From Catajapyx aquilonaris (taxonomy: Eukaryota): DNA of 64,000 bases. Numbering within the stretch: the first letter of the stretch is position 1; every line of letters begins with the position of its first letter. Location of the stretch: contig KZ538447.1 of NCBI GenBank assembly GCA_000934665.2, positions 1 to 64,000 on the forward strand, given 5' to 3'. A model generated the notes under the pieces. That model did not search any database, was not told the DNA's origin, and saw only the letters and a program-made list of their open reading frames with translations. A program made the position numbers and the translations under genes. Positions 1 to 64,000 of this stretch are shown here, piece by piece.

Positions 1-242
1 CCCCCCTGCCACAAGCCACTACTCCGGATGCCCTGGCCACGCCGAAGTGTATTACCCATCGACCCCGCCATGGGACCTCTACTCTCCGGAGCGAAGGAAG
101 CATTATCCTCAGACCTATTTACCGATTTACCCATTAATTACCCTACGCCATTTACACATATCCAAACAAACAGCCTTATAGCCTCATCCACATCGGGAGA
201 ACCCAAGGGATAACCGCAAAATCCGTATATGAACTGACAAAA

Positions 243-426
243 TCAAGGCACACACCTATACATTTTAATTGGCTCTGTCTGTCCGCTGGACTTTTCCACA
301 CTGTTCTTCTTGGTGTCCTGTTCAGGCTCCGGACGCTGGGCAAGGTTCGGAATGTTGTCTTCCATAATCTTTCGGGATTCACTCCTTGTCACCTGAAGAC
401 TCTTTTCTTCCAAGTTAGACTCATTC
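243..426 (-). CDS. Acidic repeat exon, copy 3 (donor at 255, or read on to TGA at 243)
   Basis: NESNLEEKSLQVTRSESRKIMEDNIPNLAQRPEPEQDTKKNSVEKSSGQTEPIKMY; AG|GTGTGTGCCT resembles the other repeat donors. Confidence 0.62.
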
Positions 427-3400
427 CTGGGGAATACCACATGATCCCATAATTTAGCTCACATCCGTATCGGCAGATAATTATGTGTTAAAATCAACGG
501 ACAAAACCGAGGCTCTCACTCGTTTCGCTGAGTTGCCTCTGACGCTGACTGTCCACTGGGATCTTCGACACGCTCCTCTTCAGACTCCTGACGTTGGTCA
601 AGGTTCGGGATATCTTCCATGATCGTCGTGACTTCAGCCATTGCCACCTGAAGACTATTTTCATCCAAGTTAGACTTATCCCTGGAATACCATAAATGTT
701 CCCATAATTTAGCACACATCCGTATCGGAAGATAATTATTATGTGTTAAAATCAACGGACAAAACCGAGGCTCTCACTCGTTTTGCTGAGTTTCCCCTGA
801 CTGTCCGCTGGGATCTTCGACAAGCTCCTCTTCAGGCTCCGGACGTTGGTCAAGGTTCGGGATATCTTCTTCCATGATCTTCGTGACTTCAACCATTTCC
901 ACCTGAGGACTATTTTCAGCGACGTCCAACTCATCCCTAAAAAACATACCACGTGTTTCATAATTCAGATCACATCCACATAAGAACAGTGATGTCGCGT
1001 TTATAGGCTACACACGTCCTGTTGGCATATTGCAGAGGAGAAAAGGAGCGGGAGGTGTACGGGGGAAAGGGCTAATAAATTTGTCGGGTTCCGGAATACC
1101 AACAGGACAGGAGAGGACGCGACAATCCAAGAGATACGGATTCCGCGGATGGAGAACCAAGTAAACCCATTGAGCATTTCCACTTGCCTTGGTTGTGTAA
1201 CAGGCTGGGACAGCGACACTACTGATGCCTGTTCTACAGAAGGCATTTCTTCTTTTTCAGTACTCCAATCGGCCAACATTGTGTCGATGTTCTCACCTTC
1301 CCTTCTGGATTTTGGGTAATGCCATTCTTGATACGAAGGACGAGGTTCTTTCCTGCTGCTCTTCCGAGAAACCCTACTTGTTCTCTTTTCGTGTCCAAAT
1401 AGGCTCTCTATCATGGCCTCGTCAACTGGTCTTAACTGCAGGAGTCGGAATATTATCAGCGCAAAGCCGTGCTTATCAACTTCAAGAACTTCATTGACAC
1501 CATTGAGCTCCTGCGCCTGCCTGGCCAATTTTTCAGCCGCAGCTGCCTCCACTTCCACATACATAGCAATTGCGCCTACGCGATCGATCTGAATCCTTAA
1601 AATGTAGATTTTATTAATGAACACCACAATGGTCGTGTGTTCCACCTATAATGAATTCACACTCATTATCGCGTACAATATAATTATGTCGATTTCAAAT
1701 AAGAGAAAAGGTCTTACCTGACTATATGAAGCCACATGAATTCCCTCTTCAGACAACAACACTTTTTCGCTGGGTACAATAATACGTCCGAACACTTGTA
1801 TTAGTGAGCAACTCACTGCCAAGCCATCATCAGGTGGATGTTCCAATACCTATAATGTAACGTGCAGAACATGATCTGTTCAAAATGGCAGGTCGTCAAT
1901 AAAACCTACTCTGATTTTGTTGCTCTTGGGGAGCTTTGGCAGGGGTGCTGACAGGGAGGGGAAGCTGAGTGGCTCGTCGACTTTCGGTTTGTGGCTGATG
2001 TTGCTGAATAGCCACCTGCAGAATTCATAGTCAATTTCGTCGTGGAAGTGGAGACAGTTTAAGTACTCCAAAAACCTGATGAACTTTTCTAAATATCAAT
2101 TGAGAAATGTGTAATGCTGTATTCATGTTACAATATTATTTTCATACAGTGCAGTGAATAAAGTACGCTATACCTGGAAATCTGCGGCCCACATAGTGCC
2201 GTTGAAGGGATGATCGTAGGTTGCTCATGAAGTGTTTTTTAACTTCATAGACCTCTTCAGTGGCGTGATGCTCCCAGGGAAGCGTCCTTCCCATCAAATG
2301 CAGCATGTTGTAACCTATCATTTCCAGATCCCCCCTCCAGGAATGTCCTGTAACATTTGACACCAAACAACTCAGCAAAGTCCACAATACAGGGTGTCTC
2401 AACTTTTTTGTCCTAACAGTTATCGGAAATATTGTACTAAGCTGCTTATTTGTTAGTCAGTGACTTGCAACCACAGTGATGATTCCGTGGCTTTATCAGT
2501 TGAGGGATGTGCCAGGAATGTTGGGTATCATATTCTGGCTACATAGCTAGAAGCTACATAGGCTTTTCCGATAACTGTTCGGACAAAAAAGTCGAGAAAC
2601 CCTTAACGTCACACAGAAGAAAGAGAAGCAGTTTTGGAGTTTTGATATTTGCAAAACGAAAACAAGCAAACAATATCGTATATTTCTGTGGGACTTGACA
2701 GAATCGGTCATTCACATGGTGCACTTTATTAAGTGTAATTTTCATACTCACAGTACAGTAGATAGTGTAAGTGTTTCCGTTAGGAGTTTTAGAGCATGTT
2801 CTATCTTTTGCGCTTATACGTACGTAAATAGTTAAAAAAGGCACGTTCTGAACGTGGGAATAGAAATATATCTGCCGAATATTGTAAATGTACACTGAAA
2901 AAACCGAAATGATTACAGTAACCAAAACTATTTGGTTGAGTGAGATTTGGTTGCTTTCACCAAAATCTTAGCTGAATTGAAAAAACAGAATTGGTTGAAG
3001 TATAACCAAAACATTTTGGTTGAAGGGTAAAGGGCCTATGCGATCGTTTCAACCAAAACCTTAGCTACTACAACCAAATGTACACCATGTCAACGAAAAT
3101 TTTGGTTACATCAACCAAATTTTTAGCAGGTTCTATATTAACCTTCCTATTTGGTTGAATTAAACATGTTTTTGGTTTGTTCAACTATATTTTTTTTTGA
3201 GTGTAAGAATAATTATGTTCTGCCGATTAGGAAAAAAAAACAACATATCCAACAGTAGGCCCTACAGCCTAGCCATTATTAATGTTCAAGCCCCAATCAT
3301 CCATCTTTGCCCAGAATACATAATGCCCAGAAGCAGGATATATTACTGCAAAGTTGTAAACTGAAGGGATGACGGAATATATTGTAACCCCTTGGCTCGA

Positions 3401-6370
3401 GGAAGGCAGCATGAAGCCATATCATAATGTGTTCAGCCTAGAATAGTACAGACGCCACAACCCTTTCACTATATGAAGGGTCGCCCCGAATAATGTTGTA
3501 AGTGATTAAATGTAACCCATGACATTTACAACATTATTCAGGGCAATCCTTCATATATCACAAATAAGATATTTTTTATCGTTGTGACACTGGCATTATT
3601 GTACGAGAAAACAATCAGTAGACTACTGTATAGGTCATACTGCCTCTCAGATTTCCCGACCAATATTGCAGTTCTCGAAAAAAAAAAACCACTTCATTGC
3701 CATTTGATTTAGTCCAAAGAGGAAACCCTGAAACTGCCGGCCACTATCGCTTATTTCAAACGAATCGACAGTATGATGGTACGCCTGAAAACTCTTCCAA
3801 GGCCAAAGATTCCGCTGCAGTTTTTCCTAATAGCGATTTATATAATTCTTATGTCACTTAAAGCAGTGACCGGGAGTGACGCTTTCATAATTATATAGTG
3901 TTGTAAAAATACGTAAATTTTTACTGAACCCCCTTTTCCGCCTTTTTTGAAAATATGTTTTTATCCTGCAAACTTTTACAGAAACTATTTGGCTTTTTCA
4001 TGTCCATTATCAAGTTTAATAACTGTAAAAATTATTACAGTTATTACTGACTTCTCATATTTAAATGGCTTAAAATGGAAACATGGAAAGTCTCACTTTC
4101 CAGATTTTTATTGTTAATAAAATTAGAAAGTGAGCCTGCCACTGTTGGTCGTCCCCCTTTTCTGGGGCATCTTCAAAACACATAGGGTCTGCAAGTACAG
4201 TATATTCCAGGACCTACTCATTGTAACAGCAGATTTCTGCAGGGCTTCCCTCAGTGATTGGGTCAGAGAGCAAGTATTAGTCAGAAAAATTTTGCAGTCA
4301 CTTTTATGAAAACTTGAATAAATATGATTCAGCATAAATGATTATCTAATCATTCCACAAACTTCAGAGTACAAACCCGATAAATTACTCGTACGCAACT
4401 TATTCAGTTTCCAATAAAATATTACTAATGAAAATGAATGTATGTCAAATGACTTTTTGTCATTGGTTGAACGTTGAAGTATAACAAGCCTGCCGAGGAC
4501 GGAAAGGCACGAAGACCGACGGAATGACGGAAAATACGTAACTACCGAAACAATGTGATCATAAAGGTTTATCTCCAAGACGGAAAACAAATAGATCACG
4601 AATTACTGTGGGTTGACTTAAGAGAATGTTACCACCAACTAAAAGTTTTCGTCCCACTCCTATATAGAGTGTATAGATACTGCTAAGTTAGCAGTGGAAC
4701 GAAAATTCGACCCTAAATATCTTTATGTAACATTTGACTGGAATGTACTGTACGTGATTCGTTCCAAGTTCAGGTTACATGATCACCTCGAAAATATATA
4801 ATATGAGAGTCTACAGAGCACCCAGGTCTCCTTCCAGACATAATATGAAGCCATTGAAACTCGAGACCTCATGCAGAACAAGTAGCTACCATAACCTATA
4901 CGGGGACGAATGGGCAACTTATTCTTGTTAGATTTATCACGATTGGAACCTTTCAGTTTAAAATGCCAATTTTTCCAATCGCTATTAACATGACCGCCCC
5001 ACAACAAAATAACTGAACTAACGCGAACAAATCGTCATGTTTGAGGAAAAAAAGCGGCAAAAACCGAGCAGGAAAAATAGCACCAAGTTGAAAGACCTCA
5101 TTAAAGACGCGTCATAGAAAGTCAGCAAATAATTATGAACTTACTATTTAAATGGGAGTCCCTAGATCTCAGCAGGAGGGAGGGCTCCATCCTATGCTCC
5201 ACACCGAGGCTGCTGGTCCCGTCGTAATGATCAGATAAGCCACCACCACTCAGGTAAATCTTTCCTTTTCTTCCTCGGATGGTTTCCAGTGTGACATCAT
5301 TGTGGATGAAACCATGTGCGTGTATGTACTCCACTGCATTGATCTGTAAGACCAGGATTATAAGTTACACAGGGCATTTAACTTTAAAAATAAAAGGTTC
5401 AACACGTATGCTGCAACATAGATCAAAATGAGTCTTGCTTGAAAGGAGTACTAACTAAGTTAATTCCGATTGAGAACACTCTTTGGTCACTAATTATTAT
5501 AGCTTCTCTTCGCAGGTATTCTTTCAATGACAGTCCCAGCTTGTCGAGGATATAGAACACCCACAAGTCTTCATCAACTGTAGGCACTTCCCCAAAGTCG
5601 TGTAATGTTTCAAGACCAACATGCTGCACTTGGACTTCTTCTTTCCATGCTGAAACTAAAGATTTATTTCATTGTACAATGCCTTAATAGTCTTGATAAA
5701 ATAATATGCGCAATGCATTTTCCTAACCTACTCTATAATAGTCTGTTATTTACTTATATTATAATAATGGATACCCCGTGATAGGCCTCCTATGGCCTTT
5801 TAGGGGATCATCTTTTATTCAACCGTATTTAAGCATTGCATGTCCTGTGATGGATTTTGATTGTGGGAGGAAACGGGAGAACCCTGAAAAAACCCACGAG
5901 AACACGGAGAGAACCCATGGAAACTATATTCACATAAGTATCCTCTGCCCAACCCGGGGATCGAACTCGGGACCTCAGAGGTGGAAGGCTGTGGCCACCT
6001 AGACCTCTAGGTCACCGTGCCCCCCCCTCCCCCCCGTTTTTCTTATATTATAACAATGCACATAATTATGAAGTTCACTTACTCATATCAGGAACTGAGA
6101 CATGTGAATAATATTCAAGCTCTGACCGGAAGACGTTGTTGGTGGAAACTTTCCCCTAAAAGTGGCAAAATACATAGGCTCAGCCCAAACATATCAACTG
6201 CATGATTTAAGATTGAAAATATTCTCTACTGATAACATATCCCTACCATCTTCAGGATGAACTCCGCTTTTTCTGGATCTTCTAATTCAAGTTTGTCGGT
6301 GACTGAAAAATAAATAAATAAATAAATTAATTAATTAATTAATTAATTAAACAACAACAGCAACAACAGC

Positions 6371-6448
<78 letters not shown>

Positions 6449-6449
6449 C

Positions 6450-6501
<52 letters not shown>

Positions 6502-8315
6502 GGAACTACTACTTGTACTATAAGACTACTATATACTACTGCGACCGACCCTTATACCATACGTTTGAAAGTTTATCCTCCGAAGTATTTAAAACAGTCC
6601 AGCCGTAGCAGTCAAGGCGCACTACACGAGTCACGAGTGATAGTATACAGTACAGTGACACGACGCGACGTACACTACCAGTACAGCCCATCTGAACGTC
6701 TCCAACAATATTATTGGGAGAGATTACTCGTTCCAGTCACGAAAGTGCACTTTACTCCGTGTACTATGCTCAGGCGCGACTGAAGCCAGTCATGCCATCC
6801 CAATAATTTTAATCCACCTCATTGTTGGTGTTCGTCATATGGCCAATATTATGTTCTGGTCTCGAACTTGCAAAAGATTGGAGGAAGGGTTATGTGATAC
6901 CCTTTCGTTCAAACCCCTATTGTCAAATGGAATTATCGTCAAGTGCAGATGTGCAGTGGTTTCCAACCTTTTACCAACTGCGACCCCGCCTAAACATGTT
7001 TCCATAAATGTGCGACCCCCCCCCCNNTGACCCATTTCCAGAAAACATATGCCCTCTGTACGGCCGCAAAAATGGTTCAATTTACACAGAAATTGCAAAA
7101 AAAAAAAAAAAAAGTTGAGCAAAGGCTCGCGACCCCCCCGCGACCTTTCCCGCGACCCCCAGGTTGGAAACCACTGGTCTAGTGCACCTTTGTCGAAACA
7201 ATCTTTGACTAAGGGTAAATATTTTCGTCCAAATATCGAAAGCTAGTTACAGCATTAGTATAGTAGAAGATCTCATTAGCGCCTCCTACCTTGATCGACT
7301 GCTGTGGAAAATAAACGTCACATTAACAAGAATAAATCTCCAGCATGAATGATCTATTCTACTGTATATACCGGTAGTGTATGACCTCATCAGTACTGGA
7401 GCTGGGCCTTCAGTCATCGGGCAAAGATTTTAGGCATGTTTCATCTTTATGAAAAGGCTTTTCTATATTGTATATAGATTAGAAAAATTTCTTCTAGTGA
7501 AATATCATCTGCACTGATTTGGAGTTGCTTTTCAAAAATTATTGGGTCTTTATTTTCTAATATAACCCTATTATAATCAGCTTTTACTGTCTTTGATAGC
7601 CCCTGAGAGTTACTGATCACAAATAATTGCTTAAAAATAAATCAGCTCAGTGCCAAAAAGTCACAAACCTTTAAGGACATTTTTCACTCTGACATGTACG
7701 CGTGTCAAGTAAGGCAGAAATAAGCAGGTCGAGTGTGAAGCAGCGCAATATTTTCGAGATCTTGTTTCGGAAATGAATATCAGGAATGAGACATGAACCT
7801 AGATTCGGAGTAAGAATTCTGGTAGCCCACTTCAAAGCGAAAGCATGAATACACAAATATACGAGCATCTTATCTTTCACTGGCGTCGAGAAGATATAGG
7901 TTTCTATGCACTCATTGTCAGCGCACATGATATACTGTATACATTACCATGCCAGAATAATTTGCATGCAACATATTTATGGCGGGCCCGAAGGACACAA
8001 AATATCACCACGTTCTATTCGATTATTATTTCCTTGCATAACAAACTCTGAGAAACATACTACACACTACACATACTCGTATATCTACGAGTATATACCT
8101 ACACACACCGGTATAGAGTATAATTATAGAGAATACTTACCTACGTACTCTTGTCCGCAATTACTACTGCTTACAAACTTTAAAATCTTCCATGATGTTC
8201 CGCTACATCCTGTGACTAGTTTCCCTACAGGTAGACCCATGTCTTCACTGATTGTTGTGAGCTCTGACTCTTCCGAGAACTTCCTCTTCCTTTGCCTGTG
8301 TTGTTGTGTTCCCAT
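243..8315 (-). CDS. Divergent VRK/CK1-group kinase-like protein (probable pseudokinase) with a PH-like domain and acidic repeat tail; 13-exon model, about 720 aa, 3' end may continue past the window start
   Basis: Phase-consistent exons (minus): 8141-8315, 7290-7301, 6247-6302, 6083-6155, 5456-5655, 5145-5343, 2174-2347, 1910-2088, 1718-1849, 1188-1645, 778-936, 520-681, 243/256-426. VRK-like motifs: EFILKM, SELEYY, VEYIHAHGFIHND, HSWRGDLEMIGYNMLHLMGRTLPWE, FLEYLNCLHFHDEIDYEFCR. Confidence 0.8.
520..681 (-). CDS. Acidic repeat exon, copy 2
   Basis: DKSNLDENSLQVAMAEVTTIMEDIPNLDQRQESEEERVEDPSGQSASEATQRNE; 162 nt, phase 2-2, GT-AG. Confidence 0.7.
778..936 (-). CDS. Acidic repeat exon, copy 1
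   Basis: ttttttAG|G-DELDVAENSPQVEMVEVTKIMEEDIPNLDQRPEPEEELVEDPSGQSGETQQNE|GTGAGA; 159 nt, phase 2-2. Confidence 0.7.
1188..1645 (-). CDS. Exon completing the PH-like domain plus linker; ends at a GC donor
   Basis: VEHTTIVVFINKIYILRIQ...AMIESLF...QPR; AAG|GCAAGT donor gives the phase 2 required by the next exon. Confidence 0.68.
1718..1849 (-). CDS. Exon starting the PH-like (SENP6/7-type) domain
   Basis: attatAG|VLEHPPDDGLAVSCSLIQVFGRIIVPSEKVLLSEEGIHVASYSQ|GTAAGA; phase 0 to 0. Confidence 0.72.
1910..2088 (-). CDS. VRK-like exon, end of kinase domain
   Basis: EKFIRFLEYLNCLHFHDEIDYEFCRWLF...KIR|GTAGGT; phase 1 to 0. Confidence 0.82.
2174..2347 (-). CDS. VRK-like C-lobe exon
   Basis: RHSWRGDLEMIGYNMLHLMGRTLPWE...KKHFMSN, matching the VRK SRRGDLExLGY...LPWE motif; phase 1 to 1. 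Confidence 0.88.
2893..3203. mobile_element. Non-autonomous CACTA/EnSpm-like MITE
   Basis: Ends CACTGAAAAAA ... TTTTTTTTGAGTG, TA on both flanks, many internal AACCAAA/TTTGGTT subterminal repeats. Confidence 0.72.
3471..3556. repeat. Short inverted repeat or mini-MITE
   Basis: atatgaagggtcgccccgaataatgttgtaa pairs imperfectly with ttacaacattattcagggcaatccttcatat. Confidence 0.75.
5145..5343 (-). CDS. VRK-like exon with catalytic loop and activation segment
   Basis: INAVEYIHAHGFIHNDVTLET...IYLSGGGLSDHY...RSRDSHLN|GTAAGT; phase 0 to 1. Confidence 0.85.
5456..5655 (-). CDS. VRK-like exon (hinge region)
   Basis: ISAWKEEVQVQHVGLETLHDFG...FYILDKLGLSLKEYL...VFSIGINL|GTTAGT; phase 1 to 0. Confidence 0.8.
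5849..6022 (-). mobile_element. tRNA-derived SINE
   Basis: Minus strand: GGGGCACGGTGACCTAGAGG (A-box-like), GAGTTCGATCCC (B-box), then GTGGGTTTTTTCAGGGTTCTCCCGTTTCCTCCCACA, the core seen in V/Meta-type SINEs; 3' boundary approximate. Confidence 0.78.
6083..6155 (-). CDS. VRK-like exon with the alpha-C helix
   Basis: cttttAG|GKVSTNNVFRSELEYYSHVSVPDM|GTAAGT; phase 0 to 1. Confidence 0.75.
6247..6302 (-). CDS. VRK-like exon with the beta-3 lysine
   Basis: tttttcAG|...TDKLELEDPEKAEFILKM|GTAGGG; phase 1 to 0. Confidence 0.75.
6308..6501. repeat. Compound microsatellite (TAAA)n(TTAA)n(CAA)n(TAA)n
   Basis: Directly visible; abuts the acceptor of the 6247-6302 exon. Confidence 0.97.
6954..7176. 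mobile_element. hAT (Charlie-like) MITE
   Basis: Perfect 16-bp TIRs CAGTGGTTTCCAACCT / AGGTTGGAAACCACTG, internal GCGACCC repeats; flanking 8-mers (cagatgtg, gtctagtg) do not match as a TSD. Confidence 0.78.
7290..7301 (-). CDS. VRK-like gene, 12-nt microexon (AVDQ)
   Basis: ttttccacAG|CAGTCGATCAAG|GTAGGA; phase 1 to 1. Confidence 0.55.
8141..8315 (-). CDS. VRK-like gene, first coding exon (N-lobe start, degenerate G-loop)
   Basis: MGTQQHRQRKRK...LPVGKLVTGCSGTSWKILKFVSSSNCGQEYV; donor G|GTAAGT, phase 1. Confidence 0.7.
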
Positions 8316-9348
8316 TATGCGTGTATTTTTTAATTTCCTTGATTCTATTGCTGAGAATGGGACATTCCGAAGCAGGCGACTTTACTGTAATAAAAGTGCA
8401 TCATTATGCTTTTATGCCTGTGATAGTCTGGTTACTACTAGGCCTATATAAATGTTTTGCGACCTTTAACTCGTTTGAATCAGAAACGGATTAGGAATGT
8501 TTTCATTCTCGCCTACTCAATAGTAAAGACTTCGGGCTCAATTTTAGTGTACTGCCAACTTAGCAGTAACTAGCAGTGGGACGCAAATTCAGCCTTTTGT
8601 CGTCAGTCGCTGTTGGTCATTGTGATGGTTTCAGTATATATCTACTCATTATGACACGCATTATGAATGTTACCCAGTAAGGGCAATCGTCTATAAAAAT
8701 TCTATGATCGTTATGAGTATGATTTGATTATAACCTCAATTGGCATTAGAACACATTATTAATGGTTTTAAAATTTGTATAGTTTTAACGAAAAGCTGAT
8801 TGAGAGAGTTAGGATTTGGAATAAGAGAATTCTGAAGATGGGTTGAAACTGCCACAAGAGAGTTTCAACCAGGTTTCAACTATTCTGCATAACGCCACAA
8901 CTGTAAATACACATATAAATATGCCCAGTAATTTCAAAATATCCTTATCCTCTTGAAAACAATCATGGGAACTTGTAACAGTTTGTGTAAGTCAGGCTGA
9001 GATGGAATATATTTCTTGCATGCTTACAAAAAACTGCATCGTGCCAATGGTAGATGGCGTAACAAGGCCACAAGATGCCGGAAATATAGCCTACTTTATT
9101 TTGCATATAAATTTGTCTATAAGAATGCAAGTCAGTCTGACAGGCATCATCCATTAGGCCATAGCCAACTATTGTGACTGTATAGATTTGCAGCATTAGC
9201 AAATAAAATATGCGCTTCACTACATGATTGTGTATGTAGACTTTTTCGATTGATTATATAATAAATAAATAAAATATATTTGCCTGATTTACCTGTAATT
9301 TTCCTACAATAGTCCTGCTAAAATCATAATTCTAACTTTATACAGTAA

Positions 9349-9508
9349 GGGCCGTTTTCTCGAACAGTAGTTCATTTTAAACTCGGTTCAAACTTAGTTT
9401 AAACTCTGCTTTATTTGTTGCGTTTCCTATAGGATACTTCAAAGTAACAATGTTTCTAACAAACTTAAACCGGGTTTACATTTGAACCACTGTTCGAGAA
9501 AACGGCCC
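9349..9508. mobile_element. PIF/Harbinger-type MITE
   Basis: TIRs GGGCCGTTTTCTCGAACAGT / ACTGTTCGAGAAAACGGCCC with a TAA duplication on both sides. Confidence 0.85.
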
Positions 9509-9875
9509 TAAATGTAGTTCCCTGGAAGAAATTATCATTTACACGTGCTCAAAGTCCAGTGTATAGTGTAGGGCACGGTATATATGACCGGGAGGGGGGG
9601 GGGGGCAATAATGTTGGAAACAACCAAATAATACCCAAATAAATAACCAAATAAGTATAATAACCAAATAAGTGTCTCTAAACACCTCAGAAAAACTTCT
9701 AGAATTAGTGGCACCAGAGGGTCCTTTTATGTACCGAAGTCCCATGTGGTCTCCAAAACCTTGTTGATGAAACAATAATTTTTTATTGGAAAGGGCAAAA
9801 TACCGCGCCATTTTGCACTAAAAAAGGCTGTGACACTTTCACTATACTAGACGACTGCCATTATAACTTTCTAGT

Positions 9876-10135
9876 CTCGTTAAATGGTCTCTAACATAAA
9901 GTACTGTACAATATCCTGACAGGTATGCACCCCTCCATGGGGCCTTTTCAAAATATAACATAAAATAATATTGCTATCGATACAGCATATACGGTACTTT
10001 TAATATCATGTTTGATATAAATATCAATAAACATGATATTAAAAGTATGCTGTTGAAAAGGCCACATGGAGGGCTGCATACCTGTCACTCTGTCAGGATA
10101 TATTGTATAATTTATGTTACATACCATTTAACGAG
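9876..10135. repeat. Palindrome of about 260 bp (foldback or MITE-like)
   Basis: Nested inverted blocks: ctcgttaaatggt/accatttaacgag, tgacaggtatgca/tgcatacctgtca, ggccttttcaa/ttgaaaaggcc, tacttttaatatcatgttt/aaacatgatattaaaagta. Confidence 0.88.
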
Positions 10136-13100
10136 GAGTAACGAGCCTTCGGATAAACCAAATGCCACCCATACAAAAAGCTAACATACACGGTAACGTT
10201 ACTGCAGGAGTTCTACACTGCTGAGTAATGAAAAAGTAACGCAGTACAGGGTGTTCCAACTGAATGCTCTTTTTATGTAAAAATTTCTTTGCCATAAGCT
10301 GGTTGCTTTAAGCAGTTATACTTTGAAGTAGAATTTACTTTTAGTGGCTATCATTATTATCATTACCTGCTAATATCAGACCGAATTGAATCACATGTCC
10401 AAGCATGAATTGCAATGAATTTCAGATTGGGAATGACCCATTGGAACCATGGCACGTCTGCAGCACAATCCATTTTTTGCAGTCCCCCTTGCAGGCGATG
10501 AAAAGGCTGGAGCCGCGAAACCTGATATTAGCAATTAACCACTAAAATCACTAAAATGTATAACAAAATTAATTACAGTGAGTTAATTTAAAATAAGCCT
10601 CAGAACCAAAAATGTGGAGATGGATAAAGCTAGCCGATCGAGATATTATACGCTCTGAAGTTGGATAAACCAATGACACTCAGACTTGCACGGGTCAGTT
10701 ACAGAGTGAGCGCTTATCACGATGCATTGTGAGACGATCCAGAGACGATCTATAAAAGTCAACGACATGTCTTGGAAGCATTTTGATACAACTTGCTAGT
10801 GAATTGAATTGCTCGTTGAATCCACATCAGATCCAATAACTACTCATGTAATCTATACTAATGGCTTGTTGCATTAATGGCAAGCTCAATTAACACTTTT
10901 ATTCACGGGACCATGACTAATAGTCTGCTTAATGTCGAAGTATGGTACGCACTACAATGCAATTATACTTTCTTGCTGACATAATGCGCAGCACATAATA
11001 TTACACCAGAGTCCTCGCTGTTCTTTAATACCCAGATTCTAAATGTCATAGAACTCTGGTTCCAACTAATAGAAAGGCAGACATATTGCAAATAATGCCA
11101 ATGTTGTGATAATCCCCCATAGTTTTCACACAGGCAGCAAGACACATATCGGGCGCCATGTCTGACCTGTTCTGGAGGCGGGCAAAAGAACAAGTTCCAA
11201 GTGGTGAGAAATCGATGACGCCTCCTTATCTGGGTCAACTTGCGCAACAGTGCAAACAACTCCTTCTTTGGGGGTGGGGGTGGGGGGCTTTCTTCCCTTA
11301 ATCCCCCCCATCACCGGTCCTTTTCATGCCTTTGGTGGGCTCCCATGATTTTAGGTGGGCCTGGAGTAGGCGCCTGGTGCCCTTATGGGCCCAACAGTCC
11401 AGCACTTACACACACCCACTGCATCATCATCGATCCATCAGCATGGACCATGGGACATTTAAGAGGAGGAGTCGGAAGGACCAAACCCCACCCCTATTTC
11501 GGCTTTTTAAACTCGTCTTGGGGTCCCCACTCGTCTCCAGAAATTTCCAGCCCGAGCGTTCCAGCCTCTTTTCAGCCCAAAAATTCCGGGGATGGGCCGC
11601 CTGTTTGAAATGGGAAATGACGTGCTGCCAAAATTCCCAGCACTAGACACGAAACATGGGCGCTTGGTAGTCAGCCAGAAAATGTTCCAGCCCGTGGATT
11701 CCGCCACTTCCAATTTCTTCGCTATTCATTTTTTCCCCCCCTCACCCCACCCCACTTCAGGCGGCACTTGGAGGATCCATACCGTACGTGGTCATCAAGG
11801 AACATATGCCAACCGGCACACCGGCAAAAATATTCACGGTGAGAAAAATGCATTAATGTTTGAAAAGTGCAGTTTGTATACATTTTTTTTTCGGAGCAGG
11901 CGCAAAAGGACCACCTGACGCTATACTTCCTGTGGACACTTCCGTAGGGGAAACTTATTACTCCACCACCCCCTTCGTTTCCCATCCCCCCCGACCCCCC
12001 CCTGGTACAGATCGCACATATACAGAGCACAGTGGCCACGCCTCCGGTATACCCCCCTCCATATACCCCCCTCATTCGCCCCCCCCCCTCTATTCTCCCT
12101 CCCTCCCTCCCCCCATCACCCCTCCACCGTCCGAACCAGACTCAGTCTCAGCCCAGTCCGGCTCTGGCTTCCTCCCGTGCCTCACGGTAGGCTCCCCCGC
12201 CTCTATATCTATAGTCTCGTGCCGACTATTTTATTATTACGCGCTTTTTGACATCTGGAGCACCGTATATAGTGACCGGAATTGGTGTGGAAATTACGTG
12301 TTTTTCGTTATCCTGACAGGTAGGCAACATTTGCTACATGGCTCGCGTTTATTAACGCTACATTTCACGCGCGTAAACACGACGCGCATGTAAATGATAT
12401 TAGGGCGATTCAGTAAATATCCCCCAAACTGCTATAATATATACTTGACCAATGTGAGGGCTGTAATAACTTTTTTTTCTTCTTTTTTTTAATCGAGGCA
12501 GGTGGTCGGAAATGACTGATTCGCCCTGTGAGCATGTACCGTAATTATTGAACTCCGGCGCCACGAGTGATAGCGCCATTAGATAAGAGCGAGATAAGAT
12601 TCTCACTAATCCTGTCACTATGTAGTGGCTCCAGTTGTAAGTGACTTCCCGGTTAAGATAGTCTTTTTGTTATTTTGTTGTCAAAAAAGAAAACTATTGT
12701 GACCTCTTACCCCCCATTTCTGACCTCAGCAGGCTAGGGTGCGTAAAGAGCCATGGGTTAGTAGGCTCACCCCACCCTCCCCCCGACACCTGACACCGCA
12801 TTACCTGCACAAAACCAACCGGGGTCACCTTCTTGGCGAGGTCATCCGAATTTTTTTGGTCGCTCCCAACCCCCTATCGGCGGTCGCTTCCGGACAATTT
12901 TGGTGGACATTAGTGAGATCACCCTCACACTTTCCCTTTCCCCCTCCCCCTTTCCCCTCCTTTTTATTAATCCCCCGCCCCTCCCTCCCCCTTCCCCCCT
13001 TTTCCTTGGCCTCCCCCTACCGACTATTCTGGGTCGCCTGGCAGTGATGCTGCCGACGAGCAGAAGCAGGGGCAGCCGCCACATGGGAGAAGAAGGAGTG

Positions 13101-13207
13101 ACCCTAGCACCCGAGTGACCCTCAACTGACCCCTGAGTGACCATCCTTTGACAAACAAATCCGCTGGGTCCCTCGGATGCTGAGCCTGGCCCTCTGCAGC
13201 AGCGCTT

Positions 13208-13280
13208 ATGACGCCGCCACACGCCATGGTATTGCTCGCCTTCTGCCTAATCTTTGGAAATCTGGTGTGCTTCAGGGCAG
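13208..13280 (+). CDS. NELL: NELL exon 1 (signal peptide)
   Basis: MTPPHAMVLLAFCLIFGNLVCFRA, CAG|GTAAGC, phase 1 matches exon 2; lies in a GC-rich promoter-like region. Confidence 0.72.
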
Positions 13281-16200
13281 GTAAGCATCGAGTCATATTC
13301 ATCATACGGGTATTACTTTTTAAGCGCAAAATAGTGACACGCGGTATTTATTGGCCAAATCATGTCCTGACAAACTGTCCAACAGCCCTAATGCGGTTGT
13401 GCATCTGCCATAAATTGATTGCCAAAATGACAGACACGTGCAAACGAGCTGTTTTCCTTTCTGGTTGGTTAACATTCATTACGGTCGATTAAATAATAGA
13501 TTTTAGTGTGAAATCGTATATACCCCAGTTTGATTCAATGAATGCTTTCACTCTTCTGACCAATATGTCATTTAACAGGAACGTCGCGTTATTCGGCGTG
13601 ATATTTTTGGAATATATTGTTGAATCGTATTAGTGATAAGCTGATAACTAATTAACTGGCCACTTGTATAATTTACCCCGAATGGAGAATATTATATCGC
13701 ACCTAATGGCTTCCCTATTCGGTGCATTCCGGTGGCCTCTTTCAGTCCACGTGGGTAATCGGATTGAACTCGCTTGCACATCCAATTAATGTCATTTATC
13801 GCCTAACGAGCTCTGCGAACACGCCAATCCAATAAAAAGGATCCACCCCCCCCCNNNNNNNNCCCCCCCCCCACTCCCTCACCCTTTCTCCCTTCCAATG
13901 CACAGCCTTAACGACTTTGCTATTTTGGAATTCATCCTCATGTAAAAGGACTACCCCCCGAAGTTTCCTTGCAATCCGCTTACGGGGAATCAAAGAGCAA
14001 TTCAATTAAGCCGGGTGACAAAGGTTTATGTCCAAAGTTGTCCTCTCCTGAAGCCAGCTATAGCCTCAGCGACTCTCATTACGGAGACATAGTACCACGC
14101 AGACGACGAGGGAGGGGGGGAAAAACCGGCGGAAAAACTCCATTTGTCGTATCCCCCACCTCTGGGTGACATTCGGATAGTTAATGAAATTATATCCGGC
14201 GTCTTTCCCCACCTCCCTCTCAGTTACCTCGCCTCCTCCACCCCCACTTGAATGTCCAAGGCCCTTTATAGCAACGTGAGGACACACTTTGCCAACTTGG
14301 CGGAATATACAGTATATCCTGCTGCTCCGGATCGCTTTTTCGCCCTGGCCAGCAAAACGCAATGTCCGAAGGACAAATCCTGATTTTTTTTTTCTCTCTC
14401 TCACTCTCACTCTCTTTCATCTGTAAGATGCCAGACACCTATATGCTTTCATAGGTCTTGTCGGAACATCCTGTATATCTCAGCATCCTGCAGGAATGAA
14501 CCAGAAAAAAAGGGGCGAAAGTCTGAAACCCCCAGAGGGCTTTGCTGCTACCATAAAGAGACTGATGGGAATCAGGTGGGGGCGTTAGTCTAGAGCACGT
14601 GGCATCTGCTGCTGATGCCACTATTCTCCTGCTGCCACTGCAACCCAAACGGAAGTGGCAACTTCAAGAGGTGGGGAGGTGTAGGGGGGGAGGGAGAGGT
14701 GAGGAAAAGAAAAATGCCGCCGCCGGAAGTGATGGGTTGCGAGGAGGGAGCGGAGAAGCGGGTGCTGAGAGGAGGAGGTGGAGGAGGAACAGAAGGAATC
14801 AGCCCAAGGGGCTATCACGTGCCACTTATTGGGGAGGCTCGGTTCCTAAAATTGCTCTCTTCACATTTCGTCGAGTTTTCACTTTGAAGATAAGGCTTGA
14901 ACGGCCAGTGTCAGATTCACCTGACCATACACTTTCCTTCAAGTTAATGACCTCGATAAGTGTTGAGGTGAACTGTTTGAACTATTATATTCCTGATGGC
15001 GTGTTAAAATCGGAGTTATCGAATGATTGTTTGATGAATTGCTATGGCATGTTCGTTTAATCCATAAAAATTGTGCGACGTACCAATGTTTGAATGGACG
15101 GACGGCGTGCTGGTTTCACCTGATAGATTACTCAATCAGTGATACGGGATCTTTATCCTTCCCTCCAATCTCTGGTCAGCTGATCATGAGAGTGAATCAT
15201 CCCTGTAAAAGAAACATTTAATTATTATTTAAGTTTTACTTTCGTGTGTTTTTGTCTTTAGCTAGCCAATAAAATAGTAATATTGGTACCATATATTGAT
15301 ATCACACCACACCAATATTTGATATGATTTGTCGCGTAGACTCGAAATCATAAGGAGTAGACTCATGAAATGCGCCGTGCATTCCCTAAAAGTAATCAGT
15401 GAGCTGGTACGTGATGCAATTAATCATGCCTGTGTTTCATCATGATCTCGCCCTCTGGCCTCGCATCCGCACATATACTTCGGGCCAGGCGATAAGCAGG
15501 TCAGTTTTACTGGCTGCCACAATTTGACACCTACATGCGGTCAGCCCCGTAAATCCTACACCGGAATAAAAAAACCCCCAGCAAAGATTGCTTCGGTTGT
15601 CCTTGATGCCTCCAAGGTTGTCTCGGGTTGCTCAAGAAACGGCGACAACTAAAGCTCTTCTTTGACACGAAGGAAATGGGAGGGTATCGATGCAAATAAA
15701 TGAATGCAGGTTACTCCCGCATTGCGGATTTCCCAATTTCAAGAGGTAAATATTTCACTCCTGGAGTAATGCGAATCCTATATAGGGACTAAGGGAATTT
15801 ATCGTATAGCGTACGAAACCTTGGGAGGAAGATTCCACATTTTAAAAGACTGAATTATCAAGAGGCGCGTGGCCCATTCTGTCGAACAGCTTAATACGAA
15901 TTGATATTTAGGTGACCGTCAAACTGGAAGCTTAAAAACTTGGAGTAATAAATTATTGAGTAATAAGACCATAAAAATTCACACTTGGTGGGCTCCTATA
16001 CTGGGCAAATGTGTCGGAGTAAATTGGAGGACTCGCCTCAAGTCCTTATATTCTTCATAAATTTCGATCCGACTGCATTTTCCCCCCAATTACTCTGAAA
16101 TGAGACATGTGCATTGATGCCTCACTCCCCCCCCCCCCTGTCAAGGTGTCATATGAACGCCTGGTATCACTCGGCAGTAATTTTCCTTATTCTGACGGCA

Positions 16201-19200
16201 ATAAAACGCTTCACCAACTACTATGGTTAAGTAACACTCAGATAAGATAAGGATTCCGATTGCATCACGACGGAAGGGGGACACTCTCTCAGATGGGAGA
16301 ATTAGCTGATTGCAAGTTGCAACTAACTTGTATTAACTGAAAAGGTTCCATCCAGTGGCTACCCTATACGGTATACGCAGTGCATGCACATAGCTAGTCT
16401 AAAGGGCAGTCCCCAGGACTGCCCTTTCCGTCCGCAGCCACATGGAGACAAGGGGAGGGGAATCCAGTAAATATCAACTGCCCGTGGGAAACTTTTTTTT
16501 GCCGGAAGTCACCTGCAACCGGGTCGTTTTTGCCAACTCTCAGGACCCTTTCCACCACTGGTGCCATTACCGGAATTTCATGCATTGCGTGCCACATATA
16601 CTCACCTATATATACGAGAATGGAGCTCTCTTTCAACACGTTTGCAAGTCATAACTAGCAGTCTGGCACCAAGCGGCCAAATTGCGTACATAGGCATTCG
16701 CATGTTATTATAGGCAGTGTTCAAATGGGATTCCAAGACGGTGCCCTTTTTGACTCTAACTGTAGCGTGATGACCATTTGGGGAAGAGTTTCTCAGAATT
16801 GCCAGTTCTATTCGTAATGTATGGGATTCCCCAAAACTCCTTTTATGCTGAACTTTCCAATAAACACATAGCATGTCAGGAATCTCTCCTGTTATTAATT
16901 TAAAAGTTCATGTGTTGCACCAGGCGAGTACCGAATAAGGACGGTTCTGTATAACGTTAAAATAATATTTCTGCTTTAAATAGAAAACCGGAATCAAATA
17001 TAGCACCTCCTACCTTGCAGGTACTTTCATTAGACATTATTAATACCATTCCAAATATCGTGCTTTCCTGAGTGAACCAGCACGATACCCTCACCCCCCG
17101 TCCATATAGGCCTAAACGCAGTAAAAGGCGATTTGTTTCATGCCGCTAGAATGAGATCCGTGCAGCTACTTTATAACCCCAGGAGAGGCATAACCATCAG
17201 TCAGTTCCGCCAAGAACGAGCCCTTTTCTTTCGGATGGAATGATTAGATAGGCCTCTTAACATGCCTATTGACAAAAGAAGGCGCACACACGGAAACGGA
17301 TTTTTATTTGGCCCAAGCAAGAATAATGAACCGACACGACATGGCGGCATTGAAAAGAAAAAAAAAGTTCCACGTGCGACATGTACTTTCAGAAAAAGAA
17401 TGGCGGCCGGCATGGCGCTTACATAACGCACTCTGGCAGGGCTCGACGGTATATACTTCCTCCGGATTGGCGGACTCAAAGTGCGGGGCTCCCCTGGTCG
17501 ATGACCGAGTTGAAGCGCCAATTCATTATTCATGGCCCTGGAGACCAACGGGGTACGGCACATACACGGAAACCAAACACATGTCGCCAGGAACACTTGC
17601 CCTCTCTTTCTCTCTCGCCAGCACTCATGGGAGACGTGCTTTCAATCTACGGCCATGCTCATGATTGGCGTGTGCCACCAAGGTTGACTCTTCATGACTT
17701 TAAAATGACCCCTACCAGAATGCCTTCTGATATTCACCTACACTATTATCAGGAAGTATTATGGGTAGAATGCCACCGAATCAGCGATGCGAATGATCAG
17801 GAGACCTTGGAAGATAAGGAGAGCTTATGTTTGCTCCCCAAATTGTACATGCACAGTATAAACATACTTCAAGCCTATATCGTGGAAGAGGTTTCAAAAT
17901 TTCCGACGTGAAAGAATCAGTAAAGTGCGTTACATATTTAATAAAGGTCGCCAAAATAGCTTTCCAACAACCGTCTGGTTCCTCGGTTGATTCACGTGAA
18001 AACAAATCGAATTTACAAAAGCGGCTGTTGCGTATTCTTAGTGTGCATGAATTATTTGGGTCTAAGCAATCACATGGTCTCAGGGAGGGTATTTCCAATC
18101 CCACGGAGCCTATAGGCCACGTGCGTGAGGCACGGAAATGAATTAGGTAACGGCGTCAATTGAAACGCAACCGGGTAAAAGCAAATAAAGCATGGCCAAC
18201 CAAATTCCTCCCCAAAATTGGCCTCCTTTGGAAACGGTCTAGTACCCATTTTCATCAAAGTTCACCACATTTCCGTTCCGATACTATCTGACGGAGGCGA
18301 AATTGGAAACTTTGTATTCCGGTGCCGTGCGTGGCGTTGCAGCATATGAAATATTAACGTGACAACATTTTTTCCAAGGCAGCTGCACTTGCTTACCACC
18401 AGCCGACCCTCCAGCCCATGACATAAAAAAACGGTTCCACTTTACCCCTGCTCCTACCTGCTGTTGCAATAGAATAATTGACACGAAAGTCAAGCGTTAC
18501 TTTCAAAAGTCACCCCCTCAAACGAACCTGAATTTTTAAAATGGTTAATTTGCAGAACCTGTACAATCTCGCTCAGCACAATTCAAATATGAAGTATGAG
18601 GTTCAATAAAAATATGCCAGAAATATTCTCCCCGAACATAATTATACAAATACCATACGTATAATATGAATATATTCTGACGCACATGTGTGTGATAGAG
18701 CCGTACAGTTCGAAGCAATCCATGATAACAACCTCTTAGCTGAGCCGCAATGCATACTTTCAGGGCGGAGTGATTGGTGCGAGTGGGTGGAGGCAAATCC
18801 ATAAAATTGTACCAAGACCGACATGGAAACAGGAACAAACAGAGGGGGTTGTGGTGGTAAACATAACTATAGCTGGAGGGCCATTATATTTTCGACATTT
18901 TCTTTTCGTGTGCTGCAGCCCCGCATGAAGCAATGCAGCTTAATTGCTCGCGAGGTGTCCAAACCGACATTGACACAAAGTCACGCCACGCGCTGTCACA
19001 CGCATCCCCACACAGTATATACCGGCACACTTATTGTGTCGTGCCTTGCAACAAAGCTGTCAATCCTGATATTTTTGGCACCGGCCTAAAGGAACTGTCC
19101 AACCTATGGTCGATTTAATTCCAAGGCAACTTTCGGAGCTGTCACGTGAGAATTGGCCACGATATGGGAAGATAGGTATATCCGCTATTCAGCTGTACTT

Positions 19201-22200
19201 TCGGGGGTATAGTGGAGGTAGGGGTGGGCTGGAAGGGTGGTAAAAACACCGGAACTGGAGGCCAGATGGGCTCAGGGAGTGTGTCCGCGTACAATTGCGG
19301 GCAGGTGGCAAGTGGATGGGATACACATTTCTCCCCTCCAGTATTGTGTCTACCACACACCCACCCAGCCCGACACACACACATACATTCGCCCACTCCC
19401 ACACACTTTCCTGCGGCCTATATCCAGGCCGCAACCCGATGTCCCATTAGCAAAATTGCTGCCGGGGAGGGCTATTTTTCATTACGGTGACACTGCTCAC
19501 GCCATCTTGGCCGTATCTTTGAGCACCTCCAGGGAGTTATTACAGCAAGGGCATTGGTCTCATCTACACCGGTGACAGGAGACTAAATGGGGTCGTCCAT
19601 TACGCAGCATTATTCAACCGAACAGGAAAATGATAGCAGTAACTGCAAATCTCTTATGTTACGTATGAAGGCTATTTGCCCCATGTGTAAAATATGCCCA
19701 CTAAACTAATTGCAGGGACTGACTGAATCGCCCTTTATCCTGCAAATAAAGGCAACCAATTGCCAAATCAGTACTTTTATTGAGAGTCGACCAACGGAAG
19801 TTGGCAATGCAGATTTTCGCTGACACGGTGCCCACGTGCAGACTACCCCTTCTATGGGGAGGGGGGGGGGGNNNNNNNNNNNNNNNNNNNNNNNNNNNNN
19901 NNNNNNNNNNNNNNNNNNNNNNNNNNNNNNNNNNNNNNNNNNNNNNNNNNNNNNNNNNNNNNNNNNNNNNNNNNNNNNNCCCCCCCCCCCCCCCCCCCCC
20001 CTCGAACCGTCTAGGAAGGACATAAAAGCGAGGGTCGGCTGGTTTGTACAAATACACGCACATCGAGCTTGCACGCATTCTCTTTGCACACTTTTACTCT
20101 CCGTTCATAAACTCATGCTTTGATCGATACCATTCTCCAGTAGATTTAATGAAATGGAAATTTACCTTTTTGGTTAATACGTACGGGATTTTTTCCATTA
20201 AAACTGGCTTAACATTTTTGAAAGAACTTATCAGATAAAACTAATTCGGAAACTGATGAACTAAGTATTTTTTTTAAAGTCCCGCTATGGTTGTTAAACG
20301 ACTGCCCATGGCTTAACACCACCTTAAAGTCCATTTCATGCAACAGGACTACAGCGCCATAAGTTAGCAAATTTTCTCCCGTCATTCCGAGCACCTACTT
20401 TGGTCTTAGCGATTTTGTAATCCATCATGCAGCGAGTTTGGATAATTACCCAAATTTCCGACTAGTGATAGCTCCGCCGCGCTATAGCTCGGGTTCTCGG
20501 GTTTTGACCCCTGAACATGGCTGTAAAGACCTAATGGCAGTTTCCAAGGAGCATATTAAACCGCCATCAAAATTCGCAAAAAAAGAGACTTCCCTGCAAG
20601 GTTTGGGTGTCAACCCTTGGATAATGAATTCGCCAGCCTCCCCCATCTTATATCAAGTGAACGAACAGCACAGCCATTAACACTCCCTATAAAAACAGGG
20701 CTGGAACCAAATTTTATGCCTCACATTCTCAAAAAACATAAATCGCATTTTGATAGGCGCATCTCGGCCACCATGATATTACTGTCACAGCCAACAGTGC
20801 AAAAAAAAAGGTGCAGTGTTGAGTCGGCCAAAAGAAGAAATATACGAGGTCTTTTCCAAAATATCTGTTAATGAGATGGGCCAGACCAACCTTGCGTCTT
20901 TTAATATCCTCGGCCGCTTCGCCAATGACATCATTAACAATATCGTGATTATCAGTCTGAGTCGGAGGAGGAAATATGGGTTGGCCGTGGGGAAGGGTGG
21001 CGGATTTTCTGAATTTAATGGCGCATATCCACGCGAACTCCTCCGGCACTACGCACGTTCACCTTATTTATTTCCCATCGATTATGAGTTTCCCCCCATG
21101 AAAGTTTTCCAGCTCAGACATCAGAGGATGTTGGCCCTCGGGATGGGCCTAAAAGTCAACAAACAACCCCGGTCCAATTACTAGTGAGTAAGGTAACGTG
21201 GCAGGAATCATCATAATTGGTTTCGGGGACCCCCTTACTTACAGCTGGATGCGGCTTCTGGATGGCAGCTGTTAGAGTCGGTTTTGGCCTTGTTTGTCCC
21301 TTTATTTCCTACTCACCTGGAAAGTCATTAGTTTCGTCTGCCTCCGGTACTGAAGCCAACTAGGAATCAGTGTCATTATAAATGGCTTGGCCAACACTGT
21401 AGGTGTCCAATAATTATATACAGGTGGGCAATCAATTATCCACGCGGATTGGTCCCAATCAACGTTTCGAATGCCGTATGTGATCGATATACGCCATCAA
21501 TACACTACACCGTTTCATAATGTGATTATTAGACCTTGAGACTTTTCAAAAAGAAACAACTTTATTAAATCCCAGTTCAAGAGATAAGTAGAGAAGGAAG
21601 TTGTTAATTGTTCGCTCCAGCAACCAGTTTAAAGGGAAGGCACAATTCCAAGTGAATATGGCCCTGATGGATTCTTCCATTAGGGTTGCTTCTCTTTAAG
21701 CTGGTTGCTGGGAGAAGTAATCCATTACTTCTTAACCTACTTCTGCCTTGAGCAGGGGACTTACAGAGTTACAGTCAGCACATCACCAAGGATAATCATA
21801 TAACGAAAATGAGCCTATGAGTCGCGTAATGGAAATGTGTATCAATCACTGAACGCCAATATTCTTATTGGTTCAGACTTGGTCCTGAAAGTTGTTATTG
21901 TCCCACAGATTGATCATTGATGTATTGACGAGTTCCCAGGCCATTCAATAACGAGGTTTCCAATAGTGAGTCACACAGTAGCACATAATTATATAGAGCT
22001 ATCCTTACCGCACGCACGTCTCAGGCTTTTAATCAACCTAATAACAGACCGGTATATCCCCCTGTCGTCTAATTCTAGGATGTCCCGAAATGTGGGACAG
22101 ATTTCGCCTGGAAATAGGTAATAAAAGTCTACTTATAAATGAGAGTGGGTCTTCTCCATCACTCCCACCCGGAAATGAAGTCTTTAAGAGTAGTGATCCT

Positions 22201-25200
22201 TCCCTTGCTATCACCACACATATGAAATATTCAGGCCCAGGAAGGAAACTCGAAAATCAATACTCGGTGGCATTTTTCTCATTTTTTGTTGAAAGGGCAA
22301 CTCGGCACGTGGTTGTGTGTATGACAGATTACATTCAAAAATGGATTTTTTTTGAAGGCACGTGTTTCTGATTTCCTGGCAGGATTTTTAAAAAATGCCA
22401 TTTATATTGATGTTATTGGAAGAGATGCTGCCTGCAGCAGTTATGCGAAATTGACCCACTTCCGCAAAACTTTTTGCACCACACATGCGATTATCCGCCA
22501 GCAAACTTATCCTCGAGGCCTCCACTATTTTTAATCAGGTCGGGCAACCAACTTGCGTCCCAAATGCACATCGCCAGCTGAATCCGATTGCATTTTGGGA
22601 CTCCCATTAGGACAAGTTTCTCTGGCACTTAATTTTGCAGTGTCGGGACCAGAATTGCCAAGCCGGCGATAATTGAGAAATGGGAACGTCTGGGAAGGAC
22701 GTCTGGGATGGCCTACATCAAGGTTGCTCTCAGTATGCTTCTTGGCTTCAGCAGCCTTTCCTTCGGTTCTTCTTTTGCTCTCTTGACAAAAGAGTAGGAT
22801 GTCAAGACATGCAGCTCGGGATTGTTCTACTTCCTGTCTCCTTGCTGAAAGTCCGGAGGAAGTAAGTCGGCTTGCAATCCCGCCAACCGAGAAGATTGCA
22901 ACTATAAGTTTACTACGTACATTCAGGGAGAAGATTGGATGAGAGACATTAAACCCACTCGCCTGCACCGAGAAAGGAGGGGCTGTATGGAAACATTAAT
23001 TTTCTGGGTCGCTTAGTCTCACTTCTTTCGTGGCTCATTTCCCTGCTACAACAGCATGGATTTGCCTCGTTTCTGCCGCATCAATACGAATCGACGATGT
23101 GCCAGAGTTAATTTTTAGGATTTAACGACGTCAACTGATGCATCCAAGCAAGTTTACAAACCGGTTTATTAGGCCAGAAAAATCAACGATGCGACAACAT
23201 GGCATGAATAGTGGACGCAGTTTAAGCCAGACTTTATAACCGGTTATAGTATGTCCATCTTTAAAATCATCGACTGCAAAACAAAAAAAAGAGACCTGGC
23301 ATTCACTGCGGTGCAGCAGGGACCGCGTTCGCCGATGGGCAGTCCCCATAGTTGCATACGAGCCGGAAGAGGGGGGCATGCAGCGTTGTGGGAGGGCGAG
23401 CTCATATGTGGGCCATAGGAGACAATAATTCGGGTCCGGTAGAGAAGAGAGTTTTAGGCTCTTCATAACGACACTGCGGCATTTGTGCTGCATCGCATCG
23501 ATTTCCCGTCTGTTTTTGGGGCGCGCCGGAATGCCGCCAGGCCAAGCCCAAGCTCCAACCCGGCCAAGGGAGGAAGTCTGTCTAGGCACACCAAGTAAGG
23601 TACAACCTAACCTCCCCATCCCCCCTCCCCCTTTTCTCTCTCTTCTCTCTTCTCTCTCTCTATCCCCTTTTGCCTCTCCCACTCTCCCGATTCAGCCTGT
23701 GAATTCTTCAACTAGGACCCCCGCTCGATACCCGTTGGCCCTTTGGACTCGGCTCGCTTTTTTATTCCCTGCTCCCTTTTACCCCCGAAAACTCCGGATT
23801 CTAGATGGCCCGCTCCAAAACTTTCCATCCGTGCCACGGATTACTCCCGGGCTGCCACGAGAGGGAATTTCTTTCATCCGGATAATTTTCAAAGCACCGG
23901 GGCCCTGTGGCTGCTGCCATATAAGTGGTATAGCTGGGAGGAGGGTTACATGGACAATCTTCCTTCTAATCACCCGGATAAAGTGGGTTCCCAAACCTGA
24001 CATAGTGTTTCGCGGTTATCAGGAGCACGCAATACGCACGGGACCATGCTTTGGTTTGCACGCAAAATGAGCGAGATCAGCAGGAGAGGAATCTAGTAGT
24101 ATGGCACAGTCTGCAGGTTTTATCAATGGTACCGAAATTCCTGCTGGATGTGCTACCTGTCAAACATTATTGTAATAATACTGACAGAGCCACGTGCCTT
24201 ACGGTGTCATGTGTGCTCAGGTAGTGCGAAAGAACAAGTGTCGTAATTAATTTCTGGGCGCCCGATAGTACGAGGCTTTTCAGAGGAACTGTATAGCTGC
24301 TGATTGCATTGTGGATCATAATGTAGGGTTCCTTCATATTCTTAATTAATCAGGCAGTCTACAGTCAACATGTGGAAATTAACCCGAATAATTAATCAGT
24401 TTCAGCACTTTGATGCTACGTTGCATAGATTTAGCTCGTAACTTGTACAGAATCTGCACTGGAGCCCAGAAAGCAATGACCCCACCAATAATAGGACAAA
24501 GTAATCTGTCCCATGGTACGTCCACTATTGACTTACAAAATTGCCTTCCGGTTGGATTTCCCTTGGCAACGCGGTTGCTCCTATCGTGAGTCAACACTTT
24601 TGTTGCCACAACGGAGATGTTTACTTGTTGACGGGCCAATGTAATAAAAAAAATCTCGCCGAAAGGGCAGACTCTGTGACGTAGCTAATACCACATCTTG
24701 CAAAATCTCCACACTTTTTGATATTTTTAAGTAAAAAGGGGAATAATCGCATGTAAAATATGTCTGGTGGCGACGCTCTGATGGAGATTTATGGAAGCTT
24801 GACGAGTTCTGTGCGGCAAATTTGCGGGGTGGTGTCTGGCAGTAAGAGCGATTCTGCCCAGTCCCAATGACCCCGTAAGTCATGGGGCGGGACCTATTTT
24901 AAGGAGGGCTGGCGGCAGAGTGAAAAAGGAGGCCCCATCCGGGCGGCATTCAAAAGTCTCTTTATCTAAACCAAACTTCCTCTACAATGTTCCTTTCGTC
25001 TAACTGGCTCCCGCTTTGGCTATTTCGTCATATTTCGACCTTGCCACAACTATGGTTCGCGAACCACTTCACTTTGAAAACTTGTAATTTGCGAGGTTAC
25101 GTTTTGCCTGGATAACGGTTCAGCTGGACGTGCATTAACATGTAATATGCGGAGTGAAACCTGGATAAGGCGCCTTGACACAAATTCCCGCTTGCCGGTA

Positions 25201-28200
25201 CAATTGAAAATCAATCCGTACTCGACAGTCCAAGACAGGGGCTGGAAGTGCGCCAGCACCGTTCGTTATGCAATACTTCTCTCGATATCCTTTAGTCCGA
25301 ATAAAATACCCCCTCTCTTCTTCCTAAAATACGTGCAATTTTTCTTCGACAAACTATATCCGATTGCGTTCTCTATTTTTAATAAAACGAATACTTTGTC
25401 ATCGATTACAGCTGGTTTTGGGCGTTCTTTATGAATAATTTCCCAGAGTAGTTTCAAAACTGGCAGGCGGCCCGAAAAAGCCTCGGAGCCCTGCATTATG
25501 CTTAGTGCCTTTATTTTCCCACTGAATCTCTCATAACATATTGCTTTGTTTTGATCGTCAGAGACTTAGCTCTGTCTATAATTGGAAATGTTTGCGGTAG
25601 ACTAGCATCACACACTTTCCATCACTCAGAGGACACCATCCTCCTATAGCCATGAACCATGACTGGCTGTGATGTGCTATACATGGTACTATCAAAATTA
25701 CATGAAATAACAATGCCTTAGCAATGTAAAAATATCGACTTTCAGAACAAAGGGTTTTTAAAAATATTCTTGTTTTCAAGAGGATCACTTTGGCTAATAT
25801 GTTGCAATACTTTCTAAATATCTGCATAGTACAGCCTTCCTTAGTTTAATTATGAGACTTTAAACCCTGCTTGAGTTGATTATTGGGCTGAATACCAGCG
25901 AAAAGGGAAGTGGAATGCTGATAATTTATAGAGAGTGACCTCTCAGTGGACCAATATTGTCATGCCTAAATTGAATGGGATAGCTATGTAAACGCAAGGG
26001 CAATTGGCTGATGTAATGGCGCTCAAGGGAGCCATCAGCAAATGGCCGAGGTTTGCCCAATATTGCACAGGGGTGGGGGAGAAAAGCACTTTGGAATGGA
26101 ATATTTACTTGGGGAGCAGGGCTTCAATGTTGGCCAGAGCCCTCCATGCTGGCGTCACAAATCGTGCTAAAAATTAGTTCGAATTAGTTAAAAATGACTC
26201 CTCGACATCGGCCACGGGATGTTCGCATGAAGACTTGAATAATCGCCAGGCTCCATCATGATTCATAACGTGTTGAACGTGGTCATCATCGCCGGGTAAT
26301 TAGCATGAAGGAGCGGCTGCCGAGTGATACATTGTTGTTTACTCGGCATCTTTGCCGCAAAAATTTATGAGGCGGAACGAAGCTTATTCAAATAATCCGC
26401 TCGTTACAACTTCTCAGCGGACTCGATACCGGCGCATTCATTATGCTAGGCAGAGATGTCCCGGTTTGGCTCAGTAATGAACACCTGGCATGGGGGGCAT
26501 TATCCACACGTGTCATGCACCTCCTCACTCTCTCACACATACACGTACTCCCATCCCGCTTCAACCCAGCTGTTCATCCCCGTCATTTCCTCGGGCTTAG
26601 AAATTATATCCTGGACTTCAGGCAACTTTTGGACTCCAACTATGAGGCAGGTTGCCTGACAGAAAGGAAAAGTTTTGGCCTGTGAGGAGCGACTCTCTCC
26701 AACTATGGAAGACAATGGTGGTATCCACGATGACCAAAGTGAAGAAGCCTGATCTTGGACGCCAGAGTGCATTTTGTGAGTCAGAACATGGCTTTGAAAG
26801 CAGAGCACGATGCACACGAATGAAGTCTCTGCTAAGCACTGTATGGTCATTTTATATTCAGGTGTGCATCTCCTTGTCAGACACCTTTGCATAAATCACT
26901 ACAGTCTGAGATAGAAACCTGGTACCTCATCCAGTACTTCATCATGCATCTATATTTATTAAGGCGATTCCTAGTCACGTCACCAACTTGGCCGCCGGAT
27001 TTATCAGCATCCATCTTTTATGGCCAATCACGACAGAATATTGCTGCCTTTATTAGTTTGGGGAGCGCTGCCCGCAAATGTGATGGCCGTTTATTATCGA
27101 TCACTGCAGTGCATTTAGTCAGTGCTTTTGTAGCGCATAAAATTAGCCAAGTCACCTGACCCCTTTCTTGACTCTAATCTCGGGGATTAGTTTCGCGCCT
27201 TTATTCCGCCTCCCTGTTCATCAAAAAGAGAGACGCATGTGCGTATGGGGTTAGTCACGCCATTTATAGGGAGAGGGGACACACGGGGAGTCCACTAATG
27301 GCAGTCACGTGAATGGGGAGACGGCATGGTCGAGTGGTTGTGCCAATGCAGTGCAAGGGGTCCATCCCGGCATCTTCGAGCTGTGGGAACTTTTTCTGAT
27401 GTACCCGGAGAAGCTGTGAATATTGTGACAGACTCTCTGTATTGCTTTGTGTGGGCGTCTATTACACTCTTCACAACTGTCGTAATGATCAAATATTTAC
27501 CATACATTTATGTGAAATCTTAATTCATGAATTGCATTTATGACTAATAATTAAAACTGAGCTTTACCTGGACAAGAAGAGAAGTTATCAAAAATGTTCC
27601 AAGATCTGTTGCAATGATGAACAAGGCGAGTGTCAGATCCACCGAACAAAACATGAAACACGGCAGATTCCACTGTTCACTTTCACTTTCGCTGCAAATA
27701 TCAACAGTCGTGGAAATATCGACTCGTAATAGGTATGCATTATTTAATTACCACCTGAAAGTGCCGTAGTCTCGGGTGTTACACTTACTAATTCCAAGAG
27801 TAATTAATGAGGGCTCCACCACTAACTGTCCTGTGACTGAAACAATTACTGTCGACTGTAATTTGTCCTAATAGAATAAGAGGAGGATTATAATTGGCTT
27901 CCGCGATGAATGACGCTAATTTGCTACTGACCGTACATGTGCAAAATTGGTCGCAGCTCACTGGGCAATCACGTGTGGGAACAGCCTATAAATAATATAG
28001 AGGTCACTATTTTTAAACGTTACCTATTCATTCATCCTGTGGAGGTGAATTATTCTGGACAGAATAAAGCAGTAATAGTATATTTATATATTAAAGGCGC
28101 CCCTATTTAATTTTAATGAGCTGTCTGAGTTGTCAACGAACGCCGCATATTACAGCATAACAAACCAATTTGACACTCCACTGCATGTACGTTAACAGCA

Positions 28201-31200
28201 GATTAAAGCCAATTATTTCTAGGTCCAAATTTTTATGCGACGCAAGCTTTATGGCTCTCTCTTACGTTGTGGGAACAGCAACGTGCTTTCAGAATTGACG
28301 AAGTCTTCCCTAAATAAGCGTGGATGGAGGGAGTAGGGGGTGAATAGGCACCTGGTGAAAGATAAGTACAGGATGGCCATGCACCATCTGGGACCAACAT
28401 ATAGGCGTCATCCGGAAGCCACTGGTCCGGAACCATCGGGGCTTCGTCCCTTCATTCTTGCTTATGGTCTGCTTACCCGACAGTGAGCAAGTGCCTATGT
28501 TTGCATGGCTCTACGCTCTCTTTTTAATAACTATTTTGTCGTACCCACCGCTCGCATTTCCCAGCACCAACTATTTTTTACTGCCGCCTCGTGCTCACCT
28601 GGGGTTTCCACCGAGCATAGCAGGGGCGGATTTTTTTTTTCTTCTTCTTCTCCCTAAAGCCTGCAGCTGCTTTAATATGCTCGTGAGGAATTTCGGGGAT
28701 TCGTGCCCTCCGCTCCCTGCGTGCTTTTCCTGTCGATTTCATATGTGCAGTCCCAACTTGGGAACCGCCATGAAAAAGGATCCAGGCACGACGTTCTCAA
28801 ATTTATTTCCAACCGCCCCCAGTGCAACGCAATGCTTATGATCGCAGGAATGTCCCATAAAATTTTATAGTGACAAGCAGTAAGACAATAACGGGCCAAA
28901 TTTCAGAATGAATAAAAGTTTTGAGCCTTTAACTGCGGCTGCAGTTTTCGTCTCAGCTGCCAGGGAATTTAATGAATAATGATAAATGTATCCATGGAGG
29001 CAGAGGATACCATGACATAATAGGTAGCTCATTTTTTTGATAGTCACCTGTAGTGCACATGGCTGCTGGACATAACAGAGGTTATTGTCTTTGTGTTAGT
29101 ACTCTGCTGGAACTTGCTTTAAGTAGGAAAAACGTAACGAACAAGGTTGTTGTTGTATGGGACACCTGATATGGGCAGGCAGGCAGGCATAAGGCAGGCA
29201 GTATAAGGGTCGCGTGCCATTTGTTTCCTGTGGCAAACGGCGGAACGGTTTCGGCGGTTGGCTGCTTGAAAGGTGGGGGGCATATGCCACACTGGAAGCT
29301 AAACAATCATCCGAATGGATGGACAAGTGTGACGGGCCTGGAAGTCTGCTACATGAGGCCTGTTTACCAGCAGAAGCCGACCTTCCACTCCCCTCTACAC
29401 AGTGTCGAGTTTTAGGAGGTCGAGGGGTGCGAGAAGAACAGCCCCATCGCATTGGAAGTCCCCAGAGCAGCGCACGACAATAATGGGCTTGTTTATTATT
29501 TCTAAATCCCCGTCCATTATAAAGCTAAGAGTTCATAAATATTAATTTGTTTATAAAGTAGGCCATGGGCTACTGCGAGGAGGCTGGAAGTAAACAGATT
29601 TCTATCAATGTCCTAGGAGCATAATAGTGCTGTAGGAATATATTGAAAAGCACTACAGGCCGACATGCCACGTTCATACATTGGCACGTACAGTACAGTG
29701 CACTTCCAGAAGAAGTGACAAATATAACAGCACTGTCAATGCAAGCGCGTAAAAAATCCCTCTTCCAGAAATATAGATCCAACTTACAAGCAATACTTTA
29801 TCATAAAAGTGCCGAAAGTGTATTAAAACCAGGACCTTCAACATGATTAGTGTCGGGAGTAGTCATGGAGACGTGAACTAGGGGGAGTGTTGACGGCATG
29901 AGGTGCCAGGTACGCCTAACAAATCTACCATTGATTTCGGTTCCGGCATGGAGAAAAAACCTGAAATAATCTTGGAAAATAATCAATTCGCCCTTATTAT
30001 TTAGAACCGTGGGCGCGCGTCATGCTGTGCGATAGAATGCGTCAATGAACCATGAATTTTGCCAGGTTATTTAGAAAAAGTCCCTTCCGCCTCTCATAAT
30101 GGCTGATGAATATCCCTTGGGACTATTAGAAGCCTAATAGGAAAGGGAAATGAAAGTAATGAGAAGCATTGGCAGCCCCCACATCTTCCAGACTTGCTGC
30201 CTTCCTCCCTCTCTCCCTCCGGCGCTCACAAAATTCGATCAGATCCCATTCCAGATACTTTGTCGGCCTCCATTCTATGGATTTATGCGCAGAGGCTCTC
30301 TCTTGTTAGCGGCGGATTTCTCTGGGGACGTTGGGAGAAAAGAAAATTAGACCTAGGCCAAGACCATCCCTCGACGGCCTCATTACTCGCCCTGCTAACA
30401 AATCTAGTTGGGCGGAAGTGAAACGTTTCCTTCTTTCTTTCTCCTTCCATCCTCTTCTTCTTCTTCTTATTTTCTATCTCCAGGAGGCGCGAAGGGAGAG
30501 GTCACTGAATTGGCTTTGGCCCGCATCCAAACTGTAATCACCTTTGTGACCTTGTGAGCCAAAGGTGATGTTTTCCAACCAAAACAAATGAATATGAAAT
30601 ATCGAGGTTTGCTCTTGTGATCTTCTACAGGTCTTGGACTTTAAGAAATATGATCTTGGAAGGCTCCCTGCCCTGCTCTTCTTAAGTAAATACGTGAGCA
30701 GAGGGCGAAAGCAAACCTTTTCCGTGACCCCCTGCTGTGCAGCTCTTGAAACGTTGGGATAGTCCATGTTCCATTCATGTGCTCCACTATTGTGAAACAC
30801 TTAGGCGACGTACTGTACAGTAACTTTGATGAAGAGGTTCCTTGTCGTCTGTCAGATTTCTATTAATAATCTAGGACGATCTTTATAGTAATTTTAGATC
30901 CCAGTCCGCGTCCATGATTTAGTTATTGGGCCAGGTCTTTCATTCAGATCTCAGTATTGCCAATATTAGAATGTCAGGGTGTACCATGACGTCTCTTGTT
31001 ACGTTTGCGGCGATGTTTAAGCAACGGAGCAAATGTATGGGTCCAATAAGTGATGTATAATTCAGTTACCCAAATATAGGTCCTCAAAAGTCAGGCACGA
31101 AATGGCTTTCATGACAATGTCACGACAAAATTTAGCAAGCGACTTCTAATCATAGACACGAGCGCATAGTGACGGCTTGCAAATAGTTATTAGTTTTCAG

Positions 31201-34200
31201 TTTTACCTCAATCTATAATAACGTCTTACTTTTGTTTAAATATTAAACAACATTTTAAAGTAATTGTACACGATAATCTTCAAATCACGCGACGGCAGTA
31301 CGAATGTGCGTTACATGAAACAATTACATCACAATTGGATTTTCACTCGCTATTCACACGTGAGGAATTCCCATGTTGTGTTGGAAGATACCCAGGAGAC
31401 CCTTCTTGATTTATGGCATCACCTCGACCGAAAGTTGGCATGAGCTATTAATTACCCCTAAATAGATGATGGGGATTAACCATGCCAGCCGGCATTGTTA
31501 CAAGGCTGTGACTGAAACACGGTCACATGCAACATAATCATTGGTCAACTCTCTGGCGTTTAGATACAAAACATTGTAAAATAGGATCAATTTATGAACG
31601 CGTTTTTATGTCGAGTGTCATAATATATATGCTTCCAGTTTTTTGTGTTCAGCCCGGGCGTGTGACAATCAGGTGACAACATTTGGATAGGAACGGTTAT
31701 ATTACAACTGCGCAAAATGCACAGCATGTCAATGGGGCGCCATTTATTATTGTCACCCAGCCAGTGAATCACAAATAAAGGGCCCTGCCACATTCTGCAC
31801 AAAAGAGTTCCTGTGTATATACTCAGTGTACGGATATTTACCACCAAACCCGCTATATCATTCCCTCATCTAATGCTGCTTTAAAGGTTGAATTCAACAA
31901 GCAGTGACACTACGACCCTTGAAACAGACTGACATGCCAGGCAAGTGAATTTGATTTGTAGGGCATCGCCGTCCGTCCTTGTAGTCGGGGATTTCTGTCC
32001 ACCTCAACACTCATTACACGCACTGTCGGACATCCGCTCCCAATCCTTCGTTCTCAAAGGGTGACAACCGGAAGTACATCGGAAATACCTCGCTTAATCC
32101 TTTTGACGTGTCTCTAAAAGCTATATTACCAAGATTTCTGTAAATAAACGCAGGCGTTGGATCAAGACGTCTTTCTGAAGTTTGTTCAAAAGCGTGGCGG
32201 CTCAAACCAGACCACTTTTTTTCCCCCCTCTCCATGTTGATTTTGGCCACATTCCTGACTTGTACTTTGCAAGAGCTTAAATGATATTTATTCTAGGGGC
32301 CAGCCAACTGAAGCTAGCGTAAAGGGAAAGAGAGGGGCTTCAACCCTCCTTCCTCCTCTCTACAGTTTCTCCCTGATTGCCCTCGGCATCAAAATGCTCT
32401 TCTCTGGAGCCGATTAGCGAGGAGTCTTCTGGAACAAGCGAAACCCATCCAAGTGTGGCTGAGGGCTGACAGTCAGACTAGCCTAAGTTTCAAGAGGGGG
32501 CGTCGGTATAATTGATAAAGGATTACGATAGGCAGGAGTGAAGAGCGGTCCTTTTCCTTTTCGCCTGCTCTGGCTCCGGTCCTCAAATTAGATTTGGGCC
32601 GAAGCATAATTTCGAGGTTAAGAAGTTAACGGGCTTTTTTGTGGCCAGGAATATGCGTCTTCCGACTCAGCAAAATATAGGGATTCAAAATATACTGCCA
32701 CTTATTTTTTATGCGAGCATTATACGGCTTAAAGTTAATGCTGGGTGCGTTCCTTTCTTTCCCACATCGACTATTCCAGATTTCATAAATTATTTTCTAC
32801 CGGTCCATCCGCTTATTAGGGCTAGATCTACAAATTCAATTTCATACCATGGCCATATAATGTAAATTTTGTCGTAATGAATGGTTATTAGACAGACTAA
32901 TATTTTCTTACAATGAACTAAATTATGCAAAATTCGTTTTTGAATATAGGGTCTGCACTTACAGTATCAAATTAAAAGTTTCGAGATATCGACTTTACTA
33001 TGGGTTTTACTTAAGTAGAGACTGGTGCAGAAAATTTATAAACTTGTAATTAGCCTTGTCGCAAAATATTCTCGGATACCTTATGTGAACTTTGTACAGT
33101 ATAGTTTCATGATCACTTTGTAATGAATAATTTAACAAAGTGGCTTGCCATTTAAATATTTAATACCGCCTTTTTTTGGAGAGGTGGATTAACTTTTTTA
33201 TGATCCCCTTGAAAAACTGTAGTTGTTGACCAACCAGCCCCACAGTGAAGCGGCTGTGCATTAATAGATTATTTTTTTTTTTGCAATCGATAATGCGACA
33301 TAGTTACAAACTTGTTTCAATGCCGTCGTGCAGGACATGCAATATCGACAGATTTGATAAAAGGGGACCGTGCAAATCGAAGCTTCTATTTTAAAACAAG
33401 AGGGTAATTACGTAAAATGTGAATCCCGTGTTTGGTGATGGTGCAGCTCGGGACCATTGTCGTGAGAGCAACTTTTGCTTGGCCAATCGATTTGGCGGCT
33501 TCGGAGGAAAGAAGTGGAGCGCCAAGGTCATTGCACCAAGCAAGCCCCATTTTTCCACCTCTTCCTCCCAGTCTAGACCCCCGGGCAAGATCATCAACTT
33601 GGCCAATAAACGACCGTCGCCGAAAAACCGACGCCCTCCGCTCTGGATGGCAGCCTCGAGTCGTCTTCATCCGAGCAAACGCGATCCGGAAAACTTTTAG
33701 GCTAATACTGCACAAATGGACACCGATCCCTCATCCATCTGAATCACCCCTTTTACTGCAATCTACCCGCAAGTTCTCTACCCATACCCAACGATCTGAC
33801 AGACACAAATGACCTAGCTGAACGACCCAACTCTGCCGTGATTCATCCTGACCTTTAGGCAACCTAAGAGCCTCTTTTGTTCGTCAGCACCCGTACTTTC
33901 AAGGGGCAGTACACCTCCAGTGGTAACTCGAAGCCCGGTATTTTTAGTCACTTTTTCTGGAAAAATCTCAAGATATCCTTTTAAAACTGGCGTTGACGTG
34001 GCATTATGATTTTAAAAAAAGAGGTGTGTTCATGACATGGGTCCGTTTCAGAGGGCTAATTGCAGGGTGGGACACGTCAAGTGCGCTGGTGAAAATCCTT
34101 TCGTTGCTACGATTAGTGTTCATTGCGGCCCTGAATGCTAAGGCTCTGATTACGCCGAGTCGGGTGCCAAACAAGCGTAGTAATACGAGGGCAGGCTGGG

Positions 34201-37200
34201 AAACTCCAGCAGGGTACGTGCGTTCGTGGGAGTAGTATCGATTTTGCTTGTAGGGAGAGAAAAGCAGACATCACGACAGCTCCCCCCACCCACCCACACC
34301 CCTCTCCAGAACAGTGTAGCCTACTACTATACTGCATAGTAGAAATACGATGGGAAACCGTGCCATACTGTACCGGAAGAAGGGCAAACATGTAAAGAAC
34401 AAGACAAATTTAATTTGGGAAACCGGGTTCCCCAATTCCCTGGACAAGCTTATTTTAAAGGAAAATGTTTTTTTTACCGCCTGCGACAACCTACTGGAAG
34501 GCAATTGGTCCGAGACCAACATATGCCGCGAGTAGGGCCCCGTAAAGATCCCAATCTGTGTTTCAGTGGGGCGCCTAATGGCCTCCCAGCCTCCTCGCAT
34601 ATCTCCCCCAAGGCCCACAAAATCCTTTTATCCTGTCCCACAAGCCGATAGACTCCCCCTCACTTGGGGTTTCTCACCAGGAAATCAATCCCTTTCATCT
34701 CCTCGCTCATAGAAGTACCGGTACATGATACCCCTTCCCTATATACAGTGCCTAACCTATTCCTCCCACGATCAAGTGACTTCTGTCTAATCAACCCTAT
34801 TCAAGGGTTGGCGCAGTGTGCAAAATTCTCCAATTTATCAGCTCTAATATGGATCGGTCGTATACACCAGTGATATTCTATGAAGAGAACTGTAGAATCT
34901 TAAGGATCTCCATAACTGCCAGGTTATGACTTGAAGCACGACTGTACAGCAATGAGATGGATTGCCTGCCATTCCTCCCTTTTATTAACTCAGCCCAAGA
35001 CCGCATATCGACGCAATCAGTTCAGGTCATTATAAATGAACGGGGGCCCTGGTTTACAGCGACTAATAGTCTCCACTTTTGGCAAACGAGCCTTGCGATC
35101 TTTTGACTTGTCGTGCTACAGTTCACATCACCGGCCATACAGTACACGCAGGCCATAGCGTCATACACGGGTGAGGTAATAGTATTGTAACTCCCAAGGC
35201 ATTTCTTCTATTATTCAGTAGTACCCAGAAGTGTGCAAAAATACTCTCATTTATTACTGCTCTATCTCACGAATTCGGCCCTTTGGGAATAGCCTCCCAC
35301 GAGGAAATAAATTACTCACTACTACTACACGTCTATAAACATGACCACTGTTAACACGGCTATATATGCCGGAAGAGTGACATTCCATGCGCGCAAGTGA
35401 CAATGGTACGCATGAAATTTGAATAATTAAAATAAATCTGTACTCGAAGTCAATAAATGAGGGTGAGTTGTCGGGGTGGGGGTGGGGGTAGAAAGACTGA
35501 GGGTGGGGACCACCTCCATCAATTACACTTGACCAGTCCCGCCTACTCCTTCAGCGCTGGCACGATTACAACCCCCATCGCGTGCATGGCCTATCGGAAA
35601 AAGGAGGGGGAATGGATGGATATAAAGGGGACCCAGAAAGACGAGAGTCAAAAGGCCCCATAACATCCCTTTGTGTCCTCCATTTAGCGTGGACTCGTTT
35701 TCATCTTTGCACCATTATTTGTACCCGCCCACTACCAAAGGATGCATCAAAAGCAAGTGTCCTTCGCGTGTGTCCCACCATGTGGATAGTAACCGATAAA
35801 ATGGGGAAAAACGCGATAAAATAATCGTTAGCTCTATATTTATGCAATCCGATGTAACGTCGCTCTATTCATACCACCAGGCATTGTATAATTAAGAGAG
35901 TAGAGCGCGTTCCGTGGCGAAATAGACGTCAGTGGCCGTGACACATCCCATTAATCGATCACTAGACCTTGACATAGGCGACGCCCTGAGTGGGAAATCA
36001 CTTCATACTAGCTACTTGAGACGCACGAAGGAGTCAAATTTGTGTCTGGAGTATTGGTATAGGGGCTAGGAATAGAGTGCATTGACTCCCGGGGTTCTTT
36101 TCCAAAGGGGAAGCGTTGAGTCACATTGGCTGTTCCAATCGCGAGGGGAAGATCGGCAATAGACGCCAAAAAAAGCCGCATGTCAGATTATCGTTACCCA
36201 ACAGACCCTCGGCACCCTTTTGGGCCCAACAATAATGAGTCGCTCGTAGCCGACGCTGAGTAATCATTTCTTGACCCAACTAAAAATCCGCGCGTTTTTA
36301 GCCAGAACGTTGTGCAACGGTCCCTGCGGTCACGAGAGGGCAATAAACCCTTTGAAAGAACACCTGCAATGTTAATGCCGTGTTCTGTGCTATAAAGCTA
36401 TTCTGTCGGCAGTGTGTGAGAATAAATTTCAGTATGTCACAACCAGACTTGTGGTGGAATTTCCTTAGGTCATAATTTAGCACACAATTCTGGCATTTGC
36501 AAAAATGTCTACCATATTATTTTGAAACTGTTGCTTGCAATTTCATATAGTAGCCTAATCGTATACCGATACTTTTTATAACTCGAGTACATGTTATTAT
36601 CTGTTCAAATAACGAGTGGTTTGTGAAGCATAGTTAACAAGCACTGCCAGACCTTCGTTTCGGTTATGGTCAGTGATTTTTCCAGAGGGGTTCCTCTTTC
36701 GATTCAATAGTCATCAGTTCGATTACAAAATTGGTCGCTTTGAACTAGCCTATCTGATTGGTGTACAGTACTGTACCATATACCTATTCGATATACTATA
36801 GCCCATCGTTAGTCCAAATGTTTGTAAGTCAAGTCGGCCGTACAAAACACACAAGGATGCACACTCTTTTAAAACCTTTCAACTGCTAGAACACCGATAA
36901 CTATTTGTGCAGAACCATCCTTTGGCAGGAAGCGAGTCTCGAAAACATTTTTATACAGTTCCTCCCGAGCGTGGAAGTCGAGTGGGGAACTCCCGCGAAG
37001 GTAAACAGAAGCCGACAGAAAATCATCACTCCATTCAGCCAACATCAATCTTAAACCTCTCCTCCGAGTTATTTTCCGGGCCATTTTGCGGCATCAAGCT
37101 GCCACAGCTGTCGGAAGAATATCCTCAAGCCTCGTGAAGATTCTTCTCCAGCAGCAGCCTGTACCGATTAATTCCTCAAACCCAATTTATTGGGGCCCCT

Positions 37201-40200
37201 TTTCATCCCGAGAAGCTTCCGCCTAACCTGATTTCCCGTGCCGATCCTCCATAATGCAAGGAATTTCATTTCGTTGCACCCACACTAGAGGCTTACTTTT
37301 CTAATTAAAATATCACGTTGCAACCATTAAGTTATTAATTACGGCCAAACGCGTGGTGCTCCGGGGGTTGAGAAAGACCTGCTTAGAAATTCGCTTTGTG
37401 TATCAAGTTGAGATGAATATTTAACTGCTTGCGGGGGGTAAGGGAACATATTGAAGGGGGGCACCCTCCTTTCCTCTCATCCCTCTGACCCCCTCCCTTC
37501 CCAAGAGCTCACGTCGTTTGTCAAATCTGATTACAATAGGATTTGCATAATTTAGGCTTAGGCTTTACAGGCCCCCAAGCAAACAGTATGAGAACTTGGT
37601 CAATCCGCCGCCCTAGTTCGGGGGGGGGGGGGGGGNGGGGGTTGGGTGCAGCCATTGTTTTCTACGGGATCATTGCTGGCGTGACATTTTTATTCTGGTA
37701 GCTCCTCCCCTTGAATTCGACAGTGGAAACAACGCACTAAAAAAGACCGCGTATAGATCTGATAATGGGTGGCACAATTTCCGGTAGTAAAATGCTGGGC
37801 GAGGAGAATGTCTGTATCGACACCATTCCTCAAAATGGAGATATTTTACGTCAATAGATGTTGTCAGGAAATGTCAGGGTTCAAGGAGCCTAATGGGAGA
37901 CATTATTCGAAGCAGTTCCTGGAGTGTATCGAATGTCAATACGTCAAAACGGGACATATGGTGGCCAACTTTAGCACTTGTATAGGTGAATGAAAATGTC
38001 CAGATACATAATGCATTTCAAGTGCTTGTCATTTATGTTCGACAATTTAAACCGCAGTCATGTAGTTTTTCAGAGTGTCACTGTATTATGTAGATTGTTG
38101 CAACCTTGGATGTCACTTCATCGGATTGATTTTGTTATAGCCTAAGCTCGGAGGAAAGAAGGAAAAAGGGTGGGAAGATAATCAGAAACGGCGAGGCCCA
38201 ATCTATTTTCGGAGATCTGAATGGTGAAGTCGATGGCCAAAGCGATAAGGGTAATCCATTTAAAAAGTAGGGAGAAAATAGCTTCCACCTCCTCCCCGGC
38301 ATGGTTCCAGTCGGGATAAGAGTGTTCGAAATAGAACTCTAGGTGGTTTAATTTATCACATGCTCTATTACTGACAAATAGGTAGAGTAAGGTAAAGTAC
38401 CAGTCTTCGTCTGTACCAATTTGAAAATGAATTGAATATTGTTTTTGCACCCATTTACCATGTGGATAAAAATGCATTCACTTCACAAATCTATATCGTA
38501 CTGTTTGTGGGGGTGATATTTCACAAGGATGTTGTAATTTGGATTGTTGTAGCTTACATGGAAAATATTATCAATATAACAACATCTACGGCAAATTCTG
38601 ATGTTTCCGCCGTTAGCATGCTCTAAAATTCTAAATCGATCGGAGAATAAATTCCCTCTCTGGCATTATTAGACACACTGCCCTAAAATGATGGAAAAAG
38701 TCGTCAAAACCTATACTTCTTTTTGATGATACATATTTTCTTGCGCCGTCATTTTGTAGGGCAACACAGGTTTGGGAATGCGAACAAAAGACAAAATTGA
38801 TCGGATGGAATTTTCAGTGCCTTTTCGTGCTGAACGTGACGTAATGTACGGTATATATCTGCACACGAGAACGTACCCATTGTTTTCCCCTGTTGCGACA
38901 TGAGTGAGCGACTTCAATGCCGGAAGATCATCTCTCCTGATAATTTTATCGCTGATTGCTACACTATTTCCAGTGTTATGACGTCACGTGTCTCTATTGA
39001 CAAGTGAATGAAACATTATTTTATCTTTGAGAAACAATAGGTATCAACTGGTCAGGCCCGCATGATAACGGTATCGAGGTAATATCATAATAACCAAATC
39101 GATATGAATATTGAGAAATCAATAAGTTATGGTTGATATTTTTACACTTTATGAGGGCGGTTTACAAAAAGATTGAAGGTTATAGTGTGATATTTGAACT
39201 ATAATTATTACAGCGCATTCTCCTTCTTTTCAGTGATTGGTGTGGATATGGGTAGGCGAAACAAGCAAGTGGACTTGATCGACGGACTGAATCTCCATAA
39301 CACAACATACCAAGGAGTGACCCTCGTTCCTGGGCTACATACTCTTACGCCTGCACTTTATCTCCAGGGTAAGGTGAACAATTTACCCCACTGCACTGGT
39401 AATAATTATTTTTCTGACAAGAAGTACTCAAAGCTTCAAAATACCGTAACCGCATTGTTCCACGTAAAATTATTGAAAAACTATGCGGGAATGATAGTAA
39501 ATGAAAACATGTTGTGATCATTCATAATCATTGTTCCGCATCAGTTGTTGCCAAAAATAAATGACAAGGGCAAATAAATAATTGCCAGTTACTGCTGACG
39601 ATCATGCAACCGGAGCGTTTCATGCATTATTTTACCCTTACAAATTCCAATTATTCATTGTGGGAATGATTTTCAATGAGGCAGAAAGCTAGGCCCGCTG
39701 CCAAATAGGACAGGTTGCGTACTCTGAATCGATTCCTGTGCAATACTCGGCCAACACGCTGATTAGTTGCAATCCTCTCACCAAAAATGTTCTCAACAGT
39801 AATTGTAATGAAAAAGTTCACATTTTGAACAAGGATAACCTCTGATGAATCTTCGTTGCATTTTTCATGAACGTGCCACATGCATATACTGGTACTTGGT
39901 ACTTTTTAAACTAATATATTGTTCATCTTCCGATCATTTCCAAAAAGGTTCCCAGCACATCCAATTAAAACGTCAGTAGATAATTACGGACTTCACACGA
40001 ATGAATCATTTAAGCATCGCGGATTTCCTTGCAATCTGAAACTTTGTTGAACTACTAAATCCAGGAGACTTTAGTTTCCCATTTGCCTGCCACAAGGAGC
40101 TTTCCGAATGGAACAGACTAACAGGTGTCCAGGAAGACAATACTTTATGCATCCACAAATTTAATCCATAATACATCAAGTTCTCTCTCTCTCTCTCTCC

Positions 40201-43200
40201 CCCCCCCCCCTCGATAAATGTGAGATGACTGATTTTGTCCAATAAATATAGAGGTTGTCTTTTTTTCTGCATTTCCCCTTTCTCGAAAATGATGGTCTCA
40301 ATATTGTCTATACACGACATCGGTTCGGAACGAGATGTCAAAAAGGAAGGATGAAAAATATCAACATTATAGCAACTGTTATAAATGACTTCTGTTTTTT
40401 TATATGGCGTCGTCATTAATCATAGCGGCTTGATTAAGAACTTGATTAAGAGGAGGCTTGATTAAGAGGATAATCTCGCACACAACTCAATAATTCTTCT
40501 TCAAGACGTACAGTACAACAATAATATTGTGATCCAGTACCTGGTATATAGATCATTACTAATAAATCATTTACGTAATCACAACTTCATGTATAGATAA
40601 ACTTGTGGTTTCAAATCATGTATTGCCTTTTGTTCCACATAATAATGTGATAACACAGCATCTTTGTTAGTTGATAGTCTTTTATTGCCCAAATTAGACG
40701 CACGCAAAGGTCATAATGAGCGCGTGCAACAATATCGTAAAGCATACTAATTTACTGCAGCATTTGAAATGACAATGTGGCACCGCATGTAAATTGCACC
40801 GGATAAAAAGTTTTTCTTCTGTAGAGCGATAATAATTGATTGGACATTTTTCCATTGCATTAAGATCCTCGTATAGTCACCACGAGATTACTTAAAACAT
40901 GGTCTGAACGATTATAAATTTGAAAGCACTGTACTTGCACTTAAAATATCAGCAATATTAGAGATGTCACGCAGTTTTACATTTCACGCTGCAAGATTAA
41001 CCATTAGTGTCTCGGAATTTTGAGACACGGCGAATTTTTAGAAATATTTGGGTAGAACTTGTCGTCGTGAACACGTGGTTTTGACAAAAATCGCACATGC
41101 ATTGGTTACACATTTAACGTAAATATCCTGAAAAAAGTATCCCTGGTATGGGGAATGGTGTGAAGCCAACAGCAAATTATTAAAATATCAGGCAAACTAG
41201 AGTCACAAAAAGACGCTTTGGAATCATCTTGATGATAACATGTGCTATTAACTTTTCATTCACAACTACATCATTTAACGATAGCTCCGAATATGTTCAT
41301 TGAGTAACCTTGCCCTCCTTAAGAGAAAAATCGATGGGCAAATTTCTTCCACTTAAACGTGATTTACGTCTTACAATATTTAATGAGTGAAGGTAATAAT
41401 TCAGCACTTTCATTCCCTCTGGACGCTGAAAATAAGCGCGCCTCACATGAACGGCTAGAGAATTTTTCGGTTGCCATGAGTAGCAAAAAGAATTTACAAA
41501 GATGTAAATCATCGTCAAGAACATGCAATTCTGCTGAGATATGACATTATGTGCATAAAAATACCGTCAGGCCTCTACGTGATTCAAGATTCCTTTTTTG
41601 TGTGTGGCGGCGAACCCTTGGTCAAAATCAGATGCCTCATGCGCACGTAAGAGGTTGCCTTGGAACAATGATCCTAGCTTTCGTGGAAAAGACGCCGATC
41701 TGTTGCGTTTAAAATTGCACGGAATCGGGCACGATGGCCTTCTTAATGGCTACTTCTTCAATGACTCATGCTTCTCCTTACTGATTTGACAAGTTCGGGT
41801 AATATTTTATACTCTATAACCTGGCCCAAAACACCGTTTTTGACGACGATAAAATAACCACTACTTACTAACCTAGTCACAAATACATGTACACAACCAA
41901 GAGGGACTCTGGTACAACATAATATACATCGTAAGAATCAAAATTCAAAATAAAAGGGTTGACGTCACGCAATTGAAAAAGATTAAATGCATAAAATTGT
42001 CAAAACTGAGCAACGTGTCAATGACCCTAAGAATTTATCCGAAGAACCACTTCAGTCATCAAGATAGTGTGACGTACGTCACCAACATTGCTTTTTGTAA
42101 ATGACAATTTCTCTCGAATGTAAGTTTAGGTATGCTATCCAAACACGTTGGATATAGCGTGCATGGGGATGAGTACAGTAGTAGCACAAATGAGTGGAGA
42201 GTGGAGAAACTTTCAGGCCTTTTATATACAGTGCTCGCTAATGGCGTAATGTCTGCCCTGGCCAAATGTGGAAAATTCCATCATTGTGCGCAATAAAAGG
42301 CGCCACTCCAGCTACACAAAAAATCAATGGCTACTGTTCCGACACGTGGTCTCACAGCAGGCTCCGTAAATGGGAAACACCTCAAAAGTTTTCTCCGAAA
42401 TGTTCCTATAGGGGGCAATGGATGAATCTCCAGAACCCACACTACCCCATTTTCCTTCCCTTCGGGGAAGGAGAGTTAGAACCTAATGGATGGAAGCAAA
42501 GTTACGGCGACTTTGGTAGTTAAAAGAGGTCGCAGACGTCAAAGTTGGAAGAATGAATCGCCTTCGATGACTGCGAACCAAACCTGTTTGTCTCCTTTTT
42601 CTGCGCTTGGCTTCCTCAGAAATAACGTACCGGCGACGTCTTTATGGTTTTCTTCGGCATTCCGAAGAATCTGACAGTCGATCGCGCACAAGATTATTCC
42701 TTCTATTTTTTCCCACAAAATGCTGTTCTTCCCTTCTTTTGCTATCTTTACGAAAATAAATGAGAAGTGCTAACGAAAACGTGTTGCATTCTTCTCTTTC
42801 AGGAGATTACCGCGAGTTGAAGATGCCCGAAGTGGTCTTTCAAAGGGTAGTTGAGTTATTGCAGCAGCACAACGAATTCACTGTGTTGGCCTTCGTACGG
42901 CAGGAAGATGCCAACTCGGGCAGCATAATCTCATTTTCACACGGGTACCATAGGTAAGTAAGAGATACGTTGTACTGTGCTGTACTGAATCACAGTGGTC
43001 CACAATACCCTGAAAATCTGCCCTTGTAACATTGTGTCAAAAAATTAGAGGTGTCTTTCTGGGGTATTGTGAACCATCACGCCAAGTCTGATTTTGTTGT
43101 CACATACCTGCTTATTTTCCTTGCAGGTATTTTGAGCTACAATCCAGTGGTCGTAAAGATGAAATTCGTCTCCACTATACTCATACAAATTCTGTTCGCG

Positions 43201-46200
43201 TCGAAACATTCCCTTACCGCCTTGCCAACAACAAGTGGCACAAGTTGGCCCTCTCTGTGAGTGGGAACCAAGTGGAATTGTACATAGACTGTCACAAAAT
43301 ATATCAACGGGTATTATGGACAATCGACAGGAATTTTACGATAGATGGTGGAAATTTATCACTGTGGGTAGGACAGCGCAACAACAAGCACTTTCTTTAT
43401 AAGGTAAGTCGCCTTTACGATCTCATTGGTTGATAAGTGACGGACCACGAAACTGCTTTACACGTTTTTTATTGGAATGGCCCTGCAAAGTATTGCGAAA
43501 AGACTTGCTCATATTAACCCTAACCAGTGCAAGGGTCGTCCAGGGAAATCAATGGACCTCTTCCGTTCAGTCTAAATTGGTGACCGTCAACATCCTACCT
43601 GAAGGTGCAGATTGCGTGTCAGAGGGCAAGCCCCTCTTGCCTCCTCCTCTTGCCTTCCCTTGTAACACGCGTTAGAGTCAGGCAATAAAAAGTCTTGAAG
43701 GACGATATGGCGCCCTTGCACTGGATCATACGCCCACACCTTTCCTCTACGCCGGACAAGTTCCCGGAATTTTGCTCTTTGCACTATCTTGTGAGGCCTT
43801 GTGCACTAAATTACAAGGAGAATAAGGTGAAGTGTTAGGTATGGATTTTTGCGAGACTTTTGAAACAACCTCCTGAAAGGTCAAAAGGGTGTTATTGTAT
43901 ACAGTACATGTTATAGGATGTCGGGTGAGAATTTTTAACTTGCCAGTTAATGGACTACAGATGAACTGCCAATGTTGATACCTGTTGTTTACCTGAGTGA
44001 TATAGGTAGGACTTCTAACATAAAGAATACCGTTCCACTCAATACTGAATACTACAGAACACCAAGTAAAAGCCCCAGTGATCTGGAAAGAGGTCTATTT
44101 AAATAGGCTGTTTGTGATGCTCACCTAATTTTCTGCCAATTTCATGTCGCAATCAGCGTTGGAATAATTGAAGTGTGGTGGCTTTGTTAGCACTATTTTA
44201 GTCATTCTGCCAAATCGATGGGCAAATTAGCAAAACTCAATCAGTTAGCATAAATTCATTATTATGAACTGTAACCTAATGTAAGGTGACGTTGGTTCAT
44301 TGGCATGCAATAATAATATGGAGCAATAAAAATTTGTGTTGGGCTGTCTGGGACATTACGTCTTACACTACACGTGTATCTGAACGAAGACTTCCCCTAT
44401 GATAAAATGAATAACTGTTAAAATGCTCTGTAATTGAAGACCTCGGGGGAAGAACGATCAAGGTTCACCTCAGGCGAAACTGAGATATTTCTATTTCAAA
44501 TTTCGAAGGCCCCTAAGGTTCCATTGTAAATCCCACTTTCGAGGTCTTTCATATAGTGACCTATGATCATTACTCCACAACCACTACCAATCATATTCTA
44601 CACTACTGAAAGTATCTTCCGAGATATGCAACTCATTTTTGACAAAAAGTGGACCATGATCGATCTTCCCACGAGGCCTTCAATTTTTTATCCCGATTCA
44701 TTCATCCTAAATCTAAATATTATGTATCGAAATGAAGACTGTTATTACCGGAGATATAATAAGCCATGAAAATTATTGACGCACTATTACCTTTCTCAAA
44801 GGCCTACTGAGAAATAATTATTTTAGAGGACTACATGGCCTAAATATAAAACACATAGATGGCGCATTAATTTTAGAGTTCGTATGATGTATGACTGCAA
44901 TTATTATAAGCAGTTACTTTTATTGGCCTTTTATGGAAGTATACTCATAAGTTATGCTCTAAAAGTCTAAAATATAAACTTTAAAACTAAAAGTATGTTA
45001 AATTCTGATGAACAATATAATTCTCAAGAGTCAAGAGAAAACTGCATGAAAAACACGGTTGCCAGAAGTTTAAAGTGAAATGGAAAGATTAATAACTATG
45101 TGCAAACAATGTGCAGTGTAAATGAGATCCCAAATCATGCTTCAAATTGAAAGAATAAACCACCACGATAGTTTGGCTTCATAGCAATTCTACTAATCAC
45201 CCCCTACATCAAGAACCACCACTATTTTGGCGTTTACGGTCTAATTAACTTTTATTCATCCCCGCTGGGTTTATGAATGCGGTGTTATTGCTACATGGGC
45301 CTCATTAGCGGTCATTTGTTTCCCTGCCTCGCGTTAGTTATTAAAATCGTTCAAACATTAAGATGAGGTAGAATCACTGACCCCCCTAGCAGTATATCCC
45401 GCTATTTTATTATCTTTAAGTAGCTACCTTTGTTTAGTAGTATAGAGAAAGGTCAGTTCAATATAATTATAATGACTTGATTCTGCTCGTGATTGTTGTC
45501 TACCATTGATTATTATAAACGATCCCGCAGTGTGAGGCGGTACCGGTCCTATCGTGTGGTGTCTGGAAGTGGCTTAGCAATTGTGCAAATTTTATTTTTG
45601 GCTCGATTTAGTCTGGGCCTGGGGGTGATTTATATATGCATGTTAACGATTACAGGGCACTCTGCAGGAAGTGAAGATCGTGGCTGGAACCAACGGCTAC
45701 TTGGAACAGTGCCCGCAGTTAGATTCGACATGTCCAACCTGCGGGGAATTCACTGTGCTGCAGGCCACGGTAACGCAGCTGCAGCGTCATGTCCTTGAAC
45801 TCACTGCCAGGGTATGAATTATGCTTCATTTTTTTGTTTGCATTGTAAGGGTCAGTTTGTTACTACTTTTAGCCAGTACACCTTATGCGTTATTCAGCTG
45901 ACAGGCAGCTCTGATTGCGATTCTTGCCATGGCACCGTCTTGCCCCAGAATTCTTAGGATTCTATCGGTTGTCGTGTGCAAGGAGCTTGTTAACTCTCTT
46001 CCCACATTCCATGTCAGTTGCACATCATTGGAAAATCCTATATCCAGCATAGGCTGGCATAAACAGACATTCAATTACGAATGATCGAGAGGGGAAGCTC
46101 ATCGGTGAATAAATTTTAAATCCACCTTTTTTAAAGATTTTTTCATGTAAAAATTGCTTTTTTCATCCGAGTACCGTAATAGCATTATCATTCTTTTACA

Positions 46201-49200
46201 AGCTAGGGATAGTTCGACAATCTTAGGATGATAATGATAGGAGCCTATCAATGAACACTCGATCAATGCAAAAGCGACTTGTAATGCTGTTTTATTATAC
46301 AGTAAGTTATATTCATATGGAAGTAACTCCTAATTTTTTTTAAATGATACATTTTGTACTTGTGCAATTTTGTGCAACTCATCCGATGTACAAACAGTCA
46401 GATATAGATATTAAAATCGTAATAAAGCTGCCGAAACTCTTCACTGAAATGTTTCTGAATAACGTGTGGTTCATAACTTCCGTGAAACATCAATGTTTGA
46501 TATTTAACTACATGAAAAATATAGTGGAACTTCCCATTTGATTTCATTATACAGTTATGAGTGACGTGTGATATTACTGTATAAGTATTCCTGTGCATAA
46601 AACTCTCACATGTACCGGACTGAAAGTTACTTACTCATTGTGATGCCTTCAATTTTATTTGTTGCAGCTTCAAGAAGCCGAAACTCGAATTAATAAAGTC
46701 GAAGAATGTGATTGTCAACGTTCCTGTCGAGTAAATGGTTCCGTGCATGCGGATGGTGCCACGTGGCAAGAAGGGTGTGAAATTTGTGCATGTGTGGTAA
46801 GTCAATTTACTACTCATCGATACGGTTTTGAAAAGTGTAGACTTCAAACCCCTTTTCTGGGAGTAGTGTGACTGCTCTAGTAGAAAATTTACTTGATCAA
46901 TATGACATAACCATCCAGGAGTATGTGCCACTGTGTTTAAGTTTATTTTTACCAAAAAAGCGACATTGATAGATGTGATTTTCAGGTTTTCACTTAGTTT
47001 TGAATATGAAATTGTTCGGAAGGCTTTTTGACCATGTTAGAGACGTAAATGGATCCGGAAAGTTTGCCCCGAATGCCCGAAACTACACAAACACCACGAA
47101 TACCACCATAATCTTTCTCACAGCTGCTTATCGTGGATCCAACAGTGGAAGTTCTTTGTTAGGAAACAATTTGAATGAACTTCATTAGACGTAGACTTTC
47201 GAAACTCCTGCAAGTTTTGTTAGGTATAGGCCCCTCTTGCTCTTGCAATATTTGCAAGGCCAGACCCTGGAAACTTTGCTAGAGACCTCGAAACCGTGGC
47301 TCATTTTAAAAAGTTAAGCTCGAGTTACAACTTCCTTGTGGGGGCTCTAAAGGAATATACCGGTACTATTTTTTTGATTATTTTACTACGGGGTATCGAC
47401 CGGCATAGAAAAGCATGCAGCCTTACAAACTATACACTTTGCCCCTTATCACGACACCTACACACCATTAATCTATTTTATCCTTGCGGCAAAGGGCTGA
47501 TTCAAATCGTGCACTTATTTTCAGACGGGCGAGATCAAGTGTCGGCCAATTCAGTGTCCAAAAATCACGTGTAAAAACCCGGTGTATGCTCCTAACGAAT
47601 GCTGCCCTACATGCCTTAGTAAGTACACATCTGACATGACCTTTCGCATTTCCTACTTGTCCTCAAGCAAGCGTGTGTTTGGCTAATTTGTCTTTTTCCC
47701 CACCCTGCAGTGCAGTGCTACCTTCGGGGTGTGTTGTACGACCATGGTGTATCGGTGAGCCCTCGACAATGTGTGGTCTGCGAATGTTTCAACGGTTCCA
47801 TGAGATGCCGGCATATCGACCCCGAGACCATGTGTCCTCCATTACCATGTCCTATAGAGCAACAATTTAGCATTGCTGGTGAATGCTGCAAGTTTTGTCC
47901 AGGTACGGATGAAAACGATTGCCAAAATACTTATGCTATTATTAATTGGTCCATCACATAAACATTACCTGTTATGTAGTACTCTTACATTAAAGTAATT
48001 CAGCTTGTCAAAAAAAAGATAGTGTAATTCAGTCAGGTGCTACTCTCCGCAAATATCGTCGGACAATTCGTTACAATATGAACTTAACCCACTTTTGCAA
48101 CCATACTCATTCTCTACTCATCAGTCTTCCATCACTAGCAAAATTAATAATATTTATGAAGTAATTAATTTCTTTTCCCAAAAATATGACCCCAGGAGGG
48201 AAGAATGTACGCCTATTCACTTGAACTGGGTTGGCGATCATAACCTTACATTCTCTCCGCTCCTCAACAGGTGTAGATTACTGCGCCAAGGGCCACACGT
48301 GTCACGCAAACGCGTCGTGTCTTAACCTACAAACAACCTATGCATGTCAGTGCATCAGCGGATTCCAAGGAGATGGTCACTTATGCCACGGTAAGCCCAC
48401 TTTTTCATTGTGCTCCCAGACGACGAATAAAATGTGTCGTGCATTTTTTTATATTTCTTTCTCTGGTGCTAGACATCGACGAATGTCAAGAGAAAGGAGG
48501 CCTGGACGGACATCACTGCAACAGCAATACTCGTTGTGTAAATAGTCCAGGATCTTATGTGTGCGAGTGCCTTCCGGGATATCGCCGTCTGGACAAGTTC
48601 AACTGCGTGGAGCACGATGAATGCAGCACCGGCGACCATGCATGTGACGACCACGCTCGCTGCCTCAACACCCAGGGCAGTTACAGTTGCCAGTGCCTGC
48701 CCGGATATGTTGGCGACGGCTACACCTGCAAACGTGAGTCACACCGTTTCATCCCACCTATTGTAATTGTGTCCTTCTTGTGTGTCAAACTGTCTCCATT
48801 CGTCTTCTTGACTACACCCTGCAACTGTCATTTGTCGAAGTTCTTCCTAGTTTGATCGTTCTTCGAAAGCACTAAAATGCTATTGTAATGTGTCTATTAC
48901 CTGGCGTCATATAGCATCACATATAACATAAATGACACTCATGCATCGTCCCATGCTAGGCCTACAATATTTCATTTGCAAATATTGCCGGTCTCTTTGA
49001 TAGGCTCTATAAGTTAATTCTGCCGGGTGGATCACATTTTTTGTTTTTGAGTGACAGAAGGAATTAATTTATATTTAATTTTGCCCCAACCCATAATGAA
49101 ATCACATATCTTATGCATTCGCTCTTCTTCAAGTTTTTTTTCTCATGGTATGTACAGTAATGCCTAATGGAATGTTTTTGAAACTCAGTACGGTATTTTA

Positions 49201-52200
49201 GTGATATCCACATTTTTGTTTGAGTTTAGGGGCTACAATAACGGAGAAGTTGACTGATACCACTGAGTTTTGTAGGAAACGAACAAACTTATTATACTGA
49301 TACGAATAGCGAATCATCTCTCTGAAGCATACACCTTATATTGCATCTGATTTTGTAACTTAGAACCTATATGTATACTGGGCGATTTGGAAAATATGTA
49401 AAGGGAAAGTGCAGTCTGCAAGTACATTGTTCCACGATTATTTTTTGCTCTCTTCCTCAGCTTCAAAAGTCTAGCGGAAAAGCAGTCTAATAAATTACTC
49501 TATACGAGAAAACTCCACTTCAGGAAATGACCCAAAAACAGACAAAATGAAGTTCGTGAAAACTGCAGGCTACCTTTGAACGATTTCGTCTCAGAATATC
49601 CTCCATTGATTTGCCCCAGCGTCCTTGCAAGTACGGCTTAACACATTTAACCACCTCTAAAACTTCATCATCACTCGGCTAAGCAGGTAAACAGCTGGGG
49701 AAAGTCTAGTCCGGAATTAACTGGAGGAAAACTCCCAGCCGAAGCGGTCCTCATATTTTCATTAGCATGGAATCCCTCCTCTTAATTAGACCCAAGTGGC
49801 AAGCTAGGACCTACGCAAATGAGGAATCGCGGGTGTAATGTGCAGGACAGGTCAGGCTCTGGTCTAGCTCCCCCTCCAACTCCATAGAGGGTCTTTATCG
49901 TTTAGAATCAGCGGGAAGCATTATTCATCTCTCTCTCGCTCGCCGGGTTACAGGGGGGATAGTCCTATCGGTTTTCGTGATGGGCCAGGTTGGTACCGGC
50001 CGGCAGTAAATTCAGGTGGAAAGAACAGCTTCCGTTTTAGGAGGGCTGTTGATCTTTCCCGTCATGCAAGTCACGGACCAATGCATACCCTCATGCTATA
50101 TACCACCTGCATTCCAAACGCTATCGGCATCTAATCTCACACCATAAATGGAATAATGTAGTCTGGTTTTTGTACACATTTGGACATGTAATGCCAGAGA
50201 AACAAACACTTTACATGAAATTGCTTTTCTATGCACCTTCTTGGTGTGCTTTCCCCTGTAACACGTAACTGCAGATACCAACTTTGATTAGAGTGTTACT
50301 TTTATGCTATGTGTTGAAGACACGTCGAAGAGGGAACTTCTGAGCCTCAGAGAATCACTTTATGTAGAGATGTTATTTGGTCTCCAAAGCCTAGTTACAA
50401 AAATGATTAGCATTAATTAAAATGCAAATATCACTCCCTGCAACAAAGAGACAGTCTCGTCCATTGGCTAGGCGATTCCCCACTACGTATCACATGGAAA
50501 TGCATTTTAAATATGTTACAAATTTACAATTCGTAGTAACACTTACAATGCACTGCATCTGTTACAGTATTGTATTTAAAATGGTAGATCGCACGGAGGG
50601 ATGCTTACCTCCCAGGATATTATGGCTAGTATTTGAAGCTATTTAGCTCGGTAATGAGGCCGTGAAGACCAAATGCCATACCTACATCTGGTTTTCAGGA
50701 GTTCATCATAGATGTTTTAAATACATTAAACTTTAACATCTTATTGAAACGCCATAAAATTGGAGGAAGACTAACTTGTCCTGAATTTGCCTTAAACACT
50801 TACTGGACAGGTTCAATCGGGTTCAATGCGCTACCACAATCAGCTACGTTAGTCACAAACTAATTATATGCTCCAGGAAACGTTAACTGAGTTTTACTTA
50901 TGAGATCAGTAGTTGTGCTCAATATGCCACTGGGTTCCTTACAAGTATCCATCATAATGAAGCATGGCCATAAAATATTCAATAGCGTTTCACATCATGG
51001 GTGGTCGAAAGTGATAGATTACTCTCATGCTATGTAAATCATTTGCTTCTACATTTATCCTTGAAGTCCTGCAGTTTTCAGTAATGGTAAACCCAGTTTT
51101 TTACTAGACTTGGTAATCCATCATTTGGATCCTTTTGAAAATCGCATCCTTTACTTGCAAATGAGCAAAATATCTGGCATGTACTCACCTTTTCTCGATG
51201 GATGTAGGCAGACTCATATACGTAGAAAATAGCTTTGCCAGGTGAGTCAAAACAGCTTCAAGAATCTAGAGCAGTTCAGTGACTTGACCTCTCTGCTGCT
51301 GGTCAGCCTTCGCTATCCATCGCCTAAGTAAAAGTGGAGAGAGTCAGGTCAGTGTTAGATTGTTTTTGACTACTGGTTTATATAGGCTGTTACTTCAATC
51401 GAAATTAACAACGTCATTTACAAATCATATGCAGTTGATTGTATGGGACCAAATCCACAACAATAATTGAACATGATACCTATTCATATCTTTGTTGCAT
51501 GCACTTCTTCTCGGTCTCTTTAGCTTATGCATGTTGTGTGTATAGTAGATGTCATTTTTATTTGTGTGCTTCCCACAAGCTTTTCATACACGGCCATTAC
51601 AAGTAACACAAAAGATTACTCAAAGTTATCATAATAAAATTTTAAAAAAATACCACCATTTCTAACATGTAGCCTTGAAAGAAGCAACAAGACCGTAAAT
51701 TGCATTCTAAAATTTTCATCCGCAAAAATTTTAAGGGGCCTGGACGGGAATCGGATATTGCTCCTAATCACTCTGCTGCCATACTAACATTGAATCATAT
51801 AAATCCTCGTTTTGCCCAAGCTCAGAGACTTTCTTGGAAAAAAAAACTCTTCCTGACTTTTACAGAAGTTGCTTCTTGATAGACAAGAGAGTTGTTGCGA
51901 CGGGCGCTCGAAAGGCCGCTAGGTGGTGACAACCCGCCCTTCAGCGGATTGCAGAGGGAAAAGAGGCTCCCGTCAGGTCATCAATCTTGGAAGCGGATAG
52001 TAGCCCCACATTTACGCTGACGAGGTATGAGAAACTTTAGCAACTCCAATACCTTGTAGCGTCTTTGCCATCAATAAGAGAGATATATAAAAAAGACTTC
52101 GATACAAAGGCGACAGTGTTTCTTTTATGTACCTACCTTCGGCTCCTCGTGTGAACGCTTGACGCTTTTGCACTTTGATTTTTTACTTAGACTTTCAGTT

Positions 52201-55200
52201 GCGGTTCTTATTTTGCATTGTATCGCTTTTCAAAGTCTCGTTAGCATTTTTATGTGCAGTTTTCCTTTAGCTCACAGTAGCTTAGAAATTCGGACATTAG
52301 CTAGCACTTGTCGTATTGCACGTTCAGCAAAATCCCTCTTGCATGAATAACGTAGCCATGGATTTGATAGTGTTTTTTAAAGTCTGGGATATTCTTTTCA
52401 ACCGCGCTGAATCCAGCAGACGTTATCTTAAATCAGACTTGACTTTCATAACTTTTCAGAGCAAATAAATCAAACTGTATCTAGGTCATTTAAACAGTAA
52501 CTTTTACGAGCAGGCCATTACCATATAAACCTACAAGTCATGAATCAGACCCCTGTCCTGACAATTAACATGACCCTTGACTCAGTTCAGAAAGCACTGT
52601 GCATTCCACGTTATTCTCAATGCAGAAGAGCGAATGCATAAGACTATTTAAATTGCTTTTTATTACTGCACAGCGTCAAAGTTTGCATCCATCTCAAATC
52701 CCTAGTGGTCAGTGGACAAAGACATTTGGAAAGAAGGCGGAATTTCTTGCCTTCCAAGAAAGTCAACTATTGTAAACGTGGATGAAAGTAATAAATGACC
52801 ACGAAACCTAATAATTATTTTCCAGCCGTGTGTAACCAAACCTGCCTGAACGGTGGGGAATGCGTGTCACCTGGTGAGTGTAAGTGCAAAAAGGGCTACG
52901 TCGGGCCCAGCTGTGAATTGGACATGGATGAATGTGCCTTGGGTCTCCACCAATGCCACCCCAATGCTGACTGTGTCAACATGCCGGGGTGGTATTACTG
53001 CCAGTGCAAGTCTGGATTCCGCAGCATCATGCAAGACCACACTGTAGGAGCCATTTGCCAAGGTAACAAATCTCCCCCTTGAGTATATCCACGAGGATGT
53101 TAACCCGACTCCATTTGTCCCTACAGATATAGACGAGTGTGCGGAAGAAATTCACACCTGCCACCACTCTGCACTATGCAAAAACGCCCAGGGAAGCTAC
53201 GAGTGTGTCTGCCCCCCTGGGCAAGACGACTGTTCCCGCGGTAGGTACTTAGCAAAGAGCAACGTTAATGTAGAGCACTAACTTTGCTGGGTTTATCCTT
53301 TAAAGTAAACAGTTGAAACTTCAGGCAATGCAAATAGGTAACCTCAATTCCAGATTGTGTGTTCCAAGGCCTGGAGTTCCGGAATCATGACGTCTGGGAA
53401 GACCACAGCAAACCCTGCTCTCAGTGCTCATGCACGGAGGGCACAGTCACATGCAAAGAAATGACCTGCAATTGTCACGACCCAAAGGTCAGTCTGGACT
53501 GCTGCCCGCAATGCGACATGACCTCGGTGTGTCCGCATCAGGAGGTGCCCCGAGTGACCTTCAAGAACGGCGAGCAGTGGATATATCAGTGCCAGACATG
53601 TGAATGTTTGGTAAGGACCTCGACCTACGAGATGGTCTAAAATTGCCAGAAAAAAATCCACACTCGTAACTACAATACCATTCTTTCCCAGCACGGAGAA
53701 ATTGACTGCTGGCCCATGGAATGTCCTCCGGTGGTGTGTCGCGATCCAGTCCTGCTACCGGGGGACTGCTGCCCCCGTTGCCTGGATGACCCCTGTGGCA
53801 TGGACCACAACGTGACCGGGGACGGAGCCAGCAACGGCAGGCCATGTACATACCTCGGAAGGTTGCATGCCAGTGGCAGCCAATGGGAATTGCCTCAGGA
53901 TAAGTGCACAAGCTGCAAGTGCCGAGTAAGTCCCCCTCTTGCCCTGCATCCCACCTCCGATATGTCACCCCCCATCCCATCTTTTTCCATCAACTCGGCT
54001 GTTTTGTCCTTCTTTTTTTGTCTCTCGGAGATGTCAACTACTGCAGGCCCAGCTGCCACTAACGCTGCCCGCGCCATTCCAGTCCAATCCATTCGACTTG
54101 CAATATTTTGATATGGCATGGACCATTTTTCTTGTCGTTTTTCCCCATTTGTTTACCCCTAGGCTGGCTCTATAGATTTCCCCCCCTCAACTCTTAGCAG
54201 TGCAACTGCAATGCGAAACAAACATTAAAGCCGACGTGTCAACCTCGTTTTTTCCATGCCTTTGTTTTAACGAGCTTAGAACTGCTGGTAATAGACTGCT
54301 TCCGAGATTAAAGTAAATGGTTGCTTTGAAAACAATTCCAAACGCCCCCCTGATTTGTTTTCATTGGCATGCCGTCTTACGTTTTTAGGGTAGAGTGACT
54401 CAAAAAAGAATCCTTTGAACACTGCTTGTCTGCCTGGATTTTGTTCTTTCCGATTACTTTAATTGCCTGGTCCAATTAACTACTCCAAACATTCGTTGCA
54501 TTTTGTGAATTGCTAACCAGTGTAGGCAAAAGTAACCTCTCTTTTTAAGTTGTTGACAAACGAGTTGTGTTGTTTGCTTTGTGACTAAACAAGAGTCGTT
54601 AGGAGGGCTGCTTTTGACTAACAATTTGGTAACACAAACTTCTTTTGCAGGTGCCGATCTGCGATCAACTGGTGAGCAATCTCGCGTGTTGTGTGCATCG
54701 GTAATCACGAAATAACTCTCTAGCTATCAATGAAAACACTTGGAAATAGGGACTGTTTTGTAGATAGCATGCATGAAATTGCACTGTCTTGTACCTGGAG
54801 TTTCCTAAGGTATTTCTTATACGGGTCGTCAGGGAATATTGTGTAATGAATGATTTCCTCTCGCCATTTCTGTCTTCTCAGAAGGTGGGATAAAACAAGT
54901 CCCAAACGAGACGCGTAGTGCGAAGTTATTACCTCGTGGGCGCAACAGTAAAACTTGAGGGTTCTTTCAGAGTGCAATGAAATGGGGGAAATAACGTCCT
55001 CAGCCCAGAGATACTACTGACTTGCTCTCCACGCCCAAGTAAATTGCTAGCTCGTCAGCACAGTCACCATTTCCTGGGAGAGACCACCCAGCCAAAGCCG
55101 ATAGCTCTTGTTGAACCTCGGCAGCTTCACATTCCGCGCTATGTAATTATTGTTTCCTAAATATATAGCTGGCGAAGCTTAGGAAAAGAGCGCTTGTCAA

Positions 55201-57163
55201 GCAAGCGATTAGTCTGTCAGGAGAAAGAGTTGTGGCGTAAACATCGGCTACAGTGTTTAGGCAGATAGGAGTTAGCACGGAAGTGCTCGTCGTCTTTTGG
55301 CGGCGGATCAGTCGACTTGTCAATACGTTTGAGGCCACCATGGTCGCGGCCAACACTGCTCCAGTGCAGTCAAAACACGCCGTATAATGCTGGCATTTAT
55401 AGCGAGTTAAGCGTCGCGCTGAGGTAAATAACCGTAATTCACGATTACATGGTTAACTTGTTGGCATCAACATTGCCTGCAAACAAAGTGTCATTAGAAG
55501 GGCTCGGAAGAAAAAGTCAGGATATTTCGGGAGTTGTGCAAAACAATGCTGTAAAATTGACTGGCGATATTGGTGTATTGTCAAGTAGCCTATATATAAC
55601 TGCGGACACAACTCGAGGTATGCGGTGGGAACTCTAGCCTGACTGTCTGTCTGTCTCTCTCTGGCATGTCCGTTTCATCACTTTTGGCATGTCAGGGCTG
55701 CAAACGAGAGGCACTTATGAAGCAATAACAGCTTGGCATATCCTCTCTCTTTTCATAAAACAAATGCTGATGTTTCTTGGGATGGCACCGTGTGTTTTGT
55801 GGCTTGTTCCATTTTCTCCCGAATGCACCATCACTCTTGTTATACAGTAGTTGATAGTACTATTTCTCCTTTTTCACTACCACATCTACTCACTTCTTGC
55901 TTTACACATCACGCGTGGATGAGGAGCACCACTTGCACCTTACACCTTCTTTGGTGTTATCTCATGGCCATTTTCAATTCTGTTTCAGAAGGATATTACC
56001 ACGAGTAACTGACTTGTCTCATGGGTGAGAAGATTTGAGGTGCTCTAAAGCGGTACACAGCCCTGTGCTGGGCTGTGCCAAACCAGGAGCTAAATATAAA
56101 AATTTCTCATTGTTTTGCTGCTCGTATACAAAAATTATTAAAACTTTTCTGGTGTCATACGCTCAGCGGAAGGTAAAAAGGGCCCTTTGCCAATACCTCT
56201 CTCGTTCTTTTACCACCTGATGGGGATGACGGTGATGATGCAGCTAGTGTAGTCTTTACGTGCGGGATTTTTTTCTTCCCAATTTTGGATGCGCCGATAC
56301 CTCCAATTCCTGGTGTGTGGAGGCATTTACAGGGATGTCGACAGAACCCAGGGAAATACTCGAAGGAAACCCGTGGAAAAGGCAAAGACAGACCATATCA
56401 TGCAGGGGATGTGGCATTGCAAATTTTTGTCATGGTGGTGCGATTCAGTGACCAAATCATTTCAAATCGCAACAGTTGACAGTAATATTGAATGCTTTTT
56501 TTCGAGGGGAGATTGACTTAACTGATCCGCTTCACTGAATCCAGCCACTTGCCAAATCTTGATATTGGAATAAGCGAGCAAGCATCACAGTACCTGTAAA
56601 TGCGCCCCCATTTAACTCTTGGTCACCAGGATGCCTGGCATGCTAGTGTCCTCGAGTTAAACAGTGCTACATTTTCAATTTCAGTGCCTCCAGCTGGCAG
56701 AATTTAGATTGAGCCTTATAGTAGGGTGAATGTAGCTTAGCTTGCGCAGAGGCCGAAATGTGCGGACGCAACCGCAAAGGAGTTGCTCTTTTCTCCTCCA
56801 TTGCAGGATGGACGCCTTTGCTGCAGTGTCGCTGTCGATTGCTATAATGCTGATGGCGCGGATGACCATAACGGAGGCGATCGAGCTGTTGACTTCCGGC
56901 CTGTACTTGGGAGTCCAGTGCTGCCGGGAGCTGCTCCTGTCCAGGTTGAGGATGACACTTCTTCACCCTCTGGAGCCACTGCTACCATCGACATCGATGA
57001 CGACGACCAAGATACTACCACTGTCGCCGAGCATTCCACCAGCACTTCCAGCAGTGGCAGTGAGGTGTCAAAGAACCATCAAACCCCCAAGTACTTGTCC
57101 CAGCAGCGGCAAGACAGTCCCAGTCTTGTCCCTATCCAGCAGACTGCCATTCCCGACAGGTAG
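13208..57163 (+). CDS. NELL: NELL-family secreted protein (NELL1/NELL2-like): signal peptide, LamG/TSPN, coiled coil, 2 VWC, 6 EGF, 3 VWC; about 928 aa
   Basis: 15 GT-AG exons, all phases consistent, total 2787 nt: 13208-13280, 39234-39368, 42803-42953, 43127-43403, 45656-45811, 46668-46796, 47525-47618, 47711-47902, 48271-48390, 48473-48733, 52826-53062, 53127-53240, 53354-53610, 53692-53925, 56807-57163. NELL hallmarks YFELQSSGRKDEIRLHY and QCPQLDSTCPTCGEF. Confidence 0.93.
19872..19979. other. Assembly gap (N run) between poly-G and poly-C tracts
   Basis: 108 N; smaller N runs at 7026, 13855 and 37636 also sit in G/C homopolymers. Confidence 0.98.
21373..21953. repeat. Long degenerate palindrome in NELL intron 1
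   Basis: Core arms 21617-21639 and 21689-21711 (23 bp, 2 G-U) plus several nested outer inverted blocks; outer limits approximate. Confidence 0.7.
39234..39368 (+). CDS. NELL: NELL exon 2
   Basis: ttcttttcAG|VIGVDMGRRNKQVDLIDGLNLHNTTYQGVTLVPGLHTLTPALYLQ|GTAAGG. Confidence 0.9.
42803..42953 (+). CDS. NELL: NELL exon 3 (LamG/TSPN)
   Basis: GDYRELKMP...EFTVLAFVRQEDANSGSIISFSHGYH; donor GTAAGT. Confidence 0.93.
43127..43403 (+). CDS. NELL: NELL exon 4 (LamG/TSPN)
   Basis: RYFELQSSGRKDEIRLHY...WHKLALSVSGNQVELYIDC...LWVGQRNNKHFLYK. Confidence 0.95.
45656..45811 (+). CDS. NELL: NELL exon 5 (LamG end, coiled coil start)
   Basis: GTLQEVKIVAGTNGYLEQCPQLDSTCPTCGEF...LTAR. Confidence 0.93.
46668..46796 (+). 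CDS. NELL: NELL exon 6 (coiled coil end, VWC1)
   Basis: LQEAETRINKVEECDCQRSCRVNGSVHADGATWQEGCEICACV. Confidence 0.93.
47525..47618 (+). CDS. NELL: NELL exon 7 (VWC1 end)
   Basis: TGEIKCRPIQCPKITCKNPVYAPNECCPTCL. Confidence 0.92.
47711..47902 (+). CDS. NELL: NELL exon 8 (VWC2)
   Basis: QCYLRGVLYDHG...CVVCECFNGSMRC...GECCKFCP. Confidence 0.93.
48271..48390 (+). CDS. NELL: NELL exon 9 (EGF1)
   Basis: GVDYCAKGHTCHANASCLNLQTTYACQCISGFQGDGHLCH. Confidence 0.94.
48473..48733 (+). CDS. NELL: NELL exon 10 (calcium-binding EGF2-3)
   Basis: DIDECQEKGGLDGHHC...EHDECSTGDHAC...GYVGDGYTCK. Confidence 0.95.
52826..53062 (+). CDS. NELL: NELL exon 11 (EGF4-5)
   Basis: PVCNQTCLNGGECVSPGECKC...DMDECALGLHQC...CVNMPGWYYCQC. 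Confidence 0.95.
53127..53240 (+). CDS. NELL: NELL exon 12 (EGF6)
   Basis: DIDECAEEIHTCHHSALCKNAQGSYECVCPPGQDDCSR. Confidence 0.93.
53354..53610 (+). CDS. NELL: NELL exon 13 (VWC3, VWC4 start)
   Basis: DCVFQGLEFRNHDVW...CCPQCD...GEQWIYQCQTCECL. Confidence 0.94.
53692..53925 (+). CDS. NELL: NELL exon 14 (VWC4 end, VWC5 start)
   Basis: HGEIDCWPMECPP...GDCCPRCLDDPC...DKCTSCKCR|GTAAGT, phase 0. Confidence 0.94.
54651..54671 (+). CDS. NELL: Candidate NELL cassette microexon (VPICDQL); alternative donor at 54700 gives a 50-nt form
   Basis: TGACTAAC branch point at 54615, ttcttttgcAG acceptor, CTG|GTGAGC donor, TGCATG at 54770. Confidence 0.6.
56807..57163 (+). CDS. NELL: NELL last coding exon (VWC5 end plus acidic S/T-rich tail)
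   Basis: ttttctcctccattgcAG|DGRLCCSVAVDC...IPDR-TAG. Confidence 0.85.
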   Translation, partial: DGRLCCSVAVDCYNADGADDHNGGDRAVDFRPVLGSPVLPGAAPVQVEDDTSSPSGATATIDIDDDDQDTTTVAEHSTSTSSSGSEVSKNHQTPKYLSQQRQDSPSLVPIQQTAIPDR

Positions 57164-58172
57164 AAGTTGGCAGTTCGGAACAAGCGTGGCGGTGGTGACG
57201 GTGGTCGCGGCGGTAGTGGTGGTGACCACGGTGCACAAGTTCTGTTCCTCCCCATCCTCCTCCTCCTCATCTTCCTACTCATCACCATGGTCGTCAACTT
57301 TGTTGCCATCGTCGTCAATGTCATGGCTCCAAGTTCTTAGACTGCTGCTGCTCGGCCTCCTACCACTTCTTTCCTACCACATCATTCCTTGTTTAGTGAT
57401 GCAACGTTGCCTACAAGCATGTCTACTCTTCCTACTCCGAGTGGTGGGCAAAGTCAAGAGGTAACCTCGCGAGAGGAAGGAATGAGCAATTCTAGTCAAG
57501 AGAAAAATTAATTAGATGACTGTGGAGCGAGAGTGATCGAGTGTGTGCTAAGGTTCTATAACTGTACGTGTGAGACAGCGTGGGATACAGTCGTCGCGGT
57601 CCCTCGTGGATGACTGCACCGCGTGCATGAAGAAAAGAAGACTGAACACTTAGTTTTACAGGTCAATAATAGAGTTAAAAGTATGTGTGAGTGTGTCTCC
57701 GCGAATGAGAGTGAGAGAGAAAGAGAATGAACGAGAGTGTGTGAGAAAGAGAGCATCAACCTGAAAAGTGGTCGAGAACATACGATGCATGTGTTGAGAA
57801 GTCATCATTCCTCGGTTGGATATCGCTTTGCGTGACCAAAGTACTCTTTGCACTTGACTCTATAAATAATACATAAATATGTAAGAGAGAGAAAAAGGAA
57901 AATCCAGTCAATGAAGAAAGCTAATTTCTCACCCCTGGCATTTTCGAGCGAGCGCTGCGTTATCTTTACAGGCACTTAATTTGGTGAGGCTGCCACATGT
58001 CTGTGTACGGTATAGTTGTTTATAAACAACTGTGCAGTGTCTTCCTTGGTGTTCAAGAAATTAATATTGCATTGGAAAACGAAACGTGTTCTCCACCATC
58101 GCAATACTGTGACGAAGGCGATTGTTTCCGAAGCAAATGCATACTGTTATGACAATACAGTTTCATAGCTGA

Positions 58173-58207
58173 AATAAAATTATCATGCGACGCTAATCAG
58201 CAATAAA
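58173..58207 (+). terminator. Candidate NELL polyadenylation signals
   Basis: AATAAA at 58173 and 58202, about 1 kb after the stop, followed by T-rich sequence. Confidence 0.35.
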
Positions 58208-61033
58208 TATTCCCTTGTAGTTTTATTCTAATTCAGTTTCAGCCATGGCACATCAACGCAAAAAATAATGCTTATTGTTTAATAACCACATTCATGGTAA
58301 ACAGCAAATATTAACGTATTATAGTACTTATCATGTATGTTCACATACAGTACTGTATATTGCAACTTTATTGTTGAAGAGCGGTGCCAAATTTATCTGT
58401 TCCAAGCTCACAGTGGGATTCTCGTGCCATCTGTCAAACCTTTGCCAAAGCATTTGCCAGCGCTACAAACGCTCAAAATAATAATAAAAAAAGCCTCAAC
58501 ATTGATAATTCATACTTTTTTTCCAACCCAGGTAAGCATTGAGAGATACAGCTTGTTGTAAAAACAGTCAAAACAGTCAAGCGGGCTGTAGCCTATAAAA
58601 TAATAAGGAAAGGGATATACAAAATACACCCACTGCTGTGCTAAGACTTGGAATAGTTGCAATAGAAACACCTACAGTGTCACAGATTGAAATTCACATT
58701 GTATGCCATAGCCACTTTCACAAAATCATTGCGACTATTGCTGTTCTTGGTATTACCACAATATACGCTCGTACTGTGCTCTAATATGATTCTCTTTTGA
58801 CCATGCATTGTCTACATCTATGCTGCTTTATCTGGATTTTCTCACAATAATAATTACCACATGGTCTCTGAAGACTGCGGGTACATGAAAATTGATAAAT
58901 TTAAACATTTATAAAAAATATAGCATACGGTTCAATAAGCCAGTAATCTTTGAATGCCACAAGTTAACAATATATTGATCAAATAATTGATTTACCTTCT
59001 ACTATATAATTTTACCACCTGCAGCACAGAGAGAATCATGTGCAGAGTGAAAAAGTGCAGTAATTTGTTCACAATGATTAGAGAACCTACTACAACCCCC
59101 ATAAAAATATCTAACGGGTACAGCGTAATACAGTATATTTATATTTTATGATACTCATGTGAATATAAATCTAAGTTTATGACTATTTTACCACACAGGG
59201 CCAGATATTCAAAGCTCCACAATTCTGCACTTTAATTCCATTTATAGATTATTCCGCTTTTAAAACATTTACTCTGATCCTTACCGGCAGTATACTGATC
59301 TACTTTTAGCAAATTCAATATATCTGTCGCATTTAATTACGTTGGCATCATCAAATATTATTTGACGCGGCAGTAATGTTGATAATTTTGTCGGTAGAGA
59401 AGTACTGTACCTAATTATGGAATAACTGACGAAATAACATATGCCCAGAAGCTCTTATTTATGTTACACAACAGTAATAAAGTAAGCTTTAAAGATATGT
59501 GCGAGGGCAAGACAATGTAGTATAGCATGATCATGTGCACCAGAGGGTATCCGTTATCTTTTATCGAGAGAAAATACTGCAGATAAGGTACATGTATACT
59601 ATAGGACAGGACATGGTCTTGAATAAGAATGCCAATGAGTTTGGGACACAATATTGTAATAATTTATTGTTGCCATATTCTCTGTATAGACAGTATATGT
59701 AGAGAATTGACCTCCCTTGAATTCGGAATGCATGCATCTACATAGGCCTATATCACGAAAATATTGGAGGAATAATTTCTTCACCGCGAAGATTTTTTCA
59801 AATCGATTTCAGCTCAGTATGTGTAGTTATGCAAATGGGATGGATGCTCAATTGCATTATCGATTCAGGACCTTATCAGCGCTCCTTGGCCCTATATAGA
59901 GGTGACGTTTGGCACGTAGCACCTCATCATCGCTTTTCAATATTGCCTGAGGAACACCAATTAGCTGGAGAGACGCCCTATATAGCATCTAGGCCTATAC
60001 CACTGAAGATCTTCATGCTATCCTTTAAGAAAGCGAACAAAAAATCATTTTGCCCAATTTCCGTAATATCGAGGTTTACAGGTCTGTAAATATAGGCAGA
60101 CAGCACTGGAACAGCAAAAATGTACCACTATAGTGTCAGTACGATTTTATGGTACAAAATCATGAAATCCGAGCAATTTTGAACTACAGGTGTTTTGTAA
60201 GACGCTGTACGAGTATACTCTGAATAATTATATGGCAAATGTTCCAGTAAACTTACCTATATGTATAACTTAGTCTGTGACGTATACTGTACGGTAGGTA
60301 TAGTCTATGCATTATTCAGTAGAAGGCTATCAGGTAAGTCTAAAATTGTCATTCACGATAATATAATGTCGATAAACTAAAGTTACCAGTATACATGTTA
60401 TAGTATAGATTATAATACCCTCACTACATTTTCCCGCGGCTTCTTATTACTGTCGATAAGCAATCAAATGAGATATGACAAGAGCTGATATGATGATAAT
60501 TATCAAATCTCACCCTATCTCCGTGCATGACTTGGCACAGCCTACATTAACTCAGACTAGTGACGCACTACTCTATAGTCTATCTTTCCTCCGTAAAGAC
60601 CGGCAAAGGCTGCTTTCATTCTTTTGCGTTATCGCTAAAAAAGAACATAAATTCTCTCGCTCCCTTTTGCACTCTTTACCAAACTTTCAAACTATCTCCC
60701 AACTAACTGACATGCAGTTTCGTTCGACATGTGAAAGGAATATTTGAGACTACACGTTTCTCTGACCGCTTTGAAGCTACTCATTTTCAGTATATAGGTC
60801 TACCGTCCACGATTACAAGAAGTTTAACTATAGCTGTTGCAAGTGTTGCAACATAACGTAACATCTTTCACGGCACCTATACACTCTTCTGATGATATGA
60901 TGGGCTACATATTATAAACCCTCGCTTTCCTCGTTTGAAGCTATAGCTCAGAACCGGAATTATTTGCCTATACTCACTGTCAGTGATGTGAATAATTTTT
61001 GACGTTTTCCATTTTCCACTCGCTTCTAGTACA

Positions 61034-61034
<1 letters not shown>

Positions 61035-61118
<84 letters not shown>

Positions 61119-61131
61119 TAATAATAATAAT

Positions 61132-61164
<33 letters not shown>

Positions 61165-61167
61165 AAT
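61035..61167. repeat. (TAA)n(CAA)n microsatellite
   Basis: Directly visible. Confidence 0.97.
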
Positions 61168-62287
61168 AGTAAATTAAAATTATGAGCTACCTGAAGTTCA
61201 AAGCTGTCACTGTTTCCTAGTACTGTAGACCTAGGGTACATATATTGAATCAGAGTAAAAAGAAGTATACCGGTATAGTATTTGCCAAAATTAGACCAGG
61301 GGCGTATCCAGACCTTCAACACCGCAATAATAAAGCAGATTAATGCTACAGTATTCCATGGTTAATGATATAAAGCATATCTGTAACATCCACCCAAGAA
61401 ACCTTCCCTTTGGTTTGAATTAACAAAATGTAAAGAGACTCATTTTGACAAAAGCATCTGGAGGTGCCATATGCCAAAGAAGAAAAAAATCAACTCGCAC
61501 GACACCAAGCCGTGGATGTGTTGGCCTGTAGAGGCCAGTTCCCCTTCATCTGCAATATTTCCTGGAGGCTGGAGTGGAAATAAACTTATGTATATTTGGG
61601 GCAATAAAACAATTTCTAGTAAAATAAGAGTAGAACTATTGACTTGACTTCCATGCTCTGCTCTGCTGGAATACTGAGAAAGACGTGAACAGTCCAGGGC
61701 AGTCGATGAGACTCCTTAAATCGCCACTAGATAACTCGCGCCATGCATTACTAATGTCAAAAAAATCAATGAAATATATTGCATTGCTGCCAGATTTAGG
61801 CAGACGCCTTCTCTACACAGTTACTGATTCGCACTTTCTCCCACAAAATTCTTAGTGGTCGTCTCGATTTCTTTTTCACTGGATAGTATGAAACACAGTA
61901 TCCATCCATACGTATCCATGCCTTTGTCCCTCTTGCTCTAATGAAGTATGGATCACCATAATAATTAAATTATGCAGTCAACGTGTTTTTGTGAATGCGC
62001 AATAGCTGATAATCTCTTTGGTGACCGCGATTTTATGAATCAGCTATGACTTTGTAACGGCGATGCTATTTCTGGACCTTTTTATAGTTCCCTTATCCCA
62101 GGCGCCTGACAAGTGAAACCGCAGATTCGCGCACGTTCAGTCGAGACAACGGGGTTCTGCGCTGGTCTGACAAGCAGAAGGAAAAAAAAAAAGCAGAGGA
62201 CCCACCCACCCATCGTCCTTCGCCTGGCCACCGAGCCAGGCAGCCAGCCAGCCCAAACCTCAAGGGGATAGAGCCTGGACGGTCACC

Positions 62288-64000
62288 ATGGCGTACGGCT
62301 CGAGCTTCTCCGCCCCTCGCGTTGGGAACCCAACAGTACTTGAGCAACTTCTGGAAGAGATCTCATTCCAGAGGACCAAGGAGATGAGGCAGCTCATGAA
62401 GGATGGTGAGTGCAGCACAATCGAACCCAATTGACATTTATGGCATGCACTTGTATAGGGAGTTCAGATGAGTCATCACAGAGTCATTGCAATAAATGCA
62501 AGGGCAGCCAACATAACACAAAATAAATGGTCATAGAGTAATGCTGTAATCAGTTAATGAATGATAGTTACTCAGTTTCATCATACACCGTCATACATTT
62601 CTATGACATTTTGCCTGACATTATTCATATTGACATCAGCTGACTCGCATTAGTTGCAAAAAGGGATAGGTAGTTTGGGTACTTGCATGTACTTAGCCAT
62701 CATAATGAGAGTGCCAATGTGAGTAACCTTTAGCAATGAAGGCAAATGATTAGGCCTGTAGCGAACTCATTTCCTTGCAAAAATATGTAAGTGTTCCCAA
62801 ACCCATTCCAAGCAAAATACTTGATAACCACACATTATAACTGCAATATATGTAAATGCAAGCATCTCCAAAAACCTTTCATATACAGCAGCATAATCAC
62901 TCCATTTCCTTATTTAAAAAGCAATACCTGCAATGAGCAGTATGGTCAAGTGTTGATCACCTGCTTCAATCAAACCAATTCAGCTCGCTGCAATAGTTTA
63001 ATGGAGGGGACAAGCGACACTTAACTTTACTGCACATTGCAAGTACCAATGCAATTTTTTTCCTAATGATGGCAAAATAACCCCTTGATCATCTCAGTTT
63101 ATGTTATTGTTATTGTATGTTTCTTTCTCAGTGCTACATCACAGGGTAAATTTCTGACTAATGTTGTAACAGTAGTCTACCAATGTGTAGCAAAATAATC
63201 TCACTTTTTTGTAGGAAAAAATAAGTTTTGTGTCAGGAATATCACACATTTCAGGAAGTTGTATCTGCTTTTCTAACTTTACTTATAACATAAAATTATG
63301 CATCAAACTACTTAGCTTAGATTCATTTTTAACATAGTCTCCTTTGACATGAAGTGTATTGTTTCTTATTGTATTTAAGTTCATTTCAAAATTCATGATA
63401 TGATGTGGTAGCTAATGTAAAGTGCAAAGTAATGCAAGGTATTTACAGTGGTTGTGTGACCCATCACATAATTTTAACAATTGACATAGCACCTTATTTG
63501 CAGATTATGGATTTGTCATGCTTCAAGGCACAACATATTGGACCGACCTTTTTGTGCGGCACTTTTTATTCCAGCCCGAGCATAGCATAGATTGTGATGA
63601 TCTCCTTTTTTTTGTACGCAAGAGACATGTCAAGGGCACTCCCAGCTACTTTCCCAAATTCCAGGTAAGGATTTACATTTACATTTACAAAAGCTGTTCA
63701 TATTGGCCTGTTTCAAAACGTGTCATGTTGATATCCTCAGACCGAAATTGAAGTGTTCAGGCGAGACAGTAAGAAGCTACCAATAGGAGATCCTGACATT
63801 GACTGGGAGGAGACAGTGTACCTCAATTTAATCATTCACCAGTTTGACTACACGTTGACGTTGGCTATATGCACAAGAACTAGTCCCAAAGACCTGCAGG
63901 TTCTAAAGCGTCACTCACAGGCAAGCATTGTGCATGTGACAAAGTTAAGGGTCTTCAAACTAACTTGGCCTCTCTGTTTGTAGAAAGTATACGCATCGCC
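62288..64000 (+). CDS. KIAA0930: KIAA0930 homologue (DUF2045 family), 5' part; continues beyond the window
   Basis: Exons 62288-62405, 63504-63664, 63741-63920, 63984->64000, phases consistent; WTDLFVRHFL...DDLLFFVRK...EVFRRDSKKLPIGDPDIDWEETVYLNLI...HSQ|KVYASP. Confidence 0.9.

Follow-up and report, generated by a model that had tools for sequence, protein, structure and literature searches.

A predicted VRK-like pseudokinase gene with an orphan C-terminal domain and tandem acidic repeats in Catajapyx aquilonaris

A multi-exon gene on the minus strand

We analyzed a 64,000-nucleotide stretch of the Catajapyx aquilonaris genome (assembly GCA_000934665.2, contig KZ538447.1, positions 1 to 64,000; hereinafter the window), at the start of which we modeled a gene of 12 exons running on the minus strand from 8315 to 256. 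The exons, traced by eye and then checked by script, are as follows:

8141..8315, minus strand: exon 1, with the ATG at 8315-8313, a basic cluster and a degenerate glycine-loop region; GTAAGT donor; ends in phase 1
6247..6302, minus strand: exon 2, a short putative N-lobe exon with a lysine where that of beta3 is expected
6083..6155, minus strand: exon 3, putative N-lobe, alphaC region; acceptor TTTTAG, donor GTAAGT
5456..5649, minus strand: exon 4, end of the N-lobe, hinge and alphaD-alphaE, on the basis of open frame, splice sites and phases
5145..5343, minus strand: exon 5, with a degenerate catalytic loop and a degenerate activation segment
2174..2347, minus strand: exon 6, end of the activation segment, alphaF to alphaG
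1910..2088, minus strand: exon 7, last kinase helices followed by a linker; ends in phase 0, donor GTAGGT
1718..1849, minus strand: exon 8, 132 nt or 44 codons, in phase 0 at both ends
1188..1645, minus strand: exon 9, 152 codons plus 2 bases, starting in phase 0; GC donor at 1188
936-778, 681-520 and 426-256, minus strand: exons 10-12, tandem acidic repeat exons

Joined together, these exons amount to 2132 nt, or 710 codons with zero stops, an open frame that is no independent proof of the model since the splice sites were chosen to fit. All 11 exon junctions are phase-compatible, and canonical splice sites are present at each position that the model requires: every acceptor is a pyrimidine-rich AG, 11 of the donors are GT, and the sole GC donor, at 1188, is consensus-like (AAG/GCAAGT). 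The introns before exons 8 and 9 are 60 and 72 nt long and likewise end in pyrimidine-rich AG acceptors. Among the 6408 stop-free runs in the six frames of the window, a single one is longer than that containing exon 9 (1001-1645; 214 codons). At the 5′ end, exon 1 probably encodes part of the kinase N-lobe, judging from its phase fit and position. Exon 2 has one of its three frames open and is bounded by the acceptor TTTTTCAG and the donor GTAGGG, with phases that fit exons 1 and 3; its putative assignment to the N-lobe has no database match behind it. Exon 3 was included because without it the phases of exons 2 and 4 would not join, and we take its sequence to resemble the alphaC motif of VRKs. 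A tblastn search of the window with all exon peptides found no paralogous copy except among the repeat exons, and the plus-strand open frames under the exon 9 region (1201-1494 and 1332-1589) belong to no Pfam family.

The gene appears to be of animal type, multi-exon and intact. It lies in a setting of short GT-AG introns with microsatellites and a tRNA-like repeat nearby, features which together point to a genome of animal type. Intron 1 carries, just upstream of exon 2, a long compound microsatellite (6310-6510; (TTA)n-(GTT)n-(TTAA)n in the minus-strand reading), and the intron that separates exon 3 from exon 4 holds a tRNA-like stretch (5830-6010) with a minus-strand box B of the GGTTCGATCCC type; this stretch is probably a tRNA-derived SINE. 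Runs of N with G- or C-rich flanks occur at 7026-7027, at about 13850 and at about 19800-19900 (119 N in total); these are assembly gaps or masked stretches, one of them inside intron 1 of the VRK-like gene. Elsewhere in the window, plus-strand open frames at 43092-54108 encode laminin-G/ConA-like (E 1.7e-4), calcium-binding EGF (E 5.8e-20) and VWC (E 1.6e-6) domains, a combination that we take to indicate a gene for a NELL-type secreted protein, potentially useful as an anchor of synteny.

Exons 10-12 each lie within a 255-bp unit of exon plus intron (Tandem Repeats Finder: period 255, 2.4 copies, 85% matches), and a tblastn search of the window with exon 10 recovers exons 11 and 12. The first two units share 87 of 91 intron positions (96%) and 135 of 153 exon positions (88%), with a dN of 0.154 against a dS of 0.068. 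Because the introns are more alike than the exons and dN exceeds dS, the units appear to have arisen by recent duplication, and their rapid protein change suggests weak or diversifying constraint. The phase-2 end of exon 12 makes it probable that the gene extends beyond the start of the window.

A degenerate kinase domain closest to the VRK family

The kinase part was compared exon by exon with sequences of solved structures. In phmmer searches of the PDB, exon 5 matched residues 113-185 of CK1delta (E 0.011), followed by VRK2 (E 0.62) and VRK1 (E 0.94); all nine matches of exon 6 were to VRK1 or VRK2 (VRK1 residues 241-290, E 0.008); and exon 7 matched residues 243-277 of CK1delta, the end of the kinase domain (E 0.035). 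Past its kinase-matching part, exon 7 continues for 25 residues, of which 6 are proline, as a linker. No match to PDB sequences was obtained with exon 1, exon 3 (24 residues) or exon 4 searched singly, and exon 1 alone had no Pfam match. When exon 5 was scanned by itself, rather than as part of the spliced domain, it reached an E of 0.035 and 13.9 bits against the Pfam Pkinase family (cutoff 31.7). Word-index homolog searches confirmed none of 68 candidates for exon 5 and neither of the 2 for exon 6.

Taken one by one, the C-lobe matches of exons 5-7 are weak; taken together, they fall in the correct order and with the correct spacing on a single kinase group. On the strength of this ordered agreement with one kinase group, the kinase part can reasonably be placed in the CK1 group, closest to VRK. 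The initial annotation had proposed a VRK-like kinase with the C-terminal region directly after its C-lobe, and both points are borne out, the former by the ordered matches of exons 5-7 to CK1delta and VRK1 and the latter by the match of the preceding exon (2088-1910) to the last part of the CK1delta domain. To this we add that the kinase appears to be dead.

The catalytic loop of exon 5, read directly and aligned to CK1delta, is H-N-D-x-T-x-x-T as against HxDxKxxN, and the position of the DFG/DYG motif is occupied by G-G-G (motifs as defined in the available portion of PMC2639636). Thus, the lysine and the asparagine of the catalytic loop are replaced, as is the metal-binding aspartate of DFG, and the catalytic-loop aspartate is retained, so that neither of the motifs that stand intact in active kinases is intact here. 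Because of these three replacements, the domain is predicted to be a pseudokinase that cannot phosphorylate.

A predicted orphan domain downstream of the kinase

The claim of two phase-0 exons following the kinase C-lobe also holds: both boundaries of exon 8, which starts 60 nt past the phase-0 donor of exon 7, are in phase 0, as is the start of exon 9. There is no in-frame ATG in exon 8, exon 9 is likewise without an in-frame start of its own, and retention of the 60-nt intron after 1910 would bring a stop after ten codons. A separate gene for the C-terminal region would need 5′ exons inside the kinase gene; thus, the simplest reading of the sequence is a single gene, with the kinase exons and exons 8-9 probably joined in one transcript.

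Exon 9 opens with a predicted folded part of approximately 86 residues, after which come a basic stretch and a mixed acidic tail. AlphaFold, run without an alignment on residues 1-86, gave a pLDDT of 72.1 and a pTM of 0.54, with two of the five models exceeding a pLDDT of 70. The predicted strands (4-10, 14-20, 25-31 and 50-56) and helices (34-46, 58-71 and 76-82) succeed one another in the order strand-strand-strand-helix-strand-helix-helix. Exon 8 alone, modeled in the same way, showed four short strands at a pLDDT of 56.7. The region had earlier been described as beta-rich; the models give exon 8 its four short strands at low confidence, and the first 86 residues of exon 9 four strands together with three helices.

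Neither exon matched a Pfam family, and PDB sequence searches with exons 8 and 9 returned chance rows only (cadherin-2, E 0.54; a designed TIM barrel). With the 86-residue piece of exon 9, phmmer found no match at E<=0.001 among 1.84 billion representatives. The word-index search with exon 9 among proteins of 267-2000 residues confirmed none of 569 candidates at E<=0.01, and none of its 435 pattern matches in metagenome contigs was confirmed. Comparison of the 86-residue piece with the ESM Atlas gave no usable match, its language-model recognition being low (1833 against a mark of 2300); for exon 8 the best score in the same resource was 0.86, to clusters of the APC10/DOC-type beta-sandwich, below the mark of 0.9 for a lead. 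The models and searches together point to a domain of about 125 residues, compact and of mixed beta/alpha make-up, without detectable sequence relatives.

We then weighed possible folds. A Foldseek search of the PDB with the 86-residue model found nothing at E<=0.001; the best row was type III pantothenate kinase (E 0.043, TM 0.33), which has an RNase H-like/ASKHA fold, and the other top rows were an exopolyphosphatase-like protein, YeaZ, the HIV RNase H domain, Pelota and a small ribosomal protein. PH, PTB, FERM, DH-PH, Spt16-middle and Ran-binding domains are grouped as one superfold, and such titles account for 21 of the 50 VIA-align rows listed. Most of the PH-type rows cover residues 3-49 of the model, several of them at the last strands plus helix of the target (e.g., residues 58-108 of 117 in the AKT PH domain). 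A further 12 of the 50 listed rows are of the actin-like ATPase fold and cover 51-78 residues, these alignments being longer but looser than the PH rows. The scores of the PH-like matches lie within background, in a comparison that covers this part-domain rather than exons 8 and 9 spliced. A layout in which the four strands of exon 8 and the first three of exon 9 form a sandwich closed by the helix would be compatible with the models, and a PH-like sandwich is the fold that we tentatively favor, with a chance of roughly one in three. Of the earlier interpretation of the locus as a kinase fused to a SENP6/7-type PH-like domain, the kinase assignment is reasonable and the joining of the C-terminal exons to it probable, by the matches of exons 5-7 and the exon phases; the PH-like fold is possible but not proven, its scores lying within background.

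A scaffold reading and its alternatives

We give a probability of about 50% to the reading in which a single gene encodes a VRK-like pseudokinase scaffold, a proline-containing linker, an orphan C-terminal domain, a basic stretch and tandem acidic repeats. With the catalytic lysine, asparagine and metal-binding aspartate all replaced, such a protein would most likely serve as a scaffold, by analogy with VRK3. Its kinase-shaped body and its C-terminal domain might each bind a partner of its own; the two basic clusters, one at the N-terminus and one after the C-terminal domain, could direct it to the nucleus or chromatin. The C-terminal domain would be a beta-sandwich closed by a helix in the PH-like manner, with an added strand and two helices.

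The alternatives differ from this reading chiefly in what they make of exons 8-9. These exons may encode a real domain that is not PH-like, with exon 9 adopting an RNase H-like/ASKHA-type or other small alpha/beta fold and exon 8 forming a separate strand-rich appendage. We regard this as unlikely, with the following in its favor: the strand-strand-strand-helix-strand-helix-helix order of the model agrees with it, the best Foldseek rows are of that type (the pantothenate kinase row at E 0.043 among them), and the 12 actin-like rows among the 50 listed by VIA-align have wider coverage than the PH rows. A different doubt is whether the C-terminal exons are a working part of the kinase gene at all, as opposed to being unexpressed or decaying, or belonging to a different transcript. 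Neither relatives nor the protein itself appeared in the collections searched, the adjoining repeat exons have dN greater than dS, and the 86-residue piece falls short of the language-model recognition mark (1833 against 2300), all of which speak for this view. The 710 stop-free codons across 11 phase-compatible junctions argue against it, as do the rank of the 214-codon open run as second among 6408, a pLDDT of 72 for a single sequence of 86 residues, which is unusual for non-coding DNA, and the inability of exon 8, lacking an in-frame ATG, to begin a protein of its own. On balance we hold it to be improbable, and more so than either a non-PH-like fold or the SENP6/7 homology considered below.

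The initial annotation had likened the C-terminal exons to the region N-terminal to the protease domain of SENP6/7. If so, exon shuffling would have joined a homolog of this pre-protease region to a VRK-type pseudokinase, yielding a scaffold tied to SUMO or chromatin. The phase-0 exon boundaries permit such shuffling, and the partial model of exon 9 is compatible with half of a PH-like domain. Ahead of its catalytic domain, human SENP6 presumably also has a conserved stretch rich in strands whose elements follow a similar order, a likeness that is not independent of the initial annotation. Against the proposal, Pfam, word-index and phmmer searches of the C-terminal region recovered no SENP protein and none bearing Peptidase_C48. 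The second half of the proposed motif, V-P-x-E-K-V-x-x-S-x-x-G-I, repeats the window's own residues. In the literature searched for a PH-like domain in SENP6/SENP7 or Ulp2 we found no description of one; among the matches listed for SENP6 together with pleckstrin homology none concerned such a domain, and further literature on SENP6/7, in the portions available, names them as proteases only. The SENP6/7 kinship of the C-terminal domain is thereby left unsupported, and we judge this origin distinctly unlikely. Least probable of all is a bolder version, in which a dead VRK-type kinase was shuffled onto a whole SENP6/7-type N-terminal module (PH-like domain plus acidic repeats), perhaps with a C48 protease beyond the edge of the window; the stretch of the gene that the window covers shows no C48 domain. 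If true, it would make the protein a pseudokinase-guided SUMO-chain protease, an architecture of which we know of no description.

Returning to the pseudokinase scaffold with an orphan domain as the preferred reading, its import lies in the fact that pseudokinases work via binding partners: a folded domain of an unrecognized family on such a protein would suggest a new partnership. VRK-type scaffolds are already tied to the control of chromatin and the nuclear envelope, and should the domain turn out to be PH-like and also to occur in SUMO proteases, it would connect these scaffolds with SUMO signaling. Kinase-like genes that evolve fast, are lineage-specific and carry orphan tails occur commonly; hence, the present weight of a single unconfirmed gene in one genome is modest.

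Comparison with known kinases and domains

Among C-terminal domains, the closest comparisons would be with two groups. The proposed likeness to the pre-protease region of SENP6/7 found no support in any of the searches. To the PH-like domains (PH, PTB, FERM F3, Spt16 middle and Ran-binding) the domain shows no sequence similarity and structural scores within background, and it would differ from this superfold in the extra strand and two helices that follow the closing helix.

Among kinases, the gene resembles VRK1 and VRK2 in that its alphaF-alphaG exon matches these two alone among solved structures, and it shares with the VRK family a short N-terminal basic region ahead of the kinase body. 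It departs from VRK1 and VRK2 in the loss of catalytic residues and in its tail, which comprises a predicted folded domain and acidic repeats; the tail of VRK1 is short, disordered and basic. That of VRK2 is described as alternatively spliced in the available portion of PMC2639636.

VRK3, a vertebrate pseudokinase known as a scaffold, offers a further comparison as a non-catalytic VRK-type fold. Its extra region is N-terminal, whereas that of the present gene is C-terminal. No VRK3 chain is named among the PDB matches listed for kinase exons 1, 3, 4, 5, 6 and 7, so the gene has neither VRK3 as its closest solved relative nor the N-terminal extension that would mark a VRK3 ortholog; on these two grounds we claim no orthology. 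According to the available portion of the report by Scheeff et al. (2009; PMC2639636), human VRK3 carries threonine (T308) in place of this lysine and glycine (G326) in place of this aspartate. The changes seen in exon 5, lysine to threonine and aspartate to glycine, are of the same kind, but the catalytic-loop aspartate is kept here, and activity may have been lost independently in the two proteins, by convergence.

Follow-up and report, generated by a model that had tools for sequence, protein, structure and literature searches.

The window, by which we mean the whole stretch of 64,000 nucleotides analysed, carries on its forward strand exons of a NELL gene. In particular, in tblastn searches with Blattodea NELL1 queries, collinear exons between positions 39209 and 53925 match residues 9-805 of protein P0004, and Pfam domains were found in the NELL relatives of other species. 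The penultimate constitutive exon (53692..53925, + strand), which encodes a VWC domain, shares 62-66% amino-acid identity with named insect NELL1 proteins; it ends in phase 0 on ..CKCR with the donor gtaagt, and joints seen in RNA leave from 53925. The last exon, which starts at 56807 after the acceptor attgcag, opens on the ..G R. C C .. C motif of the last VWC domain of NELL, which reads DGRLCCSVAVDC in the window and DGRLCCNYDFRC in Blattodea. The frame-0 coding part of this exon (56807..57163, + strand) comprises the VWC end and a 106-aa hydrophilic tail that is acidic (20 D+E vs 7 K+R; GRAVY -0.68) and is closed by a TAG at 57161-57163. The 3' untranslated part of the exon (57465..58192, + strand) is represented in RNA contigs (records 3 and 4 of run X1, and record 11 of run X2).

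Between these two exons lies an alternative micro-exon of 21 nt (54651..54671, + strand), which encodes VPICDQL and preserves the frame. It is preceded by a conserved intron end (54612..54650, + strand) consisting of an ACTAAC-type branch region, a pyrimidine tract and the acceptor ..TGCAG (ttttgcag at the exon border), and is followed by a first donor, CTG|GTGAGC, after 54671. A further 29 nt (54672..54700, + strand), which read ..VSNLACCVH plus CG, separate this donor from a second one, GTAATCACG (54701..54709, + strand; TCG|GTAATC), whose GT stands directly after 54700 and a few bases downstream of which conservation ends. Use of the second donor would give a frame-shifting exon of 50 nt, the 2 left-over nucleotides of which combine with G56807 into CGG (Arg), such that the next codons, ATG GAC.., belong to the last exon's +1 frame, which runs for 218 codons to a TAA (56808..57464, + strand). 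The earlier note on this DNA had placed a second donor at 54700 and proposed that the resulting 50-nt exon enters a +1 frame open for 218 codons from 56808 to 57464; the coordinates, the arithmetic and the openness were all confirmed.

The RNA contigs that bear on how these exons are joined come from one metatranscriptome run, X1, which is the only run spanning the junctions (X2 has no contig from 53635 to 54756). A single 79-nt contig with 0 mismatches contains both cassette joints, 53925>54651 and 54671>56807, and a separate contig skips the cassette through the joint 53925>56807; the assembly depths of the two frame-0 joints are 13.5 and 21.9. The cassette is thus a real alternative exon, as had been proposed from the letters of the sequence, with all three of these joints found in RNA. 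The joint expected of the frame-shifting form, 54700>56807, is absent from all X1 contigs, and the 29-nt extension is without read support in the window species; because contig assembly loses rare forms, this absence shows no more than that the form is minor in the X1 sample. A candidate donor inside the last exon, at 57159|57160 (CAG|GTAGAA), was rejected, as two contigs (X2 record 10 and X1 record 3) pass straight through it.

We propose that the choice of donor sets the frame in which the last exon is read. Skipping of the cassette, or inclusion of its 21-nt form (54651-54671), would keep frame 0 and give the ordinary, secreted NELL, in which DGRLCC..C would complete the last VWC domain and an acidic, disordered tail would come after it. 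Use of the second donor, 29 nt downstream (after 54700), would give the 50-nt exon, replace the VWC end by VPICDQLVSNLACCVHR and shift the ribosome to the +1 frame of the last exon, yielding a product with a basic, hydrophobic tail of ~200 residues, the conserved part of which would be the first ~45. We put at about 0.62 the probability that the window contains the 3' half of an arthropod NELL gene with a last exon that can be translated in either of two frames, depending on how a tiny penultimate exon is spliced.

All three splice forms have counterparts at this position in the NELL1 gene models of three Blattodea, namely Zootermopsis nevadensis (X4/X6), Periplaneta americana (X3) and Cryptotermes secundus (B7P43_G01573). 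Each of the three has the skipped form, the 21-nt form and the 50-nt form, the last with a +1 tail of 189-200 aa. The 21-nt cassette is found in 7 Blattodea isoforms as VPYCAQL, and the 50-nt exon encodes a 17-residue insert nearly as in the window (VP.C.QLVSN.ACCV.R), after which MD.FAA.. follows from the +1 frame. Of the proteins examined, 5/25 read ..CNCK, then VPYCAQLVSNIACCV(Q/H)R, then MDV(F/S)AA..., and the extension is translated in P0002, P0008, P0009, P0022 and P0023. The models with a +1 tail are P0002 of Cryptotermes, X3 of Periplaneta (XP_069703335.1), X4 and X6 of Zootermopsis (XP_021913980.1 and XP_021913982.1) and P0009 of Timema. In the three Blattodea species the alternative tail is the exact +1 reading of the main-tail DNA, with 191-202 codons reconstructed, of which 4-6 are ambiguous. 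The Timema model contains the 50-nt form but leaves the +1 frame after ~41 residues, and by this model the long +1 ORF may not be universal. The 50-nt exon and +1 tail put forward in the earlier note therefore have a full counterpart in the architecture of the Cryptotermes, Zootermopsis and Periplaneta models and a partial one in Timema. (Note that the Blattodea and Timema isoforms are computational models, and that the model of one species can seed that of another through protein alignment.) The design is already present in RefSeq models, and the +1-tail isoforms of the cockroach and termites are probably not artefacts; a literature search found no paper describing the dual-frame NELL exon or the Blattodea +1-tail models. 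The order of the two stops differs between the lineages: the +1 stop of the window comes 301 nt past its frame-0 stop, whereas in Blattodea the main tail (218-236 aa, vs 118 aa in the window) outruns the +1 tail by 29-38 residues. An alternative terminal ending of the Cryptotermes X5 type was also sought in the window and the loci of relatives, and gave chance-level matches only.

DNA from further relatives bears on the cassette itself, which is reached by 3/9 metagenome loci (L003, L008 and L009); the last exon is reached by 0/9. The block of cassette, extension and second donor (59-60 nt) is 87-95% identical between the window, the termite-like L003 and L008/L009, as against 59-64% nucleotide and 57% amino-acid identity for the adjoining VWC exon in the same comparison. 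Upstream of the cassette, ACTAACAA..GGTAACAC is common to the window and L003, and the acceptor is conserved in 4/4 sequences of alignment A2. The extension with its second donor is identical at 27/29 nt in pairwise comparisons of the window, L003 and L008, and this near invariance in the DNA of three distant lineages supports the donor use proposed in the earlier note.

Over its 9 codons the extension has 0 synonymous changes among three lineages, which fits constraint at the level of nucleotides better than at that of protein, and a hairpin is predicted in which the micro-exon pairs with the extension and donor 1 is looped out (-22.6 kcal/mol and z = -2.5 in the window; z = -1.9 in L003). 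These observations, as well as the lack of a 54700>56807 contig in X1, would suit an explanation in which the extension and its GT form an RNA-level splicing element, for instance a hairpin or a decoy site for U1, which governs inclusion of the 21 nt and is not a used exon end, the +1 ORF being a by-product of composition and the +1 models annotation artefacts arising from a chance-open frame. We consider this explanation unlikely. The hairpin does no better than shuffles in L008 (z = -0.13) and two-sided change was found in 1/19 pairs, which led us to reject it as the sole cause of the conserved block; moreover, the phase of the second donor exactly opens the sole long alternative frame.

Composition does go some way towards an open +1 frame. 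A hydrophilic tail with codons ending in T or C is naturally poor in +1 stops, and in Cryptotermes 27/27 risk codons end in T or C. Over the 118 codons that the window shares between the frames, 12% of codon shuffles and 31% of synonymous permutations leave the +1 frame open; P(open) for Cryptotermes is 0.029-0.036 (synonymous permutation or codon shuffle). Past the frame-0 stop, the 100 remaining codons of the +1 ORF consist of GGT-type and TCC-type trinucleotide runs (57189..57285, + strand, with repeat family D1 at 57189-57231), and between 57164 and 57461 dinucleotide shuffling leaves a given frame open in 8.5% of cases and at least one frame open in 25%. The earlier note had itself cautioned that such runs produce Val/Leu stretches in shifted frames by chance, and correctly so: the Val/Leu stretches of the 3' half sit in them. 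In all, the +1 frame is stop-free across 56736..57464 (242 codons from stop to stop, 218 counted from 56808), at a combined chance of ~1-3% that is notable but not extreme given the 64 kb scanned; the next longest stop-to-stop ORFs in the window, of 214 and 213 aa, lie in non-coding DNA, and the minus strand across the last exon has four open frames of 78-104 aa.

Nevertheless, both frames are open over their shared stretch beyond compositional expectation (P ~0.01-0.03 in the window and 0.03 in Cryptotermes), and openness in four lineages counts against a compositional by-product. On the three-species tree there are 0 stop-creating substitutions in the +1 frame, vs 4.56 expected, with a P of 0.0105 that is optimistic because the three species were found via open-frame models. 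Over the same nucleotides, the Blattodea +1 tails are 68-76% identical and the main tails 65-67%, +1 being at least equal to main in 3/3 species pairs, which also speaks against a by-product. The 129 single changes in Blattodea fall 51/34/44 at main-frame codon positions 1/2/3. Comparison of +1-silent with both-altering changes gave a ratio of 1.45 (p = 0.046, transition-corrected, for one small region in three related species), and the matching ratio for the main frame is 1.20 (p = 0.24); uncorrected pairwise counts had given a twofold effect, which the transition correction (kappa 3.6) brought down to 1.45-fold and 1.2-fold. These comparisons of sequences give a modest, suggestive signal of purifying selection on the +1 frame, in a small region and few taxa.

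Similarity in the +1 frame extends to the window species. A profile of the Blattodea +1 tails matches residues 1-44 of the window +1 tail at 8.7 bits, whereas a profile of the main tails matches residues 1-14 only, at 0.6 bits. Over codons 15-45, the score between window and Blattodea in the +1 frame was reached by 27/2000 shuffles, and that in frame 0 was no better than shuffled sequence (1712/2000). Past the VWC end, then, similarity persists in the +1 frame but not in frame 0, which bears out the +1 conservation raised in the earlier note and counts against a chance-open frame. Past ~45 residues the window +1 tail is not alignable with the Blattodea tails. A search of 1.84 billion representatives with the window +1 peptide returned 0 relatives at E <= 0.001, and in Pfam the sole match, DUF7772, stayed below the cut-off (13.8 vs 25 bits). 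The Periplaneta +1 tail, searched against the Atlas, had no usable match.

The end of similarity at ~45 residues favours an account in which the frame switch is real in Blattodea, and in the window species only its start matters or it has decayed, 57164-57464 being untranslated, repeat-derived sequence that is open by chance. The trinucleotide runs with their shuffle frequencies, the missing junction contig and the ~41 residues of the Timema model all agree with this account, as do substitutions in a diverged RNA contig (~93% identical): of the 3 listed between 57358 and 57464, 2 are radical in the +1 protein (C>Y, G>D). Yet the window tail resembles the Blattodea tails in length (218 vs 189-200 aa) and in its ending (..GKVKR in the window, ..K(S/N)VK(R) in Blattodea), and the window has kept its cassette, extension and donor intact. 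Furthermore, the two replaced stretches of the diverged contig differ by 63 and 21 nt (57189..57285 being replaced by a stretch 21 nt longer), and indels that are not multiples of 3 appear only from 57503 on, past the +1 stop. We hold decay or partial use in the window species to be quite improbable.

Another explanation is that the stop-poor sequence after 57163 is a remnant or read-through extension of a longer frame-0 tail, like the 218-236 aa tails of Blattodea, with the +1 frame merely riding along. Frame 0 is nearly open past its stop, the 234 codons between 56807 and 57509 containing just two stops, both TAG (57161 and 57341), and relatives have main tails of double the length; furthermore, 2 of the 3 substitutions listed in 57358-57464 are silent in frame 0. 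We judge this explanation very improbable, however: the profile search found no similarity between the frame-0 continuation and the Blattodea main tails, read-through of two stops would be required, the substitutions number just three, and the conserved second donor is left unexplained. Among the 10 substitutions listed in the +1 ORF of the diverged contig, the 6 in two later blocks fit frame 0 better (4 leave the frame-0 protein unchanged, vs 2 for the +1 protein), which counts against the two-frame reading itself.

The earlier note had pointed to hydrophobic stretches in the +1 frame, and these exist; their value as evidence for coding does not stand. The GRAVY of the window +1 tail is 0.55, vs a mean of 0.46 (sd 0.07) for codon shuffles of the main frame, and in all four sets the hydrophobicity is fully explained as a by-product of codon composition, which is in keeping with the view of the ORF as a compositional by-product and removes hydrophobicity as an argument for +1 coding. 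Kyte-Doolittle hydropathy over 19-mers peaks at 1.9-2.3 for the window and at 2.1-2.7 for Blattodea. By a rough sum of insertion energies, the best 19-mer comes to +0.9 kcal/mol for the window and to between -1.0 and -2.0 for Blattodea, and on the same rough scale the conserved first segment comes to +1.5 to +1.9. Membrane insertion of the +1 tail is borderline by these estimates, and the "membrane-embedded" form of the earlier note is a tentative proposal drawn from hydropathy alone.

Our findings suggest that the last exon is probably dual-coding and conserved, and that the choice of donor in the tiny upstream exon probably sets its frame. The frame-switch arrangement is probably common to cockroaches and termites, and we infer it for the window species, in whose RNA the 50-nt form was unseen; there the form would presumably be made and translated, and its +1 tail may hold the protein at the membrane or otherwise alter its localisation. 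More speculatively, arthropod NELL could possess an ancient dual-coding last exon of ~200 codons, spanning lineages whose VWC exon is at 57-66% amino-acid identity, in which a donor shift of 29 nt turns a secreted, acidic-tailed ligand into a form with a rebuilt VWC end and a hydrophobic, basic tail that tethers it to the membrane or the producing cell, the second frame being at least as constrained as the first and the disordered main tail partly a passenger; this fuller version we regard as doubtful.

Vertebrate NELL1 and NELL2 are secreted ligands of Robo3 and others. They share the domain order LamG, VWC, EGF repeats, VWC and a last VWC end of the form ..G(R)..CC..C. Vertebrate NELLs stop soon after the last VWC domain and lack a long tail in which a second frame could lie. 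A further parallel is with neuronal micro-exons that have conserved flanking introns and depend on SRRM4/eMIC. Like them, the window exon is short (21 nt), frame-preserving and alternative, with strongly conserved flanks and a UGC just 5' of the acceptor (in the window and L008); unlike the usual neuronal micro-exon, it has a conserved, out-of-phase second donor 29 nt downstream. Dual-coding exons that arise through frame-shifting alternative splicing are known from CDKN2A (p16INK4a/ARF) and GNAS (XLas/ALEX), in which, likewise, one exon is read in two frames set by an upstream splice choice. The NELL exon departs from these in that the switch is a 29-nt donor shift of a 21-nt micro-exon, the overlap is ~200 codons long and the gene encodes an arthropod extracellular ligand. 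In dual coding one of the two frames typically encodes a disordered product, according to a human survey (bioRxiv 10.64898/2026.05.28.727796, citing Kovacs et al. 2010), in which NELL has 0 occurrences.

Animal nuclear genes seldom contain long overlaps translated in two frames, and most of the cases put forward come without evidence of constraint on the second frame. The NELL overlap is ~200 codons long and seemingly conserved over distant arthropod lineages, and two conserved donors that lie 29 nt from each other act as its proposed switch. The gene encodes a ligand of the axon-guidance type, and its members in invertebrates have gone unstudied (PMC10084454). If the second product is made, splicing would determine whether NELL is freely secreted or is given a very different C-terminus that is hydrophobic; this would provide a concrete entry to the function of invertebrate NELL, and the exon would be a clean test case, supplied by nature, for models of how overlapping codes evolve.

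On the plus strand of the window lies the 3′ portion of a NELL-type gene, whose exons between 39209 and 53925 are collinear with the NELL1 proteins of Blattodea. The VWC exon at 53692–53925 (62–66% identity to cockroach and termite NELL1) ends in phase 0 with CKCR and a gtaagt donor; downstream lie a small exon that starts at 54651, after ttttgcag, with one donor after 54671 (CTG/GTGAGC, donor 1) and a second GT after 54700 (TCG/GTAATC, donor 2), and a last exon whose acceptor sets its start at 56807. In frame 0, the main frame (56807–57163), the last exon reads DGRLCCSVAVDC, which is the end of the last VWC, and then a hydrophilic acidic tail and a TAG at 57161–57163. The +1 frame is stop-free from 56736 to 57464, or 218 codons counted from 56808. 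When the 21-nt cassette (54651–54671) is extended by 29 nt to donor 2, the two leftover bases of the resulting 50-nt exon (54651–54700) form an Arg codon with G56807, and ATG GAC follows in the +1 frame; re-reading of the sequence bore out this arithmetic and the description of the donors and the 218-codon frame in the earlier note. Further upstream, the gene model is confirmed by spliced contigs of X2, a public RNA run, which define a small exon at 53125–53239/40 and, with its end at 53353, an intron of 113 nt; through its loose end, an X2 contig links 53125 with the EGF exon before it. The window also contains an assembly gap (an N run between G/C homopolymers) and a long simple repeat rich in A and T, at 19.8–20.0 kb and 60.9–61.3 kb.

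With the VWC exon as query, a protein search gave 7 proteins from 26 candidates. The Cryptotermes secundus model B7P43_G01573 (P0002) ends in CNCK, then VPYCAQLVSNIACCVQR, then MDVFAAI and onward for 200 residues, which is the architecture of the product that the earlier note had proposed from the 50-nt exon and the +1 tail. A search with the +1 tail of P0002 (three matches from 2767 candidates) and a cluster look-up together brought in further cases: isoform X3 of Periplaneta americana and isoforms X4 and X6 of Zootermopsis nevadensis also carry the +1 tail, and a Timema cristinae model follows the +1 frame for ~41 residues before becoming main-tail-like. Among 25 proteins, the cassette is skipped in five, the 21-nt form followed by DGRLCC is used in seven, and the 50-nt form in five. 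In each of the three Blattodea species, a single stretch of DNA read in two frames accounts exactly for both the main and the alternative tail (191–202 codons reconstructed, 4–6 of them ambiguous). These 50-nt/+1 isoforms are computational gene models; the NCBI pipeline normally requires transcript support before it adds a variant. A fourth ending, in which the 21-nt cassette precedes a 10-residue alternative terminal exon, is present in C. secundus isoform X5 (P0017), and no counterpart of that terminal exon was found in the window or in metagenome loci of relatives.

A metagenome scan yielded nine genomic loci of relatives, three of which reach the cassette (the termite-like L003, and L008 and L009 from a third lineage with a VWC exon 57% identical to that of the window); the other six end earlier, and none of the nine reaches the last exon. 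The block comprising the acceptor, the 21-nt exon, donor 1, the extension and donor 2 (GTAATCACG) is 87–95% identical pairwise, compared with 59–64% nucleotide identity for the VWC exon, and conservation stops a few bases past donor 2. The 29-nt extension alone is identical at 27 of 29 positions pairwise and invariant in 26 of 29 columns; because none of its three variable positions is synonymous, part of the constraint appears to act at the RNA level. The micro-exon is predicted to pair with the extension in a hairpin (54648–54708 in the window, 11704–11765 in L003 and 9995–10055 in L008) that would place donor 1 in the apical loop and pair donor 2 with the exon start. This predicted structure, with an energy of −22.6 kcal/mol in the window, shuffle z values of −2.5 (window), −1.9 (L003) and −0.1 (L008), and a two-sided change in 1 of 19 pairs, may help to set donor choice. 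Another termite-like locus, L006, carries at 2755–2857 a second partial copy of the VWC-exon 3′ end with the same donor; the full exon lies ~1.4 kb upstream of this copy.

Over the same nucleotides, the +1 tails of Blattodea are 68–76% identical and the main tails 65–67% (3 of 3 species pairs). On a three-species tree, 129 single changes fall 51, 34 and 44 at main-frame positions 1, 2 and 3, a split without the excess at position 3 that an ordinary coding region would show. With transitions corrected for (kappa 3.6), changes that are silent in +1 and alter the main frame are 1.45 times as frequent as those that alter both (p = 0.046); for main-silent changes the ratio is 1.20 (p = 0.24). (Note that uncorrected pairwise counts overstated the silent-change excess and are superseded by these values.) No substitution creates a +1 stop, versus 4.56 expected if the frame were unread (P = 0.0105 for three species, an optimistic value because they were found via models requiring an open frame), and in Cryptotermes all 27 codons at risk of a +1 stop have T or C as their last base, and the frame is open in ~3% of permutations. 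The Blattodea +1-tail profile aligns to window +1 residues 1–44 with 8.7 bits; the alignment of the main-tail profile is limited to the 14 VWC-end residues, with 0.6 bits. Between the window and Blattodea, over codons 15–45, 27 of 2000 shuffles that preserve composition reached the +1 score, and 1712 of 2000 reached the frame-0 score. The +1 tail spans 218 aa in the window and 189–200 aa in Blattodea, ending in GKVKR and CK(S/N)VK(R), respectively; the main tail ranges from 118 to 236 aa.

With the frame-0 protein taken as given, 12% of codon shuffles and 31% of synonymous permutations leave the +1 frame open across the 118 overlapped codons; across the 99 codons past the frame-0 stop, the given frame is open in 8.5% of dinucleotide shuffles, and any frame in 25%. 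The combined chance of an open +1 frame in the window is ~1–3%. The region is stop-poor, with only two frame-0 stops up to 57509, both TAG (57161 and 57341); GGT-type and TCC-type runs occupy the 3′ half of the +1 ORF, and elsewhere in the window two ORFs in non-coding DNA reach 214 and 213 aa. The minus strand over the last exon (56667–57336) has four stop-free frames of 78–104 aa, one of them with a series of acidic residues opposite the TCC stretch, which is consistent with a generally stop-poor composition rather than an antisense gene. In frame 0, 57164–57509 would read as a Gly-rich linker and a 30-residue hydrophobic run, the TAG at 57341 being the sole further stop; this near-open stretch could be a longer-tail remnant, read-through or mere trinucleotide runs.

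Two public RNA runs contain the exon: X1, a metatranscriptome, and X2. All eight X2 contigs match at ≥99% and include spliced (intron 53240–53353) and intronic contigs, with no coverage between 53635 and 54756. In X1, a mismatch-free 79-nt contig (depth 13.5) contains the joints 53925>54651 and 54671>56807, and another (depth 21.9) the joint 53925>56807, so that three of the junctions listed for checking are present, and inclusion together with skipping indicates that the 21-nt cassette is real and alternative. The joint 54700>56807 is in no assembled contig of X1, the sole run covering the junctions; since contigs lose rare variants, this indicates at most that the sample is not rich in the 50-nt form. 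Over 53898–54530 and 56807–58191, X1 contains exact-match contigs and also a second set, ~90–95% identical and with large replaced stretches, which may derive from a divergent haplotype or from a closely related organism; one contig of this second set continues past the exon end into the intron at 53926, and the library contains some DNA or pre-mRNA.

One diverged X1 contig (959 nt, ~93% identical) begins exactly at 56807. It has two stretches that do not align to the window and whose lengths differ from those of their window counterparts by 63 nt (221 versus 158) and 21 nt (190 versus 169). Listed indels with a length not divisible by three occur only from 57503 on, past the +1 stop at 57464. 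Among 10 listed substitutions in the +1 ORF, the first four (56879–56907) all alter frame 0, and in +1 two are silent and two conservative; the other six suit frame 0 better (four silent in frame 0, two in +1), although all these counts are too small to be decisive, and of only three in 57358–57464 two are silent in frame 0.

As the earlier note had stated, the 50-nt exon brings its own CC; in place of the last CC..C of the VWC it contributes a C and a CC. Next come a hydrophobic stretch and a basic Leu/Met/Val-rich tail (K+R 18–28, D+E 5–8). No Pfam family matched the +1 tail above cut-off, a whole-library protein search found no match for the window +1 peptide, and an Atlas search with the Periplaneta tail gave no usable match. 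Hydrophobicity is no evidence by itself, because any codon shuffle of frame 0 reproduces its level in the window and the three insects. Simple and rough insertion estimates are borderline (+1.5 to +1.9 kcal/mol for the conserved first segment; −1 to −2 kcal/mol for the best segments in Blattodea and +0.9 in the window), and membrane anchoring of the +1 form therefore stays a reasonable guess rather than a result.

Dual coding that arises from frame-shifting splicing has been described before: a 2026 preprint describes more than 100 human cases with both frames constrained, without mention of NELL (10.64898/2026.05.28.727796). Among the matches listed, literature searches on NELL in insects, alternative splicing and a transmembrane form gave nothing on this frame switch, and those on NELL with an alternative reading frame nothing relevant; none was found on NELL1 in termites. 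We favor dual coding as the explanation of the last exon, with a probability of roughly 0.6. Of the toggle proposed earlier between a secreted and a membrane-embedded NELL, the splice-driven frame switch is supported by the models of relatives and the conserved donor 2; use of 54700>56807 in this species is putative, and the membrane-embedded form is conjectural. The switch is already present in RefSeq models of relatives, where it is unremarked, and it is very probably a conserved feature of the NELL gene family.
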